A stretch of 64,000 nt of DNA, from positions 10,608 to 74,607 of the forward strand of contig CAYPCY010000002.1 of assembly GCA_964409385.1 (NCBI GenBank), given 5' to 3'. The DNA comes from an uncultured Methanosarcinales archaeon. GTDB lineage: Archaea; Nanobdellota; Nanobdellia; Woesearchaeales; CAYPCY01. Numbering within the stretch: position 1 is the stretch's first letter; each line of letters opens with the position of its first letter. Shown here in pieces: positions 1 to 64,000 of the stretch. The notes beneath the pieces were generated by a model, which saw nothing but the letters and a program-made list of their open reading frames with translations, ran no database searches and was not told the origin of the DNA. Position numbers and translations under genes: made by a program.

Positions 1-2
1 AT

Positions 3-905
3 ATGAAGAAAGATTTCGCTGTTTACAAAGAAAGTATTGATATATTTTCTGGAGAAGGGAAGTTTCAGGAAGCGAAGGAAGTTTATGATAATCTTTCTAA
101 GGAATATTCTTCTTTAGAAACTAAAGATCCCATTGTTAGAAAGGAGTCTTATGATATTGTCAAGGATATTTTTGAGAATTTTTCTTCTGTTTTGAAAAAG
201 TCAGGTATTAAAGTTGTGGAAAAGAAGAAAGAGGAAAGGGAGAAAGAAGAAAAACTTAACAAAGAAATAAAACCGGAAATTAAGGTTGAAGTTAATGTCA
301 AGCCTGAAATTATTGTTAATAAGGAGAAAGAATCAATAACTAAAGAAAAACTGGTTGATATTGCGAAAACAACAGAGGAGTCATTAACTCCTAAAGAGAG
401 AAGGGAAGTTAAGATTATTAAGGAGACTGTTGAAAAAGAAAAATTGAAAGAGGTTGTTTCTCCAGATACTGTTAGTTTTCTTGTTGATTCAGGAATGAAT
501 TATTTGAAAGATAGAAGTTTAAGAAAATCGGCTTATGTTTATGTAAAAATTTATGAATTATATCCTAAATTGAAAGAGTCTGAAAAGAAGAATTTAAGAC
601 CTAAAATTCTTGGATTGTTCAATAATATTAAGGAGAAAACTTTCTTCACTGCATTAACTAATTTGACTGGGTTCTTAAACACTATAGAACAGTCTTTGAA
701 ACAATCTAAAAAATTAGTTAATAAGGGTATGATTGTGGAAGCTTCTGAAGAGATTGATATTGTTAAGTCTTTACATGATCAGATTCCTGACAGGTTTAGT
801 AAAGAGAAAGAAAAATATTTTGATGAAATTATGAGTCTTTACAATAATATTCAACATGAAGTTAACCTGTTAAAAAAAGCAAAACTTATAAAGAATTCTT
901 CCTAG
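3..905 (+). CDS. Hypothetical helical cytoplasmic protein upstream of pilus ATPase (may be 5'-truncated by window edge)
   Basis: 300-aa Lys/Glu-rich ORF; repeated A..Y..L...Y..L helical motif; 20 bp before the ATPase gene. Confidence 0.7.
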   Translation: MKKDFAVYKESIDIFSGEGKFQEAKEVYDNLSKEYSSLETKDPIVRKESYDIVKDIFENFSSVLKKSGIKVVEKKKEEREKEEKLNKEIKPEIKVEVNVKPEIIVNKEKESITKEKLVDIAKTTEESLTPKERREVKIIKETVEKEKLKEVVSPDTVSFLVDSGMNYLKDRSLRKSAYVYVKIYELYPKLKESEKKNLRPKILGLFNNIKEKTFFTALTNLTGFLNTIEQSLKQSKKLVNKGMIVEASEEIDIVKSLHDQIPDRFSKEKEKYFDEIMSLYNNIQHEVNLLKKAKLIKNSS

Positions 906-925
906 TATTTTGTGAGAGGTGAGCA

Positions 926-2365
926 ATGGTAAAAAAAGTTATTGATAATTATAAGCTTGAAGTTAATGATATAATTGTCGATGTTACTATTGAATCTAAC
1001 GATCAAAAGTCGGTTCCTGATTATATTACATCTATAGCTAATATTAGTGATACTACAAAGCTTATTCTTGAAAAGATAAGGGAGGAATTTGTTTCGAAAC
1101 AAGGAAAGGCTTTGGATGTTGATGTTGCTCAATTGCAAGATGTTAGGGATAGATTCAAAAAGGAAATTCTTAGGTTGATTGCTAAATATTTTCCTTCTGC
1201 AGATGAGAAAACTTCTACTATGCTTATGAACTATTTGCTTCAGGAAAGTCTTGGTTTTGGAAAGTTAGAAATTTTATTGAAGGATATTAATTTGGAAGAG
1301 ATTGTTATTAATAATTCTACAGAGCCAGTATGGGTTTATCATAAGAAGCATGGTTGGGTTAAGACTAATATTAATATTCCTACAGAGTCTAGAATTAGAC
1401 ATTATTCTACAATTATAGGTAGGGAAGTAGGTAAGGAAATTACTAATTTGGAACCCTTAATGGATGCTCACTTAACTACTGGAGATAGGGTTAATGCTAC
1501 CCTGAATCCAATTAGTACTAAGGGTAATACTATTACTATTAGGAAATTTGCTGCCGATCCTTGGACTATTACTAAGTTTTTGAATAATAATACTATTGGT
1601 TATGAAGCTGCAGCTTTAATTTGGTTGGCTATTGAGAATGAACTTTCTGTTATTGTTTCTGGAGGTACAGGTTCTGGAAAGACTAGTATGCTTAATGCCC
1701 TGGCTGGATTTTTCCCTCCTAATCAAAGAATTTTGTCTATTGAGGATACTAGGGAATTAACATTGCCTAATACTCTTCATTGGGTTCCTATGGAGACTAG
1801 AATGCCAAATCCGGAAGGTAAAGGAGGAGTTTCAATGCTTGATCTTGTAGTTAATAGTTTAAGGATGCGTCCGGATAGGATTGTTGTTGGAGAGATTAGA
1901 AGGAAGGAGGAAGCGCAGGTTTTATTGGAGGCGATGCATACTGGACATTCTGTTTATGGAACTTTTCACGCTAATGATGCTGAAGAAACTGTTATGAGGC
2001 TTACTAATCCTCCTATTGAAATTCCTAAGCCAATGCTTAGTTCTGTCGGGTTTATTCTTGTTCAGAATAGGAATAGAAAATCTGGTAAGAGACGTAGTTT
2101 ACAAGTTGCAGAAATTCTTCCTTCTGGTGATCCTAATGTTTTATTACAATTGAATGTCTTGGAAGATAAATTATTTTGGAAGTCTGAATCTAAGAGTGTT
2201 TTTCAAAAGTTAGAATTGTTTACTGGTTTGAACGTTGATCAGATTAAGAATGATTTAAAGGAAAGAATTAAGATTCTTAAGTGGATGGTTGATAATAATG
2301 TTGAGGATGTTCATAAGATTGGATTGGTTATGTCTCAGTATTATAGGAAGAGGCAGAAGAAATGA
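926..2365 (+). CDS. Type II/IV secretion system ATPase (CpaF/TadA/VirB11 family), pilus assembly ATPase
   Basis: Walker A SGGTGSGKTS, SIEDTREL Asp box, LRMRPDRIVVGEIR Walker B, MHTGH..TFHA His box; GAGGTG SD upstream. Confidence 0.96.
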   Translation: MVKKVIDNYKLEVNDIIVDVTIESNDQKSVPDYITSIANISDTTKLILEKIREEFVSKQGKALDVDVAQLQDVRDRFKKEILRLIAKYFPSADEKTSTMLMNYLLQESLGFGKLEILLKDINLEEIVINNSTEPVWVYHKKHGWVKTNINIPTESRIRHYSTIIGREVGKEITNLEPLMDAHLTTGDRVNATLNPISTKGNTITIRKFAADPWTITKFLNNNTIGYEAAALIWLAIENELSVIVSGGTGSGKTSMLNALAGFFPPNQRILSIEDTRELTLPNTLHWVPMETRMPNPEGKGGVSMLDLVVNSLRMRPDRIVVGEIRRKEEAQVLLEAMHTGHSVYGTFHANDAEETVMRLTNPPIEIPKPMLSSVGFILVQNRNRKSGKRRSLQVAEILPSGDPNVLLQLNVLEDKLFWKSESKSVFQKLELFTGLNVDQIKNDLKERIKILKWMVDNNVEDVHKIGLVMSQYYRKRQKK

Positions 2366-3183
2366 GTTTTTTAGATGATTATGCTAGAAAAACTGCATCT
2401 GGCAAACCTGATCTTAAGGCTAAATTAAAAAAAGCACGTATGGACATTTCTTCAGAACAGTATATTAAGAATTCTTTAAAGAGTGCTTTAATGCTTTCTT
2501 TTGGTTTTGGAATGATGACTTTCTTATTTATTGCAAGGGGTGATACTCCTAAAATTCTTGTTCTTTTCGTGTTTGTTGTTTCTTTCTTGTTGTTTAAAGG
2601 TTTTTTTATGAGGTCTGTTGAGGTTAAGGCGTTAAAAAGGGCGAAGGAGATTGATAGGGAGGTATTATTTGCAGGTCGTTTTTTACTTGTTAAATTACAT
2701 TCTGGAAGTCCTTTAATTAATGCTTTAGAACAAGCCGCATCAAGTTATGGTGTTGGAAGTACTTTTTTCAAGGAGATTGTTGATGATATTAAGCTTGGAA
2801 CTCCTGTTGAGGAAGCTTTGGAGAAAGCTATGGATTCTTCTCCTTCTGAAAAATTCAGTAAGATATTATTTCAAATTTCAAATTCTTTAAAGATTGGAGT
2901 TGATGTTAGTGATTCATTACAGGCTGTATTGAAGGAGATTGCTGCTGATCAACTTATTGAAATTAAGAAGTATGGTAAGAAATTAAGTTCTATTACTATG
3001 TTTTATATGCTTGCTGCTGTTGTTGCTCCTTCTTTAGGAATTACTATTGTGAGTGTTATTCTTAGCTTGATTGGTTTTCCAATTGATATTTATTTTTACT
3101 TGGCTGTTGTGGCTGGTTTAGCAATTGTTCAGTTTGTTTTTGTTGTTATGTTTAAGTCAATAAGACCTAATTTGGATTTGTAA
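2362..3183 (+). CDS. Type II secretion system F family (TadB/TadC-like) pilus platform protein
   Basis: Overlaps ATPase stop (ATGA); 2 N-terminal TM, helical domain with LGTPVEEAL, 2 C-terminal TM. Confidence 0.88.
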   Translation: MSFLDDYARKTASGKPDLKAKLKKARMDISSEQYIKNSLKSALMLSFGFGMMTFLFIARGDTPKILVLFVFVVSFLLFKGFFMRSVEVKALKRAKEIDREVLFAGRFLLVKLHSGSPLINALEQAASSYGVGSTFFKEIVDDIKLGTPVEEALEKAMDSSPSEKFSKILFQISNSLKIGVDVSDSLQAVLKEIAADQLIEIKKYGKKLSSITMFYMLAAVVAPSLGITIVSVILSLIGFPIDIYFYLAVVAGLAIVQFVFVVMFKSIRPNLDL

Positions 3184-3184
3184 A

Positions 3185-4204
3185 ATGGCACTTGAATTTT
3201 TAGAAAATTTTGGAAAGGCATTCGTTCCTTTAAAGTTGAGGCCTAATCTTAGAGGTTATGTGTTGAAGGCGGGTCTTCCTGATGTTCCTTTCAAATTTTT
3301 TGGTATTTTGTTTTATGTTGTTTTACTTCTTAGTATTGCTGTTTATTTAGTATTATATACTGTATTGAAAACTTATGTTTTATCTACTATTATTACTGTA
3401 ACATTTGCGTTTTGGATTTTATTTCCTTCTATTATTAGTGGTTTTGTTATGTTTTTGGTTTATGGATTTTTGAATTTGAGAGTTTATAAGAGAACTAAGC
3501 AGGTTGAGGATGCTCTTCCTGATTATTTACAGTTGGTTTCTACAAATTTAAGGTCTGGAATGAGTTTTGAAAAGTCTTTATGGTTTGCTATTCGTCCTAA
3601 ATTTGGTATTTTAGCTGATGAGATTAGTGAGGCTTCTAAGAAGGTGATGACTGGTTCGGATGTTACTGAGGCTTTGAGGGAGCTTAGTAAAAAATATGAG
3701 AGTCCTTTATTGACTAGGACTTTGGATCTTATTATTAGTGAGATTAAATCTGGTGGTGAGATTGCTTCTGTTATTGATAGGATTAGGAGTGATATGAAGG
3801 AGACTCAAGAGTTAAAGGCGGAAATGGCTGCTTCTACAGTTACTTTCAGTATTTTTATTTCGGTTATTGTTCTTGTTATTGCTCCTGTGTTGTTTGCTCT
3901 TGCTTTGCAGTTGATGGATGTTTTGATAGGTATTACTGCTAAGCTTGGATCTTCTGGTGGTGGTGGTGGCCTTGGTGGCGGTATTGATTTTTCTAAGGCT
4001 AGTGGTTCGGATCCTGCTGATTTTAAAGTGTTTTCTTATATTGCAATTGCTGTTATTTCAACATTTGCTGCTATGATTAATTCTATTATTTCTCGTGGGG
4101 ATATTAAGGGTGGTTTGAAGTATGTTCCTGTTTATTTTATAGTTGCAATTATTGTTTATTCTATATCTACTAGTTTGTTAGGTGGGTTATTTAGTGGTTT
4201 GTGA
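3185..4204 (+). CDS. Type II secretion system F family (TadC-like) pilus platform protein
   Basis: VEDALPDYLQLVSTNLRSGMS..FGILADE motif typical of T2SSF domains; multiple TM helices. Confidence 0.9.
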   Translation: MALEFLENFGKAFVPLKLRPNLRGYVLKAGLPDVPFKFFGILFYVVLLLSIAVYLVLYTVLKTYVLSTIITVTFAFWILFPSIISGFVMFLVYGFLNLRVYKRTKQVEDALPDYLQLVSTNLRSGMSFEKSLWFAIRPKFGILADEISEASKKVMTGSDVTEALRELSKKYESPLLTRTLDLIISEIKSGGEIASVIDRIRSDMKETQELKAEMAASTVTFSIFISVIVLVIAPVLFALALQLMDVLIGITAKLGSSGGGGGLGGGIDFSKASGSDPADFKVFSYIAIAVISTFAAMINSIISRGDIKGGLKYVPVYFIVAIIVYSISTSLLGGLFSGL

Positions 4205-4241
4205 AGATTTTAGAAACTTTTATATAGTAAATAGGGGTATG

Positions 4242-4270
4242 TAGTATTAAATTAGTATTAAATTAGTATT
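4242..4270 (+). repeat. 11-bp tandem repeat (TAGTATTAAAT x2.6) in pilin 5' region
   Basis: tagtattaaat-tagtattaaat-tagtatt between TATA (about 4218-4226) and GAGGTG SD (4273-4278). Confidence 0.85.
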
Positions 4271-4285
4271 GTGAGGTGTAATATA

Positions 4286-4801
4286 ATGAATAATAAAAGA
4301 GGACAGGCGGCTTTAGAATTCTTAACTACTTATGGTTGGGCTTTTATGGTTATCTTGTTAATGATTGGTGCTCTTGCTTACTTTGGTGTTTTGAATCCTG
4401 ATAGGTTCTTGCCTCAAAGGTGTAATGTAGGGCCTGAATTCAGTTGTAAGGAGTATAAGGTTGAAGAGGCTTCTGGAGAGTTAAGTATGAGGTTTAGTAA
4501 TAATGTTGGTCAGACTATCACGGTGGGTGCTGTTCTTGCGTCTTGGGATAAAGAAACACTTGTAGATGGCGATTGTGATATTAACAAATTTAATACTGGT
4601 AATTCAGCGTGGGAAACTATAGAAGATGGCGATCAATTCTCTGCTACGGAAGAGATTGAGATTGTTTGTAATTTTGACACAGACTTATTTCCTCCTGTAG
4701 GTAATAAGATTAAGTTTGCTATTGATATGCAATATACTCCTGCTGGTAGGGAGTATTCTCAGCCTTTAGCTGTTGAGATTTTTGCAACATTACAACCTTA
4801 A
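4286..4801 (+). CDS. Archaeal type IV pilin (class III signal peptide), probable major pilin
   Basis: MNNKRG/QAALEFLTTYGWA followed by hydrophobic helix; own TATA and strong SD; T-rich tract after stop. Confidence 0.92.
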   Translation: MNNKRGQAALEFLTTYGWAFMVILLMIGALAYFGVLNPDRFLPQRCNVGPEFSCKEYKVEEASGELSMRFSNNVGQTITVGAVLASWDKETLVDGDCDINKFNTGNSAWETIEDGDQFSATEEIEIVCNFDTDLFPPVGNKIKFAIDMQYTPAGREYSQPLAVEIFATLQP

Positions 4802-4822
4802 TTTTTTCCTTTTTTTAATTTC

Positions 4823-4994
4823 TTTTTCTAACTAAGTAAGAAAAATTCCGAATTAAGTTTGTTTTTTCTAACTAGGTAAGAATTATTAATCAATTAATTT
4901 TATAAATAAGATTATACTTATTCTACTTACTTAGAATGAGTTTTGGCGAATTTTAAGTTCAGAATAGATTTTCTATTCTATTTACTAAAGTAAA
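4823..4994. promoter_or_regulatory. Operator-like repeat array upstream of AbrB-MazF pair
   Basis: 20-bp direct repeat TTTTTCTAACTARGTAAGAA at 4823 and 4863; inverted core CTTACTTAG at 4926; palindromes AGAATAGA-3-TCTATTCT (4961-4979) and TTTACT-2-AGTAAA (4981-4994). Confidence 0.55.
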
Positions 4995-5264
4995 ATGATC
5001 GATACAATTAAAGTTTCTTCAAGAGGACAAGTAGTAATTCCGGAAAAGTTCAGGGAATTATTAAAAATAAAAGAAGGTTCAAAATTAATAGTGATAGAAA
5101 ACAACAATAAATTAATAATAGAACCTGAAGAAAAGTTTCTTACAAGAATAAATAAGTTAGAAATGAATAAGGAAGATAAGGGATGGTTAGCAATTGCAGA
5201 AAATAGTATGAAGAAACTATGGGATAATCCTGAAGACGATAAAGAATGGAAGAAATACTTGTAA
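4995..5264 (+). CDS. AbrB/MazE/SpoVT family antitoxin
   Basis: IKVSSRGQVVIPEKFRELLKIKEG swapped-hairpin signature; overlaps downstream toxin. Confidence 0.9.
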   Translation: MIDTIKVSSRGQVVIPEKFRELLKIKEGSKLIVIENNNKLIIEPEEKFLTRINKLEMNKEDKGWLAIAENSMKKLWDNPEDDKEWKKYL

Positions 5265-5587
5265 AACAAAAAGAGTTATATCTGGTTCCATTTCCATTCT
5301 CTGATTTTAGCGGAGACAAAGTAAGGCCTGTAATAGTAATTTCTAACAATTTTTTTAATAAACAATCTGAAGATGTAATAATTTGTGGAATAACAACTAA
5401 GTTAAATGCTAAAAATTCAATAATACTAAGTAATAAAGATCTTAAATCAGGGAAACTATTCAATAATTGTTGCGTAAAAGTTGAAAATATTCTAAAAATA
5501 AATAAGAAGTTATTATTGAAAAATATTGGAATGACAAACAAAACCATACTAAAAAAAGTTGTTAAAAAATTGAATTTACTATTTTAA
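5246..5587 (+). CDS. MazF/PemK family endoribonuclease toxin
   Basis: LVPFPFSD...KVRPVIVISN..FN....DVIICGITT signature. Confidence 0.92.
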   Translation: MEEILVKQKELYLVPFPFSDFSGDKVRPVIVISNNFFNKQSEDVIICGITTKLNAKNSIILSNKDLKSGKLFNNCCVKVENILKINKKLLLKNIGMTNKTILKKVVKKLNLLF

Positions 5588-5601
5588 AGAGTTAGCACAA
5601 A

Positions 5602-5665
5602 TTTTATATAATTAAAAAATTAGAGATTTTTTAAATTTAAAACTTGTGAAGACAAGTTTTATATA
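5602..5665 (+). repeat. Dispersed about 64-bp double-TATA element, copy 1
   Basis: Near-identical to 25823-25885; TTTTATATA at both ends, internal TTAAAAAAT-5-ATTTTTTAA palindrome. Confidence 0.85.
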
Positions 5666-5688
5666 CTATTCATACCACTTTTTCAAGT

Positions 5689-6168
5689 ATGAAAAGGGGT
5701 CAGGCTGCCATGGAATTTTTATTCACTTACGGATGGGCTATTTTCTTAGTGTTATTGACGGTGAGTTCATTGATGTATTTTGGTATTGTTGACTTTGACA
5801 TTTTTGTTCAGGATTCTTGTAGTTTCAGTCAGAATATTGGTGATTGTGATGAATTCCAAGTTGACCTATCACAACCAGATGATGAAAAGGTAAAGATAAA
5901 ACTTACGAATGCGATTGGTGAACAGTTAATAATTCATTCTTGTAAGGCTTCAATAAATAAGTATTGTGACGAACATGTTTGTAAGATTAATGAAAACACA
6001 GTTCAAACATGGCCTGCTTATGAAAAGGTCGAATTAACTTTTGGATGTTCTGGATTAAATAATAAGGATATAATTCAGGCTTATATAGAATTAAATTTTA
6101 GTATTAAGGATAGTGTTAGAACTCATTTAATGCATGGTTCTTTCATTACTAAATCAGTGAAAAAATGA
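5689..6168 (+). CDS. Archaeal type IV pilin (class III signal peptide)
   Basis: MKRG/QAAMEFLFTYGWA; paralog of 4286-4801. Confidence 0.9.
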   Translation: MKRGQAAMEFLFTYGWAIFLVLLTVSSLMYFGIVDFDIFVQDSCSFSQNIGDCDEFQVDLSQPDDEKVKIKLTNAIGEQLIIHSCKASINKYCDEHVCKINENTVQTWPAYEKVELTFGCSGLNNKDIIQAYIELNFSIKDSVRTHLMHGSFITKSVKK

Positions 6169-6617
6169 AGGCACAATCAAGTTTTGAATATTTAATGATC
6201 TTTGGCATAGCTCTTGGTATTTTACTTCCTTCAATATACATTTTTTACGGAACTGCTGCACAAGCGCAAGATAATTTATTATATAGTCAAATTGATAGGA
6301 TTGGTCAGAACATTCTTTCAACTTCAAGAAGTATTTATTATTCTGGAGAATTTTCTAGAGATTCTATAACTATTGATTTTCCTGTTGAATTAATCAGTAT
6401 TAAGATTTACGACAAGCAAGAATTAGTTTTATATTTTAATACGGATAGAGGTCCTGATTCTTTAGTATTATGGAGTGATATTCCTATAATAACGAATAGT
6501 GTTGAGGATGGTGGAGTTCAATGGTTAACACCTCCAGGATTTAATGCTGGTCAGGGAAGTCTTAGGATAATTTCTCAAGGAGATGAAATTCTTGTTTATT
6601 TGGAAGGTTACTCATGA
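6165..6617 (+). CDS. Minor type IV pilin (class III signal peptide)
   Basis: MKA/QSSFEYL plus hydrophobic helix (QxSxE type). Confidence 0.85.
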   Translation: MKAQSSFEYLMIFGIALGILLPSIYIFYGTAAQAQDNLLYSQIDRIGQNILSTSRSIYYSGEFSRDSITIDFPVELISIKIYDKQELVLYFNTDRGPDSLVLWSDIPIITNSVEDGGVQWLTPPGFNAGQGSLRIISQGDEILVYLEGYS

Positions 6618-9600
6618 GAAAAGGGCAATCATCAATAGAGTTTGTTACTTTATTTACTTTAGTCATGCTATTGTTCCTGGGTGGTTTATACTTTACTGGT
6701 CAAAAACTTGTTCAAATAGAGGATGAAAGAACCCAAAAAAATTCTAATGCAATAAGTAATATTTTACAGTCAGAAATTGAACTGGCTTCAAAATCTGAAG
6801 GTAATTATTCAAGACTTTTTTCTTTACCAACCTTATTTAAGAAAGATAATTATTTAATAGATGTTTACGACAATTTCGAATTAACTATTGATTATAATAA
6901 TAGAGAGTATGTTTATCCTTTGAAGAGAAATATTATTTTCTTTAATGTTCATCCAGGAGGGGATAATATAGTGTCTCACATTAATAATACTGTTTTTATT
7001 GGTGATGATTCTGTTATAACCGTAGATCCTAATAATATTGTATTAGGAGTTCCTGAAGGTAGTACTATAACTATGAAAGTAACTGTTGCTAGTATTTTTG
7101 GTGGTCTTTCTGCAATTATGAGAATTCTTGAAGAACCAGATTGTAATTCAGGTCCTCCTGGAAATGAATGTTCTAACTTGCCTGAATATATTGTGCTGGA
7201 ACAGATTGATTTTATTAATTTCACTACTGATTTACAAATTAAAGATTTTGGAACTTACAAGTTCACTATTAATGGAACAACTATTTTTACACCTCCAGGA
7301 AGGCTTATAAGTCCAATTCAAGATCATAACGAGCCATTTTATTGGTTGACATTATTGAATATGCCTCCAACTTATGGAGATTATATTTTGCCTGATGATA
7401 CTTCTGTTTATGAACAACCAAAGAATTTTGAGCCTAGATTTTACGCTACTTTTCATGATGATAATGCTGATCTTGAAGATGTTTATTTAGAATTTGTTGA
7501 TTCTCCAATTGGTCCTTACACCGTGGATCCAGTTCCTGACCTTGCTAATTGGGAAAATGTATTTCCTCCTGTTAATTATGATTTTACTTTTGATCAACAT
7601 GTGCCATTACCAGATTTTGGTTTTTACACTTTCACATTTAATGTTACAGATAGTCAAGGTATGGTTAATAAGACTCCTTTAAGAATTGTTGAGTTAAGAA
7701 ATATAAATCCTGTAGTTGATGGTGTTTATTTAGAGGGAGAAGTTCCACTACCTTCAATAACTTCTTGGAGTGATGTCTTGAACTTTAATAATTATCATGT
7801 TGAAGTTGTTTCGTCTGATATTAATTGGAATGTGAAGAATATAACTTTAGTATTTACTGACTTTTTAAATTTGGATAGGCCTACTAACCTTCAAAATATC
7901 GTAGTTAATAATCCTGCTTTTGAAACTCCTGATGGAGAAAGTTTGCCGGACGGAATGCATAATCCTAATGGTGGTGTTTTTAGGGCAGAATTTGATGAAA
8001 GTAATGGTTTAATATTTGATGCTTATGGCCAATTCCTTTTCAAGTTTGTAGCTACTGACATTTTAGGATTAACTCATGAGTCTGAAATTTACCAAGTTAA
8101 TACCTATCCCCCTCCTCATTATGATGAAAGTTCAATAATGCCTGCTGATAGTACCATTTTTGAATTGTATGAAGGGTTTGAAACTGATTTTGAAATTACA
8201 TTCTATGATGATGTTGTGGGAGGTTACGATTTTGGATTATTAAATTATGTAGAGTTAGAATTTACAACCGTGCCTGATTATTCATTAATTAATGGTGCAG
8301 AGGTTACTTTTGATCCGGTTTCTGAATATGATTTTTCTGTTCCAAAAAGTTTAGACAAGTTCGGTGAGTATATCTATAGATTTACTGGAATGAATTATCT
8401 TGGAGGATCTAATACTACTGAATTAGTTCATGCTTATCTTGTCAATGTTCCTCCAATCATTCAAGGAGTATATGAAAGAGTAAGTTATACTGATCCTCCA
8501 CTAACTTATTTCCCAGATCCTTATCCTGCTAGAATTCCTTACGATCCTACTTATGTAATAGGAGCGGATGGTGGGGAAGACATTTTCTACTTGTATGTTA
8601 CTGATGATAATAGAAATTTAAGATATGCAAAATTAATTCAAGATAGTTCTCCAACAGGAGCTCCTGGTGGAACAGTTGAGTTTTCTGTTCCTCAAGATTC
8701 GGGTGTTTACTGGCCTGACTTTAGAGATTTTCTATTTACTAAGTTTGGAACTTATTCTTTCCATTTCGAGGTGGAGGATGAGTATGATTTAATAGATACT
8801 TCTCAACAATTTAGTTTGAACTTGATTAATGAATATCCTTATTTTGATGATACTTATTGTCCTAATGGGATTTGTAATTCTGACGGGAGTGATTTAAGTT
8901 CTAGTACTAGTATAATTCCTGTATTAAGCAGTACTCAAAATTTCAATTTTGGTGTTAAGGTTTATGCTTCTGATATTAATTGGAATTTGGATAATGCTAT
9001 TGTTGAGTTTACGGAAGGACCATCTCATGGTGATATGTACCATCCATTTCCTGATAATAAAGGAGAAGGTTATTGTTCTGGAGGAGATAATGTTTTCAGT
9101 TTGATGTTTGATTCTACTGGTGTTGGGGATGATACTGATTATGGAACTTACAAGTTCAGGGTTATGTTGAATGATGATGAGGGATTAAACACTTATTCTA
9201 GTGAGTATACATTAACTTTGAACAATAATGCACCTGTTTTTACTGAAGTATGTCCTGATGTTCCTAATTGGTTATCTTCTTGTTCTGGAACAGTTTATAC
9301 TCCTTCTCCTGCACTTTTTATTTTTGAAAATGTTGGTTATGATGGGAGCACTTTTAATATTCCTATTACTCTTACTGCTAGTGATGTTAATCATAATTTG
9401 CATCTTCTTAAAGTAAAGATTACTGGCCCTTCAGATTCTAATCTTAATAATCAAGTTTATAATTATGAAGTTAGTCCTCAAAATACTTTGTCTAATACTT
9501 TTAGCTTTGATTTTGATGTTATAGGAGATTATAACGTGGAATTTTGGGCTTATGATCAAGAGGTTGATAGTGTATACCATAATTTCAATATTAAACTTCA

Positions 9601-11599
9601 GAATCCTCCTCCAGTATTTGTGGATGGGGCTTTTTCTCCTGGTGATGAAACTAATATTTATTGGGGAGATACTATTCCTTTCACTGCCCAAGCTACGGAT
9701 GCAGCTAGTGATCTTCAATCTATAGAATTAATATTTACTAACGGACCTTCTGGTTCAGGATATGCGAGTTTAGGAGTTACAGAATCTTCAGGATTTACTA
9801 ATAATTTATACTTTTCTGAATCTGTTAATTTTGCAGATTTTGTTTTTGGAACTTATACTTATCATTTTAAAGCTGTTGATTCCATAGGACAATTAACTAA
9901 TTCTCCTGATAGAACATTAACAGTTACAAATCAGGATCCTAGTATTACTGGTGTGAATTTTGATCCTGCTCCTGCAGAGTTTAATGAAGCATTATTTCCT
10001 AGTACTAATGTTGATGTTACAATTAGTGATTTAAGCAGGAATATTGTGGAGGTTTGGATTAGTGAAGATGCGAGTGGAAATCACTCTACTGGATTGCCTG
10101 CAGCTCACACAGTAAGTAATTCTTTTACAGTTTATGATATTCCTGTATCTTTTAGTAATGCTGGTTTTGGAAATTATGATTTGTATGTTAATGTTAAAGA
10201 TTCTGAGGATAGAACCGTCCAGGCTGGTCCTTACACTTTCGACTTTGCAAATTCAGCACCTGTGATTTCAGGAAGTCCTACACAAACTGGAACTTTAACA
10301 AAGAGTATTGCCGAAAATAATGGTTATGATTTTGTTGCTACATTTATTGATGCTAATAGTAATATTGATAGGATTGTCAGGTCTGCAATTTCAGGAACGG
10401 GAGTTTCTGCATGTAATAGTAATAATGATTGCGCGACTGAAACTGGAGATTCGAGTACTTTAACATCTACTCAGCATATAATGCAAAGTTTTGGAAGTTT
10501 TTGCACTGATAATTGTAAGACTTATTCTTATACTGCTTATGATTCTGAAGGAAGTTCTGGAAGTTCAGGAACAAAATCTTTTAATTATGTTGATGATTAT
10601 CCTACAATTTCAGTTTCTTGTCCTTTCAGTACTAATGATGACGTTTCAACACCAACACATATTTGTACAGTTTCAAAAACCGATTCTTACAACAGTGTTG
10701 GTGGAGGAGGTAGTTTTACAGGAGATGCATGCAGTTTAGTAAGTTTTTCTTCGCCAGGTAGTGCTGAGTTCTTTAGTGAAAGTTCGGATTGTACTTTTAA
10801 TTTTAATTTTCTTTTTGGTTGTACAGGTCATTCTTTCACTTTCAGAGTGACTGATAATGAAGGAAGATTTGTTGAGAGTAGTGCGTATAATATTAATTAT
10901 GTAACTAATGAGATTTGTGATAATATAGATAATAATTGTTACGGGGGTGTTGATGAAGGTTGTGATGATGATAATGATGGTTATTGTGATAGTTCAATGA
11001 CTGTTGTTGGAACTCCAAATACTTGTACTGCAGGAGGGTCTTCAAGTTTAGATTGTGACGATAGCAGGAGCGATGTACACCCAGGTGCTGAGGAAGTTTG
11101 TGATGGTTATGATAATGATTGTAATGCAGGAAATGGTTATGATTATGAGGGTTCAGTCGGTTGTAATTGGTATAACTACGATGGAGATAATGATGGTTAT
11201 GGATCTGCGACTGTAGCTGCTAAATGTTATTGTTCTCAAACAGGATATTATGACGTAACTAATACTGATGATTGTTGTGATAGTTCATGGTCTACCAAAC
11301 CTGGCCAAACTAATTATTATCCTTTTGCTAATAGTTGTGGTAGTTTTGATTATGATTGTAGTGATTCAATAGAATATGAGCATGGTTTAAGTGAAGAAGG
11401 TAATTGTAGGTCTCATAACCATGGTTGGGAATTTCATTGTCATGGAACCTATGATGTTTGGTATTCTGGTTCAGGGGATAGGTATGATGAGTGTGGTTTA
11501 ACAGATCCTGGAGATGGTAGTTATTTCGGTTTAAAACATCTTTGTAATGGTAATTGTGTAACACATCTGTATTATGGCATGACAATAAAATGTAGATAA
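6614..11599 (+). CDS. Giant pilin-like adhesin: class III signal peptide, tandem Ig/cadherin-like repeats, C-terminal Cys/Asp-rich (MopE-like) repeats
   Basis: MRKG/QSSIEF; recurring D..xN/DL and FGTYxFxF motifs about every 110-125 aa; EICDNIDNNC..GVDEGC and DCDD....VHPGAEEVCDGYDNDC motifs. Confidence 0.85.
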   Translation: MRKGQSSIEFVTLFTLVMLLFLGGLYFTGQKLVQIEDERTQKNSNAISNILQSEIELASKSEGNYSRLFSLPTLFKKDNYLIDVYDNFELTIDYNNREYVYPLKRNIIFFNVHPGGDNIVSHINNTVFIGDDSVITVDPNNIVLGVPEGSTITMKVTVASIFGGLSAIMRILEEPDCNSGPPGNECSNLPEYIVLEQIDFINFTTDLQIKDFGTYKFTINGTTIFTPPGRLISPIQDHNEPFYWLTLLNMPPTYGDYILPDDTSVYEQPKNFEPRFYATFHDDNADLEDVYLEFVDSPIGPYTVDPVPDLANWENVFPPVNYDFTFDQHVPLPDFGFYTFTFNVTDSQGMVNKTPLRIVELRNINPVVDGVYLEGEVPLPSITSWSDVLNFNNYHVEVVSSDINWNVKNITLVFTDFLNLDRPTNLQNIVVNNPAFETPDGESLPDGMHNPNGGVFRAEFDESNGLIFDAYGQFLFKFVATDILGLTHESEIYQVNTYPPPHYDESSIMPADSTIFELYEGFETDFEITFYDDVVGGYDFGLLNYVELEFTTVPDYSLINGAEVTFDPVSEYDFSVPKSLDKFGEYIYRFTGMNYLGGSNTTELVHAYLVNVPPIIQGVYERVSYTDPPLTYFPDPYPARIPYDPTYVIGADGGEDIFYLYVTDDNRNLRYAKLIQDSSPTGAPGGTVEFSVPQDSGVYWPDFRDFLFTKFGTYSFHFEVEDEYDLIDTSQQFSLNLINEYPYFDDTYCPNGICNSDGSDLSSSTSIIPVLSSTQNFNFGVKVYASDINWNLDNAIVEFTEGPSHGDMYHPFPDNKGEGYCSGGDNVFSLMFDSTGVGDDTDYGTYKFRVMLNDDEGLNTYSSEYTLTLNNNAPVFTEVCPDVPNWLSSCSGTVYTPSPALFIFENVGYDGSTFNIPITLTASDVNHNLHLLKVKITGPSDSNLNNQVYNYEVSPQNTLSNTFSFDFDVIGDYNVEFWAYDQEVDSVYHNFNIKLQNPPPVFVDGAFSPGDETNIYWGDTIPFTAQATDAASDLQSIELIFTNGPSGSGYASLGVTESSGFTNNLYFSESVNFADFVFGTYTYHFKAVDSIGQLTNSPDRTLTVTNQDPSITGVNFDPAPAEFNEALFPSTNVDVTISDLSRNIVEVWISEDASGNHSTGLPAAHTVSNSFTVYDIPVSFSNAGFGNYDLYVNVKDSEDRTVQAGPYTFDFANSAPVISGSPTQTGTLTKSIAENNGYDFVATFIDANSNIDRIVRSAISGTGVSACNSNNDCATETGDSSTLTSTQHIMQSFGSFCTDNCKTYSYTAYDSEGSSGSSGTKSFNYVDDYPTISVSCPFSTNDDVSTPTHICTVSKTDSYNSVGGGGSFTGDACSLVSFSSPGSAEFFSESSDCTFNFNFLFGCTGHSFTFRVTDNEGRFVESSAYNINYVTNEICDNIDNNCYGGVDEGCDDDNDGYCDSSMTVVGTPNTCTAGGSSSLDCDDSRSDVHPGAEEVCDGYDNDCNAGNGYDYEGSVGCNWYNYDGDNDGYGSATVAAKCYCSQTGYYDVTNTDDCCDSSWSTKPGQTNYYPFANSCGSFDYDCSDSIEYEHGLSEEGNCRSHNHGWEFHCHGTYDVWYSGSGDRYDECGLTDPGDGSYFGLKHLCNGNCVTHLYYGMTIKCR

Positions 11600-11624
11600 T
11601 TGGTTAAATAATAAATAGATTTCA

Positions 11625-12929
11625 TTAGTTAAAATTGTTCAAAAAGAAACTTATTTTGTTAGCAACATTCTCGCCAGATTTTACTGCAGAATACATTCCG
11701 TAAGGAATCCTTGTGTCTAAATAAGTATAGTCTCCAGCAAGAAACACTCTATTTGAAGGTTTGTCATATCCACTTTTAAGATTTTCATAAATTTCTTCTG
11801 AAATTATAGTTCCTGCATACCACCATCTATGAATATCTTTAAATAGTATATTTTCATCCTCGATTTTTTCAAATAATTTTAGAATATTTAAATTAGTTAA
11901 GATTATTTCTTCATCAGTTTTATTTTGTACCTTTTTTGATTTTAAATCAGTAATATATGAAAGTATGACACTTTTATTATCTTCTGTGTGTTTAATTATT
12001 GTGGTTGTCATCAAATCAGGAGTTACTAAATAGGAAAAATTTTCAAAAGAATGGTTTTCTATTCCAACAGCAATAACAATCATTTGACCATATTTTACAG
12101 AATTCAAAAAATCCTCACTATTTTTATTAATTTTTTTTATTAATTTTTTTGCAATAGGCGCAGGGGTTGTCACAATAACTGTTCTAGAAAAAACTATTTG
12201 TGTTCTATTTTTGTTAAAATATTCGATTTTTACTTTTTCGCCAATATCATCTACAGAAGTAACTAATGAATTAAATTGAATTTTTGCATTAACTCTTCGT
12301 AAATACTCTGTTATTATTTCTTTATTTCCTTTCTTATAATAGTTAATATTGTATTTTTTGAGTGAATCTTGTTCTTGTCTTTCTATAATATAATTTTCAA
12401 TTTCACCAGGATGAATTGTTTGGAAAAACGAATTAAGAATATTTTTTGATTCTTCATTAAGCATTAAATCACTAAATGTTGAATTGTCATTTGCTAAATT
12501 AACTTTTTTAATACAATCAATAATAATATCACAAAAATAAGTGTTATTATTATAAAAAAGTCCGACAGACCCACTTTCTACCAATTGATTTGATGAATTT
12601 ATTTCAAAAGGAAGCATTTGAGGATTATAACTAAAAACAGCACCAAGATCATACGATAAGTTATTTTTTGTTATTGTTAAAACTCTTCCTCCCGCATAAT
12701 CTTCTTTTTCTAAAATTAGAACATTATAATTATTAAGATTGAATGCTGAAGAAAGTCCTGAAAGACCAGCACCAACTATGACAACATCATAATCATCAAC
12801 TTCTTGCATTTCAATAGATTTTGGAGATAATACTTCATTTATTAAAACAAATATTATTGTCAAAACTATAATTGCAAAAATAATATGGTTTTTTTTATTT
12901 TGTTTCTTTCCGATGTTTTTTCTAACCAT
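11625..12929 (-). CDS. Membrane-anchored FAD-dependent oxidoreductase (amine oxidase/protoporphyrinogen oxidase family)
   Basis: VVIVGAGLSGL..A dinucleotide fold, LEK...AGGRV, DLGA, C-terminal FLAGDY..GM..AV.SG; N-terminal TM. Confidence 0.85.
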   Translation of the reverse strand: MVRKNIGKKQNKKNHIIFAIIVLTIIFVLINEVLSPKSIEMQEVDDYDVVIVGAGLSGLSSAFNLNNYNVLILEKEDYAGGRVLTITKNNLSYDLGAVFSYNPQMLPFEINSSNQLVESGSVGLFYNNNTYFCDIIIDCIKKVNLANDNSTFSDLMLNEESKNILNSFFQTIHPGEIENYIIERQEQDSLKKYNINYYKKGNKEIITEYLRRVNAKIQFNSLVTSVDDIGEKVKIEYFNKNRTQIVFSRTVIVTTPAPIAKKLIKKINKNSEDFLNSVKYGQMIVIAVGIENHSFENFSYLVTPDLMTTTIIKHTEDNKSVILSYITDLKSKKVQNKTDEEIILTNLNILKLFEKIEDENILFKDIHRWWYAGTIISEEIYENLKSGYDKPSNRVFLAGDYTYLDTRIPYGMYSAVKSGENVANKISFFLNNFN

Positions 12930-12971
12930 AATATTTTATTCAAATATTTTAATAATTAATAAAGTTTTATT

Positions 12972-14537
12972 TTAAAAAAACAATATATAACTTATTAAAC
13001 CAATTATACTAATAATATTTAGTGATAAAACATTTTTTTCGTTGTAATTTTCTTTAGTAATAAAATAGAATTGCAAAATTCCTAAGAATAATAAAGGAAA
13101 CAATAGTATAAATGTTTGAAAATAAAAGAATAAAACTAAGTATGAAATAAGAAAGAAAAATCCTATTATTCTTTTTGAGTTTTTTAGTCCGAATAGTACT
13201 GGAAGTGTTTTTATTTTATTGGCTTTATCACCTAAATAGTCTTTTATATCTATAAAATTAGCTATGGCTGTTAGAAAAATTAAACAAAATATCGATATTT
13301 CTGACGGAAATCCAACTAGTGAATTATTATTAAAAATATAGAATCCTAACATTATAAGAATTAATGAATTGAAGGAAATTACTATTTTTGATAGAAATGT
13401 TACTCTTTTAAGTCTTAAAGGTTTCATAGAATAAAGAAAATAAGTTCCCATAAATGTTCCAATTATCAAAAAAGCAACAAAATTAACTAAAGCAGCGAAT
13501 AATAATGCAATAAGTAAAATATAAAAAGAATGTTTCTTATAAGTTTCTAAATTAACATTATTTTTAACTAATGGTCTGGTTTTGTTCGTAATCTTATCAA
13601 TTTCTAAATCTTCAATATTATTTGTCATTACAGAATATATCCATGCTAAAATAATTGATATTGGTAATATTATTAATGAGAAAATACTTGTTTGATTTAA
13701 AGTTAAAGTTCCTACTTTGTAAGCTAGTGATACTCCTAAAAAGAACATTAACGAATAATGTGCAGTCCTATAAGGTCTAATATCTTTTAAAATTGAGGTA
13801 TAAACTTTCTTGTTTGCTATTATGATTATGGAAAGTAAAGCAAATATGAATGTAAGAACAATGAAAAAATGAGAATGTAATATACTTAGAGTGTTTGGAT
13901 GTTGAATGTTAGTATACAAAGGAGTATTTATTATTTTTAAAAATAAAGATTCGATAATTGGTTTAATTGAGAAAATAAAAGTTATGGTATAAAGAAGAAA
14001 AGTTGAAAAAAAACTATCCACTATTTTTTTAGTTTTTATATAAATATAAAAAAATGTTCCTAAAAAGATCAAAAATAATTCTATTCTTAAACCTGGAGTT
14101 ATACCAATAGTTTTAAATTCTCCAAAAAAAGTAAGAAAACTATATAATATATTATAATTATCTGAAGGATTTAAATATCCTATCAATCCTTTGTATTTAG
14201 TAAAAAAATTTATCAAAGGAGCAACCAACACTACAATAAATAATGAAAAAATTACTCTTGAAGATTTTATAATATTTCCTTTCATTGTATAATTTGATAT
14301 TATTATAAAGATTAATGCTACTGAAATAAACCATAAAGTGAAGTGTATGATTTCTGAAAAATTTCCAGGACCGCTCCCTAGTAAAAATTCCAAAAATAAT
14401 CTAATTAAAATAATAAAAATAAAAGTAAGAATAAAATTAGAATATGGAATTTTTTCATTTTCTAAATAATAAAATTGTTTTTCAAGAATTTTTCTAATAT
14501 TTTTCGTTTTCAAATTAATAATAATTAGTTTATGCAC
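12972..14537 (-). CDS. UbiA-family prenyltransferase with extra N-terminal membrane domain
   Basis: NNIEDLEIDKITNKTRPL and DIKDYLGD....IKTLP Asp-rich motifs; many TM helices. Confidence 0.85.
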   Translation of the reverse strand: MHKLIIINLKTKNIRKILEKQFYYLENEKIPYSNFILTFIFIILIRLFLEFLLGSGPGNFSEIIHFTLWFISVALIFIIISNYTMKGNIIKSSRVIFSLFIVVLVAPLINFFTKYKGLIGYLNPSDNYNILYSFLTFFGEFKTIGITPGLRIELFLIFLGTFFYIYIKTKKIVDSFFSTFLLYTITFIFSIKPIIESLFLKIINTPLYTNIQHPNTLSILHSHFFIVLTFIFALLSIIIIANKKVYTSILKDIRPYRTAHYSLMFFLGVSLAYKVGTLTLNQTSIFSLIILPISIILAWIYSVMTNNIEDLEIDKITNKTRPLVKNNVNLETYKKHSFYILLIALLFAALVNFVAFLIIGTFMGTYFLYSMKPLRLKRVTFLSKIVISFNSLILIMLGFYIFNNNSLVGFPSEISIFCLIFLTAIANFIDIKDYLGDKANKIKTLPVLFGLKNSKRIIGFFFLISYLVLFFYFQTFILLFPLLFLGILQFYFITKENYNEKNVLSLNIISIIGLISYILFF

Positions 14538-14548
14538 ATTTTTAAATT

Positions 14549-14881
14549 TTATTCATTAATGTTTGGTTGATTTAATTCAGGAGGTGCACGAGAAATTAAT
14601 ACGATGTTTTCTTCAATTAGGTTTCCATCATAATCAAAAGAATCTAAACACTTTTTCTTCAAATATTCACTTGTTATTTTTTCACACAAATTCTTATTTT
14701 CAGTTAACATAGCGTTATTGTGATTTATGTAATTTTTCTCTATTATGTTTTCTGAATTTTTGTCTTCTTGAATAAAAAATTCTTTTGTATGTAAGGGATT
14801 ATGATGGAGTATTAATAGTATTATTAATAAGAAGACTGTTGTGAAAATAATTATTATTTTTCTATTTAATTTGTTTCCCAT
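14549..14881 (-). CDS. Hypothetical membrane-anchored protein with C..I......C motif
   Basis: N-terminal TM; NLCEKITSEYLKKKC; operonic spacing. Confidence 0.6.
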   Translation of the reverse strand: MGNKLNRKIIIIFTTVFLLIILLILHHNPLHTKEFFIQEDKNSENIIEKNYINHNNAMLTENKNLCEKITSEYLKKKCLDSFDYDGNLIEENIVLISRAPPELNQPNINE

Positions 14882-15413
14882 TCTTAATTCCTATTTTTTT
14901 CTTGATAAACTTTTTATTAGCTGAAATAAAATAAAATAAGCTTATACAAATAATTAAATTTAATATACCTCCTTGTAATATTAGATAGTTAGTTTCCATA
15001 AAATATTTATTATAATTGTTAAAATCATAAATAGACTCATAAATGAATGTATTAAAATAATATATTTTTTCACCCCAATTAGATAAAATGAATCCTCCTA
15101 CTTTTGCACTAAAAATAGTTATTAGGATGATAAAATATATACTTGTTTGAATAGCATATGCAAAACTAATTTTAAACATTGTTTTTAGAGATTTGAGACT
15201 TAATAATTTAAGTTTTAATAATTTTATTCCTAACATTGCAGGAATTAGTATTATTAAGATAATCTTCATAGGAATTAATATTGAGTGGACAAGAAAATCT
15301 GAAAACAATATTAAATTAAGAAAATTATGTAAAAACAACATAATTAAACCAATTAACAAACTAGGTTTCCAAGTTAGTTTTATTATTTCTTTAAAAGATA
15401 ATTGGTCTTTCAT
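14862..15413 (-). CDS. Hypothetical integral membrane protein (about 4 TM)
   Basis: Hydrophobic ORF co-oriented with and overlapping its neighbour. Confidence 0.6.
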   Translation of the reverse strand: MKDQLSFKEIIKLTWKPSLLIGLIMLFLHNFLNLILFSDFLVHSILIPMKIILIILIPAMLGIKLLKLKLLSLKSLKTMFKISFAYAIQTSIYFIILITIFSAKVGGFILSNWGEKIYYFNTFIYESIYDFNNYNKYFMETNYLILQGGILNLIICISLFYFISANKKFIKKKIGIKNGKQIK

Positions 15414-15459
15414 TGAATAATTTTATTTTTATATCTATTTAATTTTTTTGATTATTGAA

Positions 15460-17580
15460 TTAAGATATTTTCAGAATCCAAAGCAGAAAAATATACAATA
15501 TTGCAGCTATTATAAATGTGTTACTTATCCCTATTGACATTGAGATAATGTAAAAGATAAAAAATCCAATAACTGTTCCCAAACTATCTAATAAATACAT
15601 TTTGGGAAATTCTTCTTTTTTTATTTTAGTTAATCCTTTAGGAAAATAACTGCCTAGAAAGAAGAAAAGAGAGCCAATAGTGATAATGGAAAATAAAATT
15701 TTTATAGAAATATGCCAATAATGATTTATATTTAAGAAAGCAAAATAATATAGTGTGAATATTATGGGAAAATAATAGGGTTTATTGAATTTTTGAAATT
15801 TTAATGAACCTAATGATAAAAATAATAACATTAAGAAGGTGGTGATAATAAATGTTAATGTATAATCGATAAAGAATGATTTCAAATATGTTAATGTAAA
15901 TAATTCAATAAGTATAAAACTAGTTCCTAGAATGAAAAAGTAACTATTCATTAATTGTCTCTTTTTTTTAATTAGAATAATTGAAATTAGAAACAGAATT
16001 ACTGATAAAGATAATAATTTTGTGAAATTGTTTTCTAAATTGTAAAAGAATGGTTTATTATCAGATATTACTTCTTTATTTTTACTAAATATAAGGGTTT
16101 CTTTAATAATTATTTCAGAATTATTATCTGATATTCTTGCAAACTTTTCTAAATTTGTTGAATTTCTGCTTAGTATAAGAAGACTTCCTAGAAAATGTAT
16201 TGGTTCTATTGTTGAAATATTATAATAGCTATAACTTATTTTGTATTTCTTTTTTAATACTTCAAGATTTTTCCCAAGTTTATTAGTTAAAGGTTCATTA
16301 TTTCCATGACCAATAATAATAACTCCATTTTCATTTAATTTTTCGACCGCAATAGTAAGCCCTTCAATAGTGTAAAGGTAGTTTTCAATTTCGATCAAAG
16401 TTTTTGTTCTTTTTCCCACAGTAAAGTCAAGGCCCTCATAGATTATAACATCAAATTTTTCGTTTGTATTTTCTAAAAATTCTCTACCATCCATTGATTT
16501 TGTTTCTACTTTATTGTAAATATTATTGTTAAATAGAGAAAATTTTGTTTTCATCAAATTCACAACTAAAGAATCTATTTCTATGCAGGTTAGTTTGCTT
16601 TTATTAAATGAATATAGTGTTAAACATCCCATTCCCCCTCCAGAGCCAATTATAACTGTTCTTCCAGATAATTGAGAATATAAAATTTTTCTAAAGTCAA
16701 AATCTTGTTGATAAGAAGGACAGGTAATCCATTGTTGTCTGTAATTATAAGCACCACCAATACAATCTGCACTCCAAGAATAAATATCTATTTTAGAATA
16801 TGATGACCAACCAGAAAATAAATGTAATTTTTTATTATATTCTTCTAGTATTGTAAAATTTTCAAATTCGGTCAGGTTATAATTTGAGTCAGAATACCAC
16901 AAATATTTTTGAACATTTCTTTGTTTTTCAATTTCATAGTCTAAGTTTAAAGTTGAATAGATAAACAAAGTAGTAATTAGTAAAATTAAAGAAATTAGAA
17001 GAACCAATTTTCCCCCCCTCTTTGAATTTGTTGTTAGATAATTAATAGTTATTAATAGTATTAGTGAACTAAGAATTAGTAAACTGTTTGCTCCTAAGAA
17101 AACAACTAAAAACATTCCCAAGATTGCTCCTGAAAGAAATCCTGTAGTTTGAAAAAATACTATTGTTCCTTTATTTTTTTTGTTTTTTGTAAATGATTTT
17201 TGAAGATATATTCTACCAATAATTATACCAATTATCACCAAAGGTATTGACAAGATAATAAATAATATAATTGTGGACAAAAGGTTTATTTCAGGAAATC
17301 TGAATTTTAATATAAATATGTTAATAAGAAGTGTACTAATTAATAAGAAATATAAAAATGTTAAAGTTTTGATTTTTTGAAAAGATTTACTTAGAAAAGC
17401 GCCTAAACCTATAGAACCAATTGTTAGCGTTATAAGTATATTTATAATTATTGTTGGTGAATGAAATGCATTGTATGTTACAAATAATTGTTTTAAGAAA
17501 AATATTTGGAATATTGCAGAAAAACAAGAAATGATAAACATAAGAAATAAATGATCTTGTAATTTATTTTTTAACAGCAT
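15460..17580 (-). CDS. Membrane-embedded spermidine-synthase-like class I SAM-dependent transferase
   Basis: TM bundle - VIIGSGGG, IEIDSLVV, DGREFL, FDVII, YLYTIEG - TM bundle. Confidence 0.8.
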   Translation of the reverse strand: MLLKNKLQDHLFLMFIISCFSAIFQIFFLKQLFVTYNAFHSPTIIINILITLTIGSIGLGAFLSKSFQKIKTLTFLYFLLISTLLINIFILKFRFPEINLLSTIILFIILSIPLVIIGIIIGRIYLQKSFTKNKKNKGTIVFFQTTGFLSGAILGMFLVVFLGANSLLILSSLILLITINYLTTNSKRGGKLVLLISLILLITTLFIYSTLNLDYEIEKQRNVQKYLWYSDSNYNLTEFENFTILEEYNKKLHLFSGWSSYSKIDIYSWSADCIGGAYNYRQQWITCPSYQQDFDFRKILYSQLSGRTVIIGSGGGMGCLTLYSFNKSKLTCIEIDSLVVNLMKTKFSLFNNNIYNKVETKSMDGREFLENTNEKFDVIIYEGLDFTVGKRTKTLIEIENYLYTIEGLTIAVEKLNENGVIIIGHGNNEPLTNKLGKNLEVLKKKYKISYSYYNISTIEPIHFLGSLLILSRNSTNLEKFARISDNNSEIIIKETLIFSKNKEVISDNKPFFYNLENNFTKLLSLSVILFLISIILIKKKRQLMNSYFFILGTSFILIELFTLTYLKSFFIDYTLTFIITTFLMLLFLSLGSLKFQKFNKPYYFPIIFTLYYFAFLNINHYWHISIKILFSIITIGSLFFFLGSYFPKGLTKIKKEEFPKMYLLDSLGTVIGFFIFYIISMSIGISNTFIIAAILYIFLLWILKIS

Positions 17581-17667
17581 AAGTTAATATAATTTAGTTC
17601 ATATTATAAGTATTGTCTTTAAAGATTCAGGTTTCCAAAAAACTTTTATATTAAAAGATTTAAAGAG

Positions 17668-18426
17668 TTGGTTAAGGTGAGGTTTAAAACTCTATTTTTA
17701 GTTTTTATTATCTTCTTATTAGCTTGTAGTCCTTCTGAAGAGGTTTCGTCACAAGATTCTGGAGTAAATACTGAAACTCCTGAGGGTGCTTTCTTACAAA
17801 TACTTGTTCATGCTGACAATAATGATTTTAATTCTTTTAAGAATGCAATAGACAACCCGATTTACCTTCAGAAGAAGGTTGAAGAATTGAATATTCTTGA
17901 CATTAATGCTGCTAATCAATTTAAAGAGTCGATCTTAAGAAAATATCAGGGTTTAGAAGTTACTATAACGTCACAAATAGACAATAACAAAGCAATATTA
18001 ACAGTTTCTGCAATTAAGAATGATCAGCAAAAGAAAGACAAACTTATTTACATGGTTAAGGATGGTTCTTGGAAATTAAATTTGTTTGGTTTTAATCATG
18101 AACCTAATTTGTTAAATACGGATAGGGATGCTTGTAGTGATTCTTGTTATCCTAGTTGGTTTGATAAAACTTCAGGTTCTTGTTATTGTTGGGTTGAGGA
18201 GCCTTTTGATATGGACACTTCTAATATTTTTGTTCAGTATTGTGAGGATCATGAACATCCTCCTTCTTGTTATAAGTCTTATGCTAGGAGTTCTTTAAAT
18301 ATTGATTATTGTTGGAAAGTTCCTGATTATGATAGGGGTTCTTGTTTCTCTGCCGTAGCTTCTAGGTCTGGAGATTATTCGGTTTGTGCTTATTTGTGGG
18401 ATGATGTTAACTGTCAAAATGGTTAA
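17668..18426 (+). CDS. Putative lipoprotein with Cys-rich C-terminal repeats
   Basis: Basic N-terminus, hydrophobic stretch, lipobox-like LLA/C; start codon uncertain (TTG 17668 or GTG 17677). Confidence 0.65.
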   Translation: MVKVRFKTLFLVFIIFLLACSPSEEVSSQDSGVNTETPEGAFLQILVHADNNDFNSFKNAIDNPIYLQKKVEELNILDINAANQFKESILRKYQGLEVTITSQIDNNKAILTVSAIKNDQQKKDKLIYMVKDGSWKLNLFGFNHEPNLLNTDRDACSDSCYPSWFDKTSGSCYCWVEEPFDMDTSNIFVQYCEDHEHPPSCYKSYARSSLNIDYCWKVPDYDRGSCFSAVASRSGDYSVCAYLWDDVNCQNG

Positions 18427-18832
18427 GAAGGGTCAGGTTTGGTCTTTTGATTTAATAGCTGCTATTGTTATTTTCTTCTTAATTTTCATTTTCTTAATTA
18501 ATAAGGTTGATTTGTTTGGGGGGGATAGGATTGAGGAATTGCAGGATAAGGCGAAGTCTGGTACTTTGGCTTTTCAACAAGAGGGTCCTTTGCAGTTTTT
18601 AGAGCGTAATACTGTGGATGAGGCTAAGTTGGATGTTTTGGTTTCTAATTTCTTGAACGATCCTGCTTATTATGATTATTCTAAGTCTGTTTTGGGTTTT
18701 AGTGATGTTGATTATTGTTTTTATTTTGAGGATCAGGATGGTAATTTGGTGTTGATAAATAATTCTTTGGTTGGTGTTGGTAGTGATGAGTTAGAAATAG
18801 GCGGTCATCAGTGTGGTGTTCTTATAAATTAG
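18419..18832 (+). CDS. Minor type IV pilin-like protein (class III signal peptide)
   Basis: MVKKG/QVWSFD plus hydrophobic helix; ATG 18419 overlaps previous stop. Confidence 0.8.
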   Translation: MVKKGQVWSFDLIAAIVIFFLIFIFLINKVDLFGGDRIEELQDKAKSGTLAFQQEGPLQFLERNTVDEAKLDVLVSNFLNDPAYYDYSKSVLGFSDVDYCFYFEDQDGNLVLINNSLVGVGSDELEIGGHQCGVLIN

Positions 18833-18870
18833 AGAAAGTTTTAAATATTATATCTTTGATAGTATTCATT

Positions 18871-19071
18871 ATGGCGGATGATATTCCTAATGGTGTTGTT
18901 ATTGTGTTGATTCTTGTTGCTATTGTAGTTTCTGTTATGGGAACTTGGACTGTGTTGGATGCTTCGAGGTCTGTTAATAATAATCCTGTGGGTGCTGCTT
19001 ATTATGAAGCTTCTGATTCTGTGGGTTCAGTAAGTTTAGAAATTAAATATCCTGAAGATGGTATCAAATAA
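18871..19071 (+). CDS. Small membrane protein (66 aa), TM plus short beta-strand tail
   Basis: ATG about 25 nt after TATA-like TTTTAAAT; one TM; GSVSLEI tail. Confidence 0.65.
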   Translation: MADDIPNGVVIVLILVAIVVSVMGTWTVLDASRSVNNNPVGAAYYEASDSVGSVSLEIKYPEDGIK

Positions 19072-19705
19072 ATTTTTGGCTGGAATGTTAGTGTTGGCGA
19101 TGGTGGTTTCGTTAGGTAGTACTATTATGATTTTGGGAAAGTTTAATGCTTTTTTTACTCCTACTGGTTTGGCAACTTCTAATAATACTGGGACTACTCA
19201 GTTGGAAGTTTCTAGTTTGACTTCTATTTCTATGGTTACTTCTAGTATTAATTTTGGTAGTGGTTATGCGAATGCTTCTACTGGTACTAATTGTACTATG
19301 AATACTGTTGAGGGTGGTTTTGAGAGTGATGCTGGTTCTTGTGTTGATTTTACTAATTTAAGTGGTAATTCTGGTTTTGAATTGAGAAATGATGGTAATA
19401 ATGGTGTTTCTTTGAATGTTAGTGTTGATACTAATGCTACTGATATGATTGGTGGTACTAGTCCTTTATTCCAGTTTAAGTTTGCTAATAAAGAATTAAC
19501 TAGTTGTACTGGTGGTGCTGCGTATATTTCTTGGGAGAGTATTACTAAAAATGCACAGTATAGACTTTGTCCTACGGGTAATTTTACGTATTCTGATGCT
19601 TCTGATCAGGTTTATTTACAGATTAGGGTTTTAATCCCTACTGATGCTGCTTCTGCTGGTACGAAGACTGCTAATTTTACTTTTGTTGCTGATGATACTA
19701 ATTAA
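19058..19705 (+). CDS. Secreted beta-rich protein with many N-glycosylation sequons, possible fibre subunit
   Basis: N-terminal TM, TGLAT motif, SINFG, LRNDGN, C-terminal ANFTFVA strand; many NxS/T. Confidence 0.7.
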   Translation: MVSNKFLAGMLVLAMVVSLGSTIMILGKFNAFFTPTGLATSNNTGTTQLEVSSLTSISMVTSSINFGSGYANASTGTNCTMNTVEGGFESDAGSCVDFTNLSGNSGFELRNDGNNGVSLNVSVDTNATDMIGGTSPLFQFKFANKELTSCTGGAAYISWESITKNAQYRLCPTGNFTYSDASDQVYLQIRVLIPTDAASAGTKTANFTFVADDTN

Positions 19706-19742
19706 GGTAAATTTTATATAGTAAATTATTCAATTGTGTTTT

Positions 19743-20927
19743 ATGAATAAACTTATCCTTTTTTTACTGTTTTTTATTGTGTGTTTGTTTTCGGTTAGTG
19801 CTATTAGTATTGGGACTTATCCTTTGGCGGATAGGACTATTGTTTTTCAGCCTGGTTTGGAGAAAACTTTTACTTTTGAGGTTTTTGGGGCTGAGAGTAT
19901 TGAAGCGATTTTTTCTCCTGCTATGTTTGAGGATTATATTACTTTGGATGATCCTAATCCTAACGGGGGTAGGAGAGAATTAACTGTTAATATTGCTTTT
20001 CCTGATGAGATTCCTGTTGAGACGGGTAGGCATGTTGTTTATGTGGGTGGTTTGGATGTGTCTAACCAGGATGGTTCTGGTATGGTTGCTAGGACTGCTG
20101 TTAAGACTGGTATTGTTATTCTTGTTTTGAGTCAGGATCAGGATTTGAAGGGTTCTTTTGTTGTTGAGGATGTTAATTTAGGGAAGGACTCTAATTATTC
20201 TTTAGAATTGACTAGTTGGTCTTATTTGGATATTACTGCAGATGTTAAATTTCAATTTTTTGACTCTTTAGGTGATGAAGTTTTGTCTTTTGGCGAGGAA
20301 TCTTTCATTCCTGCTACTAAGGTAATAAATTTAAGAAACACGATAGAGACTTCTTCTTGGGATCCTGGTAATTATTATGCTAAAGCAATTGTTGGTTTTG
20401 ATAAAACTTTGGAGTTTGCTGATGAGTTTGTTATTGGAGAGCTTGGTTTTAATCTTTTGTTGACTAATGCTTCTTTGTTTGCTGGTGAGGTTGGTAAGGT
20501 TAGTTTTGAGTTGGGGAGTTCTTGGACTTCTAATATGTATGATTTGTATGCTGTTCTTTCCTTAAATAATGAGGAGTTTAGGTCTGCTAATTTTAATTTT
20601 GTTCCTAGGGAGAATATAGATTTGGAGGTTTTTGTTGATATTAGTAATTTTGATACTGGTGTTTATCCTGCTAATTTAAAGATTTATCAGGATGGTTTGA
20701 TTAGTGAGTTTGATTTTGAACTTGAAGTTTTGCAACCTGTTGAGATTAATTTTCCTAAGGATATTAGTTTAGTTGCTATTATTATATTCTTGTTGATCTT
20801 AATAATTGTTAATTTGAGAAAGCCGAATCTTGAAGATTTTATTAAAGAAAAGAAGAAGAAGGGATTGAACAAAAAACAGATTAAGAAGGAATTAATTAGG
20901 AAGGGATTGTATAAACCAAAAAAATGA
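19743..20927 (+). CDS. Secreted multi-Ig-like protein with C-terminal membrane anchor
   Basis: Signal peptide (SVSA/), PG.Y and TG.Y Ig motifs, C-terminal TM and basic tail. Confidence 0.7.
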   Translation: MNKLILFLLFFIVCLFSVSAISIGTYPLADRTIVFQPGLEKTFTFEVFGAESIEAIFSPAMFEDYITLDDPNPNGGRRELTVNIAFPDEIPVETGRHVVYVGGLDVSNQDGSGMVARTAVKTGIVILVLSQDQDLKGSFVVEDVNLGKDSNYSLELTSWSYLDITADVKFQFFDSLGDEVLSFGEESFIPATKVINLRNTIETSSWDPGNYYAKAIVGFDKTLEFADEFVIGELGFNLLLTNASLFAGEVGKVSFELGSSWTSNMYDLYAVLSLNNEEFRSANFNFVPRENIDLEVFVDISNFDTGVYPANLKIYQDGLISEFDFELEVLQPVEINFPKDISLVAIIIFLLILIIVNLRKPNLEDFIKEKKKKGLNKKQIKKELIRKGLYKPKK

Positions 20928-21325
20928 ATTCTAAGAAGTTTTTTTTACTTTTGGCAATTATTGTTCTTTTTTCAATTTCTTTGGTTTCTTTGTATTATAA
21001 TTTTTTCATTATTCTTAAGGTAGAGTCTGTTCCTGTTTTTCTTAATTCGTCAGGTGATGGTGCTTCTTTTGATACTTCTAATGAGATGTTAAATTTTGCT
21101 TCTGTTCCTGTTGGTGCTACTGCTAGGAAAACGATTAATTTAACAAATTCTTATGGGTTTCCTGTTAGTGTGTTGATAAGGGTTGAAGGTTTGGTTGTTA
21201 AGTTTCTTGAATTTGAAAATAACTTCAGAATTGAAGATAATTCTAGTAAAGAAATAGAGATTATTGCCAGACCTACAGAAAGTGGCTTTTATGAAGGAGT
21301 TTTAATTGTTTATTTTAAACGATAA
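20924..21325 (+). CDS. Membrane-anchored single Ig-like domain protein
   Basis: N-terminal TM; LNFASVPVG...KTINLTN; GFYEG.L strand. Confidence 0.65.
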   Translation: MNSKKFFLLLAIIVLFSISLVSLYYNFFIILKVESVPVFLNSSGDGASFDTSNEMLNFASVPVGATARKTINLTNSYGFPVSVLIRVEGLVVKFLEFENNFRIEDNSSKEIEIIARPTESGFYEGVLIVYFKR

Positions 21326-21332
21326 ATTTATA
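21317..21332 (+). repeat. 16-bp direct repeat, left flank of MNT-HEPN cassette
   Basis: AAACGATAAATTTATA identical at 22371-22386. Confidence 0.85.
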
Positions 21333-21358
21333 AATAGGTTTTTACTTATATTAGTAAA

Positions 21359-21955
21359 ATGTTACTAAATAATAAGATTGAAATATTTGAAGAATTCTTA
21401 AAAGATTTCAGAGGATATATAACTGGGAGTTTTATTGCAAAAAAGAAAAAATTAAATCAAAAAACAACTTCGAACTTTTTGAAACAACTTGAGAAAGAAT
21501 CAATTTTAAAAAGCAAAACACAAGGAAAAAATAAATTATATTTCTTAAATCTAGATAATAAAGAAATAGTAAAAAATTTCATCATATCAGTAGAACATTT
21601 GAGAACTATAACTTTCTATAAACAAAATAATTTGATAAAAGAAATAGTAGAAAACATACAAAAGCATATTGTTGGAACTGCAATAATATTTGGTAGTTAT
21701 GCAAAAAATATTCAAAAAAAGGATTCTGATTTAGATATTTTAATAATTGGTAGGTGTGATGAAAAAGAAATCAGTAAAATTTCTAAAATGTATAATGTTG
21801 AGATTAGTTTAAAGATTTATTCCGAATTTGAAGGGGATATCTTAATTAAAGAAGTAATCAAAGATCATATACTAATAAAAAATACAGAAAATTTTATTGA
21901 AACTTTGCTAAATGGACAAAATAGAATGGTGTTTGAAAACAAAGAAGGGTATTGA
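21359..21955 (+). CDS. HTH plus minimal nucleotidyltransferase (MNT) antitoxin
   Basis: N-terminal wHTH; IIFGSYAK.....SDLDILIIG Pol-beta NTase motif. Confidence 0.9.
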   Translation: MLLNNKIEIFEEFLKDFRGYITGSFIAKKKKLNQKTTSNFLKQLEKESILKSKTQGKNKLYFLNLDNKEIVKNFIISVEHLRTITFYKQNNLIKEIVENIQKHIVGTAIIFGSYAKNIQKKDSDLDILIIGRCDEKEISKISKMYNVEISLKIYSEFEGDILIKEVIKDHILIKNTENFIETLLNGQNRMVFENKEGY

Positions 21956-22379
21956 ATTAGTAGAATCTAACAATAATTTGTCAAAGGCGTATTTGAAAAA
22001 AGCGGAGAATTCTTTGAGAGCCGCATCAGTTTTAAAAAATAATAAAGAATGGGAAATAACATCTTGTTATTATGCAATGTATTTTTCGCTTTATTCTATA
22101 TTAACAAAAATAGGAATAAAATGTGAGATTCATTCTTGCACAATTAGTTTTATGCAACATTTTCTTCATAAATACTTTTTGCCAGAAGATATTGATTTAA
22201 TTGAAAGATCTCAAAAAGCAAGAATTGATACGCAATATTATTCAGACAGGAATATTTCTGAAGAATTATATAAAAAAATAACAGATAATGCAGCATTGTT
22301 TTTGGTTAAGTGTAAAGAACTATTACATATTCTTGATGAAACATCAATTAATAATATTAGAAGAGAATTCAAACGATAA
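21912..22379 (+). CDS. HEPN domain protein (MNT-HEPN toxin-antitoxin)
   Basis: YLKKAE..L..A, CYYAMY, HSCTI, ARIDTQYY motif; overlaps MNT gene. Confidence 0.88.
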   Translation: MDKIEWCLKTKKGIELVESNNNLSKAYLKKAENSLRAASVLKNNKEWEITSCYYAMYFSLYSILTKIGIKCEIHSCTISFMQHFLHKYFLPEDIDLIERSQKARIDTQYYSDRNISEELYKKITDNAALFLVKCKELLHILDETSINNIRREFKR

Positions 22380-22386
22380 ATTTATA
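22371..22386 (+). repeat. 16-bp direct repeat, right flank of MNT-HEPN cassette
   Basis: AAACGATAAATTTATA identical at 21317-21332. Confidence 0.85.
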
Positions 22387-22412
22387 TATTCTAAGCACAA
22401 AGATATATCACA

Positions 22413-22433
22413 ATGATACTAAAACAGTATCAT
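22413..22433. promoter_or_regulatory. Perfect inverted repeat, probable RHH operator
   Basis: ATGATACT-aaaac-AGTATCAT between TATA (22381) and RHH start. Confidence 0.6.
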
Positions 22434-22441
22434 AATGTTAT

Positions 22442-22606
22442 ATGGAGAAAAACCTTATACACATTCGTGTAGGAAAGAAATTAAGAGAAGAAATAGAGTC
22501 ATTAGTAGAAGAAGGAATATTTTCTAACCAATCCGAAATTGCAAGAGAAGCAATCAGGGAATTAATAATAAAATATAAGAGATTAAAAGATGAAGATAAG
22601 AAATGA
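22442..22606 (+). CDS. Ribbon-helix-helix (CopG/Arc/MetJ) transcription regulator, 54 aa, absent from ORF track
   Basis: MEKNLIHIRVGKKLREEIESLVEEGIFSNQSEIAREAIRELI: beta-strand, helix, G.F.N.SE..REAIR pattern. Confidence 0.88.
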   Translation: MEKNLIHIRVGKKLREEIESLVEEGIFSNQSEIAREAIRELIIKYKRLKDEDKK

Positions 22607-25166
22607 AGTTACACTAATAGGAATTTGTATTTGGATCCTAATAATTATAGCTTCAAACACAATAATTTACAATTCATTCACAGAACAAACAATACAAACT
22701 ACAGGTCAAGCATTAGCCACGGAAGGAACTCTACAATTATGTATAGGCGCCTCAACATTTGATATAACCTTCACTCCAGGATATTACGAAACAGTAAGTA
22801 ATATAACAAATATTACTGCAAAAATAATTTCTCCAGTAGGATCACAAGATATTACTAAAGTAAAATTCTACTACGGAACTTCCACAAATATTCTTCTCGG
22901 AACAGACACTGACAATTCTGATGAGAACTTCACAATCTCATGGAATACTACTCAATATAATGATTCAAATGTTAATTCAACAATATTCATAGAAATTAAT
23001 GCCTCCTGCACTAGTTTAACAAACCTATCAAGAAAATTCACTATAGATAATACACAAATATCTCCAAGATGGAATAATTGGGATAATGGAATAACTACTA
23101 ACTTCTCCAATTACAACAACTGGACCAATATTGTTAATGCCACAATAGGAAATTCTTATGGAAAAGTAGTATTCACAGAATTAAATCTTGACGATGCAGA
23201 TATTAATTCTAATATCAACATAAGTTATAATTTCATATCTATAAATTCAACTTCAATGCTTGGATTTAACAGATCTGCCACTGTTTACATTCATAATCTT
23301 GAATTTCCTCAAGTATCTGCCCAGTATATTAGAATATTCAAGGAAGATGCCCAATGTTCCAATTGTGAATTATTAAGTTTCATTAATGGAAATGCAACTT
23401 TTACAGTAGAAGAATTTTCAAAATATACTTTAGTACCTTGGCTTTTCGAACTAGTTGTTTCTGACGAGACAGACAATGGAATAAAATATACTAATGAGAA
23501 TATTAAGATAAACGCTAGTTATAGACATACAGATACTGGAAGTCCAGTTGGAAAATCAAGTTGTTATGTTAATTTCCAAAACTTAACAACAGGAAATTAT
23601 ACAATTACAGATTCTATGACTAATAATGTGAGTGAATCTAACTGGATTTATTACAAAAATTATTCACAACCAGGAACTTACAATTACTCCGTAAACTGTT
23701 CCAGTATTATTGCAGACACTCCAGACTTAGAAAAATATGATTCGTTAATAATAACTAATAGACCACCCGCATTAATAGCACCCCTACCAAATAATGTAAC
23801 TTGGAATGAAGATACTACAACAAGCCCTTTCAACCTTAAGGACTACTTCCAAGACCCTGAAAATCAAACAATAACCTTCTTCACTTCACAAGTAGAAAAT
23901 GTTCTTGTTTTCGTAAGTTCGGAAGGGTTAGTATCATTAACTCCAAAGACTGACTGGTACGGAACAGAAAATGTTACTTTCTATGCTCAAGATACTTATG
24001 ATGAAATGACACCAAGCAATAATGTGACATTAATAGTTATTGATGTTTCAGAACCTCCAACAACTACAACAACATCAGGAGGTGGTGGTGGAGCAGCTAC
24101 ACAAGTAATTGAATATTGTGATGAAAATTGGGAATGTAATACTTGGGATTCTTGCATATATACAGGAATACAAACAAGGACTTGTAATGAATTAAATAAT
24201 TGTAATTCTTCACAATACGCTCCAACAAATGTAAGATCTTGCGATTATACCCCAACATGCAATGATAATTTAAGAAATTGTCATTATTCAAATGGAGACT
24301 TGATTTGTGAAGAGGGAGTTGATTGTGGAGGTCCTTGCGGAGCTTGTCCTACTTGTAATGATGAAATACTTAATCAAGGAGAAGAATTAACAGATTGTGG
24401 AGGTCCTTGTAACGCTTGTCCTGAAGAATTAATTCCAAGACTAGTTGTAGAAGAGAAACCTACAGAGATAAAACCAGTAAAGAAAATTCCTGAATTTATT
24501 ATTTGGATAATAATTGCATTAATATCATTGCCAATACTAATATTTTCAGTAGTAAAAGCATATCCTAGAGTTAAATATTGGATTGAAGATACTTCATTAA
24601 GTTTACAAAGTTTTGGCCACTTGAAAGAGAATGAATACTTGAACGCTATAGATTCATTAAAAGACTTAGAAAAATTAATAGGAAAAATTCCTGAAGAAAA
24701 ACTTATTGAACAATTTGATAAGATAATTAGGAGAATATTCAGTCATGCTTTCAATATTGATTATTCTTTCAGTCTTGATGATATTACAAAATGGGAAGAT
24801 AAGAAGAATATTAAGGGAAGCTTCAAGGTTTTAATAAATTCATTTTCTAAAAAGTTTGCCTTGTTAAAGTATGGAGGAAAGAAAATTGAAAATCAAGAAT
24901 TTAAACTTTTAATAAGGGATGCTAAGAGAATTATAATAAGATTGGGAGGAACAACAACTGAAGAAAAAGGTTCTAAACTTTCAAGAAAATTCCATGATAA
25001 ACTTCAAGAATTTAGAAAACAAGTTAAAACACATCCTGACAAGGCATTTGAAACTTATGAAAAGCTTGAAAGAATATATAAGAACTTAAAAGGTAAGGAA
25101 AAAGAACATGCTTACTTACAATTAAGTGCGGCATATTCAAGACTAAAATCTGCTTTAAGAAGATAA
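22590..25166 (+). CDS. Large surface glycoprotein: Ig/cadherin-like domains, Thr/Gly linker, Cys-rich repeats, TM, helical cytoplasmic tail
   Basis: N-terminal TM plus TGQA; NRPP..WNED..DYFQDPE; TTTTTSGGGGG; DCGGPC x2; TM near aa 635-655. Confidence 0.8.
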   Translation: MKIRNEVTLIGICIWILIIIASNTIIYNSFTEQTIQTTGQALATEGTLQLCIGASTFDITFTPGYYETVSNITNITAKIISPVGSQDITKVKFYYGTSTNILLGTDTDNSDENFTISWNTTQYNDSNVNSTIFIEINASCTSLTNLSRKFTIDNTQISPRWNNWDNGITTNFSNYNNWTNIVNATIGNSYGKVVFTELNLDDADINSNINISYNFISINSTSMLGFNRSATVYIHNLEFPQVSAQYIRIFKEDAQCSNCELLSFINGNATFTVEEFSKYTLVPWLFELVVSDETDNGIKYTNENIKINASYRHTDTGSPVGKSSCYVNFQNLTTGNYTITDSMTNNVSESNWIYYKNYSQPGTYNYSVNCSSIIADTPDLEKYDSLIITNRPPALIAPLPNNVTWNEDTTTSPFNLKDYFQDPENQTITFFTSQVENVLVFVSSEGLVSLTPKTDWYGTENVTFYAQDTYDEMTPSNNVTLIVIDVSEPPTTTTTSGGGGGAATQVIEYCDENWECNTWDSCIYTGIQTRTCNELNNCNSSQYAPTNVRSCDYTPTCNDNLRNCHYSNGDLICEEGVDCGGPCGACPTCNDEILNQGEELTDCGGPCNACPEELIPRLVVEEKPTEIKPVKKIPEFIIWIIIALISLPILIFSVVKAYPRVKYWIEDTSLSLQSFGHLKENEYLNAIDSLKDLEKLIGKIPEEKLIEQFDKIIRRIFSHAFNIDYSFSLDDITKWEDKKNIKGSFKVLINSFSKKFALLKYGGKKIENQEFKLLIRDAKRIIIRLGGTTTEEKGSKLSRKFHDKLQEFRKQVKTHPDKAFETYEKLERIYKNLKGKEKEHAYLQLSAAYSRLKSALRR

Positions 25167-25769
25167 TTTCTTTTTCTTTTTAACACTATCATGAGTTTTT
25201 TTAATATCCCTGTATGCTTTCATAACTATAGGATATGCTATCCTCTTATCAAACTCTCTTAAACGATCATATTTCTTATGAAGATCAACATATAATTCTT
25301 TAGCCTTATCCAAGCTCTTCTCTTCTGCAGATAATAAGCTCTTAATCAATGATAAAGTAATTTTCATTTCTAAAATTTCAGTTTTAACAACAATCCTCCT
25401 GCTAACCTTCCTGATATTCTTCTTAATCAAACCACCAATTGTTGTTTTCCTTCTAGGAGATAATGAATTAGTTAAATCCAAAAATTCTTTTCTTAAACTA
25501 ACGAATTTCTCTTCCTTCCCCGCATATTCAACAAGATTTAATTTTTTAATGAACAAATCAATCCTTCTCTTCTGATCAGGGGTTAGCATTTTCTTAGTTT
25601 CTAATTCTTCTCCTAACTCTTCATAAGTAAATTGATAATTTAAACCGAAGTATTTAGAGAACAATCTTTTAGATATTCTCACAAGGTCATTAATAGTCTT
25701 TGCCTTTCTAGCTTGTAATATTGCATTCTGCCTAGATTCTTCCCTGTCTAAAGCTAAAGATTGTGCCAT
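25155..25769 (-). CDS. Hypothetical cytoplasmic protein, paralog of the tail of 22590-25166
   Basis: FSKYFGLNYQFTYEEL versus FSHAFNIDYSFSLDDI; DKAKELY..L...Y..L versus DKAFETY..L...Y..L. Confidence 0.7.
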   Translation of the reverse strand: MAQSLALDREESRQNAILQARKAKTINDLVRISKRLFSKYFGLNYQFTYEELGEELETKKMLTPDQKRRIDLFIKKLNLVEYAGKEEKFVSLRKEFLDLTNSLSPRRKTTIGGLIKKNIRKVSRRIVVKTEILEMKITLSLIKSLLSAEEKSLDKAKELYVDLHKKYDRLREFDKRIAYPIVMKAYRDIKKTHDSVKKKKKLSS

Positions 25770-25822
25770 GTACTAACTTGTTGAAATAAGCTATTTAAAT
25801 TTTGTTAAAATTTCAAAAAAAG

Positions 25823-25885
25823 TTTTATATAATTAAAAAATTAAAGATTTTTTAAATTCAAAATTTGCAGAACAAATTTTATATA
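25823..25885 (+). repeat. Dispersed double-TATA element, copy 2
   Basis: Near-identical to 5602-5665. Confidence 0.85.
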
Positions 25886-25908
25886 GTTGAACTTTAACTT
25901 TTTACTGT

Positions 25909-26676
25909 ATGAATGTTCAACAATTAACTAAAGAATTAGATAAGTTAAGAGATGAAGTTTCAAAAATAGTTATTGGAAGAAAAAAATCTATTAATGCATT
26001 ATTAAGAACAATAATTTGTAAATCTAAAGTTTTAGTGGAAGGTCCTCCAGGTTCTGGGAAGTCTTTAATGATAAAAACATTAATTAATTTAACACCTAAA
26101 GAAGATAAACAAAGGTTTATAGAAAATATTAATCTTTCAAATAAAGACTTATTAAAAAAAGATTTAATTCTATTCGCAACACAATACAAAATTCCTGGAG
26201 AAGAATTAAAACATCATGAGTTAGACTTGTTTATGTTTTTAATTAAGATTCAAGACTTAACATTTCAAGATGAATTAAATGTGTTAGATAAAAAACATCA
26301 AGAAACTAAAAAAAGTATGATAAAGAAGTCATTAAATGAAATACAAAAGTCTCTAAATAAAGTTTTTGCTGATGAAAAAATCAAGGAGTATATAATAAGA
26401 ATTGTAGATTCTACAAGAAACCCAAAAAAATATAATTTAACAAATTCCAGATTCATAAATCAAGGATCTTCAACAAGAGGTTCTATATTTCTATACAAGG
26501 CAGCAAAGGCGGAAGCATTACTTCAAGGAAGAAATTATGTTATTCCTTCAGATGTTAAGACAGTATCCCCTGATATTCTTAGGCATAGAATTCAATTAAA
26601 TTATGAAGGAAATCTAGAAAGCATAACTACAGATTCAATAATTGAAGAAATTCTGAAAAAAGTTCCGATCCCATAG
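25909..26676 (+). CDS. Internally deleted MoxR-like AAA+ protein (probably inactive)
   Basis: Walker A EGPPGSGKS and MoxR lid (GSSTRG, AKAEALLQGRNYVIPSDV, LRHRI) present; Walker B DEINR region missing. Confidence 0.75.
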   Translation: MNVQQLTKELDKLRDEVSKIVIGRKKSINALLRTIICKSKVLVEGPPGSGKSLMIKTLINLTPKEDKQRFIENINLSNKDLLKKDLILFATQYKIPGEELKHHELDLFMFLIKIQDLTFQDELNVLDKKHQETKKSMIKKSLNEIQKSLNKVFADEKIKEYIIRIVDSTRNPKKYNLTNSRFINQGSSTRGSIFLYKAAKAEALLQGRNYVIPSDVKTVSPDILRHRIQLNYEGNLESITTDSIIEEILKKVPIP

Positions 26677-26706
26677 TTATTTAAAACACCAAACCATACA
26701 TCAAAT

Positions 26707-28689
26707 ATGATTCTTAAGTCTATAGAATTAAATAATATTAGAAGTTATAAGAATAATATAATAAATTTCCCGGAAGGTTCAATATTATTATCTGGAGATA
26801 TTGGTTCTGGAAAAACAACTATTTTATTAGCTGTAGAATTTGCCCTGTTCGGATTATCTCCTGAACTAAAAGGTTCTTCATTATTAAGAAATGGTTCAGA
26901 AAAAGGATTTGTAAGATTAAAGTTTAGAATAAAAAATAAGAATTTTGAAATTTTAAGAATTTTGAAAAGGACTAAAACTTCTGTCTTGCAAGATTCAGGA
27001 AGTTTCTCAAAAGAAGGAGAGGAAATAACATATACTGCATTAGAATTAAAAAGTAAAATTTTCAATATTTTAGGATATCCTCAAGCACTAATTTCAAAAT
27101 CTAAAAACTTAATTTATAGATTCACAGTCTTCACACCCCAAGAATCAGTAAAACAAATTCTTTTTGACACTGAAAGAATAGAAACTATAAGAAGATTATT
27201 CAATATAGACAAATATAAGAGGGTGAGGGAGAATTCTTCATTAATAATAAGGAATTTAAAGAATGAAACTAAAATTTTAGAGTCTAAATTAGAAGATAAA
27301 AATTCAAAAAAGGAATTAGTAAATCATAAACAAGAATCTAATAATAAATTAAAAATAGAAATTTCAAAAGTTGAAATTAGTTTGGGAGAATTAAGAAAAA
27401 ATTTAAAACAAAATAATGAAGAATTAAAAAAATTAGAAGATAACTTTTCTAAAACTCTAGAATTAAAAGAGAGATTAAACTCTAAAATTGAATTATTAAA
27501 CTCAACAGTTAAAGAAAAAGAAGAAAGAGAAATAAAAATAGCTAGTTTAAAAAAAGAATTAATAAGTTTAGAATTCGATCCTGAACAATTAAAAACATAT
27601 GTGAATGCAAAGCTTAAATTAGAAGATTTCATTTCAAAAGCCACTGCAAAATTAAATTTTTCTAAAGAAAAAATAACTAATTCAAACGAATTAACAAATA
27701 AGATAGACTCATTAAAAACTTGTCCTTTTTGCAAGCAAGAAGTAACACAAGAACATAAAGAAAAAATAATTGATGAAAAAAACAAGACAGTAAAAGAACA
27801 AGAATTAATTATTCAAGAATTAAATAATAAAACAATCAAAGCAAAAAACAAATTAGAAATAATAATTAAGAAAAAAGAAGAATTAGAACTAATAAAATCA
27901 AAAGTGGAATTTCAAGAGTTTAAGAAAAAACAAGTCAAAGAATTAAACAATTCAATAAAATTATCAAGAGTTAAAGAGTTAGAAAATGAAATTAATTCAA
28001 TAAAAGAAATATTAAATAATAAACAAGATTCTAAATTAAAAGAATTAAAAGAAAAGACTGAAATATTAGTTTCTAAGGAAAGAACAGTTCATATTAACCT
28101 AGTTTCATTAAAGAAGGAGTCTGAAGGAATTAATGAGATAATACAACTTTTAAATGAAGAACTTGAAGAGAAAAAACAAGAACAAATCAAATTAAAACTA
28201 ATAATTGAACAGATTAAGATTTTAGAATTATTAACGAAATCATCTATAATAATAGAAAAAAAAGTATTGCGTAAAGTCCATACAGAATTTAATGAACTTT
28301 TCAAGTCATGGTTCCAATCATTAATTAATGATGAAGTGTTAAGTTCAAAACTCGATGAGGATTTCAATCCAGTAATTTATCAAAATGGTTATGAAGCAGA
28401 CCTTCAAGCATTATCAGGTGGTGAAAAAACAGCAGTAGCATTTTCTTATAGGCTTTCAATGAATAAAGTAGTTAATGATGTTTTAACACATATAAATACT
28501 AAAAATTTGTTAATACTTGATGAACCAACCGATGGATTTTCAGAAGAACAACTTGATAATGTTAGGGAAGTTCTTGATCAATTAAATTCAAAACAGTTAA
28601 TAATAGTAAGTCATGAACCAAAATTAGAAAGTTTTGTTGATTCAGTTTTAAAAATTGAGAAATCAAACCATATTAGTACAGTACTTTAA
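26707..28689 (+). CDS. Rad50/SbcC-like SMC family ATPase
   Basis: Walker A GDIGSGKT, coiled coil with CPFC zinc hook, LSGGE signature, LILDEPT, IIVSH. Confidence 0.9.
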   Translation: MILKSIELNNIRSYKNNIINFPEGSILLSGDIGSGKTTILLAVEFALFGLSPELKGSSLLRNGSEKGFVRLKFRIKNKNFEILRILKRTKTSVLQDSGSFSKEGEEITYTALELKSKIFNILGYPQALISKSKNLIYRFTVFTPQESVKQILFDTERIETIRRLFNIDKYKRVRENSSLIIRNLKNETKILESKLEDKNSKKELVNHKQESNNKLKIEISKVEISLGELRKNLKQNNEELKKLEDNFSKTLELKERLNSKIELLNSTVKEKEEREIKIASLKKELISLEFDPEQLKTYVNAKLKLEDFISKATAKLNFSKEKITNSNELTNKIDSLKTCPFCKQEVTQEHKEKIIDEKNKTVKEQELIIQELNNKTIKAKNKLEIIIKKKEELELIKSKVEFQEFKKKQVKELNNSIKLSRVKELENEINSIKEILNNKQDSKLKELKEKTEILVSKERTVHINLVSLKKESEGINEIIQLLNEELEEKKQEQIKLKLIIEQIKILELLTKSSIIIEKKVLRKVHTEFNELFKSWFQSLINDEVLSSKLDEDFNPVIYQNGYEADLQALSGGEKTAVAFSYRLSMNKVVNDVLTHINTKNLLILDEPTDGFSEEQLDNVREVLDQLNSKQLIIVSHEPKLESFVDSVLKIEKSNHISTVL

Positions 28690-28747
28690 GAAACTTATTA
28701 GAAAAATATTTAAACATTCATCCATTAAAGAACCAAGAGGGGATTAT

Positions 28748-30151
28748 ATGCGTAAACTATTAATTGTAATGATTCTATTGCTTGCTAGTTTTGCTTCTGC
28801 AGAGGATTTCCTTGTTTCAATAACCCCCGTATTGAATGAACTTTATCCAACTGATGAATTTGCACTTTATGATATTTCAATAACTAATTTCAAAGATTCT
28901 TCTGATTATTTTAGTATTTCATTACTAGATTTTAATTGGTTGATTCCTTCAACTTCTATGATTGTTGAGTCTCAAGAAACTAAAACTATTCAAATTAAAG
29001 TATTTCCTTCAGGAATAGTGTCTTATCAAGTTTATTCATTACTATTTCAGATATGGAGTAGGGATGAAGCATTAACTGTTGAAAAAACAACTCCTTTATA
29101 CTATCAATCATTCACTAATCCTCAAGATTATGTTCCTGCTGTTAAGATGATAGTTAATGGTCCAGAGGATATAGATCCTAGAAATCCAGTTTCTTTATCA
29201 ATTTCGTTAAGGAATAGAAATCCTTTAGATATAGGAAATGCACAATTACAAGTTTCTGGAATTGCGGAAAAGACTAGAGATATTACACTAGCACCTTTAG
29301 AAGAGAAGACGCTTACAATGTCTTTAACTCCTGATCCTTTAATAGAACCAGGACAATACCCTATTTCAGTAAAATTACTTTATCAAGAAAATATAATTTC
29401 AGAATATGAATATGTAGCTACTATTGAGTCTTATTCTTCAATAAAACAAGATAAAAATGTAGAATCTAAATATTTAGGATTTTTAAGTATAGAGACTTTA
29501 AGTCTTACTAATGAAGGGAATGTTGAGAGAACTCCTGAAATTTCTAGAGTGTCTTCCTTATTTAATAGGCTAATTTCTAGTTCTAATCCTGATTACAAGA
29601 TTATTTCTAAGGATGGAAAGAAACATATTGCTTGGGATGTTACTCTACAACCTAATGAAAGTAAAAACATAATAATTAGAACAAATTATATTCCTTTAAC
29701 AATAATTTTAATTTTATTAATTATTGGTAATATATTTTACTTTAAGAACAGGAGTTCTTTATTAGTAAGTAAGGAAGCAAGAGTTCTTGCTGCTTCTAAA
29801 GAAGGCATTTCAAAGATTAAAGTGGCTATTTATTTGAGGAATAGAACTTCCAAACCCGTTTCAGATGTTGTTTTAATGGATAAACTTCCTGCCATTGCAA
29901 ACTTAATAAGTGATGATTCAGTAGGTATTGTCAAACCTCAAAAAGTAATTCATGGCAAAGCTAGAAAAACTTTATTGAAATGGAATTTAGGAAGTTTAGA
30001 ACCTTTTGAAGAGAGAATATTAACTTATAAGATTAAATCAAAACTGAGTATTGTTGGTGGTTTAGGACTTCCTCCTTCAAGAGTTAAATTCTTAACTCAT
30101 GATGATAGGGAAAAGTTCGCAATATCTAATAATCCTTTCACTGAAGAATAA
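28748..30151 (+). CDS. Secreted Ig-like (CARDB/S-layer-domain-like) membrane protein
   Basis: Signal peptide (SFASA/), PGQY Ig motif, TM, DUF11-like tail; SD GAGGGG before ATG 28748. Confidence 0.7.
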   Translation: MRKLLIVMILLLASFASAEDFLVSITPVLNELYPTDEFALYDISITNFKDSSDYFSISLLDFNWLIPSTSMIVESQETKTIQIKVFPSGIVSYQVYSLLFQIWSRDEALTVEKTTPLYYQSFTNPQDYVPAVKMIVNGPEDIDPRNPVSLSISLRNRNPLDIGNAQLQVSGIAEKTRDITLAPLEEKTLTMSLTPDPLIEPGQYPISVKLLYQENIISEYEYVATIESYSSIKQDKNVESKYLGFLSIETLSLTNEGNVERTPEISRVSSLFNRLISSSNPDYKIISKDGKKHIAWDVTLQPNESKNIIIRTNYIPLTIILILLIIGNIFYFKNRSSLLVSKEARVLAASKEGISKIKVAIYLRNRTSKPVSDVVLMDKLPAIANLISDDSVGIVKPQKVIHGKARKTLLKWNLGSLEPFEERILTYKIKSKLSIVGGLGLPPSRVKFLTHDDREKFAISNNPFTEE

Positions 30152-30184
30152 ATTATTTAAACTTCTCTTTTTTTCTTAGTATAA

Positions 30185-30350
30185 CCCTCCGTAGCTCAGT
30201 GGCTAGAGCAGCCGGCTGTAGATTCTGAAGGACTGCCCTTTAGGGTTGGATGATATTCAGACAGTCGTTACCGGAAGATCCCCAGAAACCTTTTTTTTAA
30301 AAACAAGGGATTTAACCCGAGGTTGAGGAATTCAAGTCTGGGCGGGGGGA
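30185..30350 (+). tRNA. tRNA-Tyr(GTA) with two introns (37/38: 30222-30269; 53/54: 30286-30330)
   Basis: CCCTCCG/CGGGGGG acceptor with C1:G72 and A73, GCTC/GAGC D stem, CTGTAG anticodon loop, CCCAG/CTGGG T stem with TTCAAGT restored after intron removal. Confidence 0.9.
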
Positions 30351-30410
30351 TTTTTTTTCTCTTAATAGAAAGGTTTTTAAAGAATTCCTATTTTCCCTGA
30401 AACACTTTAA

Positions 30411-30486
30411 GGCTTGGCTATACTATGAGGGGCAAAAAAATTCTGTGAGAATATTTTTTATTGTCTTGTCATAGCTATGTCGTACA
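30411..30486 (+). ncRNA. Candidate structured RNA hairpin directly 5' of tRNA-Asp
   Basis: TGGC/GTCG, CTATGA/TCATAG, GGGGCAA/TTGTCTT, ATTCT/AGAAT nested pairings; begins about 30 nt after a TATA. Confidence 0.45.
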
Positions 30487-30578
30487 GCCCTGGTAGTGTA
30501 GTCCGGTACATTAATTTGCGGCAACTATCATCTTGCCCTGTCGAGGCAAGGACCCGGGTTCAAATCCCGGCCAGGGCG
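30487..30578 (+). tRNA. tRNA-Asp(GTC) with D-loop intron (about 20/20a: 30508-30524)
   Basis: GCCCTGG/CCAGGGC acceptor, TTGCC-CTGTCGA-GGCAA anticodon arm, CCGGG-TTCAAAT-CCCGG; 17-nt D-loop insert with BHB-like ends. Confidence 0.92.
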
Positions 30579-30588
30579 TTGAATCGCG

Positions 30589-30695
30589 CTGAATGGCAAA
30601 AAAACGTAAGTTTTGATTGTCGGTCAGGGAATAAAACAAAACATCGCCCGAAAATACTGGGGCTGCAGATGCAGAATCTCGGTGTCAACGGACGA
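30589..30695 (+). ncRNA. Candidate two-hairpin structured RNA between tRNA-Asp and tRNA-Lys
   Basis: Hairpin 30589-30627 capped by GTAA (GNRA) tetraloop; A-rich linker; hairpin 30644-30695 with many G-U pairs. Confidence 0.5.
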
Positions 30696-30703
30696 AAACC
30701 GTT

Positions 30704-30793
30704 GGGCCGGTAGCTCAGCCTGGTAGAGCACTTGGCTTTTAACCAAAACAGAAGGCAACCAAGGTGTCGCGAGTTCGAATCTCGTCCGGCCCA
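30704..30793 (+). tRNA. tRNA-Lys(TTT) with canonical 37/38 intron (30742-30757)
   Basis: GGGCCGG/CCGGCCC acceptor, CTTGG/CCAAG anticodon stem, BHB central helix CTTT/AAGG. Confidence 0.92.
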
Positions 30794-30803
30794 TACAAAA
30801 AAA

Positions 30804-31043
30804 ATGGCAAAAGAAGAAAAATTGGAGCATGTTTTAGTACCCGAGCATAAAAAGCTCTCTAAAGAAGAAAAATCTAACCTTCTAGAAAAATATTCAATTG
30901 ATGAAACTAAATTACCAGTAATTAAAATTAAAGATCCCGCAATAGAACATTTAGAACTAGTTCCGAATGACGTTATCAAGATTGAAAGAACAAGCTTGAC
31001 TGCTGGAAGAATAGACTTTTTTAGGAGGGTTATTGATGAGTAA
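30804..31043 (+). CDS. rpoH: DNA-directed RNA polymerase subunit H (Rpo5)
   Basis: HVLVPEH..LS, LPVIK..DPA, DVIKIER.S.TAG, RRV. Confidence 0.97.
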   Translation: MAKEEKLEHVLVPEHKKLSKEEKSNLLEKYSIDETKLPVIKIKDPAIEHLELVPNDVIKIERTSLTAGRIDFFRRVIDE

Positions 31044-32511
31044 TATTCTTGTAGAAAATTATTTTAGAGAAAAATCATTGATATCTTCAAATATTGAATC
31101 ATTCAATAAGTTTATTGACAAGTACCTTCAAGAAATAATTAATGAAAATAAAGAAGTAGAACCAACAATAATTCCAGGAAACATTCAAGATTTTAAGATA
31201 AGACTTGACAAAATTTGGGTTTCAAAACCAGAAGTTACAGAAGCGGATGGTTCAAAAAGAGAAATTACACCTACTGAAGCAAGATTAAGAAAAATTTCTT
31301 ACGCAGCACCAATTTATTTAGAGGTTTCTTCACATGTTAATGGAGTTCAAAGAGAAGCTTTCAAAAGCCAAATTGGTAATTTACCAATAATGCTAAAATC
31401 TAAATATTGTCATTTACATGGACTTTCTAAAGAAGAACTAATTAGTAAGGGAGAAGATCCTGACGATCCAGGAGGATACTTCATTATTAATGGTACAGAA
31501 AGAGTTGTCGTTATAATTGAAGATCTTGCGAGCAATACTTTAATGGTTAGCGAAGATAAAGGCGTTTCTCCTTTTGTAGGAAAATTATTTTCAGAAAGAG
31601 GATCTTATAAAATTCCTCATACTTTCGAACAATTAAGAAAGGACGGCATTTTTTATCTAACATTAACAAGATTACAGAGAGTTCCCATAATTTTATTAAT
31701 TAAAGCTTTAGGAATTGTCAAGGATGAAGAGATTATGAAATTAATAAAATCACCTTATGATTCTGAAATGCTAATTAACTTGTATGAACAATCAACCATT
31801 AAGACTGAAGAGGAAGCTATTGATAAACTAGCTAAGAAGATTGGAATAACACAAGTTAGAGAGATTAGACTTGAAAGAACTAGAGATATTTTAGACAAAT
31901 TCTTACTTCCACATATTGGAACTACTAGCGAATTTAGAATGGCTAAGGCAAAGAATTTATGTAAATATTTAAGCAAGTTCATTCTTGTTTCAAAAGGAGA
32001 CTTACCAACTGATGATAAGGATCATTATAAAAATAAAAGGTTAAAAATGGCAGGAGATCTTCTTGCTGATTTGTTCAGGGTTAATATTAAAGTTTTAATT
32101 GGAGACATGCTTTATAATTTCCAAAGAATAGTAAAAAGAGGAAAATTTCCTTCAGTAAAAGTAGTTATTAGGAATAAATTATTAACTCAAAGAATTTATA
32201 GTATGTTAGCAACTGGTTCATGGGTTGGAGGTCGTAAAGGAGTTTCCCAAAGATTATCCAGACATAATTTCTTAGATACAATGTCGCACTTACAAAGGGT
32301 TGTTAGTCCTCTTATGAGCTCTCAAGAAAATTTTGAGGCTAGAGCTTTACACCCTACTCATTTAGGAAGACTTTGTCCTACTGAAACTACTGAAGGAACA
32401 AATATTGGTTTAAGAAAGAATCTTTCATTATTATCTAAAGTTTCTTCAGAGGTTGATGTTGAAGAATTAATAACTTCATTAAAAAATGTGGGTTTGGAGG
32501 AGGAAAAATGA
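31036..32511 (+). CDS. rpoB2: RNA polymerase subunit B'' (Rpo2N)
   Basis: EARLR..SY.AP, DPGGYFIINGTERV, DKDHY.NKRL, HLGRLCP.ET. Confidence 0.97.
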   Translation: MSNILVENYFREKSLISSNIESFNKFIDKYLQEIINENKEVEPTIIPGNIQDFKIRLDKIWVSKPEVTEADGSKREITPTEARLRKISYAAPIYLEVSSHVNGVQREAFKSQIGNLPIMLKSKYCHLHGLSKEELISKGEDPDDPGGYFIINGTERVVVIIEDLASNTLMVSEDKGVSPFVGKLFSERGSYKIPHTFEQLRKDGIFYLTLTRLQRVPIILLIKALGIVKDEEIMKLIKSPYDSEMLINLYEQSTIKTEEEAIDKLAKKIGITQVREIRLERTRDILDKFLLPHIGTTSEFRMAKAKNLCKYLSKFILVSKGDLPTDDKDHYKNKRLKMAGDLLADLFRVNIKVLIGDMLYNFQRIVKRGKFPSVKVVIRNKLLTQRIYSMLATGSWVGGRKGVSQRLSRHNFLDTMSHLQRVVSPLMSSQENFEARALHPTHLGRLCPTETTEGTNIGLRKNLSLLSKVSSEVDVEELITSLKNVGLEEEK

Positions 32512-34310
32512 CTGATGTGTTTTTGGACGGAAAATTTATTGGCACTGTAAAAAATGAAGAAGTATTTGTTGAAAAAATAATTTCTGAAAGAAGATCTGGA
32601 AAATTCCCTGAAAGTATTAGTGCAAGATTTGACGATTCTGTGAAATCTGTACTTCTAGAATCTTGCAGAGGAAGAACTCTAAGGCCTTTACTAGTTGTTA
32701 AGAATGGAAAAACATTACTTAATGAAAAGCATATTTCTAAATTAAAATCAAGGGATTTAAAATGGACTGATCTAATAAAACAAGGAGTTATTGAATATTT
32801 AGATGCTAATGAGGAAGAATCAGCATTCATAGCTTTTTTCGAAGATGAATTAACTAAAGAAAATACTCATCTGGAAGTTTCTGCATTAGGAATGGTTGGA
32901 TTATGCACTTCTCTAGTTCCTTTTGGAAACTACAGTCCAGGTACTAGACTTATTCAAGGTTCTAAAAATCAAAAACAAGCATTAGGATTCTACGCTGCAA
33001 ATTATTTACAAAGAATGGACATGGACATTAGTTTATTACATACTCCTCAAATTCCACTAGCCCAATCATTAATGCACGAAGTTTCTGATTATAACAAGCA
33101 TCCATCAGGACAAAATATTGTTTTGGCAGTTATGAGTTATGAAGGATATAACATGGAAGACGCTATTGTAATAAATAAGGGGTCTATAGAGAGGGGTCTT
33201 GGAAGAAGTACTTACTTCAGACCAGTTTCTGCAGAAGAACTTAGATATTCGGGTGGTCTTATTGATGAAGTTTGTATTCCTGACAAGGATGTAAAAGGTT
33301 ACTTATCAGAAGTTGACTATAGATATTTAGAGGATGATGGAATAATCTATCCAGAAGCAAAAGTGTCTGAAGGAAATGTAATAATTGGAAAAACTAGTCC
33401 TCCAAGATTCTTAAGTTCTCTAGATGAATATAATCTTGCAACAAGCAGCAGAAGAGAATCTTCACTAGCATTAAAACATGGAGAGAAAGGAACTATTGAT
33501 TTTGTTTTATTAACAGAGAATGAAGAAGGAAATAAACTAGTTCAAGTAAGAGTTAGAGAACAGAGAGTCCCAGAAATAGGAGATAAATTTACATCAAGAC
33601 ATGGTCAAAAAGGAGTTGTTGGATTAGTTCTTCCTGAGGAAGATGTTCCATTCACTGCTTCAGGAGTAACTCCTGATATAATTTTCAGTCCTCACGGTAT
33701 GCCTAGTAGGATGACAGTTTCTCACTTTATAGAATTAATAGCTGGAAAAGTAGCAGCATTATCAGGAAGATATGTTGACGGTACTATGTTTTATTCAGAA
33801 AAAGAAAATGATTTAAGAAAAGAACTTGAAAGTTTTGGTTTTACTGAAAATGGAACAGAAACACTATATAATGGAATAACTGGAGAAAGGTATAAAGCAA
33901 AAATATTCATTGGAAACATGTATTATATGAAATTAAAACATATGGTTGCTAATAAAGTTCATTCAAGAGCAAGGGGACCTATACAATTACTAACAAGACA
34001 ACCTACTGAAGGAAGGGCTAAAGAAGGAGGTCTTAGACTTGGAGAGATGGAAAAGGACACTTTCGTAGCTCATGGAGCTTCATTACTATTGAAAGAAAGG
34101 TTTGATTCTGATAAAACAATAGTTCCAGTTTGTGAAAGTTGTGGAGCAATGGCAGTTTTTGATGAGTATAAAAGTAGAACCTTCTGTCCATTATGTGGGG
34201 AGGATTCTAAAGTTGGAAATACTGAAATGAGCTTTGCTTTCAAGCTAATGCTTGATGAGTTCAAAAGTTTAGGAATATTCCCTAAATTAAATTTGAAGAG
34301 TAAATACTAA
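32508..34310 (+). CDS. rpoB1: RNA polymerase subunit B' (Rpo2C)
   Basis: GYNMEDA, GDKFTSRHGQKG, LKHMV..K.H.R, GGLRLGEME, Zn ribbon. Confidence 0.97.
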   Translation: MTDVFLDGKFIGTVKNEEVFVEKIISERRSGKFPESISARFDDSVKSVLLESCRGRTLRPLLVVKNGKTLLNEKHISKLKSRDLKWTDLIKQGVIEYLDANEEESAFIAFFEDELTKENTHLEVSALGMVGLCTSLVPFGNYSPGTRLIQGSKNQKQALGFYAANYLQRMDMDISLLHTPQIPLAQSLMHEVSDYNKHPSGQNIVLAVMSYEGYNMEDAIVINKGSIERGLGRSTYFRPVSAEELRYSGGLIDEVCIPDKDVKGYLSEVDYRYLEDDGIIYPEAKVSEGNVIIGKTSPPRFLSSLDEYNLATSSRRESSLALKHGEKGTIDFVLLTENEEGNKLVQVRVREQRVPEIGDKFTSRHGQKGVVGLVLPEEDVPFTASGVTPDIIFSPHGMPSRMTVSHFIELIAGKVAALSGRYVDGTMFYSEKENDLRKELESFGFTENGTETLYNGITGERYKAKIFIGNMYYMKLKHMVANKVHSRARGPIQLLTRQPTEGRAKEGGLRLGEMEKDTFVAHGASLLLKERFDSDKTIVPVCESCGAMAVFDEYKSRTFCPLCGEDSKVGNTEMSFAFKLMLDEFKSLGIFPKLNLKSKY

Positions 34311-34311
34311 A

Positions 34312-36870
34312 ATGGAAAACGTACCAAACGAGATTAATAATATAACTTTTAGCCTGTTCGGTCCTAAAACGATTAAGAACATGGCTGCGGCCAAGGTAGT
34401 AACACCAGAACTTTATGATAGGGAAGGATATCCTGTTGATGGCGGTTTAATGGATATTAGATTAGGAGTTATCGATCCTGGAATTAGATGTAAAACTTGC
34501 GGTTCTAAATTAAAAGAATGCCTTGGACATTTTGGTTATATTGAATTAGCAAGACCAGTAGTTCATGTTAAATTTGTTCCAACCATATTAAGTATTTTAA
34601 GAAGTACTTGTAACGAGTGTTCTAAACTTCTTGTTTCTGATGAAGAATTAGAAGATGCAAAGAAATTATTAAAAAATACTATTCCAAAGTTAGTATTAAA
34701 ATCTTTAAAACTTGGCAAGAGTTGTCCTCATTGTAAGTCTGAACAAGGAAAAATAATGCTTGAAAAACCAACCACTTTTTTAGAAGTTGATAAGAGAATT
34801 TCACCTATTGAGGTTAGGTCAAGACTTGAGAAGGTTCCTGATGATGCATTGCCTGTTTTTGGTATTAATCCAGAAGCTGCAAGGCCTGAATGGCCAATCT
34901 TGACTGTATTAGCAATTCCACCAGTTACTATGAGACCTTCCATAACTTTAGAGTCTGGAGAAAGAAGTGAGGATGATTTAACACATAAACTAGCAGATAT
35001 TGTAAGGATTAATCAAAGACTTTTCGAGAATATTAACGCTGGAGCTCCAGAAATCATCATTGAAGATTTATGGGATTTATTACAGTATCACATCACAACA
35101 TTTTTTGATAATAATCTTTCTCAATTACCACCTGCTCGTCACAGAAGTGGAGAGCCACTAAAAACATTAACAGAAAGAATAACTAGTAAAGAAGGAAGAA
35201 TAAGACATAATTTAGCAGGTAAAAGAACTAATTTTTCTGCAAGAACAGTTATTAGTCCAGATCCTAAAATTGAAATGGATGAAGTTGGAGTTCCTATAGT
35301 TATGGCTTTAAAACTTACAGTTCCTGAAAGGATTACTGAATGGAATTTGAATTATCTGAAAAAGTTTGTTGAGAACGGTCCTAAAGTATATCCAGGCGCT
35401 AATTATATTGTTAGGCCTGATGGTAAAAAGAAAAAAATAACTGATGATACTAAAGAACAATTATTAGAAGAGATAGAACCAGGATTCCAGGTTGAAAGGC
35501 ATTTAATAGATGGTGATGTAGCATTATTTAACAGACAACCTTCACTACATAGAATGTCTATGATGTGTCACAAGGTTAAGGTACTTCCAGGCCTAACATT
35601 AAGACTAAATCCTGCTGTTTGTGCCCCTTACGCTGCAGACTTTGACGGGGATGAAATGAATTTGCACATTCCTCAAACAGAAGAAGCAAGGGCTGAAGCA
35701 GAAATATTACTAGAAGTAGAAACTCAAGTTATTAGTCCAAGGTACGGATTAAGTATAATTGGTTGTAATCAAGACTCAGTTTCAGGAAATTATGTTCTTA
35801 CTAAATATTTAGATTTTCCTAGGAGTGAAGCCATAGACTTACTTGCTTCAATAGGAGTTACTGATTTTTCAAAACTTCCAAAGAAAGAAATTGTTTCTGG
35901 AAAAGAAGTTTTTTCAGTATTACTTCCTAAAGATTTCAATTTTGAAGGTCACGCAAAATCTTACAAGCCAGGATCTAAAAATTCTGACGATTTTGTTAAG
36001 ATAGAAAAAGGAGTATTAAAAACAGGAGTATTAGACAGTAAAAATATTGGTGGTGGTTCTGGACTTTTACTGAGAAATTTACACAAACAATACGGTCAAG
36101 AAAGAGCACTAAAAATGCTAGGATTATTTTTCAGGCTTGGAATTCAAACTTTATTGAAGTACGGGTTTTCATCTTCATTATCCGATACTGACTTAACTTC
36201 TAAAGCTTCCAAAGAGGTTGAAAATATAATTTTAGAATCTGAAAAGGAAGTTAATAAATTAATTAAGAAGTATAATCAAAAAACTTTAGTTTCTCTTCCA
36301 GGAAGAGGATTAAGAGAAACTTTAGAACTAAAAATTCTTGAAGTTCTTAATAGAGCAAGAAACGATGCTGGAAAAGTAGTTTTCGATACTGCTGATGTAA
36401 TGAGTCATACTTACATAATGGTTGATTCGGGAGCTAGAGGTAATGAAATCCAACTAGCTCAAATGGCTGCTTGTGTAGGACAACAAGCGTTCAGAGGGTC
36501 TAGAATTAACCAAGGATTTGGAGGTAGAACATTATCTTGTTTCAAAAAGAATGATTTAAGTCCTAAAGCACATGGTTTTGTTAGGGGGGGTTATAAGTCA
36601 GGATTAAAACCTCACGAGTTCTTTTTTATGAATATGACTGGTAGGGATTCATTAATGGATACTGCATTAAGAACTCCAAAATCAGGTTATCTCTACAGAA
36701 GATTAGCTAATGCCATGCAGGATTTAAAAGTAGAATATGATTTTACTGTTAGAGATGCAGCTAATAAGATTGTTCAATTCACGTATGGAGAGGACGGTAT
36801 TGATGTTTCAAAAAGTGAAGGAGGCAGTATTAACATTAAAAAAATAGTTGATACTGTTATTAAGGGTTGA
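34312..36870 (+). CDS. rpoA1: RNA polymerase subunit A' (Rpo1N)
   Basis: GHFGYIELA.PV, NRQPSLH, ADFDGDEMN, SGYL.RRL. Confidence 0.97.
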   Translation: MENVPNEINNITFSLFGPKTIKNMAAAKVVTPELYDREGYPVDGGLMDIRLGVIDPGIRCKTCGSKLKECLGHFGYIELARPVVHVKFVPTILSILRSTCNECSKLLVSDEELEDAKKLLKNTIPKLVLKSLKLGKSCPHCKSEQGKIMLEKPTTFLEVDKRISPIEVRSRLEKVPDDALPVFGINPEAARPEWPILTVLAIPPVTMRPSITLESGERSEDDLTHKLADIVRINQRLFENINAGAPEIIIEDLWDLLQYHITTFFDNNLSQLPPARHRSGEPLKTLTERITSKEGRIRHNLAGKRTNFSARTVISPDPKIEMDEVGVPIVMALKLTVPERITEWNLNYLKKFVENGPKVYPGANYIVRPDGKKKKITDDTKEQLLEEIEPGFQVERHLIDGDVALFNRQPSLHRMSMMCHKVKVLPGLTLRLNPAVCAPYAADFDGDEMNLHIPQTEEARAEAEILLEVETQVISPRYGLSIIGCNQDSVSGNYVLTKYLDFPRSEAIDLLASIGVTDFSKLPKKEIVSGKEVFSVLLPKDFNFEGHAKSYKPGSKNSDDFVKIEKGVLKTGVLDSKNIGGGSGLLLRNLHKQYGQERALKMLGLFFRLGIQTLLKYGFSSSLSDTDLTSKASKEVENIILESEKEVNKLIKKYNQKTLVSLPGRGLRETLELKILEVLNRARNDAGKVVFDTADVMSHTYIMVDSGARGNEIQLAQMAACVGQQAFRGSRINQGFGGRTLSCFKKNDLSPKAHGFVRGGYKSGLKPHEFFFMNMTGRDSLMDTALRTPKSGYLYRRLANAMQDLKVEYDFTVRDAANKIVQFTYGEDGIDVSKSEGGSINIKKIVDTVIKG

Positions 36871-36875
36871 TATTA

Positions 36876-37994
36876 ATGAAAGCATTCGATGAGTATAAAG
36901 GAAAATTACCTGTTTCTTTAATTGAAGAGGTTAAAGAAGAATTACCTGAAGGTATTAATGAAGCAAAAGTTAAGAAAATATTGGAAGAAGTCTATTCAGA
37001 ATACATTAAGAGTTTAGTGAATCCTGGTGAATCTGTAGGAATAATTTCTGCAGAATCAATTGGAGAACCTAGTACTCAAATGACATTAAACACTAAATTA
37101 TTAGCAGGGGTTTCCGAAATGAATGTTACTCTTGGAATTCCCAGAATTATTGAAATTTTAGACGGAAGAAAAATAATAAAAACTCCTATGATGGAAATAG
37201 GACTTAATAAGAAATTTTTGGATAAGGAAGTTAAAAAATTCGCAATGAAAATAAAAGATACTTCTTTGAAAGAGTTTGTTGTTAAGGTTTCTACAGATAT
37301 TACTAATAGTTCACTAAAGCTTGATTTGAATAAAGATCTTCTTTCAGAGTATGATTTAACTCCTGAAGAAATTAAAGTTTTAGTGGCTAAGAAGCATGAT
37401 GTTAAATTAACAGGCAATTCTTTAACAATTAAAGTTAAGGATGCTTCAATAGGTGATTTACATGAGGTTAAAGGTATAGTTTTAGATTTACATGCTATTG
37501 GAATAAAAGGAGTAACACAAGTATTACCTGTTAAAAAAGACACAAAACATGTTATAATGACTTCTGGTTCAAACCTTAAAGAAGTATTAAAACTTGATTT
37601 TGTCGATCCAAAAACCACTAAAAGTAATGATCTTTATGAAACAGAAAAATTCTTTGGTATAGAAGCAGTTAGACAATTAATAATAGACGAAGTTCTAAAG
37701 GTTTTCGAAAATCAAGGATTAGATATTAATGCAAGACACATATTGTTAATCGCTGATATGATGTGTTATTCTGGAAAGATTCAAGGAATAACAAGATATG
37801 GGATCGTTTCTGAAAAGAAATCAGTTCTTGCCAGGGCTTCTTTCGAAACACCTGTAAAGTACTTAATAGCAGCTGCATTAGATGGTGAAGTTGATGAGTT
37901 GGCTAGTGTTGTTGAGAATGTTATGATTAACCAACCAATTCCTGTAGGAACTGGTCTTCCAGGACTTGTAACAAAGTTTAAAAATAAAAAGTAA
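36876..37994 (+). CDS. rpoA2: RNA polymerase subunit A'' (Rpo1C)
   Basis: PGESVG..SA.SIGEP.TQMTL, GIEA.R, RHI.L.AD.M, LARASFE, GTG. Confidence 0.97.
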   Translation: MKAFDEYKGKLPVSLIEEVKEELPEGINEAKVKKILEEVYSEYIKSLVNPGESVGIISAESIGEPSTQMTLNTKLLAGVSEMNVTLGIPRIIEILDGRKIIKTPMMEIGLNKKFLDKEVKKFAMKIKDTSLKEFVVKVSTDITNSSLKLDLNKDLLSEYDLTPEEIKVLVAKKHDVKLTGNSLTIKVKDASIGDLHEVKGIVLDLHAIGIKGVTQVLPVKKDTKHVIMTSGSNLKEVLKLDFVDPKTTKSNDLYETEKFFGIEAVRQLIIDEVLKVFENQGLDINARHILLIADMMCYSGKIQGITRYGIVSEKKSVLARASFETPVKYLIAAALDGEVDELASVVENVMINQPIPVGTGLPGLVTKFKNKK

Positions 37995-38007
37995 TTTGTG
38001 AATTTTT

Positions 38008-38265
38008 ATGAAGGCAGATATTAGAAAGATTGTTGAATCAAAGAAGACAATTTTAGGGAAGAATAGAACTTTAAAAGCATTACATTCTAAAACTTTAAAG
38101 ACAGTATTTCTAGCTAAAAATAGTCCTAAAACTTTAAAGTCTGATTTTGAAAGATATTCTAGAATTTCAGGCTTTAAACTAGTAAATACTGATTTTTCTA
38201 ATGAAGAGTTAGGAGTTATTTGTAGAAAACCATTTTTTGTTTCAGTAATTGGAGTTTTGAAATAA
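38008..38265 (+). CDS. rpl30e: 50S ribosomal protein L30e
   Basis: ILG...TLK, ELGVICRKPF.VSVI; conserved position after rpoA2. Confidence 0.92.
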   Translation: MKADIRKIVESKKTILGKNRTLKALHSKTLKTVFLAKNSPKTLKSDFERYSRISGFKLVNTDFSNEELGVICRKPFFVSVIGVLK

Positions 38266-38676
38266 ATGGGAGTTTCTTTTGATGTTAAAACTTTACAATT
38301 AATTTCTTTATTTGAAAAAAAAACTAGGACTAGAGTAAAAGATTGTATTTTAACTGATGATAAAACAATTTTTGTTCTTGAAAAAGGAAATTTGTTTAAA
38401 ATTATTAAAAACAAAGGAAGTATTCAAAAACTAGAAGATTTATTTAAGTTTAAGATAAAATTAGTAGAATTTAATTCGGATATTACTATTTTCGTGAAAA
38501 ATTTTGTTCATCCTATAAGACCAGAAAGTGTAATTGAAGAAAATAATATCATAAGTATTAAAGGTTCTGACACTAAATCTAAAGGTTTACTAATTGGTAG
38601 AGATTCAAGAAATCTAATTTTACTGAAGAATGTCTTAAAAAAGTTCTTCATTATAGAGGATATTAAGGTCGTATAA
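38266..38676 (+). CDS. nusA: Archaeal NusA-like transcription factor
   Basis: FE..T...VKDCI, KG.LIGR...N KH motif; synteny. Confidence 0.9.
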   Translation: MGVSFDVKTLQLISLFEKKTRTRVKDCILTDDKTIFVLEKGNLFKIIKNKGSIQKLEDLFKFKIKLVEFNSDITIFVKNFVHPIRPESVIEENNIISIKGSDTKSKGLLIGRDSRNLILLKNVLKKFFIIEDIKVV

Positions 38677-38716
38677 TGCAAATTTTTATAAATGGTTTTA
38701 ATTTTCGAGGATTTAT

Positions 38717-39154
38717 ATGGCAAAGAAAGGAAATGGATTGAATGCAGGTAAGAAATTATTGGCTAGAAGATCTAAATTTAGATGGGCTAACAAAGCGTTT
38801 AAGAAAAAAACTTTAAATTTGAAGAGAAAATCAGATCCTTTAGCAGGAAGTTCACAAGCTTCAGGTATTGTTCTTGAAAAAATCCAAGTAGAAGCTAAAC
38901 AACCAAATTCTGCAATGAGAAAATGCGTTCGTGTACAACTTGTTAAGAATGGAAAGCAAATATCTGCATTCCTTCCGGGTGATGGCGCAACTAAAATGGT
39001 TGATCAACATGATGAGGTTGTTATTGAATGTATTGGAGGAAGCAGGGGGAGGTCTAAAGGAGATCTTCCTGGAGTTAGGTGGCAAGTAATAAAAGTTAAT
39101 GATCAATCCTTGAAAGCATTGCTTTCAGGCAAGTTAGAAAAGGCAAGAAAATAA
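38717..39154 (+). CDS. rps12: 30S ribosomal protein S12 (uS12)
   Basis: [24 protein letters not shown]. Confidence 0.98.
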
Positions 39155-39747
39155 TGATAAAAGCATTCAATAAGTGGGGAACTGAAGAAATTAAGGTAGA
39201 AGACCCTGGACTAGTAAAGTACATTTCTTTAAAAGCTAAGATTGTTCCTAGAACTGGAGCGAGATATGCTAAGAATAGATTTCATAAATCAAACACTTTT
39301 ATTATTGAAAGATTAATGAATAAAGTAATGGTTCCAGGTCACAAATCTAAAAAACATTTCAAAACATCATATCATGCTACTGGAAAATCAGGAAATGCTT
39401 ATGAATTAATTAAAAAAACTTTATTATATATTGAAGAAAAAACTAAAGAAAATCCTATTAAAGTTTTTGTAAAAGCGTTAGAAAATGCTGCTCCTAGGGA
39501 AGAAATAATAACTATTGAATATGGTGGTGCTCGTTATCCTAAAGCAGTAGAATGTGCGCCTCAAAGAAGAATTGATGTTGCATTAAGATTAATGGTTCAA
39601 GGATCTTATCAGAAAGCTTTCGATAGTAAAAAACCTTCATTCCAGGCTTTAGCTGAGGAGATTCTTAATGCTTATAATATGAAGCCTGCAAGCACTGCTA
39701 TTTCTAAGAAGTTAGAGCTTGAAAGACAAGCAGATTCTAGCAGATAA
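39154..39747 (+). CDS. rps7: 30S ribosomal protein S7 (uS7)
   Basis: NPI.V.V.A.EN..PREE, P.RR.D.AL, ELER.A.SSR. Confidence 0.98.
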   Translation: MIKAFNKWGTEEIKVEDPGLVKYISLKAKIVPRTGARYAKNRFHKSNTFIIERLMNKVMVPGHKSKKHFKTSYHATGKSGNAYELIKKTLLYIEEKTKENPIKVFVKALENAAPREEIITIEYGGARYPKAVECAPQRRIDVALRLMVQGSYQKAFDSKKPSFQALAEEILNAYNMKPASTAISKKLELERQADSSR

Positions 39748-39805
39748 ACATTATGAAACAGAAAAATGTGAAACATTTCGGGCTTCAAAATATACAGAGT
39801 ATGTT

Positions 39806-40513
39806 ATGAAATATTTTTATATTGATGCAAAATTCAAAGGAAAGATTAAACTTTCTAGTTCTTTTCTTGATTCTTTACCTAAAAAAGTCGCGTTCTACAC
39901 AACTATTCAGTTTGCTGAACAAAAAGAGAAATTAATTAAACAAATTGAAGACTCTGGAAGAAAAGTTTCATTATTACAAACTAGCCATACTTGGAAACCA
40001 GGGCAAATTTTAGGTTGTAATTTAGAGATTGTTAAAGAGAAAGTTGATGGTTTTGTTTATGTTGGAGATGGAGATTTTCACCCTACAGCATTAGTTTATA
40101 ATAATAAAAAATCTGTTTTTCAATACGATCCCTTTGCTAAAACTTCAAGGGTTATAACTCCTGAATATGTGAATAAACAAAGAAAACGAAATCAAGCCGC
40201 AAAAACACATTTTCTTACCAAGAATAATATAGGAGTTTTAATTTCTGTAAAATCCGGACAGAATTTTACTAATAGAGCATTAAAATTAAGGAGGTTATAT
40301 CCTGAAAAGAATTTTTATTTTTTAGCTTCTAATAATGTTGGATTCCAAGAATTAGAAAATTTCCCTTTTATTGAAGTTTTTGTAAACACTGCTTGTCCAA
40401 GAATTGGTTTGGAAGATCAAAAAAAATTTCCTAAGCCAGTAGTTAATCTTGCTGATGTTGAGGAATTAGTTGATAATTTAAGTCCTGGTTCTAAATATCC
40501 TTTAACTGTTTAA
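39806..40513 (+). CDS. dph2: Diphthamide biosynthesis Dph1/Dph2 family protein, N-terminally shortened
   Basis: TTIQF, GQILGC, YVGDG.FH, K.GQ, FVNTACPRI. Confidence 0.85.
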   Translation: MKYFYIDAKFKGKIKLSSSFLDSLPKKVAFYTTIQFAEQKEKLIKQIEDSGRKVSLLQTSHTWKPGQILGCNLEIVKEKVDGFVYVGDGDFHPTALVYNNKKSVFQYDPFAKTSRVITPEYVNKQRKRNQAAKTHFLTKNNIGVLISVKSGQNFTNRALKLRRLYPEKNFYFLASNNVGFQELENFPFIEVFVNTACPRIGLEDQKKFPKPVVNLADVEELVDNLSPGSKYPLTV

Positions 40514-40549
40514 GAAACATATATAAAAGATTTCCTTTTCTAAATAATT

Positions 40550-40873
40550 ATGGAAGAATTAACTCCTGAACAACTCGAAGAGAGAAGAATAAGAATCCCT
40601 AAGAAGAATGAAGTTTTGGGACTTTTAGAACAGAGATTAGGCGGTAGTAGGTGTAGAGTTAGATGTTTAGATGGTAATACTAGAATTTGTAGGATACCTG
40701 GAAGACTGAAAAGAAGACTTTGGGTTAGGGAAGGAGATGTTGTTCTTGTAGAACCTTGGGAGTTTGGCGGTGATGAAAAGGGAGATATTATTTTTAAGTA
40801 TAAACCAATCCAAGTTAAGATTCTTGAAAAGAAAGGTCTTTTGAAAAGTCTTTCTAACATGGACGAGTTTTAA
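40550..40873 (+). CDS. eif1a: Translation initiation factor aIF-1A
   Basis: LGG...[24 protein letters not shown]. Confidence 0.96.
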
Positions 40874-40917
40874 TTTTTTCCGCAAGTTTTATATATTATC
40901 TACTCTAAAATAGTTAT

Positions 40918-41406
40918 ATGAAGTTTTTTGAGGGAGTAGTAAATTTTTCATTGCTTATTTGTTTCTTATTATTATTTTTTGTTCCTTCAGGAGATTTTAA
41001 GTTATTAGTATTGTTTGTTTCTTTATTTTTTGTTCTTACATACTTATACTTGAAAGAATTAAAATTCTTAATTCCTACTTTTGCATTAATATTATTACTT
41101 TCCGTTCTTAACACTATAAAATATGATTCTTTAGTTTTCGTTTTTCTAACATTAATTTCTTCTTTTGGGTTAGTCGGAGCTTCAGTTTCTTCAACTTCTA
41201 AAGAAGAGGAAGAATTTGATTTGGAACTTCCTGAATTGCCAGAAGAAATAATTCCTCAAAGAAAATTTTTAGCTTCTGCCGACTCTAATATTTTTCATTC
41301 AGAAGGTTGTAGATATTCAAAAAATATTGACTATTCTAGAAAGAGAGTTTTTAATTCTGCTGAAGAAGCATTATCTCAAGGTCTTAAGCCGCATTCTTGT
41401 TCTTAA
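40918..41406 (+). CDS. Membrane protein with C-terminal Ada-like metal-binding domain
   Basis: 4 short TM; AS..S.IFH...C......F.S.EEA...G.KP..C. Confidence 0.65.
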   Translation: MKFFEGVVNFSLLICFLLLFFVPSGDFKLLVLFVSLFFVLTYLYLKELKFLIPTFALILLLSVLNTIKYDSLVFVFLTLISSFGLVGASVSSTSKEEEEFDLELPELPEEIIPQRKFLASADSNIFHSEGCRYSKNIDYSRKRVFNSAEEALSQGLKPHSCS

Positions 41407-41779
41407 TTTCTTCTATTATTAACCAGAAAACACCTATTGTGATGTAAGAATCTGCTAGATTGAATGAGGGGAAGAAACTAAATGAAATAAAATCAGTAAC
41501 ACCTCCATAAAGTATTCTATCACTTAAATTACCTAGAACACCTGCAGATAATAATATTAAAGAAAACTTATTGAATTCTCTCTTATATTTATATAATAAA
41601 AATAGAAATAATATTGCTACAAGAATAAATATGAAGTTATAACCTTGGAACATTCCAAAACTAGCTCCTGTATTTTTTGTGAATTGAAATTTTAGAATTC
41701 CTGGGATTATTGTAAAACTTACCGTTTCAAATATTCTTTTTGTAATAAAATCTGCAAGGAATAAAAGGATTACTTTCAT
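41384..41779 (-). CDS. lspA: Lipoprotein signal peptidase (signal peptidase II)
   Basis: D..TK, NTGASFG, G.LGNL.DR, GV.DFI, FNLAD..I motifs with both catalytic Asp. Confidence 0.9.
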   Translation of the reverse strand: MKVILLFLADFITKRIFETVSFTIIPGILKFQFTKNTGASFGMFQGYNFIFILVAILFLFLLYKYKREFNKFSLILLSAGVLGNLSDRILYGGVTDFISFSFFPSFNLADSYITIGVFWLIIEEIKNKNAA

Positions 41780-42105
41780 ATTTTTTGTTTTTTCTCTTCC
41801 GCCTGTGCTATCTTTTCAATATTTTTAATTCTTAAATTAACATTGTCTAGTTCTGATTTTATAGCGTCTAATTTAGTATTTATTAGTTCAAGATTGGGTT
41901 TTTCAGTTTCTGTTGGTTGTGTATTTTCTTGCTGCATTCCCGTTCCAAATTCTGGAATTCCTGGACTTGGTTCTGTTTCTAAACTCTTTGAGTTTTGAAT
42001 CTCAGAATCGCTTTGCAATTCTTTTGTTTCTTCAATAGGAGTTTCTTCTATTTCTGGTTCGAATTCTTTTCTTTTCCAAAATTTTACTTTATCTAACATT
42101 TTCAA
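41776..42105 (-). CDS. Hypothetical acidic protein with C-terminal coiled coil
   Basis: LELINTKLDAIKSELDNVNLRI; overlaps both neighbours operonically. Confidence 0.65.
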   Translation of the reverse strand: MKMLDKVKFWKRKEFEPEIEETPIEETKELQSDSEIQNSKSLETEPSPGIPEFGTGMQQENTQPTETEKPNLELINTKLDAIKSELDNVNLRIKNIEKIAQAEEKKQKI

Positions 42106-42802
42106 TAATTTTCCCTATTAGTCCCGATGGAAATAATTTTATTATCTTAAAAATTCCCTCAGGCAATATTTGTATTTCTCCTTCCTTGTAAGCTTTCATT
42201 ATTTTGTTTAAAGCTTCTGACTCTAAACTTTTGAATGTTGCTGAAGCAAAAATTGCTGTTTTTATTTCTTCAATACTTTGTTCTTCTAATGCTTGAAGGA
42301 TTAATTCTGCTTTTTCTTCAGATCCTTCTGAAATTATTAATGCAATTTCTTCAATAGTATTTGTATTTAGAATATTTAAAATTTCTTCTTTATTTAAGTT
42401 TCCAAAGTCTAAGTCAATACTTTCAAGATGTTCTTCAATGAATTCAGTGCTTACAACTATTGTTTTTAAATAAGTATTTTTTAGTTCACTAATATCTCCT
42501 TCTAAGTAATTATTTGAAATTTCAGTGATTGTTTCTTGACTTATTGGTGTGAAATTATCTCCTTCAAGAGAAAATCCTGCAAGTATATTTCCAGCATCTT
42601 CTAATAGGAATACTATTGGCGAGTCGCTTTCTTGAAATTCTTTTACTTCTTTATACGCAGTATATCCTATGAATGCAGTTCCAATAAGTAAAATTAAGAA
42701 AATAATACTTATTATTTTGATTGCTAATTTTACAAACTTGAAGATTATGCTTAATACAATAAAACCTATAAGAACAAGACCTGCAAGATATAACGGTTCC
42801 AT
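42089..42802 (-). CDS. Hypothetical membrane protein
   Basis: Two N-terminal TM helices, acidic soluble domain. Confidence 0.65.
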   Translation of the reverse strand: MEPLYLAGLVLIGFIVLSIIFKFVKLAIKIISIIFLILLIGTAFIGYTAYKEVKEFQESDSPIVFLLEDAGNILAGFSLEGDNFTPISQETITEISNNYLEGDISELKNTYLKTIVVSTEFIEEHLESIDLDFGNLNKEEILNILNTNTIEEIALIISEGSEEKAELILQALEEQSIEEIKTAIFASATFKSLESEALNKIMKAYKEGEIQILPEGIFKIIKLFPSGLIGKIIENVR

Positions 42803-42833
42803 CCGCTAGAATATACTTGTTTTATTAATAAAA

Positions 42834-43196
42834 TTATGCTTTTTCTAGATTGGCGAGATGTAGATATACACTGTTTTTTGATTTCTCAATTTGAAAATTA
42901 TTAAACTCTTTTTTTGTAATTCTTTCAACATCGTAAATTCTAGCTCTCACTAAATCTTCAAGACTATAATCATCATCATGATTAACCTGTCTTAATTCTG
43001 TATGTAGCATATTGTCTGAATTATATGTACTTGGTTTGTAAATAAATTGTAATTCGTAGAATGTTGTAATATCTGGTCTTCCCATTTCTGTCTTTAACTC
43101 TAAAGTTCCATATCCTTTTCTTTTAATGTCTTTGAGTACACTAGTTAAGAATTCATTCAAACTGTTATGATTATTTTTATTTTCTCCTAAGAACAT
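42834..43196 (-). CDS. Hypothetical protein
   Basis: ORF between rps8e and membrane gene; start chosen at ATG 43196, uncertain. Confidence 0.45.
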   Translation of the reverse strand: MFLGENKNNHNSLNEFLTSVLKDIKRKGYGTLELKTEMGRPDITTFYELQFIYKPSTYNSDNMLHTELRQVNHDDDYSLEDLVRARIYDVERITKKEFNNFQIEKSKNSVYLHLANLEKA

Positions 43197-43245
43197 GATG
43201 TTTAATAATAAGAACAAACTTAAAAATCTACTGTTTTTTTTTGAA

Positions 43246-43620
43246 TTATTGAAGCTTGGCATTAACAAAACCGTCCTGTCCTGGACTGTTAGTTATTATT
43301 GCTTTTCCTTTTTTAGTTTCTATTACTGTTCCTTTAGTTAGGATGTTTCGTCTTACAAAGTTTCTATTAGCAGAATTTTCAATTACTGTTTCTATTTTAA
43401 CTTTGGAGATTTTTCCTTTCTCTGCAATGTTTACAAATTCTGTTTGTAAAAGAATATGTTTAGTGTTTCCTCCTCTTGTCCTAATAGTTTTTCTTTTTTC
43501 AATTCCTATCTTTGGAAGGTTTGGTTTGTTAGAGTGAGAATGTAATTTTTTCTTTAACAATACTTTCTTGTATCTTGCTCCTGTTTCTTTTCTTAAACTT
43601 CTGCTTTGGGATATTGCCAT
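43246..43620 (-). CDS. rps8e: 30S ribosomal protein S8e
   Basis: RS.RK.TG, R.RGGN.K, N.AN..FVRRNI.TKG, PGQDG.VNA. Confidence 0.97.
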   Translation of the reverse strand: MAISQSRSLRKETGARYKKVLLKKKLHSHSNKPNLPKIGIEKRKTIRTRGGNTKHILLQTEFVNIAEKGKISKVKIETVIENSANRNFVRRNILTKGTVIETKKGKAIITNSPGQDGFVNAKLQ

Positions 43621-43760
43621 GTTCTTCCGGAAATCTATTTTGTTTTTAAATCTTACGAAATAAGTAGTATTTCTAAGTTCAAAATGAAGAATTCATTTTT
43701 TAATTTACCCTACCACAACTTTTATAAATATCACTTTTATCCTCATTTTCAAGTGATATT

Positions 43761-43988
43761 ATGGAAAATTCTAGACCTTTAGATGCTTTAAACAAGTCAA
43801 GGAACAAAAGAGTGATTGTCGAGTTAAAAAACGGCAAAACATTTAATGGAAATCTGACGGCTTTTGATATTCATATAAATTTGTATCTTGATGATGCTAC
43901 TGAAATTGAGAATGGAGAAGTTAAGAGAAAGTTAGGAACCTTATTTTTGAGGGGCGATGCTGTAATTCTTGTTTCTCCTGCTGAATAA
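43761..43988 (+). CDS. Sm-like archaeal protein (SmAP1/Lsm)
   Basis: RPLD.L, V.LKNG..F.G.L..FD.H.NL.L, RGD; upstream of rpl37e as usual. Confidence 0.95.
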   Translation: MENSRPLDALNKSRNKRVIVELKNGKTFNGNLTAFDIHINLYLDDATEIENGEVKRKLGTLFLRGDAVILVSPAE

Positions 43989-43990
43989 AA

Positions 43991-44152
43991 ATGAAAGGAA
44001 CTGCTTCTCATGGTAAGAAATCTGGTAAGAAATCGCACATAATTTGTAGAAGATGCGGTTCTCATACTTATCATAAGAGTAGAAAAATTTGTAGTTCTTG
44101 TGGTTATGGTGCTAGTTCTAAGTTAAGAAGTTATAATTGGTCTAAGAAATAA
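43991..44152 (+). CDS. rpl37e: 50S ribosomal protein L37e (53 aa, absent from ORF track)
   Basis: MKGTASHGKK...HIICRRCG..TYH....CSSCGYG..KLRSYNW. Confidence 0.97.
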   Translation: MKGTASHGKKSGKKSHIICRRCGSHTYHKSRKICSSCGYGASSKLRSYNWSKK

Positions 44153-44215
44153 TTAATTGTTTTCTACTGGACATATTAACTTAAACTATATAAAATATCA
44201 GAATTTTAATAATTC

Positions 44216-44902
44216 ATGGATAAAAATAATCTATGTATTAATGAAGAATTAGTATATATAATAGGTGTTATTATGGGGGATGGACACATATCTAATTCAT
44301 CTAAATCAAAAACTGATCTGTCTAAAGATTATAGAATTTCTATTGAAAGTGTTGATTTTGGATTTTTGAAAGTGGTAGAGAAATTAATAAAAAAATATGT
44401 TGAAACTAAAAGTATTGTAAGATTGTTAAAAAAAAGAGAAGGGAAACAACAATCATATTATTTTCAAATAAGAAATAAGAGATTTTATTTGTGGCTTGTT
44501 GAATTTGTGAAAATTCCGCCAGGGGCTAAATCTAGAAAGTTGAGATTGCCAGAGTATATATTAAAAGGGACTTATGAACTGAAGACGTCTTTTCTAGCAG
44601 GATTATTCGATTCGGATGGGGGTTTTAGAGGCAAGACCATCGGATTTACTATGAGTTCTGAATTGTTCCAAGATGATATTTTCAATCTTTTAAGAGAATT
44701 AAATATTTCTTCTTCGAAAGATCAGTGGGTTAATAAAATTACATTAAAAACATATTTTGGTTTAAGAATTCACAAATCTGGGGCAATAAAATTTTTAAAG
44801 GAAGTAATTCTTCGAAATCCTGAGAAAATCGAAAGATTATTGGTGCGGGAATGCCGGAGTGGCCAAACGGGACAGATAAATTGTTTAAAGAAAACGATTT
44901 AG
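44216..44902 (+). CDS. Free-standing two-motif LAGLIDADG homing endonuclease
   Basis: YIIGVIMGDG and FLAGLFDSDG motifs, G.KS....LP; no intein splicing motifs. Confidence 0.88.
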   Translation: MDKNNLCINEELVYIIGVIMGDGHISNSSKSKTDLSKDYRISIESVDFGFLKVVEKLIKKYVETKSIVRLLKKREGKQQSYYFQIRNKRFYLWLVEFVKIPPGAKSRKLRLPEYILKGTYELKTSFLAGLFDSDGGFRGKTIGFTMSSELFQDDIFNLLRELNISSSKDQWVNKITLKTYFGLRIHKSGAIKFLKEVILRNPEKIERLLVRECRSGQTGQINCLKKTI

Positions 44903-45000
44903 TCCAAGCTTAGGTTTGGTCGTTTGGGGTGAATTCTTTAAACGATAAGAAGACACCTGTTGGCTTAGTGCCTACGCAGGTTCAAATCCTGCTTCTCGCA
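44845..45000 (+). tRNA. tRNA-Leu(TAG) with two introns (30/31: 44876-44907; 37/38: 44915-44954)
   Basis: GCGGGAA/TTCTCGC acceptor, long variable arm, GCAGG-TTCAAAT-CCTGC; spliced arm ACAGG-CTTAGGA-CCTGT; intron 1 has perfect BHB (GGAC/GTCC). Confidence 0.9.
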
Positions 45001-45322
45001 CTTCAATAGTTTATTCGAATAGTGTGTGTTCTTATACTGTTACTCTATATGTGTTGTGATATATTATTATAAATTGTTTATTGTCGCTGAATCCTCACTG
45101 TTTAATGCGAAAGATTTATAAATTAAAACAATAATATGCTGTAAAACACTCGAATTATTCGCAAACTACAGAACTTGTTTGTAAAGAGTTTTTCGAGGGT
45201 AAACTCGTAACAGTAATACAAAGTATGACAGTTAAAGCGTAAACTTTAAATAAGAATGCGGGTTTAAATGCGATGTCGACCCTTAAAAATTATGGTCAAC
45301 CAAACACGGAGGTGTTTAAATT

Positions 45323-47497
45323 ATGAAAATAAAAAAAGCAATTAAGAAAATAGTTGCATTAGGAGCTGGAGCTACTATGGTTGGGGCAACCTTACTAGGT
45401 GCTATGGCGACTGATTTAAGCAACTATCCTGCACCATTCGTTCAAGATGGTTCAATTAACAATGCTATGATTGTTGTTGGTGCTAACGCAGCTACTTCTG
45501 ACGTTATAGGTGCAATAGATATATCCGCTTCATTACAAGCAGCAGCTTACAGTGAAGAAGAAGTATCTACAGGAACTTCAGAAACTACTGTTACTGGTGG
45601 AGAAGTTGAAGACAAGTTAGTTTTCGGTCTAGCTCCTTGGAGTGGGAACAAATCCTACGACGATGGAGATATAGCTGTATTATCTGACAGTGATGTAAGA
45701 TACAACAGTGTAGATAGAGACTATAAAGAAACTATCTTTATTGAAAACGGCGCTTTGATCGCCCAATCTGGTGAAGATCACGAAGAATATGGAATTGCAC
45801 CATTTGTGGAAGTAGAAGATTCAAAAGCACTCTACTACAGATACACTTTTGATACTGCATTACCATTTAATTCAAGCGCTGATGCTGACTTAGACATTTC
45901 ATTCTTAGGAATGGACTTGCAAATCACTGGTTCTGCTGCAAGTAATAAAGTTACATTATCTGCTGCTGAAACAAAATGGTTCGCTCATGGTGAAGAAATA
46001 ACTGCAACTGTTAGTGGTGTTGATTATACTATTAAGTTAGTTGGTGTATACTCTACTACTGAAGCAATGGTTTCCGTTAATGGAGAGCAAAAATTAATGA
46101 CTGATGGAGATACAGACTCTTGGGGTTATGACAATTTTGAGCTTGAATTAACTGATGCTGTAAATGATGACAGTACTGCAAACGACATTGCCAAAATCAA
46201 ATATGGTACTAAAGCTTCAGAAACTGCTGAAAATAGTAAGACTGCAGAAGTCTTAGGTCAAGGAAATAAAGATGACGAAGCTGAATGGGTATGGGACATT
46301 AGTACTGATGCTGACGGTAACATCTCCTATGTTGGAGTTCAATACAGTCAGGACAGAAACAGAATAGCTTCGGAATTATCTGAAGATTACCAACTACCTG
46401 CTCTAGCCGAAGGAGACTGTATATCTTTCCCTAACAGTTTTGCAGAAGTTTGTTTCACACAAACTAGAAACAATGCTGAAGGAAGAGAAGAATTCACAGT
46501 AACCAACGATAAGGTTAATGAGTGGAAAGATGATAATGGTATGACTATCTTTGATGATGAGGACCAAGTACTTACTTTCAGTTCAAGTGCTGGAAAGGAC
46601 ATCTTTAAAGTAGGTAGTGACAAATACAGTAAAGTTATGGTAGGCAAGGACATGGGTGACATTGGTCTTACAGACTCTGCTGGAACCAAGACAAATACAT
46701 CATTCAGTAGAACAGCATTGTCTATTGAAGTTGATGATGAATCAAAAGCAGTTATTTTGAGTAACTCAACTGGTGGTTCAACAGGAACTTTAGCATATGT
46801 TGAATTTTCAGCTATAGGGAACACCACAGCATACACAGGTACTTGGAGTGCTGCTCTGAATTGGACTCTTAACTGGACTGAAGATGATGACAGTGTTGCT
46901 GGAGAACTAGCTTTAGGCGGTACTAATGTTGGAACTAGAGACTACAGTTTCATGACTGACTATGGAGTTCAGATTACTGACCCTAAAAGTACTCTACAAA
47001 ACGGTTATGGTTATGTGAAGTTATCCTATCCTGATGAAAAGATGACTTGGGACTTAACTGTTGGTGGTGCTGCAAGTACAGGTACTACTGGTGGAGCAAC
47101 GTCTCAATCCATTAACTGGGTTGGATTAGGACTTGGTGTTCTAGACTCTGATGCTAGCTCTGACGCTGGTAACTTAATTGTTGTCGGTGGTCCATGTGCT
47201 AACAGCGTAGCAGCTGAACTAATGGGAAGTACTTCAGACAATTGTGCTGACGGATTCTCAGAAGGACAAGCTAAGATTAAGCTATACAACACTGGAGATA
47301 ACATGGCTCTATTAGTTGCTGGATATTCAGCTACTGACACAAGAGCTGCTTCAAGAGCTGTAGCTAACTATGCTAGCGAAGACTTTAGCGGTGACGAATT
47401 AGCAGTAACTGTATTAAGTGCAACAGATTATTCACTTGGTGCTCCTGCTGCTGAGGAAGAAGAAGCTGAAGCTGACGCAACAGAAACTGGAGAGTAA
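45323..47497 (+). CDS. S-layer protein (Methanococcales-type N/C-terminal domains)
   Basis: IKKIVALG.GA.M.GA, IVVGA.A...DVIGA, NLIVVGGPCAN, LLVAG....DTRAA; GGAGGTG SD; acidic; distinct codon usage. Confidence 0.9.
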   Translation: MKIKKAIKKIVALGAGATMVGATLLGAMATDLSNYPAPFVQDGSINNAMIVVGANAATSDVIGAIDISASLQAAAYSEEEVSTGTSETTVTGGEVEDKLVFGLAPWSGNKSYDDGDIAVLSDSDVRYNSVDRDYKETIFIENGALIAQSGEDHEEYGIAPFVEVEDSKALYYRYTFDTALPFNSSADADLDISFLGMDLQITGSAASNKVTLSAAETKWFAHGEEITATVSGVDYTIKLVGVYSTTEAMVSVNGEQKLMTDGDTDSWGYDNFELELTDAVNDDSTANDIAKIKYGTKASETAENSKTAEVLGQGNKDDEAEWVWDISTDADGNISYVGVQYSQDRNRIASELSEDYQLPALAEGDCISFPNSFAEVCFTQTRNNAEGREEFTVTNDKVNEWKDDNGMTIFDDEDQVLTFSSSAGKDIFKVGSDKYSKVMVGKDMGDIGLTDSAGTKTNTSFSRTALSIEVDDESKAVILSNSTGGSTGTLAYVEFSAIGNTTAYTGTWSAALNWTLNWTEDDDSVAGELALGGTNVGTRDYSFMTDYGVQITDPKSTLQNGYGYVKLSYPDEKMTWDLTVGGAASTGTTGGATSQSINWVGLGLGVLDSDASSDAGNLIVVGGPCANSVAAELMGSTSDNCADGFSEGQAKIKLYNTGDNMALLVAGYSATDTRAASRAVANYASEDFSGDELAVTVLSATDYSLGAPAAEEEEAEADATETGE

Positions 47498-47518
47498 ATC
47501 TCCTAATTTTTTTTTTTT
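47489..47518 (+). terminator. Hairpin plus T12 terminator of S-layer gene
   Basis: GGAGA-gtaaa-TCTCC followed by a 12-T run. Confidence 0.7.
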
Positions 47519-47597
47519 ATTTCTTTTCAATTAATTCATTATTCTTCCGAATATTATTAATACCATTTTTTAAAAGTTCATTCTAACAAATTTATTT

Positions 47598-47906
47598 ATG
47601 AAAAGAAAACTTCTTGAGACTAGTATATTCAGGAAAAAATTCAAAAAATTGACTAAGGAAACTAAAAAAAGATTTGAATCACAATTCAGAATACTTCAAG
47701 ATTTGTCTGTAAGTCCTTATCAGATTGGAAAACCTTTAGGATTTAGAGAGTTTAGAGAATTGAAACAAAAAGGGGTTAGAGTATATTTTTATGTTTACAA
47801 ATCTAAGATTATTATTTTATTATTGGATGTTTCAAACAAGAAAACTCAAGAAGATATAATAATTAAACTTAAAGAATATTTGAGGAGTGTAAAATTTTTT
47901 AAATAG
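47598..47906 (+). CDS. RelE/ParE-like toxin
   Basis: T..F.K.FKKL, P...GKPL, FRELK...RVYF; basic, 102 aa. Confidence 0.7.
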   Translation: MKRKLLETSIFRKKFKKLTKETKKRFESQFRILQDLSVSPYQIGKPLGFREFRELKQKGVRVYFYVYKSKIIILLLDVSNKKTQEDIIIKLKEYLRSVKFFK

Positions 47907-47989
47907 ATAATGATTAATAAGGGATAGAATGAACAAAAAAAATGAAAGATTAATCAGAGTTATTGCAAAGGAATTAAGGAGTTTAGAAA

Positions 47990-48088
47990 ATGAAACAGGA
48001 AGAAAATAAATTTTTAAAGAGTTTGAGAGCTTCACTTAAGGATGTGAAGGAAGGTAGAGTTTACGAGCATGAGTTTGAGTCAGAATGA
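47990..48088 (+). CDS. 32-aa peptide resembling an antitoxin C-terminal helix (possibly remnant)
   Basis: MKQEENKFLKSLRASLKDVKEGRVYEHEFESE; AAGGAG SD upstream. Confidence 0.35.
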   Translation: MKQEENKFLKSLRASLKDVKEGRVYEHEFESE

Positions 48089-48156
48089 GTTTTCTATTAA
48101 TAAAAATTTAATTTATTTTCAAAAATTTTATATACAAAATAAATAAAGATTAATCT

Positions 48157-49890
48157 ATGAGGTGGATAATACTTTTTTTATTACTTAGTCCTTTCACATT
48201 AGCTGCTTATGAAAAATGGCATTTTCCTGGGGATGAGTTTGAATATAACAATTTTCATTATGGTTTAGGTTATAATAATGGTGATTTGTTAATAAGACAA
48301 GATTCTGAACTTTTCAATGTTCAACTTAATGATTGTGAAACTACTTTATATTCAGAAATTTGCTTCGTAGATGAAAACTTTAATCTTTCTCAAGGTTATG
48401 GCTTGGGTTTTGGAAGGTATAATCCTGAAACGGGACTTCCAGAGTATTCAATTAAGGTTAAAATAGATGCGAGAGCTCCTAATATTGTTTTTTCAAGATC
48501 AAGCTATAAGAATACTCCTGCTATTAATGAACCCGTTCAAATAAATACGGTAATAAAGAATACAGGTAATGTTAAGGCAGAGAATATTTTTTTTAGTGAA
48601 CTTTTCTTCAAAAACTTAAAAATTTCTAGTGTGAATGGTGCATTAAAGGATAATAAGCGTGTTTATTTAGATTTATCAATATTAAACAAGAATTATGAAC
48701 ATGCTTTTAATTATACACTAACTCCAAAATCCTTATTAGAAGATACTTCTACATCAGTATTAAAGTATGATTATGGTGGTGAAACATTCACTGTAGATAT
48801 AACTCCCATATCAATCACAGTACCAATTTTGTATTCTGTTTCTTTAGTCAAACCAGCATTAGCGACTATTGAAGAGGAAAAGACAATAATTATAACAATA
48901 AAAAATGATGATCCAATAGCTGAATTAAACATTTCCAAGCTAATACTTACAATTCCTGAGATTGAAGTAATTTATCCAGAAGAAATAACTAAACAAAATA
49001 ATTTATATAATTGGGATGGGATTTTAGAATCTAATACTGAAAAAAACTTTAACTTTACAATTTCATCAAGAAAAATTGGTTCTTATCCAATAAGTTTAAT
49101 TTATAATCTTGAAGTGAATGAATATTCCTATTCTGGAGAGGATTCTTTTAATTTTGAGGTTGATATTAGTAAGATAACTCCAACATTAACCTTATATAAA
49201 ACAAATATAGGGGCTGTTGAACCTTTCAACATCTCTTTAAGCCTTAAAAACAGCAATTCTGAGCTTGCTTTTAGTAATATAGTTGGAGTTGTGACCTCTG
49301 AGGCATTCAGGCCTTTAGAATTCAATTTTAACACTTTAGGACCATCGGAAGAAATTCAAGTCTTAAATAAACAAATACAACAAGCATATCCTGCTTCTGG
49401 AACTATTCCAGTAATACTTTCAGGCACATACAAAACATATACAGGCCAAATTTTAAGATTTTCAGAAGAAAAAACATTAACTGTTCAAGAATTAGACCTT
49501 CCTTTCAATGTAATTATAGAAACTCCTAAGACAGAATTTGAAAAAGGAGAAATAACTACAGTCAAAATTAAAGTAATTAAAGGATCAACCCTAACTTCGT
49601 TAACATTAACACATAATGAAGAAACTAAAGTTTTAGAAATGAATGAATCAGAAATAGTTGCTTGGAATTATAATTTAACAATTCAAGAAAATACTACTTT
49701 AACAACAGAAATGTCCTTCTATATTGATAATCAAGAATTTAAAGAAACTTTCACTAAAGAGTTAATCATTAAAGAAATAGTTAAAGAAACTGAAGAAACA
49801 GAAACAAAAAAGAAAGTTAAAGAAACAACTAGTTGGTTGAAAGGTATAATAAACTCTTTCGAGAATTTTATGAGCAGTATATTTAGTTAA
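48157..49890 (+). CDS. Secreted multi-Ig (CARDB/DUF11-like) surface protein
   Basis: Signal peptide, IKNTGNV.A.N and G.Y Ig motifs, amphipathic C-terminus. Confidence 0.7.
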   Translation: MRWIILFLLLSPFTLAAYEKWHFPGDEFEYNNFHYGLGYNNGDLLIRQDSELFNVQLNDCETTLYSEICFVDENFNLSQGYGLGFGRYNPETGLPEYSIKVKIDARAPNIVFSRSSYKNTPAINEPVQINTVIKNTGNVKAENIFFSELFFKNLKISSVNGALKDNKRVYLDLSILNKNYEHAFNYTLTPKSLLEDTSTSVLKYDYGGETFTVDITPISITVPILYSVSLVKPALATIEEEKTIIITIKNDDPIAELNISKLILTIPEIEVIYPEEITKQNNLYNWDGILESNTEKNFNFTISSRKIGSYPISLIYNLEVNEYSYSGEDSFNFEVDISKITPTLTLYKTNIGAVEPFNISLSLKNSNSELAFSNIVGVVTSEAFRPLEFNFNTLGPSEEIQVLNKQIQQAYPASGTIPVILSGTYKTYTGQILRFSEEKTLTVQELDLPFNVIIETPKTEFEKGEITTVKIKVIKGSTLTSLTLTHNEETKVLEMNESEIVAWNYNLTIQENTTLTTEMSFYIDNQEFKETFTKELIIKEIVKETEETETKKKVKETTSWLKGIINSFENFMSSIFS

Positions 49891-51061
49891 CTACTCCTTT
49901 GTAAATATTATGTTTTGTCCTTATTATTTTAACTTTGAACTTACCAGTTCTTCTAGTTAATACATTAATAATTCGATTTTTACTAATAGCATACACTTCT
50001 CCAGGCAATCTTCCTTCGCTAAATGTTTGAACTTCTAAAATTTCATTTTTTCTAATCGGCTTCTCAAGAGTTTCATCCTTTTCAATATTAAAATCTTCAG
50101 CATCAACTATTAATTTAATGTCGAACTTTTTTTCTAATTCCTTAAGATCTTCATAGAATTTTTCAAATGTTTTTTCAACAATAGGATTTCTTCCTTTAGG
50201 ATAATATAGAAAGTTTTGTATACAAATAGGAATTTTTAATTTTTTAGCATATTCAATCAATTTTGGTATTTGATCATCATTAAGTCCTGGAGCCCATACA
50301 GGAGCTAATTGTATTCCAATCCTTCCAACAGAATATTCAATCAACATCTTCATTTTTTTAACACTGTATCTACAACCTGCTATCTTCTCAGCAATTTCTT
50401 GATCTACAGCATTTAATGAAAAATTAATCCTGGTAAGTCCAGCCTTGGCCAATTCATCAATTAGTTTGTTAGTTAATAAAACACCGTTAGTTTGAACTGT
50501 GATTCTTTTAACAGTCTCCAAAGAATTCAAATCTCTTACTAATTCTAGAAATTCAGGATATAATAATGGTTCTGCTTGCGGATTAATATTTATTTCAATA
50601 TCTTTCTTCTTAACTAGTAAAACTTTCTTTAATTCTTGTATTAAATATTCTCTTTCAATAATAATATCCATTGTTTTCTTACTGCTTATTCCCTCATCAA
50701 CAGAGCAAAAGACACAGTTTATGTTACAAGAAGTTAACGGTTTAATCTCAATTAATGAAGTACCTCTATCAACAATTCCAAAATCGCCAGAGCCTATTAA
50801 AGGAATTCCAGAATTTTTATGAATATAAAGCGTTTTTTTCTTTGAAATCTTATTTTTTAAATTCTTAAAACCATCATTCAAAATTTGTTCGAAAATTACT
50901 GGTTTTATCTTATTTTCAAATATTAAAGAATCCTTTTCAATTTTAAAAGGACCTAATTTGAGCAATTTTTTCTTTTCAATTTCAAAATAATACTGTTTAA
51001 GAAAGTCAACATGTATTTTATCTCCATCCTTAAATTTCAGTGTCTCATATTCAAACTTCAT
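49883..51061 (-). CDS. Radical SAM protein with C-terminal TRAM-like domain (conserved archaeal family)
   Basis: FGIVDRGT..IEIKP, CNINCVFCSVD, EPLLYP, QTNG. Confidence 0.88.
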   Translation of the reverse strand: MKFEYETLKFKDGDKIHVDFLKQYYFEIEKKKLLKLGPFKIEKDSLIFENKIKPVIFEQILNDGFKNLKNKISKKKTLYIHKNSGIPLIGSGDFGIVDRGTSLIEIKPLTSCNINCVFCSVDEGISSKKTMDIIIEREYLIQELKKVLLVKKKDIEININPQAEPLLYPEFLELVRDLNSLETVKRITVQTNGVLLTNKLIDELAKAGLTRINFSLNAVDQEIAEKIAGCRYSVKKMKMLIEYSVGRIGIQLAPVWAPGLNDDQIPKLIEYAKKLKIPICIQNFLYYPKGRNPIVEKTFEKFYEDLKELEKKFDIKLIVDAEDFNIEKDETLEKPIRKNEILEVQTFSEGRLPGEVYAISKNRIINVLTRRTGKFKVKIIRTKHNIYKGVVN

Positions 51062-51200
51062 TTTTCTGTTTCATATTTCTTTTTCAGCATGATAATTTTT
51101 TAAACACACTAAATTTTAAAAGAGTAAAATAATATGATTTATTAATGTCTTTTATTAGTTTGTGATAAAGCTTATAAATTTCCTTGTTCTTCATTATATA

Positions 51201-51860
51201 ATGGGAGAAGTAAAGATAACTTTAACAACTCTTTTTGAACTTCTTAAAAGGGAAAAAGACAGGGAAGATCTACAAAAACTAGATGAGATCTTCTTTGATG
51301 ACGTTATTAAGTATGTATCGTCTAAAAAAGCATTATTAAATGAAGATTCTGACACTTTCTCTTCAGAAATAGAGAAGGTAAGATTACAAATACAAAATAT
51401 TCTGAAGATTGTTAAGGATCTTTATGACAGAAGAGAAAGAAAAATATTGAATATTGCAATGAATCAGTCTAGAACAGGAAGTGAAATTATGGACACTTCC
51501 TCGTTTTTAGAGAATGAAAAAGTATTTTTTGATGAAGTTTTAAACATTCTTTCAAAATATAGAGGAGAAATTCTACTTCCTATTTATTCTTCAAAGGCAA
51601 GTATAAAAGAACCTGTAGAAAAAACAGAAGAAATGAAAGAAAATTTAGAAGTTGAAGAAACAGAAAATAAAGAACAAGAAGAATCAATCGAAAAAGAAAA
51701 AATAAACTATGAAATTGAAGTTTCTTTCATAGATAACATTCCCAAATTTTTAGGAGAGGATATGACAGTATTAGGTCCTTTTGGAAAGGGAGATATAGCA
51801 TTATTACCAAAAACGGTTGCTGAATTATTAATAAGCACAGGAAAGGCAGAGAAGACATAG
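51201..51860 (+). CDS. DNA replication factor GINS (Gins15/51-type)
   Basis: E......LQKLD..F, R..KI...A, C-terminal F.G.D....GPF..GD...LP...A..L...G.A; synteny with rpl44e. Confidence 0.85.
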   Translation: MGEVKITLTTLFELLKREKDREDLQKLDEIFFDDVIKYVSSKKALLNEDSDTFSSEIEKVRLQIQNILKIVKDLYDRRERKILNIAMNQSRTGSEIMDTSSFLENEKVFFDEVLNILSKYRGEILLPIYSSKASIKEPVEKTEEMKENLEVEETENKEQEESIEKEKINYEIEVSFIDNIPKFLGEDMTVLGPFGKGDIALLPKTVAELLISTGKAEKT

Positions 51861-51950
51861 CAATCTTTATAAACACTTTTCTGTTTCGCAAAACTATGAA
51901 TGGTTACAAAGTCAAAGACTTTGAACTTCAGAATTTAACGAAGTGAAATT

Positions 51951-52268
51951 ATGAAATTGCCTAAGAATATTAAGAGACATTGTCCATATTGCAAAAAACA
52001 TTCTGAGCATAAAGTTACTGAGGCAAAGAAAAGATCTAAAGGTTCTTCTAATCCAATGAGTTTTGGTTCTAAGTCAAGAACTAAAAAAAGAGGAGAATGG
52101 AGAGGATTCGGTAATTTAGGCAAGTATTCCAAACCACCAATTTCAAAGTTTAAAATGACAGGAAAAAAAAACAGTAAAAAAACAGATTTCAGGTATGAAT
52201 GTTCCTCATGTCATAAAACACATACTCAAAAGAAAGGAATTAGAGCTAAAAAGGTAGAATTAATATGA
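51951..52268 (+). CDS. rpl44e: 50S ribosomal protein L44e
   Basis: PK....CPYCKKH..H.V, K..KK....Y.C..C.K. Confidence 0.96.
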   Translation: MKLPKNIKRHCPYCKKHSEHKVTEAKKRSKGSSNPMSFGSKSRTKKRGEWRGFGNLGKYSKPPISKFKMTGKKNSKKTDFRYECSSCHKTHTQKKGIRAKKVELI

Positions 52269-52435
52269 GTAATTCAAAATTTATTAAAGTAAGATGTAAT
52301 AAATGCAAGAATGAACAGATTATATTCGGAAAATCTGCTCATGAAGTGGTTTGTTTAGTTTGTAATACTATTCTTGCAGAATCCTCTGGAGGAAAGGCCA
52401 AGATTAAGGCTAGAGTTCTGGAGGTTCTTGAATAA
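52265..52435 (+). CDS. rps27e: 30S ribosomal protein S27e (56 aa, absent from ORF track)
   Basis: SKFIKVRCNKCKNEQIIF......VCLVC...LA..SGGKA. Confidence 0.96.
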   Translation: MSNSKFIKVRCNKCKNEQIIFGKSAHEVVCLVCNTILAESSGGKAKIKARVLEVLE

Positions 52436-53205
52436 TGTTGTTTAAGAAACAAGGATTTCCTGAAGATTCTGAAATTGTAATTTGTACAGTTACTAAAGTT
52501 CAGTTTCACAGTGTTTTCGTTAAAATAGATGAGTATGAAAAGTCAGGTATGATTCATATTTCTGAAGTTTCTGCGGGTAGAATAAGAAATTTGAATGATT
52601 ACGTTAAGGCTGGAAAGAAAATAGTTTGTAAAGTCTTAAGAATAAATAAAGAAAGAGGACATATTGATCTTTCATTAAGAAGAGTTTCTGAAGGACAAAG
52701 AAGAGAAAAGGTTGATGAGTTAAAACAAGAGCAAAAGGCTGAAAAAATTCTTGAGAATGCAGCTAGAAAGTTAAAAACAAAACAGGAAATTCTTTATAAA
52801 AAAGTAACTTCTAAAATTTTCAAAACATACCCTTTACTTCATTACGCATTTAATGCTATTGTTGAAGAAGGAATTTCTTTAGAAAAAGACTTAGATTTAG
52901 ACGCTAAAGAAGCAAAAGTAATAGAAAAAATTGTAAAAGAAAGAATAAAACCTAAAGAAATTATAATAGGTGAAAAAATAATTATTGAAAGTTTTGATTC
53001 TAAAGGTATTGAAATTATAAAAACTGCCTTGTTAAAATCTGTTGATATGGGTTGTGAAATTAAATATTTAGGTGCAGGAACTTACGATCTTGAAATTAAA
53101 GATGCAGAATATAAATTTGCAGAGAATAAACTGGCTAAAATTAATTCTTTTCTTGAAGAAACTTTCAAGAATGATTCTTTAAAGATTGAAAGGATTGAAA
53201 AATGA
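52435..53205 (+). CDS. eif2a: Translation initiation factor aIF-2 alpha
   Basis: S1 domain G.IHISEV..G.IRN, KVLR....GHIDLSLRRV. Confidence 0.96.
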   Translation: MLFKKQGFPEDSEIVICTVTKVQFHSVFVKIDEYEKSGMIHISEVSAGRIRNLNDYVKAGKKIVCKVLRINKERGHIDLSLRRVSEGQRREKVDELKQEQKAEKILENAARKLKTKQEILYKKVTSKIFKTYPLLHYAFNAIVEEGISLEKDLDLDAKEAKVIEKIVKERIKPKEIIIGEKIIIESFDSKGIEIIKTALLKSVDMGCEIKYLGAGTYDLEIKDAEYKFAENKLAKINSFLEETFKNDSLKIERIEK

Positions 53206-53360
53206 AGCATATCCTTAAATGTCCTAAATGTAATAATTATACCATGAAAGAAACTTGCAAAGTTTGCAAAGTAAAAAATGAAAATTCTAGACCTCCAAGA
53301 TACAGTCCGTTAGACAAATTTGCAAAATATAGACGGAAGGCTAAAAAGGAAATTATTTAA
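53202..53360 (+). CDS. nop10: H/ACA RNP protein Nop10 (52 aa, absent from ORF track)
   Basis: KCPKC..YTMKE.C..C.......PPRYSP.DKF..YR. Confidence 0.93.
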   Translation: MKHILKCPKCNNYTMKETCKVCKVKNENSRPPRYSPLDKFAKYRRKAKKEII

Positions 53361-53398
53361 ACTATTTTGTTCTTTTTCTAATGAAAAGAGGTGTTTGA

Positions 53399-54643
53399 TT
53401 GAGGCTAAAAAAAGTTATTGCTAGGCAGATTCTGGATTCGAGAGGAAATCCGACTATAGAATGTGAATTACACACTAAAAGAAATCATGTTCTTGAACAA
53501 GTTCCTTCTGGGGCTAGTACTGGATCTTATGAGGCTCTTGAATTAAGAGATAAGAGTAAAGAATTCCATGGTAAAGGAGTAAAAAAAGTTATTAATAACA
53601 TTGAAAAATTAGAAATTTTATTGACAAAAAGAAGTTTTAAGTCGCAAAGAGAATTTGATACTTTCTTAATAAAACAAGATGGAACAGAAAATAAATCTAA
53701 AATAGGCGCTAATGCAATTCTTGCCTTAAGCTTGACATTTGCTAGGCTCCACTCAAAAGAATTAAAAATCCCATTATATAAGTATATTTCAAAAATTTCA
53801 AGAAGAAAATCTATTTTGCCAATTCCTTTCATGAATATTATTAATGGAGGGGTTCATGCAGAGGGAAAATTAAAATTTCAAGAGTTTATGATAGTTCCAT
53901 TTGGAAGAACATTTCAAGATTCTGTAAGAATTGGTAGCGAAATATATAATTCGTTAAAAGAGAAAATTTCTAAAAAATTTGGAGTTTCAGGAACTAGAGT
54001 AGGTGATGAAGGAGGATTTGCGCCTAATTTAACAGTGAGGCAAGCTTTGAATTTACTAGTTGAAACTATAGAATGTGAAGGTTATCATAATAAGGTGAAA
54101 ATTGCTTTAGATGTTGCAGCTTCAGAAATTTTCCATAATGAAAAATACTTTGTTGATGGAAAGAACATAAATTCCTCTGCATTAATAAGAAAATATCAAG
54201 AATTAGTTTCTCAATATCCCATAATTTCTATAGAAGATCCTTTTCATGAGGATGCATTCTCTGATTTTGCAAAAGTACATAAGAGGATTAGAAAAACAAA
54301 AATTGTGGGAGACGATCTTACTGTAACAAACATTTCAAGAATTAAGCAAGCAATAGCGCATAAAAGTTGTAATACTTTATTATTAAAAGTTAATCAGATT
54401 GGAACCTTGACAGAATCTATTGATGCTGCAAGTTTGGCATTCAGAAATGGTTGGGGTGTAATGGTAAGTCATCGTAGTGGAGAGACAGAATCAACCTTTA
54501 TTGCTGACTTGGCTGTTGGCTTGGGTTGTGGAATGATAAAATCAGGAGCGCCTTGCAGGGGTGAAAGAACAGCTAAATATAATAGATTATTAAGAATTGA
54601 AGAAGATCTTATAAAATTTGCAGGGAGAACTATTCTAAAATGA
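53399..54643 (+). CDS. eno: Enolase
   Basis: DSRGNPT, VPSGASTG, GDEGGFAP, SIEDPF, VGDDL, SHRSGET; TTG start with GAGGTG SD. Confidence 0.97.
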   Translation: MRLKKVIARQILDSRGNPTIECELHTKRNHVLEQVPSGASTGSYEALELRDKSKEFHGKGVKKVINNIEKLEILLTKRSFKSQREFDTFLIKQDGTENKSKIGANAILALSLTFARLHSKELKIPLYKYISKISRRKSILPIPFMNIINGGVHAEGKLKFQEFMIVPFGRTFQDSVRIGSEIYNSLKEKISKKFGVSGTRVGDEGGFAPNLTVRQALNLLVETIECEGYHNKVKIALDVAASEIFHNEKYFVDGKNINSSALIRKYQELVSQYPIISIEDPFHEDAFSDFAKVHKRIRKTKIVGDDLTVTNISRIKQAIAHKSCNTLLLKVNQIGTLTESIDAASLAFRNGWGVMVSHRSGETESTFIADLAVGLGCGMIKSGAPCRGERTAKYNRLLRIEEDLIKFAGRTILK

Positions 54644-55458
54644 ACAATTCTGTTAAAGAATTAAATGAAATTTCTAGAAAGGCAAGAATTGATATTATTA
54701 AAACATTATGTAATGCAAAGTCAGGCCATACAGCTGGTCCTTTAGGAATGGTTGAAGTTTTTACTGTATTATATTATGAAGTTTTAAATCATAAACCTTC
54801 AAATCCTGAATGGAAGGATAGAGATAGATTAATACTTAGTAATGGTCATATTTGTCCAGTATTATATGTAACTCTTGCAAATCTAGGTTATTTTCCTAAA
54901 GAAGAATTGAAGACTTTTAGAAGAATAAATTCTAGACTTCAAGGTCATCCTCATAATTTATACACTCCAGGAGTGGAAAATAGTTCTGGACCATTAGGAC
55001 AGGGTATTTCTCAAGCAATGGGGTTTGCCTTAGCTGCTAAAATTAAGGGAGAGAAACATAGAATTTATTGTATTACTAGTGATGGTGAACATAATGAGGG
55101 GCAGACTTGGGAAGCTTACATGTTTGCTTCAAAACAAAATCTTAATAATTTAACTATATTAATAGACAGGAATAATATTCAGATTGATGGTTCGACTAAG
55201 GATATAATGCCTTTAGAGCCTCTGAAAGAAAAACTTGAAAGTTTTAACATGCATGTTATTGAGATTGACGGTAATAATATTAGTGAGATTTTAGATGCTT
55301 GTAATGAGGCTGAAAAATCTAATAAGACAAGCGTTATAATTTGTCATACTATTCCTGGAAAAGAAGTTAGTTTTATGGAGAATAATTTTGAATGGCATGG
55401 AAAACCTCCAAGTACGGAAGAAACTGAAAAAGCATTGTTGGAGTTAGAAAATGGATGA
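54640..55458 (+). CDS. Transketolase, N-terminal subunit
   Basis: SGH, DR.ILS.GH, LQGHP, G.LGQG, SDGE..EG..WE TPP motif. Confidence 0.95.
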   Translation: MNNSVKELNEISRKARIDIIKTLCNAKSGHTAGPLGMVEVFTVLYYEVLNHKPSNPEWKDRDRLILSNGHICPVLYVTLANLGYFPKEELKTFRRINSRLQGHPHNLYTPGVENSSGPLGQGISQAMGFALAAKIKGEKHRIYCITSDGEHNEGQTWEAYMFASKQNLNNLTILIDRNNIQIDGSTKDIMPLEPLKEKLESFNMHVIEIDGNNISEILDACNEAEKSNKTSVIICHTIPGKEVSFMENNFEWHGKPPSTEETEKALLELENG

Positions 55459-56374
55459 AAAATCAACTAGGGAAGGATTTGGAGATGCAATTCTTGAATT
55501 AGGAAATGACTCTAGAGTTATTGCTTTAACTGCTGATTTGGGGAGTAGTTTAAAATTGAATAATTTCAAAAAAAAATTTCCTGAAAGATATTTTAATGTT
55601 GGTGTTGCCGAACAAAATATGGCATCAATTTCTGCAGGTTTGGCTTTGGAAGGATTGATTCCTTTCATGACTAGTTTTGTTGCTTTTTCTCCATACAGAA
55701 ATTTTGATCAGATAAGAACTAGTATTGCTTATTCTAATGCTAATGTTAAGATTTGCTCTAGTCATGCTGGTTTATCAACAGGTGAGGATGGAGCTACGCA
55801 TCAGGCATTAGAGGATATTTCTATGATGCGATCTTTGCCTAACATGGTTGTTCTAGTCCCTGCTGATTATGAAGAAGCTAAAAAAGTGATAAAAGAAGCT
55901 TATAATTATGAAGGTCCTGTTTATGTAAGGTTAGGAAGAGAAAAATTTTCTGTAATAACTAATAAAAGAAAGTTTAAAATTGGTAAGGCTGATATTTTAA
56001 GGAAAGGAAAGGATATTACAATAATTGCGTGTGGTATAATGGTTGGGAAAGCATTGGAAGCTGCAGAACTTCTTGAAAAAAAAGGTATTTATGCAGAAGT
56101 TATTAATTCACCTTCCATAAAGCCTTTCGATTCAGAAACTCTTTTGAAATCTGTAATAAAAACAGGATATTTAATATCTTGCGAAGAACACCAAATTTTT
56201 GGTGGTTTGGGAAGTGTTGTTTCTGAAGTTATAGTTAAAAATTATCCAATTCCTCAAGAATTCATTGCAGTTAATGATTCTTTTGGAGAATCTGGAAAGT
56301 CGGAAGAAGTATTGAAAAAGTATGGGTTGACAGTAGAAAAAATTGTGAATACTGTATTAAAACTAAAGTCTTAA
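55451..56374 (+). CDS. Transketolase, C-terminal subunit
   Basis: GVAEQNM, GEDGATHQ.LED, GPVY.RL.R, EEH...GGLG. Confidence 0.95.
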   Translation: MDEKSTREGFGDAILELGNDSRVIALTADLGSSLKLNNFKKKFPERYFNVGVAEQNMASISAGLALEGLIPFMTSFVAFSPYRNFDQIRTSIAYSNANVKICSSHAGLSTGEDGATHQALEDISMMRSLPNMVVLVPADYEEAKKVIKEAYNYEGPVYVRLGREKFSVITNKRKFKIGKADILRKGKDITIIACGIMVGKALEAAELLEKKGIYAEVINSPSIKPFDSETLLKSVIKTGYLISCEEHQIFGGLGSVVSEVIVKNYPIPQEFIAVNDSFGESGKSEEVLKKYGLTVEKIVNTVLKLKS

Positions 56375-57520
56375 ATTTTCTAAGTAGGAGTAAGCAACTA
56401 CTGCTGCAGCTCTTAATCTAACTCTTGGATTTAGCATTAATGTATTATTTAATTGTTTGATTTCTTGGTTTGTTTTAATTCCTTTCTTAATTGAGAATTT
56501 TTCATATAATTCATTAATATCATTTACTTGTTTAAAAAATTCAGGATATTCTTTTTGAGAATTTTTAATTAATTCTTTAAATCTTATTTTTGTATCTCTC
56601 TTCAAATTTTGTTCCAAGTAATTTATTGAGTTTTTATTATTAAGAGTTTCGGTTCTTAATATCCACAAACCATTTTTTTTCTCATAATTTTGTAGTGTAT
56701 ATTCCATTTTAATTTCATCAAGACTTTCTCTATAGAACCTGTTATCACCATGGTTTTTCTTTTGTAGTGCTCTTGTGAATGGATAATTGTTGCCTATGCC
56801 TATGAAGTAAGGAAAATTAATTCCTTTGTTTGTTGTTCTATCCTTAACCACTAAATATTTTATGTGAATTTTTTCCAAGTCATAAAATCCTGTAAATTGT
56901 TTATTATCTATTTTCTCTTCTTTTAATAAATCTACTAGTTCTAATTCTTCTTCAGCAAGCATTTCAAGAAGTGAATATTTATTAGGATTTTTCATTTTAA
57001 AAACACTAATATTTGAAAATTTATTATGTCTAAATTCATTCTTGTATAGTCTTTCAAGCAAGTTTTCTTGATTATATAACCAATCCTTCATTAATAACTG
57101 TGCTGCATAGTGACTCTCGAAAAATTCTTGATCTATAACTTTTACAAAATCTAATTTCAATTTGTCTAATGTTTCTTCGAATTTTTTTGGAATTTTCTTT
57201 CGGATATTAGTTACTACTTGCACTCCGACTGTAGTGTTTAAAGTAAACAAGTAACTATCATTAGTTTTAAAGAAAGTATAATCACAATTAGGTTTTTCTC
57301 TAATGTTACTATCTGTATTTAGTAGATAATTAGAAACCTTATCTAAATTTTCTCCAGTATGTAAATAATTTAAAGATGCAAAATTATGACTTTTTTTGGC
57401 ACTTTCAATTTCTTTATTTTGTTCGCTAGTAGGTAAAATGGAAAAGTTGAAATCAGGAGAGTATAGGCGTTCCATCATACTTTCAATATCTACAGTGTGA
57501 TTTTCGAAATGACTTAACAT
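56363..57520 (-). CDS. Hypothetical protein
   Basis: 385-aa ORF, no recognised motif. Confidence 0.6.
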   Translation of the reverse strand: MLSHFENHTVDIESMMERLYSPDFNFSILPTSEQNKEIESAKKSHNFASLNYLHTGENLDKVSNYLLNTDSNIREKPNCDYTFFKTNDSYLFTLNTTVGVQVVTNIRKKIPKKFEETLDKLKLDFVKVIDQEFFESHYAAQLLMKDWLYNQENLLERLYKNEFRHNKFSNISVFKMKNPNKYSLLEMLAEEELELVDLLKEEKIDNKQFTGFYDLEKIHIKYLVVKDRTTNKGINFPYFIGIGNNYPFTRALQKKNHGDNRFYRESLDEIKMEYTLQNYEKKNGLWILRTETLNNKNSINYLEQNLKRDTKIRFKELIKNSQKEYPEFFKQVNDINELYEKFSIKKGIKTNQEIKQLNNTLMLNPRVRLRAAAVVAYSYLENLRL

Positions 57521-57552
57521 ATAATAAGGAAATATTCTCTTCTTTTTATAGT

Positions 57553-59997
57553 TTAAAGATTAATTAGTGCTTGTTCCATATTAAGTAGTGTTTTTTGTAT
57601 ACTTCCTGTAGAAACATATTTTTGAAGGAAAATTAGTTTCCCACTAAATATTAACATGCCTAAAATTATGAATATTAGTGCAGAAATTAAAGTTGTAGAG
57701 TGAACTTTGAAAGTTTTATTGAATATTTTGAATTTTAGGATTTTTCCCTTGATAAAAAGCCATATTTTTCCTTTCTTACTTCTTTTATCAATTACTGTGG
57801 ATAATATTATTAATGGAATTCCCAGGCCTACAGCATATAAGAATAGTAAAAGTCCTCCTTTAAGTGTAGAATCTAATGTTGAGGATAATAATAATATTGA
57901 GGCGAGTATTGGCCCTACACAGGGAGTCCATGAAATACCCATTACTCCTCCGAACAAGAAACTTCCAAAATAAGTTGTTGGTTTTTTTTGTTTTATATGA
58001 ATTCCTGAAAATCCCTTTCCAAATAAGATGTAAATTCCGAATGTAATTATTAAAATGCCAGCAATTTGAGAAAATACGGTTAAGTTTGTTTTTAAAAAAA
58101 TTCCAAAAGTTGTTGCTGTCATTCCTAATATTGTGAAGATAATACTCAATCCTAGGAAGAATGCGACTGTCATTCCTTTCAAATTTTTTCTTCTTGCCTT
58201 TAAGGAGTATGCAACAAAAGCGGGCAAGATTGGTAAACTACATGGTGAAGCGAAAGAAATAAATCCTGCAATTAATGCAATAATGCCTATTAGTAATATG
58301 CTTGTTTTTTCTTCTTTATATAATTCTATTAGATTATCCGCCCAGAAATTTTCTTGTTTTTCTAATTCTATTTTTTTTATTATTTCTTCATTATCATAAT
58401 ATTTTTGTAATAAATTATTTTCAAGGATTAATTCTGAAGATTTTATATAATAATAATTCCTGTCTAGTCCGCCGATATTATCAAGTTGGCTTCCTAATGT
58501 TTTAATTCCTGCATTTAAATATTCTAGATTTTCAGTTAATAAGTAGAGTTTTATCATTGAATAACTCATTATTCCATTTTCTTCTATTGGATTTGTTAGT
58601 AATAAGTTTTCTCCAGGAGCATAAATTTTAGTGTCTGGACTATTCCTTTCAAAGAAGCCTCCTGAATTCCAATCATAGAGTTTGTCTAAAGAATAATCTG
58701 CTAATGTTTTTGCAGCATCTAAATACTCTTCATTGTTTAAACTTTCATAACCTTGAATAAAAGCAAGCAATAAGTAAGAATTATCTAATAGGTTTCCTCT
58801 AACTCCTTTTTCATCATCTTTATAATAATGATATGCTCCTTGTTCAATATCTTCTTTGAAGAAATTGAGTGTTTTAGTACTCATCTCTTCATATTTTGGA
58901 TTTTCTGTTTTTTGGAATAAGTAAGAATAAGTTATTACTGCTTCAGAATTCCAGTTTGTATAAACTGTTTTTTCAACTCTTGGTTTTCCTTCAGGTCTAG
59001 GATTTTCTGCATAATAATGTTGTTCGCCATGAACATCACTATTTCCATAAAATGTTCCTTCAGGATTGTACCAGTTTGTCTCAATAAAACTTAATGTTTT
59101 GTCAACTACTTCATTAACTAAAGAGTATTCTTCAATAAGTTTCAGATGATAATATACCCTTAACAATCTTGCATTGTCATAAAGCATTTTTTCATAATGG
59201 GGTGGTGTCCATTCTCTTGTCGTTCCGTACCTGTGAAATCCTCCTTCTATTGGATCGAACAAATTATAATTTGTTTCTAACTCGTTAATATTTGTGTATT
59301 GATTTGCCAGAGTATTTTTTACAAGGTTCAAGAATCTTTCATCATTTGTTGTTTCATAAATTTCTAATGCATAATCTAGACTTCTTCCTTGTGGGAATTT
59401 CTGTCCAGTACCAAAACCCCCATGGACTGTATCATAAGATCTTAATAAGTAATTAGTATATCCACTTATTAAAAGTTTAAGATCCATTTCTTCAGGTATT
59501 GTCTGTTGTTTTTTTGTATAACTATAACTTATTCTTTCAGTGAATTCTTTTCCTTGAGTTTTTGCAATTCCCTCCTCTAAATTTTGCATTAGTAGTTGCG
59601 GTGGTCTTGCTCCAGAAAATCCTAGTAGTCTTTCTCTTGATGGAAGCATTATTGTTGTTGAAGGCCATCCTCCTTCCAGATATTGTCTTGTTAAGTCTTG
59701 TCTCTGATCCGCATCTACATATATAGGAATATATTCAGAATTTATTTTTTCTACTATGCTTGGATGAAATAAGTAATCTTCACTTTCATAAACTTGGCAC
59801 CAGTAACACCATGAAGGTGCTGTTAGTAGTAAGAATATTGGTTTGTTTTCATCTAATGATTCTTTGAATGTATTTGGTTCATAAGATCGCCAGTCTATTA
59901 ATGATGTTAATTCTTCAGTATGTTCATAACTGTAGTGGGAATTTGCTAATACTTGTGGTAGTATCAGTAATAATAAAAACAGTATTTTAATTTTCAT
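57553..59997 (-). CDS. Exported DUF255/YyaL-like thioredoxin plus helical-barrel protein fused to a CcdA/DsbD transmembrane domain
   Basis: Signal peptide; WCYWC; GGWP; PHYEKMLYDNA; C-terminal SPC.LP and WTPCVGP TM cysteines. Confidence 0.85.
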   Translation of the reverse strand: MKIKILFLLLLILPQVLANSHYSYEHTEELTSLIDWRSYEPNTFKESLDENKPIFLLLTAPSWCYWCQVYESEDYLFHPSIVEKINSEYIPIYVDADQRQDLTRQYLEGGWPSTTIMLPSRERLLGFSGARPPQLLMQNLEEGIAKTQGKEFTERISYSYTKKQQTIPEEMDLKLLISGYTNYLLRSYDTVHGGFGTGQKFPQGRSLDYALEIYETTNDERFLNLVKNTLANQYTNINELETNYNLFDPIEGGFHRYGTTREWTPPHYEKMLYDNARLLRVYYHLKLIEEYSLVNEVVDKTLSFIETNWYNPEGTFYGNSDVHGEQHYYAENPRPEGKPRVEKTVYTNWNSEAVITYSYLFQKTENPKYEEMSTKTLNFFKEDIEQGAYHYYKDDEKGVRGNLLDNSYLLLAFIQGYESLNNEEYLDAAKTLADYSLDKLYDWNSGGFFERNSPDTKIYAPGENLLLTNPIEENGIMSYSMIKLYLLTENLEYLNAGIKTLGSQLDNIGGLDRNYYYIKSSELILENNLLQKYYDNEEIIKKIELEKQENFWADNLIELYKEEKTSILLIGIIALIAGFISFASPCSLPILPAFVAYSLKARRKNLKGMTVAFFLGLSIIFTILGMTATTFGIFLKTNLTVFSQIAGILIITFGIYILFGKGFSGIHIKQKKPTTYFGSFLFGGVMGISWTPCVGPILASILLLSSTLDSTLKGGLLLFLYAVGLGIPLIILSTVIDKRSKKGKIWLFIKGKILKFKIFNKTFKVHSTTLISALIFIILGMLIFSGKLIFLQKYVSTGSIQKTLLNMEQALINL

Positions 59998-59999
59998 AA

Positions 60000-60761
60000 T
60001 TATTTTTTTCCGAATAGCCAATTAATGAGTCCTTTCTTTACTTGTGGTTCTTGAAGTGTAGGCGGGGGTGTTAATTCTGGAGTTAGTTCGGGAGTTTTTT
60101 CATTCGTTTCCAAACTTTTCAAGTTTTCTTTTGCATTATTCCAGTCTTCTAAGAACTTTTCCAATCCCTTGTCTGTTAATGGGTGGTTGAATAATTGCCA
60201 TAGTATTTTTGGTGGTATTGTTGCTATTTCTGCACCTATTAATGCGCATTCTTTGACTTGTTCTGGACTTCTAATGCTTGCAGCTATTATTGCTGTTTTA
60301 AATTCATAATTATCATATGCTATTCTTATATCTTCTATTAAGCTTAATCCGTTCATTCCAATATCATCTAGTCTTCCGAGAAATGGACTGGCGTATGTCG
60401 CTCCTGCTTTTGCTGCTAGTATTGCTTGATTAACAGAGAAGATTAGTGTAACATTTATTTTTATGCCTCGTTTACTTAAATGTTTTGTTGCTTTCATTCC
60501 TTCTGAAGTCATTGGGATTTTAACAACTATATTTTTGTTAAGTCTTGATAGTTGCATCGCTTCTTTTACCATTTCTTTTGATTCTGTTGAGATTACTTCT
60601 GCACTTATTGGTCCATTTATTATTTTAGAAATTTCTTTGATTAATGTTTTGAATTCTTTTCCTTCTTTGCTTGCTAATGTTGGGTTTGTAGTAATTCCAT
60701 CTATGAAGTTTTTTGCTTTTTTTATTTCTTCAATATCCGCAGTGTCTAGGAACAATTTCAT
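60000..60761 (-). CDS. tal: Transaldolase (TalC/FSA-like family)
   Basis: FLDTAD, GITTNPTL, VVKIP, NVTLIFS, SPFLGRLDD, HPLTD.G. Confidence 0.93.
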   Translation of the reverse strand: MKLFLDTADIEEIKKAKNFIDGITTNPTLASKEGKEFKTLIKEISKIINGPISAEVISTESKEMVKEAMQLSRLNKNIVVKIPMTSEGMKATKHLSKRGIKINVTLIFSVNQAILAAKAGATYASPFLGRLDDIGMNGLSLIEDIRIAYDNYEFKTAIIAASIRSPEQVKECALIGAEIATIPPKILWQLFNHPLTDKGLEKFLEDWNNAKENLKSLETNEKTPELTPELTPPPTLQEPQVKKGLINWLFGKK

Positions 60762-61177
60762 TTGTCTATTTTTTTAAGTCTTCTTTGGTGTCTTCCACCA
60801 TCAAATTTTTCTTTTATCCATGCGTTTACTATTTTTTCAGGATTGTCTATGGTAAATTTCTGTCCTAGGCATAGTATGTTTGAATTGTTGTGTTTTCGGG
60901 AATATTTTGTTTCTTTTATTGTTCTGCATAATGTTGCTCTTATTCCTTTTATTCTATTTGCTGCAATGCTCATTCCTATTCCACTGCCACATATTAATAT
61001 TCCTCTTTCTTTTGTTTTTGATACTGTCTTTGCTAGTTTTTTTGCATAGTCTGGATAATCATCTTTTTCATCTAGTTTTTTTGTGTAATCTATTATGTTA
61101 TGTTTTTTTTCTAGGTATTTCTTAATTTGATTTTTTAATTTCCAGCCGGCATGGTCTGAAGCCAGGTATATTTTCAT
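60758..61177 (-). CDS. rpiB: Ribose-5-phosphate isomerase B
   Basis: SDHAG, DYPD, CGSGIGM...AN, HNN.N.L, GGRH.RR. Confidence 0.96.
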   Translation of the reverse strand: MKIYLASDHAGWKLKNQIKKYLEKKHNIIDYTKKLDEKDDYPDYAKKLAKTVSKTKERGILICGSGIGMSIAANRIKGIRATLCRTIKETKYSRKHNNSNILCLGQKFTIDNPEKIVNAWIKEKFDGGRHQRRLKKIDK

Positions 61178-61212
61178 ATAATTATTTGAAGCTGTCTTGT
61201 ATATAAATTTTT

Positions 61213-61773
61213 TTAAGAAAATAGTTTATTTATTGCTTTCTCTAATTGCTTGTAAATATTTGTGGTTTCTATGCTTTCTCCTTGTTTGAATGATTTTAAC
61301 ATTTCTGTCATGTACCATTTAGTTGATTTTTTCCCGCCTTTAAAATTTAACCAGAGTTTGTCACCGTATTTTTTTTGGTCTTCTATTAATGATCTTGTGT
61401 TTGCTAGTTTGTCAGAGCAAGAAATTAGTTTTATGTCTTTACTTGTTGTTTTCATGAATTTTATAGTGTGTTCTTTTCTTTCTTTCCATGTTTCAGTAAT
61501 GTTTTTTCTTAATTCTTCAGGTTCTGTAACTCCATCTACTAATACTGCAATTTTATTTCCGAATTCTTTTTTTATGTCTTTTATTGTTATGTTTGTATCT
61601 TCTACAGTATCATGTAGTAATGATGCTATTATTAAGTCTTCATGTACTTTTTCTTTCATTAGGTTTATGGCTACTTCCATTGGATGAAGTATGTATGGTG
61701 CATTGGATACTTTTCTTTTTTGGTTGTTGTGCGATTTTAATGCTATTTCAAAGGCTTTTGCTATTTTGTTCAT
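61213..61773 (-). CDS. HD-domain small alarmone hydrolase-like protein (Mesh1/SpoT HD family)
   Basis: H..Q.RK....PY..HP..VA, LLHDTVEDT, V..VT, DKL.N. Confidence 0.88.
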   Translation of the reverse strand: MNKIAKAFEIALKSHNNQKRKVSNAPYILHPMEVAINLMKEKVHEDLIIASLLHDTVEDTNITIKDIKKEFGNKIAVLVDGVTEPEELRKNITETWKERKEHTIKFMKTTSKDIKLISCSDKLANTRSLIEDQKKYGDKLWLNFKGGKKSTKWYMTEMLKSFKQGESIETTNIYKQLEKAINKLFS

Positions 61774-61842
61774 GTTGTATGGTGTTTTAATATCTTATTT
61801 AAATCTTAAGATTTAAAAAACACTTCTCATTTCCTTTAGTTT

Positions 61843-62037
61843 ATGAGTATTGATGATAAATTACCTAGAGAGAGTGGTAATATTACTTTATATACTGCTT
61901 CTGATATTTATAGAGGTTTGATTGAATCTTACAAGAGAGAACTTACTAGTAAGAATAATCGCAAGAATTATGAGTTAAGGAAAAAAATTGAACTTTTTGA
62001 GAGAAGATACCAAGCATTGAGAAGAAGGGAAGAGTAG
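61843..62037 (+). CDS. Hypothetical small basic protein
   Basis: 64-aa ORF with upstream TATA-like TTTAAA. Confidence 0.45.
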   Translation: MSIDDKLPRESGNITLYTASDIYRGLIESYKRELTSKNNRKNYELRKKIELFERRYQALRRREE

Positions 62038-62072
62038 AAAAATTTATATTGTTAGTTCTTAGAAATTAGTTT

Positions 62073-62696
62073 ATGAAGATTGCTCCTTCCTTATTGGCTA
62101 CTGGGTTTAAGGATTTAGACAGGAATCTTTCCAGAATTTCTAATGCGGATTATGTTCATATTGATGTCATGGATGGTTATTTTGTGAGTGAGAAGACTGT
62201 TGATCATGAGCTTGTTGGTAGGATTAAAACGGGTTTGGTTAAGGATGTTCATTTGATGATTCAAACTCCTGAAAAGTTTGTTAAGGATTATATTGATGCA
62301 GGTGCGGATTTGATTAGTTTTCATGTTGAGGCTTGTAGGGATCCTTCTAGTTTGATTAAGTATATTAAGAGTTTTGGTGTTAAGGTTTCTATTGCTTTAA
62401 ATCCTGAGACTAGTGTTGATAAGGTTTTGAATTATTTGGGTAGTGTTGATCAGGTTTTGGTGATGTCTGTTCATCCTGGTAGGGGTGGTCAGGAGTTTAT
62501 TAGTGGTTGTTTGGATAAGATTAGGATGATTAGGAGGTTATTTCCTCTTTTGGATATTCAGGTTGATGGTGGTATTAATTTAGAATCTGGTTTTCAGGCT
62601 GCTAGGGCTGGGGCTAATGTTTTAGTGTCGGGTTCTTTCATTTTTGATTCTGATTGTGAGAAGACTATTGAGTTGTTGAGGAAGACTAATATTTAG
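62073..62696 (+). CDS. rpe: Ribulose-phosphate 3-epimerase
   Basis: IAPSLL, HIDVMDG.FV, DVHLM, FHVE, MSV.PG..GQ, VDGGI. Confidence 0.96.
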   Translation: MKIAPSLLATGFKDLDRNLSRISNADYVHIDVMDGYFVSEKTVDHELVGRIKTGLVKDVHLMIQTPEKFVKDYIDAGADLISFHVEACRDPSSLIKYIKSFGVKVSIALNPETSVDKVLNYLGSVDQVLVMSVHPGRGGQEFISGCLDKIRMIRRLFPLLDIQVDGGINLESGFQAARAGANVLVSGSFIFDSDCEKTIELLRKTNI

Positions 62697-62748
62697 AAAT
62701 TTTTTATTAACAATATTTATTAATTATTTCTTTCTTTTACTTGGCTGA

Positions 62749-64000
62749 ATGAAGGGTATTCTTGTAATTATGGATGGTTTTGGTCTTTCTAATATTAATG
62801 TGGGTAATGCTATTAAGAAGGCGAGAACTAAAAATTTGGATTTTTTCTTTAATAATTATTCTTTTACTAGGTTGCATGCTTCTGGAGTTCATGTTGGTCT
62901 GCCTAGTAAGTATCAGGGTAGTAGTGAGGTTGGCCATACTAATATTGGTGCTGGTAGGCTTGTTAAGCAGGATCAGGTTAGGATTAATGAGTTGATTTCT
63001 TCTAAAAAGCTTGAACAAAACAAGGCATTGCTTGAAGCGATTGAGAACACTAAAAAAAACAAGTCTAACTTTCATATTATGGGTTTGTTGCAGGATCAGG
63101 GTGTTCATGCTCATCAGGATCATTTGTTTGCTATTATTAGGCTTTGTAAGAAGCATAAGGTTAAGCCTTTAGTTCATGTTTTTGCGGATGGTCGTGATAC
63201 TCCTCCTAAGTCTGTTGGTAGGTTTATTAAGGATTTTGGGAAGAAGGCTAGGATTGTTTCTATTAGTGGTAGGTATTATTCTATGGATAGGGATAAGAGG
63301 TGGAGGAGGACTTGGTTGGCTTATAATGCTTTGATTAAAAAGCCTAAAAGATTGTTTTCTTCGGTTCAGTCGGCTGTTAAGGATGCTTATAATAATGGGG
63401 AGTCTGATGAGTTTATCAAGCCGAGAGTGGTTAGGGGTTTCCAGCCTGTTAAGAAGGAGGATTCTCTTGTTTTTTTTAATTATCGTGCTGATCGCGCTAG
63501 GCAGTTAACTAAGGCTTTTATTGAGAAGGATTTTGACAAGTTTACTGCTGGGGTGAAGCCTTTCTTTGTTGCAATGACTGATTATTATAGTGGGTTGCCT
63601 TGTAAGGTTTTTGTGTCTAAGAGTAAGATTGAGAATTCTTTTGGAGAGTATATTTCTAACTTGGGATTTTCTCAGTTGAGGATTGCTGAGACTGAAAAGT
63701 ATGCTCATGTTACTTATTTCTTTTCTGGAGAGAGGGAAAAGAAATTTGGGAATGAGTCTAGAATTTTAATTCCTAGTCCTAAGATTCCTTTTTATGATAG
63801 TAAGCCTGAAATGTCTGCTTTGAAGATTACTGGTGAGGTTTTGCATGATGTTTCTAGGGAGAAGCATGATTTTATTATTGTTAATTTTGCGAATGTTGAT
63901 ATGGTTGGTCATACTGGTAATTTTGATGCTGCTGTTGAGGCTGTTGAGGTTGTGGATGATTGTATTGGTAGGATTGTTCATGCGGGTTTGCATCATGGTT
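62749..64000 (+). CDS. gpmI: 2,3-bisphosphoglycerate-independent phosphoglycerate mutase (runs off window end; absent from ORF track)
   Basis: Manual translation MKGILVIMDGFG...VGLP...QGSSEVGH.NIGAGR, DGRDTPP, GRYY.MDRD, AETEKYAHVT, DMVGHTG. Confidence 0.95.
   Translation, partial: MKGILVIMDGFGLSNINVGNAIKKARTKNLDFFFNNYSFTRLHASGVHVGLPSKYQGSSEVGHTNIGAGRLVKQDQVRINELISSKKLEQNKALLEAIENTKKNKSNFHIMGLLQDQGVHAHQDHLFAIIRLCKKHKVKPLVHVFADGRDTPPKSVGRFIKDFGKKARIVSISGRYYSMDRDKRWRRTWLAYNALIKKPKRLFSSVQSAVKDAYNNGESDEFIKPRVVRGFQPVKKEDSLVFFNYRADRARQLTKAFIEKDFDKFTAGVKPFFVAMTDYYSGLPCKVFVSKSKIENSFGEYISNLGFSQLRIAETEKYAHVTYFFSGEREKKFGNESRILIPSPKIPFYDSKPEMSALKITGEVLHDVSREKHDFIIVNFANVDMVGHTGNFDAAVEAVEVVDDCIGRIVHAGLHHG

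Follow-up and report, generated by a model that had tools for sequence, protein, structure and literature searches.

The window, that is, the whole stretch of 64,000 nt analysed here, covers positions 10,608-74,607 of the forward strand of contig CAYPCY010000002.1 (assembly GCA_964409385.1) from an archaeon of the order Woesearchaeales (DPANN). The source genome (G000) is that of a marine Woesearchaeales archaeon; it is small (798 kb) and is rated 100% complete with a contamination of 0.01. As shown in Table 1, the window contains an RNA polymerase (RNAP) operon with the gene order rpoH-B''-B'-A'-A''. The operon is intact, and rpoA'' directly follows rpoA'. The translation of the rpoA'' ORF includes SIGEPSTQMTLNTKLLAGVSEMNVTLGIPRIIEIL, and its frame is intact. 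Because the identical protein in the database (P0003, with a precomputed PF04998 assignment) has 372 aa, the true start of rpoA'' is probably the ATG at 36876 (372 aa) and not the TTG at 36867 (375 aa). Residues of Rpo1C are numbered from the TTG in this study: K77-L78-L79 corresponds to K74-L75-L76 when numbered from the ATG. The segment around residue 453 of rpoB'' was mapped onto yeast Rpb2 (query residues 3-41 to Rpb2 512-550).

Table 1. Genes and active-site features of the RNAP operon in the window
Feature	Position	Strand	Basis or remark
rpoH (Rpo5)	30732..31043	+	First gene of the RNAP operon; name assigned by operon position; blastp matches at the same position in 38 related loci
rpoB'' (N-terminal part of Rpo2), 492 aa	31033..32511	+	ORF list, column comparison
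rpoB'' residue 453, Thr	32389-32391	+	Pro in 37/37 controls; precedes the equivalent of yeast Rpb2 E529
rpoB' (C-terminal part of Rpo2), 600 aa	32508..34310	+	ORF list, column comparison
rpoA' (Rpo1N), 852 aa, single copy	34312..36870	+	NCBIfam profiles; one match in its own genome
Rpo1N residue 228, Ala	34993..34995	+	Gly in 39/39 controls; Ser in the second KLL lineage
Metal-binding loop AADFDGD (canonical NADFDGD)	35632..35652	+	Matched string TACGCTGCAGAC
Ala441 (GCT) for Asn	35632-35634	+	Equivalent of yeast Rpb1 N479 and P. furiosus A' N456
rpoA'' (Rpo1C), single copy	36867..37994	+	375-aa ORF from TTG; homology to solved Rpo1C
N-terminal trigger-loop helix TQMTLNTKLLAGV	37074..37112	+	Translation, alignment to solved chains
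Codons AAA-TTA-TTA, K-L-L for F-H-F	37095..37103	+	Yeast Rpb1 F1084-H1085-F1086; P. furiosus A'' H87 is the His

In the trigger loop of Rpo1C the sequence is TQMTLNT-KLL-AGV; its K-L-L stands where F-H-F/Y is found in relatives and in solved archaeal enzymes. In a phmmer comparison with solved structures, Rpo1C residues 13-370 aligned to residues 17-385 of 36ro_C (E 1.6e-79), and 4qiw_C was matched with 2.5e-78. K-L-L falls exactly under the F-H-Y/F-H-F of the solved Rpo1C chains, and the flanks are identical. The first-pass annotation had read KLL in place of FH(F/Y) in an intact frame, and both the codons and this alignment bear the reading out. The trigger-loop His (yeast H1085, P. furiosus A'' H87) is replaced by Leu. 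The trigger-loop residues that contact the NTP, Gln, Leu and Asn (yeast Q1078, L1081 and N1082), are kept in TQMTLNT, and the T, A and G are canonical too. Rpo1C scored 366.3 bits against TIGR02389, which is below the equivalog cut-off of 420.65. Among seven relatives, the four that keep the His scored 405.4-442.5 bits (two of them under 420.65), the KLL proteins similar to those of a second genus (g14) scored 386.5-389.2 bits, and P0191, which has KLF, scored 420.6 bits. In A'', the identity to canonical Woesearchaeales RNAPs is 50-57%, and the Rpo1C branch is long (1.17 against a median of 0.4). As judged by its sequence, Rpo1C is a divergent orthologue and not a separate family. The long branch and the NCBIfam score below the cut-off would also fit a relaxed constraint.

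A second change is found in Rpo1N. This subunit scored 1180.5 bits against NF006336 (cut-off, 819) and 1148.7 bits against TIGR02390 (cut-off, 1042.55). The three metal-binding Asp residues are all kept in its AADFDGD loop. However, the Asn of NADFDGD, a 2'-OH contact, is absent (Ala441). The 2'-OH of the NTP is contacted by R446, N479 and Q1078 (PMC3243610). The Arg of NRQPSLH in Rpo1N is intact, and TFS is present in the genome.

The KLL and Asn-to-Ala changes are real and fixed, and are conserved within the lineage. Four proteins that are 87-90% identical (P0004-P0007, from jgi and lgn assemblies) all carry KLL. Logan contigs without differences from four other runs (X3-X6) span the KLL codons, and those from X3 and X4 also span the Ala441 codon. 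The same codons thus occur in independent assemblies and runs, and the assembly error that the first-pass annotation had named as a possible refutation was not seen in these contigs. Only one match to rpoA'' was obtained at E <= 10 in the whole G000 genome, and neither a second rpoA'' nor a second rpoA' was found in this 100%-complete genome. Thus, the canonical second copy that the first-pass annotation had considered does not appear, and the gene in the window is the sole rpoA''.

The two changes occur together. In 54 loci of the same order, the trigger-loop triplet was FHF in 49, FHL in one, KHF in two and KLL in two, one of which is the window. When GTDB species genomes were scanned with Q-M-T-L-[N/D]-T-[K/R]-[L/F]-[L/F]-x-G, one archaeal genome beyond that of the window was found, together with two chance bacterial matches. 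The Asn of NADFDGD was kept in 49 of the 51 loci that cover the motif, and the two exceptions are the two KLL loci: the second KLL genus, also in Woesearchaeales, has Gly for the Asn. The third KLL genome (L056 = G202) has GADFDGD. Y-[A/G]-ADFDGDEM was present in 3 of the 401 genomes counted for the order (G000, G013 and G202), and these are exactly the KLL genomes. Loss of the Asn accompanies KLL in 3/3 genomes, and [A/G]ADFDGD is found in 0/398 others. The phylum scan required the frame T-Q-M-T-[L/F]-[N/D]-T and was therefore blind to TLRT; about 275 of its 401 genomes belong to the same order. Four unpublished genomes, G182 (= L015), G131, G111 and G120, enter the tallies only as canonical or non-matching controls (G111 in the phylum scan), and no claim depends on them.

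At the protein level, Lys precedes Leu in 13/13 sequences with Leu at the His position, Leu occurs without Lys in none, and Lys is found together with the His (KHF) in five; because the second protein search was deliberately biased to KLL words, these counts are not frequencies. The lineage of the window has KLL in five sequences (87-100% identity). In the other KLL lineage (about 74-80% identity), six of seven sequences have KLL and one (P0142) has KLM. A third lineage is represented by P0191, which reads KLF-SGV. FYF was seen in P0178. One metagenome scan for the P0191 contig did not return it, and the best match was 62% identical. The 80 loci returned by that scan were all canonical (FHF in 79, FHY in one), and the Asn was present in 56/56 loci that cover the motif.

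We compared 758 near-invariant columns in B'', B', A' and A''. The RNAP of the window differs at 20 of them. Four columns deviate in both KLL lineages (A' 228, A' 441, A'' 77 and A'' 78), where an overlap of 0.84 is expected by chance (hypergeometric P = 0.008). Three of the four are active-site positions, and the fourth, A' 228, lies away from the NTP site and is changed conservatively. This residue was considered as switch 2 and rejected: it maps at approximately residue 281 of human RPB1 or residue 246 of 8cro_A. Two further candidates were also rejected. Residue 238 of B' (Arg to Tyr in the g14 pair) is not the NTP-contacting Rpb2 R766 since it maps to Rpb2 857, and the equivalent of Rpb2 Y769 varies too much within the order to be informative. 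In the KLL RNAPs, 2.6-3.6% of the near-invariant columns deviate, whereas three equally divergent RNAPs (L079, L092 and L101; 3.0-3.8%) keep the His and Asn. Because of this, and because the Gln, Leu and Asn of the loop, the NRQPSLH Arg and TFS are retained, the sequences argue that KLL and loss of the Asn do not come from general decay of the RNAP.

KLL arose at least twice, with the same pair of changes appearing independently in the second genus. In the database taxonomy, G000 belongs to family f1, and G013 and G202 belong to family f14; another genus of f14 (G142 and G201) has FHL and NADFDGD. In an RNAP tree from which the trait columns had been removed, G000 groups with G094, G056, G083, G059 and G167 (support 100), and G013 and G202 group with G142 (support 100). 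The RNAP markers and aIF5B plus SecY agree in placing G000 near G056 and G094. In the AU test with RNAP, aIF5B and SecY joined, a single KLL clade was rejected (p = 0.00072; log-likelihood difference, 152.8); the rejection comes only from these joined data, since one KLL clade was not rejected with aIF5B and SecY (p = 0.194) and the result with RNAP was borderline (p = 0.0587). The trees and the joined test thus reject one origin. Therefore, KLL does not mark one clade, a point that the first-pass annotation had proposed to check. The clade of the window is sister to two KHF sequences (support 88). EF-2 was rejected as a species marker: two divergent types exist in the order, and a tree with EF-2 split G013 and G202 and needed three changes. 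These two genomes of the same genus have different nearest EF-2 relatives, yet they are mutual best matches for aIF5B (70%) and SecY (75%). EF-2 was left out of the joined markers after its conflicting tree had been seen.

[quoted passage not shown] Substitutions of E. coli beta' H936 reportedly underlie the "positional catalyst" model (work of Mishanina in 2017 and Palo in 2021, as relayed by citing papers). PMC3737540, PMC11343019 and PMC12391331 call the His of cellular multisubunit RNAPs invariant or universally conserved, and the "positional catalyst" proposal is described in the last of these. In yeast, H1085L is "viable and healthy", and H1085A, N, D and F are lethal (PMC5127505). The health of the H1085L mutant argues that the His is dispensable as a general acid (PMC5127505, PMC12391331). 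The tolerance is context-dependent, because the epistasis of H1085L is unusual and many further substitutions are synthetic-lethal with it (PMC12391331). The same text places F1084, Q1078 and Rpb2 Y769 close together in the closed loop and reports that lethal F1084R is rescued by Q1078S (PMC12391331). In P. furiosus, H87A abolishes promoter-dependent transcription, lowers kpol approximately 10-fold and lowers 2'-dNTP discrimination approximately 7-fold, and the effect of N456 is moderate (PMC3737540). Thus, another archaeal enzyme suffers severely when the His is lost, although the residue introduced there is Ala and not Leu. Mutation of N479 weakens NTP/dNTP discrimination, and dNTP incorporation is higher in plant Pol IV and Pol V, where this position is substituted (PMC5737373). 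We found no published description of the KLL variant, and hence none of it as common, which the first-pass annotation had named as a refutation; the alignment of 542 archaeal loops in the supplement of PMC12391331 was outside the search.

We consider it probable that the operon encodes a working, convergently evolved alternative arrangement of the NTP site in the sole RNAP of this archaeon. Activity of the enzyme is inferred from its status as sole RNAP and from the conservation of the variant. With the trigger loop closed, Leu would take over the steric, positioning function of the His; this step is modelled on the healthy yeast H1085L and the "positional catalyst" model. Lys, one residue earlier, may restore a positive or polar contact near the ribose and phosphates of the NTP, in the pocket lined by the Gln and, before its loss, by the Asn. 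That Lys stands in for the charge of the His, as the first-pass annotation proposed and as the co-occurrence of Lys and Leu and the proximities of residues in yeast indirectly suggest, is likewise inferred. Because some relatives have KHF and Leu is always accompanied by Lys, Lys seems to have appeared first, followed by Leu. Removal of the Asn side chain might give room for, or re-balance, the new arrangement. The predicted enzyme is active, probably slower, and altered in NTP/dNTP discrimination and fidelity; the kept ribose contacts of Gln and Arg, together with TFS, would carry selectivity and proofreading. We propose more tentatively, as a possibility that we rate somewhat under even, that this is a second viable design of the NTP site, reached at least twice and probably three times, in which Lys would serve as the charged contact, Leu would give the steric push and the Asn would be dispensed with, in the order Lys and then Leu with loss of the Asn.

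Mildly harmful changes of the His and Asn could instead have been fixed by drift in the small populations of a reduced symbiont under relaxed selection, so that the polymerase is simply poorer, and Lys and loss of the Asn compensate nothing. The genome of 798 kb, the long branch of Rpo1C, its TIGR02389 score (366 bits against 405-442 in the four His-keeping relatives) and the position of the KLL RNAPs in the upper range of conserved-column deviation would all agree with this explanation. However, drift does not readily account for the same K-L-L and loss of the Asn in two lineages, for which a single origin is rejected by the joined data, or for two sites that co-occur in 3/3 genomes and 0/398 others. 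Moreover, KLL is conserved in one lineage at 87-100% identity and in six of seven sequences in the other, RNAPs of equal divergence retain the His and Asn, and the change from F to K takes three base changes, yet it recurs. We therefore regard drift as unlikely.

Selection by an inhibitor, a small molecule or protein that grips the trigger-loop His and the Asn, with Lys patching the catalytic cost of resistance, is clearly improbable. Convergent change of two NTP-site residues would be expected from such a molecule, and tagetitoxin also contacts the Asn, which would favour it. No archaeal RNAP inhibitor is known from these habitats, however, the window holds no pointer to one, and the same pressure would be needed in two lineages from apparently different samples. 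The trigger loop is a target of streptolydigin, tagetitoxin and alpha-amanitin (PMC3737540), and PMC12391331 gives H1085 as the target of alpha-amanitin. It is still less probable that altered substrate selectivity was itself the selected trait, with relaxed discrimination against dNTPs or other nucleotides suiting a nucleotide scavenger. The weaker discrimination on mutation of N479 and in Pol IV and Pol V (PMC5737373) and in P. furiosus H87A and, moderately, N456 (PMC3737540) is consistent with this idea, but the Gln and Arg that read the 2'-OH are retained, and dNMPs in RNA would bring no evident benefit. Finally, no point was found in favour of an artefact of assembly or sequencing, of a pseudogene or of a contaminating contig as the source of KLL, and this is practically negligible: the frame of 375 codons is whole and lies inside a whole operon, contigs from four further runs give exactly this sequence, the variant is kept in four diverged relatives, and the RNAP and aIF5B plus SecY placements are consistent.

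If the arrangement described above works as we suppose, the Leu that yeast unexpectedly tolerates occurs naturally in a presumably functional sole RNAP, which would give independent evolutionary support to the positional model. The strict coupling of the Leu with both Asn loss and a preceding Lys, repeated in separate lineages, points to a particular path of epistasis that connects two functional active sites. If a second design is true, nature would already have separated the "general acid" from the "positional catalyst", and the enzyme may differ in speed, sugar selectivity or resistance to inhibitors. The variant shows that "universally conserved" catalytic residues are replaceable in deep-branching uncultured archaea. 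Because Rpo1C falls under its NCBIfam cut-off, the variant is also relevant to homology-based annotation and marker-gene models. A laboratory precedent for the change from His to Leu, yeast H1085L, is already known; new here are the accompanying loss of the NADFDGD Asn and at least two origins of KLL.

Yeast Pol II Rpb1 H1085L resembles the enzyme of the window in having Leu at the trigger-loop His position. However, it is a single laboratory change in a eukaryotic enzyme, whereas the Leu in the window is natural and fixed in the sole cellular RNAP, always stands with Lys at the F1084 position, and is accompanied by loss of the Asn in all three genomes that could be checked. [quoted passage not shown] These specialised paralogues are non-essential, have diverged at more than 140 invariant positions and carry trigger-loop deletions, and in Pol IV the loop makes no contact with the NTP. 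In contrast, the enzyme of the window is the sole RNAP, its genome has no second rpoA' or rpoA'', and the rest of its loop is canonical rather than degenerate, with 20 of 758 near-invariant columns changed. The A'' H87A and A' N456 mutants of P. furiosus affect both of these positions in an enzyme that is likewise archaeal and indicate the expected cost of their loss (PMC3737540); unlike H87A, the natural variant must support life, and it has Leu instead of Ala plus the Lys. The canonical RNAPs of Woesearchaeales (G056, G094 and G142) have the same operon with split B''/B' and A'/A'', but in them FHF, FHL or KHF occurs together with NADFDGD.

The first-pass annotation claimed that the trigger-loop His of Rpo1C is replaced in this genome, which carries Lys-Leu-Leu (KLL) instead. 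When the protein is aligned to Rpo1C chains of solved archaeal structures, K-L-L takes the place of F-H-Y or F-H-F, and the surrounding string (GEPSTQMTLNT...AGV.E.NVTLG.PRIIEI) is otherwise identical. This alignment, together with the codons, confirms the replacement. We numbered the Rpo1C residues from a possible TTG start: residues 77, 78 and 79 correspond to F1084, H1085 and F1086 of yeast Rpb1. Because the database copies of Rpo1C have 372 aa and begin at an ATG three codons downstream, this ATG is probably the real start of rpoA''.

Features of the window and the four near-invariant columns that deviate in both KLL lineages
Feature	Coordinates	Strand	Remarks
Low-G+C stretch	12001-16000		G+C 0.219, versus 0.26-0.35 elsewhere in the window
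Archaeal RNA polymerase operon	30732-37994	+	ORFs in the order rpoH, rpoB'', rpoB', rpoA', rpoA''
rpoB'' residue 453	32389-32391		ETPEG to ETTEG (Thr for Pro)
Rpo1N Ala441	35632-35634		GCT
Rpo1C/A'' (rpoA'')	36867-37994	+	ORF; end-to-end alignment to Rpo1C chains of solved archaeal structures (36ro_C, E 1.6e-79)
Possible TTG start of rpoA''	36867-36876		overlaps rpoA' stop codon
ATG of rpoA''	36876		probable real start
K-L-L codons	37095-37103		aaa-tta-tta
L30e-, NusA-, S12- and S7-like genes	3' of RNA polymerase operon		names read from translations
A' 441			Asn to Ala or Gly
A'' 77			Phe to Lys in both lineages
A'' 78			His to Leu in both lineages
A' 228			Gly to Ala or Ser

The same annotation had named an assembly error and a second rpoA'' gene as doubts, and neither was found. 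Two studies of marine or seawater metagenomes provide eight public DNA runs that contain the window stretch. Four of these runs, none marked as a possible source, were compared with the window using assembled contigs rather than raw reads. Contigs with zero differences spanned the KLL codons in all four runs and the Rpo1N Ala codon in two of the four. The sole other letters at 35632 and 35633 (G>A and C>A) came from one contig of another organism, which has the canonical AAT and 85% likeness. Four proteins from jgi and lgn assemblies (P0004-P0007; 87-90% identical to the window Rpo1C) in a collection of 5.8 billion proteins all possess KLL. The window's own genome (797,906 bases in 15 contigs) is rated 100% complete and 0.01 contaminated, and a six-frame search found exactly one copy each of rpoA'' and rpoA' in it. 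KLL is genuine, and this genome has no back-up copy of the gene.

A second residue described as invariant is lost in the same enzyme. The catalytic loop of Rpo1N is AADFDGD, as compared with the usual NADFDGD. Ala441 replaces an Asn that corresponds to N479 in yeast Rpb1 and to N456 in P. furiosus A'; yeast N479 touches the incoming NTP at its 2'-OH, as do R446 and Q1078 of the trigger loop (PMC3243610; PMC3737540). The trigger loops of 54 same-order loci were FHF (49), KHF (2), FHL (1) and KLL (2), the two KLL loci being the window and L050 from genome G013. The Asn was present in 49 of the 51 same-order loci that cover the metal-loop motif, and both exceptions were the KLL loci (Ala in the window, Gly in G013). 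In two loci (L028 and L031, from G141 and G018), the metal loop is NADYDGD, compared with NADFDGD.

We searched the species genomes of GTDB with the pattern Q-M-T-L-[N/D]-T-[K/R]-[L/F]-[L/F]-x-G. One additional archaeal genome, a Candidatus Woesearchaeota MAG (L056), matched. Over the stretches compared, L056 matches G202 exactly; G202 is the second species of g14, the genus to which G013 belongs. The metal loop of L056 is GADFDGD. Two Gammaproteobacteria matches were rejected as chance; one aligned weakly, over 16 residues only. Y-[A/G]-ADFDGDEM occurred in three of 401 genomes sampled from the order, namely the window's genome (G000), G013 and G202. The same three genomes were the only ones with T as the second codon base at the His position (frame TQMT[L/F][N/D]T) among 401 high-quality genomes of the phylum (about 275 from the same order, the rest from the same class), a pattern that is blind to TLRT loops. 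A protein search biased on purpose towards KLL words contributed further sequences, and in the 227 proteins compared the loops were FHF (183), FHL (25), KLL (11), KHF (5), KLM (1), KLF (1) and FYF (1); these numbers are not frequencies. Further g14-like members have KLL (P0124, P0125, P0130, P0131, P0138 and P0141) or KLM (P0142). The KLF protein, P0191, is a divergent Rpo1C with K-L-F-S-G-V (metagenome, jgi; longest contig 14,056). The FYF protein, P0178 (metagenome, jgi), is a single Woesearchaeales Rpo1C sequence with Tyr at the His position, and its nearest relatives have FHF.

Lys precedes Leu at the His position in 13 of 13 sequences, and Leu without Lys was not seen in the 227-protein set. 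Lys and His occur together in five sequences from several lineages, and the K-H-F genomes G002 and G035 retain the Asn of NADFDGD. The sister genus of g14 has F-H-L. Because K-H-F and F-H-L sequences exist, F-to-K and F-to-L each arise alone. We infer that H-to-L would arise only on a Lys background; it was accompanied by Asn loss in all three checkable genomes. K-H-F loops are spread over several lineages of the order (L019/L081 from G002, L054 from G035, P0029, P0036, P0148, P0195 and P0210), and the following Ala is often Ser or Gly. Phe to Lys recurs despite the three base changes needed.

KLL does not define one clade, a point that the annotation had left to be checked. In the database taxonomy, G000 is alone in family f1, and G013 and G202 form g14 in family f14; the other f14 genus (G142 and G201) has FHL or MFHL with NADFDGD. 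In a tree of four RNA polymerase subunits (43 rows, 2329 columns, five trait columns removed), G000 was placed with G094, G056, G083, G059 and G167, and the g14 pair with G142, both with support 100. These well-supported branches force two origins. The aIF5B and SecY tree gave the same picture with weaker support (94 for f14, 82 for G000 with G056). AU tests of all KLL as one clade gave p = 0.194 for aIF5B and SecY, 0.0587 for RNA polymerase and 0.00072 for the joined data (23 genomes, 3381 columns; log-likelihood difference 152.8). We conclude that KLL had two independent origins. In an Rpo1C-only FastTree (89 proteins, trigger-loop columns retained), the window clade was sister to two K-H-F sequences (support 88) and P0191 stood apart from both KLL groups; P0191 is likely a third origin of His-to-Leu. 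EF-2 was excluded from the marker trees because two divergent EF-2 types in the order (L121, L125, L132 and the other EF-2 loci, G000:C6, G013:C32 and G202:C1) scrambled the first tree. G013 and G202 differ in their nearest EF-2 relatives, although they are mutual best matches for aIF5B and SecY. This discord suggests paralogy, gene transfer or mis-binning, and EF-2 is unsafe as a marker in this order.

The subunits B'', B', A' and A'' of the KLL genomes were compared with those of another 40 operons of the order. Of 758 columns that vary little or not at all across 37-39 controls, 20 deviate in the window and 32 in the g14 pair. Only four deviate in both (see table), against 0.84 by chance (hypergeometric P = 0.008). 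The A' 228 change maps outside the NTP site and may well be a coincidence; the other three are residues around the NTP. Pro at rpoB'' 453 is replaced in the window only, being kept in 37 of 37 controls and the other KLL lineage; this residue directly precedes the counterpart of yeast Rpb2 E529, which is near the NTP alpha-phosphate (PMC11388330).

In the window, the sole cellular RNA polymerase has lost both the His, replaced by Leu, and the NADFDGD Asn. Both changes are fixed and conserved; they are strictly coupled, and they arose convergently. The trigger-loop Gln, Leu and Asn and the Arg of NRQPSLH are intact, G000, G013, G202, G142 and G056 each have one TFS copy. The enzyme is predicted to be active. 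The Leu may take over the steric role of the His, the neighboring Lys may compensate through a polar or charged contact within the Q1078/N479/ribose-phosphate pocket, and loss of the Asn side chain would accommodate this contact. The main competing explanation, drift in a genome that has been reduced, fits the long branch and low family score of Rpo1C. However, drift leaves unexplained the identical solution repeated in lineages and its absence from equally divergent relatives: KLL polymerases, which deviate at 2.6-3.6% of conserved columns, are not uniquely decayed, and controls at 3.0-3.8% retain His and Asn. Other possible causes are selection exerted by an inhibitor and selection for a change in sugar selectivity.

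In a limited literature search (supplements excluded), we found no description of a natural His-less cellular RNA polymerase or of this DPANN variant, a prior report being the annotation's remaining doubt. The trigger-loop His is described as invariant or universally conserved in PMC3737540, PMC11343019 and PMC12391331, the last of which aligned 542 archaeal trigger loops. The enzyme itself is known and the natural variant appears to be new. It hits a position regarded as among the most conserved catalytic sites of RNA polymerase and is directly testable. In P. furiosus, H87A abolished promoter-dependent transcription and lowered kpol about 10-fold, and N456 had a moderate effect on dNTP discrimination (PMC3737540). 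In yeast Rpb1, H1085A, N, D and F are lethal and K, R, W and Y very sick (PMC5127505); the Tyr of P0178 corresponds to the sick allele H1085Y. H1085L is "viable and healthy" (PMC5127505), from which the positional-catalyst proposal for this His follows (cited in PMC12391331 and PMC11343019), and has its own epistasis pattern (PMC12391331). In the closed loop, F1084, Q1078 and Rpb2 Y769 are near one another, and either Q1078S or Y769F suppresses the lethality of F1084R (PMC12391331). Yeast H1085L is a clear laboratory parallel to the His-to-Leu change in the window. In plant Pol IV, the His is replaced by Ser (PMC11343019), and the N479 position is substituted in Pol IV and Pol V (PMC5737373). 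[quoted passage not shown]

What the first reader, a model, noticed from the sequence alone, without database searches (positions are those of the whole stretch)
44216..45000. Homing endonuclease gene reads through the tRNA-Leu 5' exon and stops inside a non-canonical intron
Seen: the LAGLIDADG ORF overlaps the first 58 nt of the tRNA gene, and its TAG (44900-44902) is supplied by intron 1 (position 30/31). No separate TATA is evident just before the tRNA. Inference: endonuclease and micro-intron may be a linked mobile unit (collaborative homing). The enzyme would cut intron-less tRNA-Leu alleles while the intron immunises the host allele. tRNA 5' processing would cut off the stop codon of the endonuclease mRNA and so limit its expression.
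Basis: partly seen in the sequence, partly recalled or inferred. Interest (0 to 1): 0.78.

Follow-up and report, generated by a model that had tools for sequence, protein, structure and literature searches.

The report
Homing endonuclease cassette on tRNA-Leu gene
A selfish DNA-cutting enzyme gene sits flush against a leucine tRNA gene of a tiny marine archaeon, and across relatives it travels together with a 32-base intron in that tRNA, which suggests one way such odd archaeal tRNA introns arrive and spread.

Summary
ORF 44216-44902 (228 aa, double-motif LAGLIDADG) overlaps the first 58 nt of a two-intron tRNA-Leu(UAG) gene (44845-45000). Its TAG lies in a 32-nt intron at position 30/31.

Comparison supports a linked unit. 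In 401 genomes of the order, orthologous endonuclease genes or their remnants (15 genomes) lie only directly upstream of intron-bearing tRNA-Leu(UAG) alleles (45 genomes). None was found in about 155 genomes with intron-less alleles. Among species representatives, 39 of 40 orthologues abut an allele with this intron. Intron types follow endonuclease clades, dN/dS is about 0.1, and decay stages and stranded old tRNA 5' fragments occur.

The stop-in-intron detail is incidental. The conserved protein ends at residue 209, just before the tRNA. Relatives read the tRNA in all three frames and stop at various places.

A conserved TTTTTAAA box in the gene's last codons is a candidate tRNA promoter.

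Cleavage, immunity and homing are inferred, not shown.

I found no description in the papers searched. This scan has noted the same kind of docking on other DNA (e1-907305, e1-1477891, e1-1532288).

The parts
43761..43988 (+). Sm-like (LSM) protein gene; conserved upstream context
   Evidence: Pfam LSM, E 7.9e-23. The same Sm-L37e pair stands upstream in G016.
43991..44152 (+). Ribosomal protein L37e gene. In several relatives that lack the endonuclease gene, tRNA-Leu(UAG) follows it directly.
   Evidence: Pfam Ribosomal_L37e, E 9.9e-21. An L37e end lies 12-65 nt before the tRNA in L077, L079 and L050 (read by eye).
44187..44194 (+). TATATAAA box 22 nt before the endonuclease ATG; candidate promoter for a leaderless endonuclease mRNA (inferred)
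   Evidence: Sequence. The spacing fits the usual archaeal distance from TATA box to transcription start (established knowledge). Not tested.
44216..44842 (+). Conserved core of the double-motif LAGLIDADG homing endonuclease (aa 1-209), with catalytic Asp22 and Asp134
   Evidence: D132 and D134 are invariant and D22 is at least 90% conserved in 11 orthologues. Homology to relatives ends at aa 208-209.
44843..44902 (+). Non-conserved 19-aa tail plus TAG stop (44900-44902), read from tRNA exon 1 and intron 1
   Evidence: Relatives use all three frames across the tRNA and stop at different places.
44792..44799 (+). TTTTTAAA box inside the Phe-Leu-Lys codons of the endonuclease; candidate internal promoter of the tRNA gene (inferred)
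   Evidence: At this motif, 33 of 33 loci use TTA for Leu (36% of Leu codons elsewhere in the same genes) and 32 of 32 Phe codons there are TTT (79% elsewhere). The box starts 48-90 nt before tRNA G1, mostly 57-64.
44845..44875 (+). tRNA-Leu(UAG) exon 1 (positions 1-30)
   Evidence: Identical architecture in 44 other alleles.
44876..44907 (+). Intron 1, 32 nt, non-canonical position 30/31, BHB type. Exon GGAC pairs with intron GTCC; the bulges are AG|A and AA|G; the inner helix is TAAAT/ATTTA.
   Evidence: precisely absent in about 155 genomes. (central helix pairs in 42 of 44 alleles, with compensatory changes). (helix and 5' bulge are in the minimum-energy fold).
44908..44914 (+). tRNA exon 2: G31 and anticodon loop CUUAGG, anticodon UAG
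44915..44954 (+). Intron 2, 40 nt, canonical position 37/38
   Evidence: after removal of intron 1 alone, ARAGORN reads tRNA-Leu(tag) with a 40-nt intron. This intron is absent in G016.
44955..45000 (+). tRNA exon 3 (position 38 to discriminator A73), with long variable arm
45323..47497 (+). S-layer protein gene; downstream context
   Evidence: Pfam S_layer_C, E 1.1e-20. The same neighbour is seen in G005.

Best explanation
This is a selfish homing-endonuclease cassette docked on the single tRNA-Leu(UAG) gene of a small-genome (0.8 Mb) DPANN archaeon; the related records are labelled Woesearchaeota or Nanoarchaeia. The unit consists of a single-chain LAGLIDADG endonuclease gene, a tRNA 5' exon that follows it with no spacer, and a 32-nt bulge-helix-bulge intron at position 30/31.

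Proposed working:
1. The enzyme recognises the highly conserved DNA of the intron-less gene around the D-stem/anticodon-stem junction and cuts it.
2. Repair from a cassette-bearing allele copies the endonuclease gene, the 5' exon and the intron.
3. The intron splits the recognition site in the carrier, so the carrier is immune. The tRNA-splicing endonuclease removes the intron from the RNA, so the tRNA stays functional.
4. Because the cassette displaces the old promoter, the tRNA is probably transcribed from a TATA box written into the endonuclease's last codons.
5. The endonuclease frame simply runs on into the tRNA until a stop happens to occur. The 19-aa tail and the TAG in the intron are by-products of this compaction.
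6. After fixation the endonuclease gene decays and is deleted, leaving an intron-only allele.

Shown by computation: the anatomy, the reality of the intron, co-occurrence, co-inheritance, purifying selection, decay stages and stranded old 5' fragments. Inferred: cleavage specificity, immunity, the repair route and promoter use.
For: Anatomy.

The intron is real. It is precisely absent in about 155 of 200 genomes that carry the gene pattern. The central helix pairs in 42 of 44 alleles, with compensatory pairs GGCC/GGCC, GGTA/TACC and GGAT/ATCC. The helix is in the minimum-energy fold, z = -4.4. A splicing-endonuclease gene is present in the genome. This is the only tRNA-Leu(UAG) pattern match in the genome.

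Linkage. Of 401 genomes, 15 have an orthologue (38-47% identity for the full-length ones), and a 16th has a short remnant.
- In 14 of these 16 the gene or remnant lies directly upstream of the intron-bearing allele on one contig.
- In G162 the gene with the tRNA start, and the rest of the tRNA, lie on two contig ends.
- In G283 the gene is cut by a contig end.
- By allele: a gene or trace is present in 15 of 45 intron-bearing genomes and 0 of about 155 intron-less ones. Fisher p = 2.5e-11, computed with 154 intron-less; relatives are not independent.
- In 9 of 9 families that hold both states, the gene is in the intron-bearing member (sign test p = 0.002).
- No similarity to the endonuclease in the 1.5 kb upstream of 25 intron-less loci.
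- Among species representatives, 39 of 40 orthologues abut an allele with this intron.

One conserved junction. The protein motif NKEKLxRIxxRF ends 0-2 codons before tRNA G1 in most loci.

Co-inheritance. Intron sequence types cluster with endonuclease clades.

Function. Catalytic Asp residues are conserved. dN/dS is 0.08-0.16 in 7 close pairs; dS could not be estimated for an eighth.

Life cycle.
- Decay stages: internal stops (G092), truncations (G102, G295) and short remnants (G360, G228). G287 carries G360's intron with one difference and no gene.
- Stranded old 5' fragments upstream of the gene: G255 (23 of 23 nt, behind its own TATA box), G361 and G005.

The one exception. L124 is intron-less but has an intact endonuclease gene. 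It carries a D-stem pair change and an anticodon-stem change next to the insertion site that its clade lacks.

Promoter. TTTTTAAA is conserved beyond what the codons require.
Against: - No biochemical or genetic evidence: cleavage, the cut position and immunity are all unobserved.
- The window itself has no stranded 5' fragment between L37e and the endonuclease gene.
- Endonucleases of different families are only 37-52% identical. Spread may therefore be old and largely vertical. No host tree was available to test horizontal transfer.
- Contigs of four public runs showed this strain, and a relative whose pieces differ from the window at about 5-13% of positions, both with the gene. They showed no allele of the same strain lacking it.
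- 30 of 45 intron-bearing genomes have no trace of the gene. The same genome's tRNA-Leu(CAA) has a 30/31 intron without any endonuclease gene. Such introns therefore persist, and might arise, without it.
- L124 shows the gene can stay intact without the intron.
- The candidate internal TATA box lies about 30 nt further from the tRNA than the TATA boxes of alleles without the gene (read by eye).
- The outer helix and the 3-nt 3' bulge of a strict BHB are not evident in the fold.
Confidence: 0.7

Rival explanations
1. Ancient relic. The gene and the intron were acquired once in an ancestor and have since been inherited vertically and lost many times. The association is shared ancestry and there is no ongoing homing.
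For: Orthologues are only 37-52% identical between families. Intron types follow endonuclease clades, which vertical descent also predicts. No allele of this strain lacking the gene was seen in four runs.
Against: - Purifying selection (dN/dS about 0.1) and conserved catalytic residues are hard to keep in a gene with no host role and no homing.
- Presence or absence differs within 9 families.
- The stranded fragment in G255 is identical over 23 of 23 nt, which points to a recent event or to ongoing conversion.
- Pure vertical descent needs well over a hundred precise losses of both gene and intron.
Confidence: 0.12
2. Intronless homing with a hitch-hiking intron. The endonuclease targets the tRNA gene or its 5' border, and immunity comes from the insertion itself or from point changes. 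The 30/31 intron is merely co-converted because it lies 31 nt away, and it does not protect.
For: L124 keeps an intact gene without the intron and has nearby substitutions. Stranded fragments in G255 and G361 end at tRNA position 23, not 30. More distant endonuclease subfamilies sit directly before tRNAs with no intron (L140, L144).
Against: - The cassette regenerates a complete tRNA 5' part, so any target wholly inside positions 1-30 would be rebuilt and cut again.
- 39 of 40 orthologues keep the intron although intron length and sequence vary freely.
- Upstream flanks are not conserved between families, so they cannot form a shared target.
Confidence: 0.1
3. Domesticated protein. The LAGLIDADG protein serves the host at this locus, for instance by helping processing or splicing of the unusual pre-tRNA (maturase-like) or by regulating its transcription.
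For: Strong purifying selection. A fixed position on the tRNA and probable co-transcription. LAGLIDADG maturases are known for group I introns (established knowledge).
Against: 30 of 45 intron-bearing genomes in the order lack any orthologue or remnant. Pseudogenes and remnants sit next to apparently intact tRNA genes (G092, G360, G228). The catalytic Asp residues, which maturases often lose, are retained.
Confidence: 0.06
4. Chance adjacency plus a recent loss of the stop codon in this lineage.
For: The 19-aa tail is not conserved.
Against: The same junction occurs in 40 species representatives. 34 of 39 read into the tRNA, and only 3 stop before it.
Confidence: 0.02

Closest known systems
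Collaborative homing: free-standing endonuclease F-CphI next to the intron-bearing psbA gene of cyanophage S-PM2 (Zeng, Bonocora and Shub 2009, as described in the Background of PMC6083498; passages read)
   Same: The endonuclease gene lies outside an ORF-less intron and beside the interrupted gene. There, the enzyme is specific for the intron-less allele and the intron prevents self-cleavage. Here, gene and intron co-occur in the same way.
   Different: - The known case has a self-splicing group I intron in a phage protein gene and an Endo VII-type enzyme.
- Here the intron is a 13-48 nt archaeal BHB intron in a cellular tRNA gene, removed by the host splicing endonuclease, and the enzyme is LAGLIDADG.
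- The gene abuts the 5' end of the target and seems to bring a replacement 5' exon and promoter.
- Cleavage and protection are untested here.
Archaeal intron-encoded single-chain LAGLIDADG endonucleases such as I-DmoI (23S rRNA BHB intron)
   Same: Single-chain, two-motif LAGLIDADG enzyme of archaea associated with a BHB intron in a stable-RNA gene. A profile of this family matches I-DmoI at E 1.5e-7 over the N-terminal domain.
   Different: There the gene lies inside the intron; here it lies outside and upstream, and the intron is too short to hold any ORF. Sequence relationship is remote: the single sequence finds no I-DmoI match at E up to 1.
Caldiarchaeum subterraneum tRNA-Thr(GGU) disruption model (Sugahara et al. 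2012, PMC3293823; abstract read)
   Same: A mobile element sits between a stranded 5' tRNA fragment and a complete tRNA gene that has gained an extra intron. Intron gain is attributed to the element.
   Different: [quoted passage not shown] Here it is a 0.63-kb homing endonuclease gene, single copy, at one specific tRNA, recurring across many genomes.
Non-canonical and multiple BHB introns of archaeal tRNA genes (Thermoproteales; ultrasmall archaea with broad-specificity splicing endonucleases; PMC4090602 and PMC3239211, search listings and abstract starts only)
   Same: Short introns at non-canonical positions with a relaxed BHB motif; standard tRNA finders miss them.
   Different: The word counts in the search listings show no occurrence of 'homing endonuclease' in those papers. 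No endonuclease-linked spread is described there.

Membership tests
LAGLIDADG homing endonuclease (single-chain, two-motif) | Two LAGLIDADG motifs, each ending in a catalytic acidic residue | tested here: met
   Motif 1 is IIGVIMGDGH (D22) and motif 2 is LAGLFDSDGG (D134). D134 is invariant and D22 is at least 90% conserved in 11 orthologues. Both are intact in 7 further loci.
LAGLIDADG homing endonuclease (single-chain, two-motif) | Profile match above the curated threshold | tested here: met
   PF14528 at 52.6 bits against a cut-off of 22.5.
LAGLIDADG homing endonuclease (single-chain, two-motif) | Site-specific double-strand cleavage of the allele that lacks the element | not testable with these tools
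   Needs protein and a DNA substrate.
LAGLIDADG homing endonuclease (single-chain, two-motif) | Optional presence at otherwise homologous loci, with decay stages (the homing cycle) | tested here: met
   Present in 15 of 45 intron-bearing genomes and 0 of about 155 intron-less genomes. Pseudogene, truncations and remnants are seen.
Collaborative homing (free-standing endonuclease plus ORF-less intron) | The endonuclease gene lies outside the intron and next to the interrupted gene; the intron has no ORF | tested here: met
   The gene ends at the tRNA 5' end, and the intron is 32 nt.
Collaborative homing (free-standing endonuclease plus ORF-less intron) | Gene and intron co-occur across genomes | tested here: met
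   39 of 40 species representatives. Order-wide table. Intron types follow endonuclease clades.
Collaborative homing (free-standing endonuclease plus ORF-less intron) | The enzyme cuts the intron-less allele at or near the intron insertion site, and the intron blocks cleavage | not testable with these tools
   Inferred only. The exception L124 has substitutions beside the site.
Collaborative homing (free-standing endonuclease plus ORF-less intron) | The intron is a self-splicing group I intron (as in the described cases) | tested here: not met
   13-48 nt with a BHB helix and bulges. No Rfam match at gathering threshold in the window other than two tRNAs.
Archaeal bulge-helix-bulge intron | A 4-bp helix flanked by 3-nt bulges that carry the two splice sites | tested here: met
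   GGAC/GTCC with bulges AG|A and AA|G. All four pairs are standard or G-U in 42 of 44 alleles, with compensatory changes. The helix and 5' bulge are in the minimum-energy fold.
Archaeal bulge-helix-bulge intron | Outer helix closing the 3' bulge (strict hBHBh' form) | tested here: inconclusive
   In the fold, the 3' splice site lies in an 8-nt loop closed by a pairing between intron 2 and the D region. This is compatible with a relaxed motif.
Archaeal bulge-helix-bulge intron | Splicing machinery present; spliced product is a normal tRNA | tested here: met
   PF01974 at G000:C4:21025-21285, 106.7 bits. The spliced model is an 84-nt tRNA-Leu(tag). Actual splicing in RNA could not be seen: no RNA holder is listed.
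Intron-encoded archaeal endonuclease (I-DmoI type) | Endonuclease ORF located inside the intron it mobilises | tested here: not met
   The ORF core (44216-44842) lies wholly upstream of the tRNA.
Cassette with replacement 5' exon (stranded old tRNA 5' fragment upstream) | A copy of the tRNA 5' end lies upstream of the endonuclease gene | tested here: not met
   In the window the best upstream match scores 7.0 against controls of 6.0 (L051). The feature is met in relatives G255, G361 and G005, so it may have decayed here.

The most novel reading that the evidence does not exclude
Homing endonucleases are a general route by which non-canonical BHB introns enter and spread in archaeal tRNA genes. 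The mini-intron is the immunity determinant of a LAGLIDADG cassette that overwrites the 5' part of a tRNA gene and carries the tRNA's new promoter in its own last codons. Once the endonuclease gene decays, only the intron remains. Many 'orphan' odd-position tRNA introns of DPANN archaea, and perhaps of other archaea, would then be fossils of such invasions.
Probability: 0.4. Interest if true: 0.9.

Novelty: new variant of a known kind. Interest (0 to 1): 0.76.

Why it matters
How archaeal tRNA introns at non-canonical positions arise and spread is an open question. [quoted passage not shown]

This locus and its 40 relatives give a concrete, testable route for one intron: a homing endonuclease that needs the intron for self-immunity and carries it along. 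A tRNA core cannot easily escape by point mutation, so an intron that the host removes from any position is a natural shield. That would explain why such introns accumulate in lineages with permissive splicing endonucleases.

It would also extend collaborative homing from phage group I introns to cellular archaeal BHB introns.

Practically, the family offers compact (about 209 aa) single-chain LAGLIDADG enzymes with a predictable, highly conserved target. It also explains why tRNA finders miss these genes and why gene callers report endonuclease ORFs that run into tRNAs.

Tried and rejected
- Default ARAGORN and Rfam at gathering threshold miss the tRNA. ARAGORN with introns finds the body but misreads it as tRNA-Val with one 74-nt intron.
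- No second copy of the endonuclease is in the genome. Besides this gene, only an intein-type LAGLIDADG domain inside a 1631-aa frame is found.
- No stranded tRNA 5' fragment is in the window upstream of the gene.
- Searching solved structures with the single sequence gave only a weak intein hit (E 0.076). The profile reached I-DmoI and archaeal inteins. NCBIfam gave only intein-containing models, all far below their cut-offs.
- Sequencing runs: no RNA holder is listed, so nothing can be said about expression, 5' ends or splicing.
- Laying contigs of four DNA runs showed the exact sequence in two runs and pieces of a close relative's endonuclease gene in two others. No joint removed the gene or the intron in this strain. 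Loose ends with intron-less or differently interrupted tRNA-Leu come from other organisms.
- Two weaker endonuclease hits (G027, G399; 28-30% identity) are not orthologues. G399's lies before a different tRNA, and none was seen at G027's.
- G188:C40 was counted as intron-bearing by the pattern, but its central helix does not pair, and the genome also has an intron-less allele. It may be a different gene.
I reran the tree with labels taken from stored loci by coordinates. There, three intron lengths (L101, L106, L115) are under-read because the 5-nt anchor also occurs inside the intron.
- I did not build a host phylogeny, so horizontal transfer is not tested.
- Supplementary files of papers were not consulted. 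They may hold tRNA-intron catalogues that bear on the claim that this is not in print.
- Literature searches that found no description. They cover open PubMed Central papers and bioRxiv only.
Full report
**What is in the window**

The window lies in a 0.8-Mb genome of 15 contigs rated 100% complete. Related records are labelled Woesearchaeota or Nanoarchaeia.

- After an Sm-like gene (43761-43988) and the L37e gene (43991-44152) comes ORF 44216-44902. It encodes 228 aa and matches Pfam LAGLIDADG_3 above threshold.
- It has two motifs: IIGVIMGDGH, and LAGLFDSDGG.
- Default ARAGORN and Rfam miss the tRNA. With introns allowed, ARAGORN places a tRNA body at 44845-45001.
- My parse has three exons (44845-44875, 44908-44914, 44955-45000) and two introns (44876-44907 at position 30/31; 44915-44954 at the canonical 37/38).
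- Joining the exons in a script gives an 84-nt tRNA-Leu(tag) that ARAGORN accepts.
- This is the only match to the tRNA-Leu(UAG) pattern in the genome, so the gene must be functional.

**The intron is real**

- A pattern covering the D-arm and the anticodon loop matched 199 of 401 genomes of the order. A version that demands an insert matched 47.
- I dropped two false hits (G396 and G023, which have canonical introns) and two hits to another gene (G094:C60, G368:C60). That leaves 45 genomes with an insert of 13-48 nt after position 30. About 155 genomes have ...ACAG joined directly to GCTTAGG.
- In 44 distinct intron-bearing alleles, the four exon bases before the last two pair with the intron bases at -6 to -3. 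All four pairs are standard or G-U in 42 of the 44.
- There are compensatory changes: GGCC/GGCC, GGTA/TACC and GGAT/ATCC.
- The flanking triplets are AG|A (34 of 44) and AA|G (39 of 44).
- This is the central helix and the two bulges of a bulge-helix-bulge motif. The minimum-energy fold of the precursor contains the helix, the AGA bulge and an inner helix (z = -4.4).
- The 3' site sits in a larger loop, so I call the motif relaxed.
- A splicing-endonuclease domain is encoded on contig 4.

**The endonuclease gene and the intron travel together**

- Searching the 209-aa core in the same 401 genomes gave 17 genomes at E up to 1e-12. Two of them (G027, G399; 28-30% identity) are another subfamily, and G399's sits at a different tRNA.
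- That leaves 15 orthologues:
  - 13 lie directly upstream of an intron-bearing tRNA-Leu(UAG) on the same contig;
  - G162 has the gene plus the tRNA start on one contig end and the rest of the tRNA on another;
  - G283's copy is cut by a contig end.
- tblastn of the upstream 1.5 kb added a short remnant in G228. It found nothing upstream of 25 intron-less loci or the other intron-only loci.
- Among the 45 intron-bearing genomes:
  - 10 have a full-length open gene;
  - 5 have a damaged one: G092 with stops, G102 and G295 truncated, G360 and G228 keeping only the last 47-61 residues;
  - 30 have none.
- No orthologue was found in the roughly 155 intron-less genomes.
- Fisher's test gives 2.5e-11, computed with 154 intron-less. 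Relatives are not independent, so I also counted families that hold both states. In 9 of 9 the gene is in the intron-bearing member.
- Seven genomes flagged as unpublished enter only these tallies.
- A scan of species representatives returned 40 loci at 37-52% identity. Of these, 39 have the 30/31 intron, counting L129 and L130, whose exons differ slightly, and L125, whose intron starts before the contig ends.
- The exception is L124. It has an intact gene with both catalytic Asp residues and an intron-less tRNA. That tRNA carries a D-stem pair change and an anticodon-stem change next to the insertion site, both absent from its clade.
- On a tree of 37 endonucleases, L124 is nested in a well-supported clade of intron-bearing relatives, and intron sequence types follow endonuclease clades.

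**The overlap is a by-product**

- Homology between orthologues ends at residue 208-209 of the window protein, one codon before the tRNA.
- The conserved C-terminal motif (NKEKLxRIxxRF in most) ends 0-2 codons before tRNA G1.
- Of 39 loci evaluated (L129 corrected), the stop lies as follows:

| Stop position | Loci |
|---|---|
| Before the tRNA | 3 |
| TGA straddling the first two tRNA bases | 2 |
| In exon 1 | 3 |
| In intron 1 | 20 |
| Beyond intron 1, often at the anticodon TAG itself | 10 |
| Inside the intron-less tRNA (L124) | 1 |

- All three frames are used, so the tail differs between relatives: AGMPERSNG..., CGDAGVAKR... or RGCRSGQTG....
- The overlap is therefore old and general, not a recent stop-loss. 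The intron-supplied stop is not a conserved device.
- Whether RNase P cutting strips the stop from the mRNA is untested.

**Evidence for function and for a life cycle**

- Both catalytic Asp residues are conserved.
- dN/dS in seven close pairs is 0.08-0.16.
- G360 and G287, of one genus, share an intron that differs at one base. G360 keeps a 61-residue remnant of the gene and G287 has nothing.
- Three relatives have a stranded old tRNA 5' fragment upstream of the gene.
  - In G255 it is identical to the new copy over 23 of 23 nt. It stands about 25 nt behind its own TATA box, and the endonuclease frame opens inside it.
  - In G361 and G005 the fragment is interrupted by further inserts.
- This fits a cassette that brings a replacement 5' exon. 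The closest archaeal precedent is the recombinase element at tRNA-Thr of Caldiarchaeum (PMC3293823, abstract).
- The window has no such fragment.

**A promoter in the last codons?**

Inside the ORF, the Phe-Leu-Lys codons spell TTTTTAAA (44792-44799).
- At this motif, 33 of 33 loci use TTA for Leu, against 36% of Leu codons elsewhere in the same genes. Also, 32 of 32 Phe codons are TTT, against 79% elsewhere.
- The box starts mostly 57-64 nt before the tRNA.
- Alleles without the gene have a similar box ending about 24-31 nt before G1 (read by eye). The spacing therefore differs, and promoter use is only inferred.

**Comparison with what is known**

- The working model matches collaborative homing as described for cyanophage S-PM2 (PMC6083498, passages). 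The differences are the intron type, the enzyme family, the host, the target, and the replacement exon.
- The enzyme is only remotely related to I-DmoI and to archaeal intein endonucleases.
- Five searches of open papers and preprints found no description of an endonuclease gene docked on an archaeal tRNA gene with a protective intron.
- The reviews on archaeal tRNA introns in the listings show no occurrence of 'homing endonuclease'.
- A 2026 preprint states that the route of tRNA intron arrival remains open.
- Earlier notes of this scan describe the same kind of docking on other genomes, including tRNA-Leu. I treated them as leads. Here I tested the stranded-fragment idea and the hidden-promoter idea on this family.

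**Limits**

- No cleavage, immunity, splicing or transcript data exist for this locus.
- No RNA run is listed, and contigs of four DNA runs show no allele of this strain without the gene.
- Horizontal transfer was not tested against a host tree.
- Thirty intron-only genomes, and the intron-bearing tRNA-Leu(CAA) of this same genome, show that such introns persist without the gene. I read this as the end stage of the cycle, but an independent origin is not excluded.

**Verdict**

- The linked-unit reading is well supported by distribution.
- The stop-codon reading is incidental.
- The mechanism is inferred, with confidence 0.7.

Noticed in passing
G000:C5:8155-8400 (another contig of the same genome, outside the window): A second leucine tRNA, tRNA-Leu(CAA), has the same D-arm and also carries introns at 30/31 (33 nt) and 37/38 (16 nt), with no endonuclease gene nearby. 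Its 3' end (about 20 nt) is repeated roughly 110 nt downstream, like an attachment-site duplication.
   Followed up: partly
window 30487-30578 and 30703-30794: Two 92-nt tRNA genes. ARAGORN reads the first with a four-base anticodon and cannot name it, so it probably holds an intron. Rfam scores both as tRNA.
   Followed up: no
whole genome G000: ARAGORN with introns allowed finds only 31 tRNA genes in a genome rated 100% complete, and no tRNA-Leu at all. Several calls are evident misreads of multi-intron genes. Many tRNA genes here are probably interrupted at odd positions.
   Followed up: no
L028, L031, L032 (intron-less alleles) and L092 (intron-only allele), 50-64 nt upstream of tRNA-Leu(UAG): Copies of the first 10-13 nt of the tRNA lie just upstream of the complete gene, even where no endonuclease gene is present. 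In L031 and L032 they form a hairpin-like unit with a matching 3' strand. They may be scars of earlier cassettes.
   Followed up: partly
L053 126-260 (G005) and L060 about 2370-2430, minus strand (G361): The stranded old 5' fragments are themselves interrupted by inserts of about 38-45 nt, flanked by short repeats in the D-loop region. The displaced allele may have carried a different, older intron, which hints at successive invasions.
   Followed up: no
L140 and L144 (27-31% identical endonucleases); L067 (G399); L006, L010, L012, L020: More distant LAGLIDADG subfamilies also lie directly before or beside other tRNA genes. In L140 and L144 the tRNA seems uninterrupted, with a GGU (Thr)-like anticodon loop. 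Docking on tRNA genes is wider than this family.
   Followed up: partly
G000:C4:7228-7668: The only other LAGLIDADG domains in the genome lie inside a 1631-aa open frame, probably an intein.
   Followed up: no
window 44012-44059, 44950-44990, 45308-45384 (contigs of runs X1 and X2): A contig of another organism in the same samples has L37e, 610 other letters, the tRNA 3' part, 685 other letters and the S-layer gene start. This is the same synteny with an insert too short for a full endonuclease gene.
   Followed up: no
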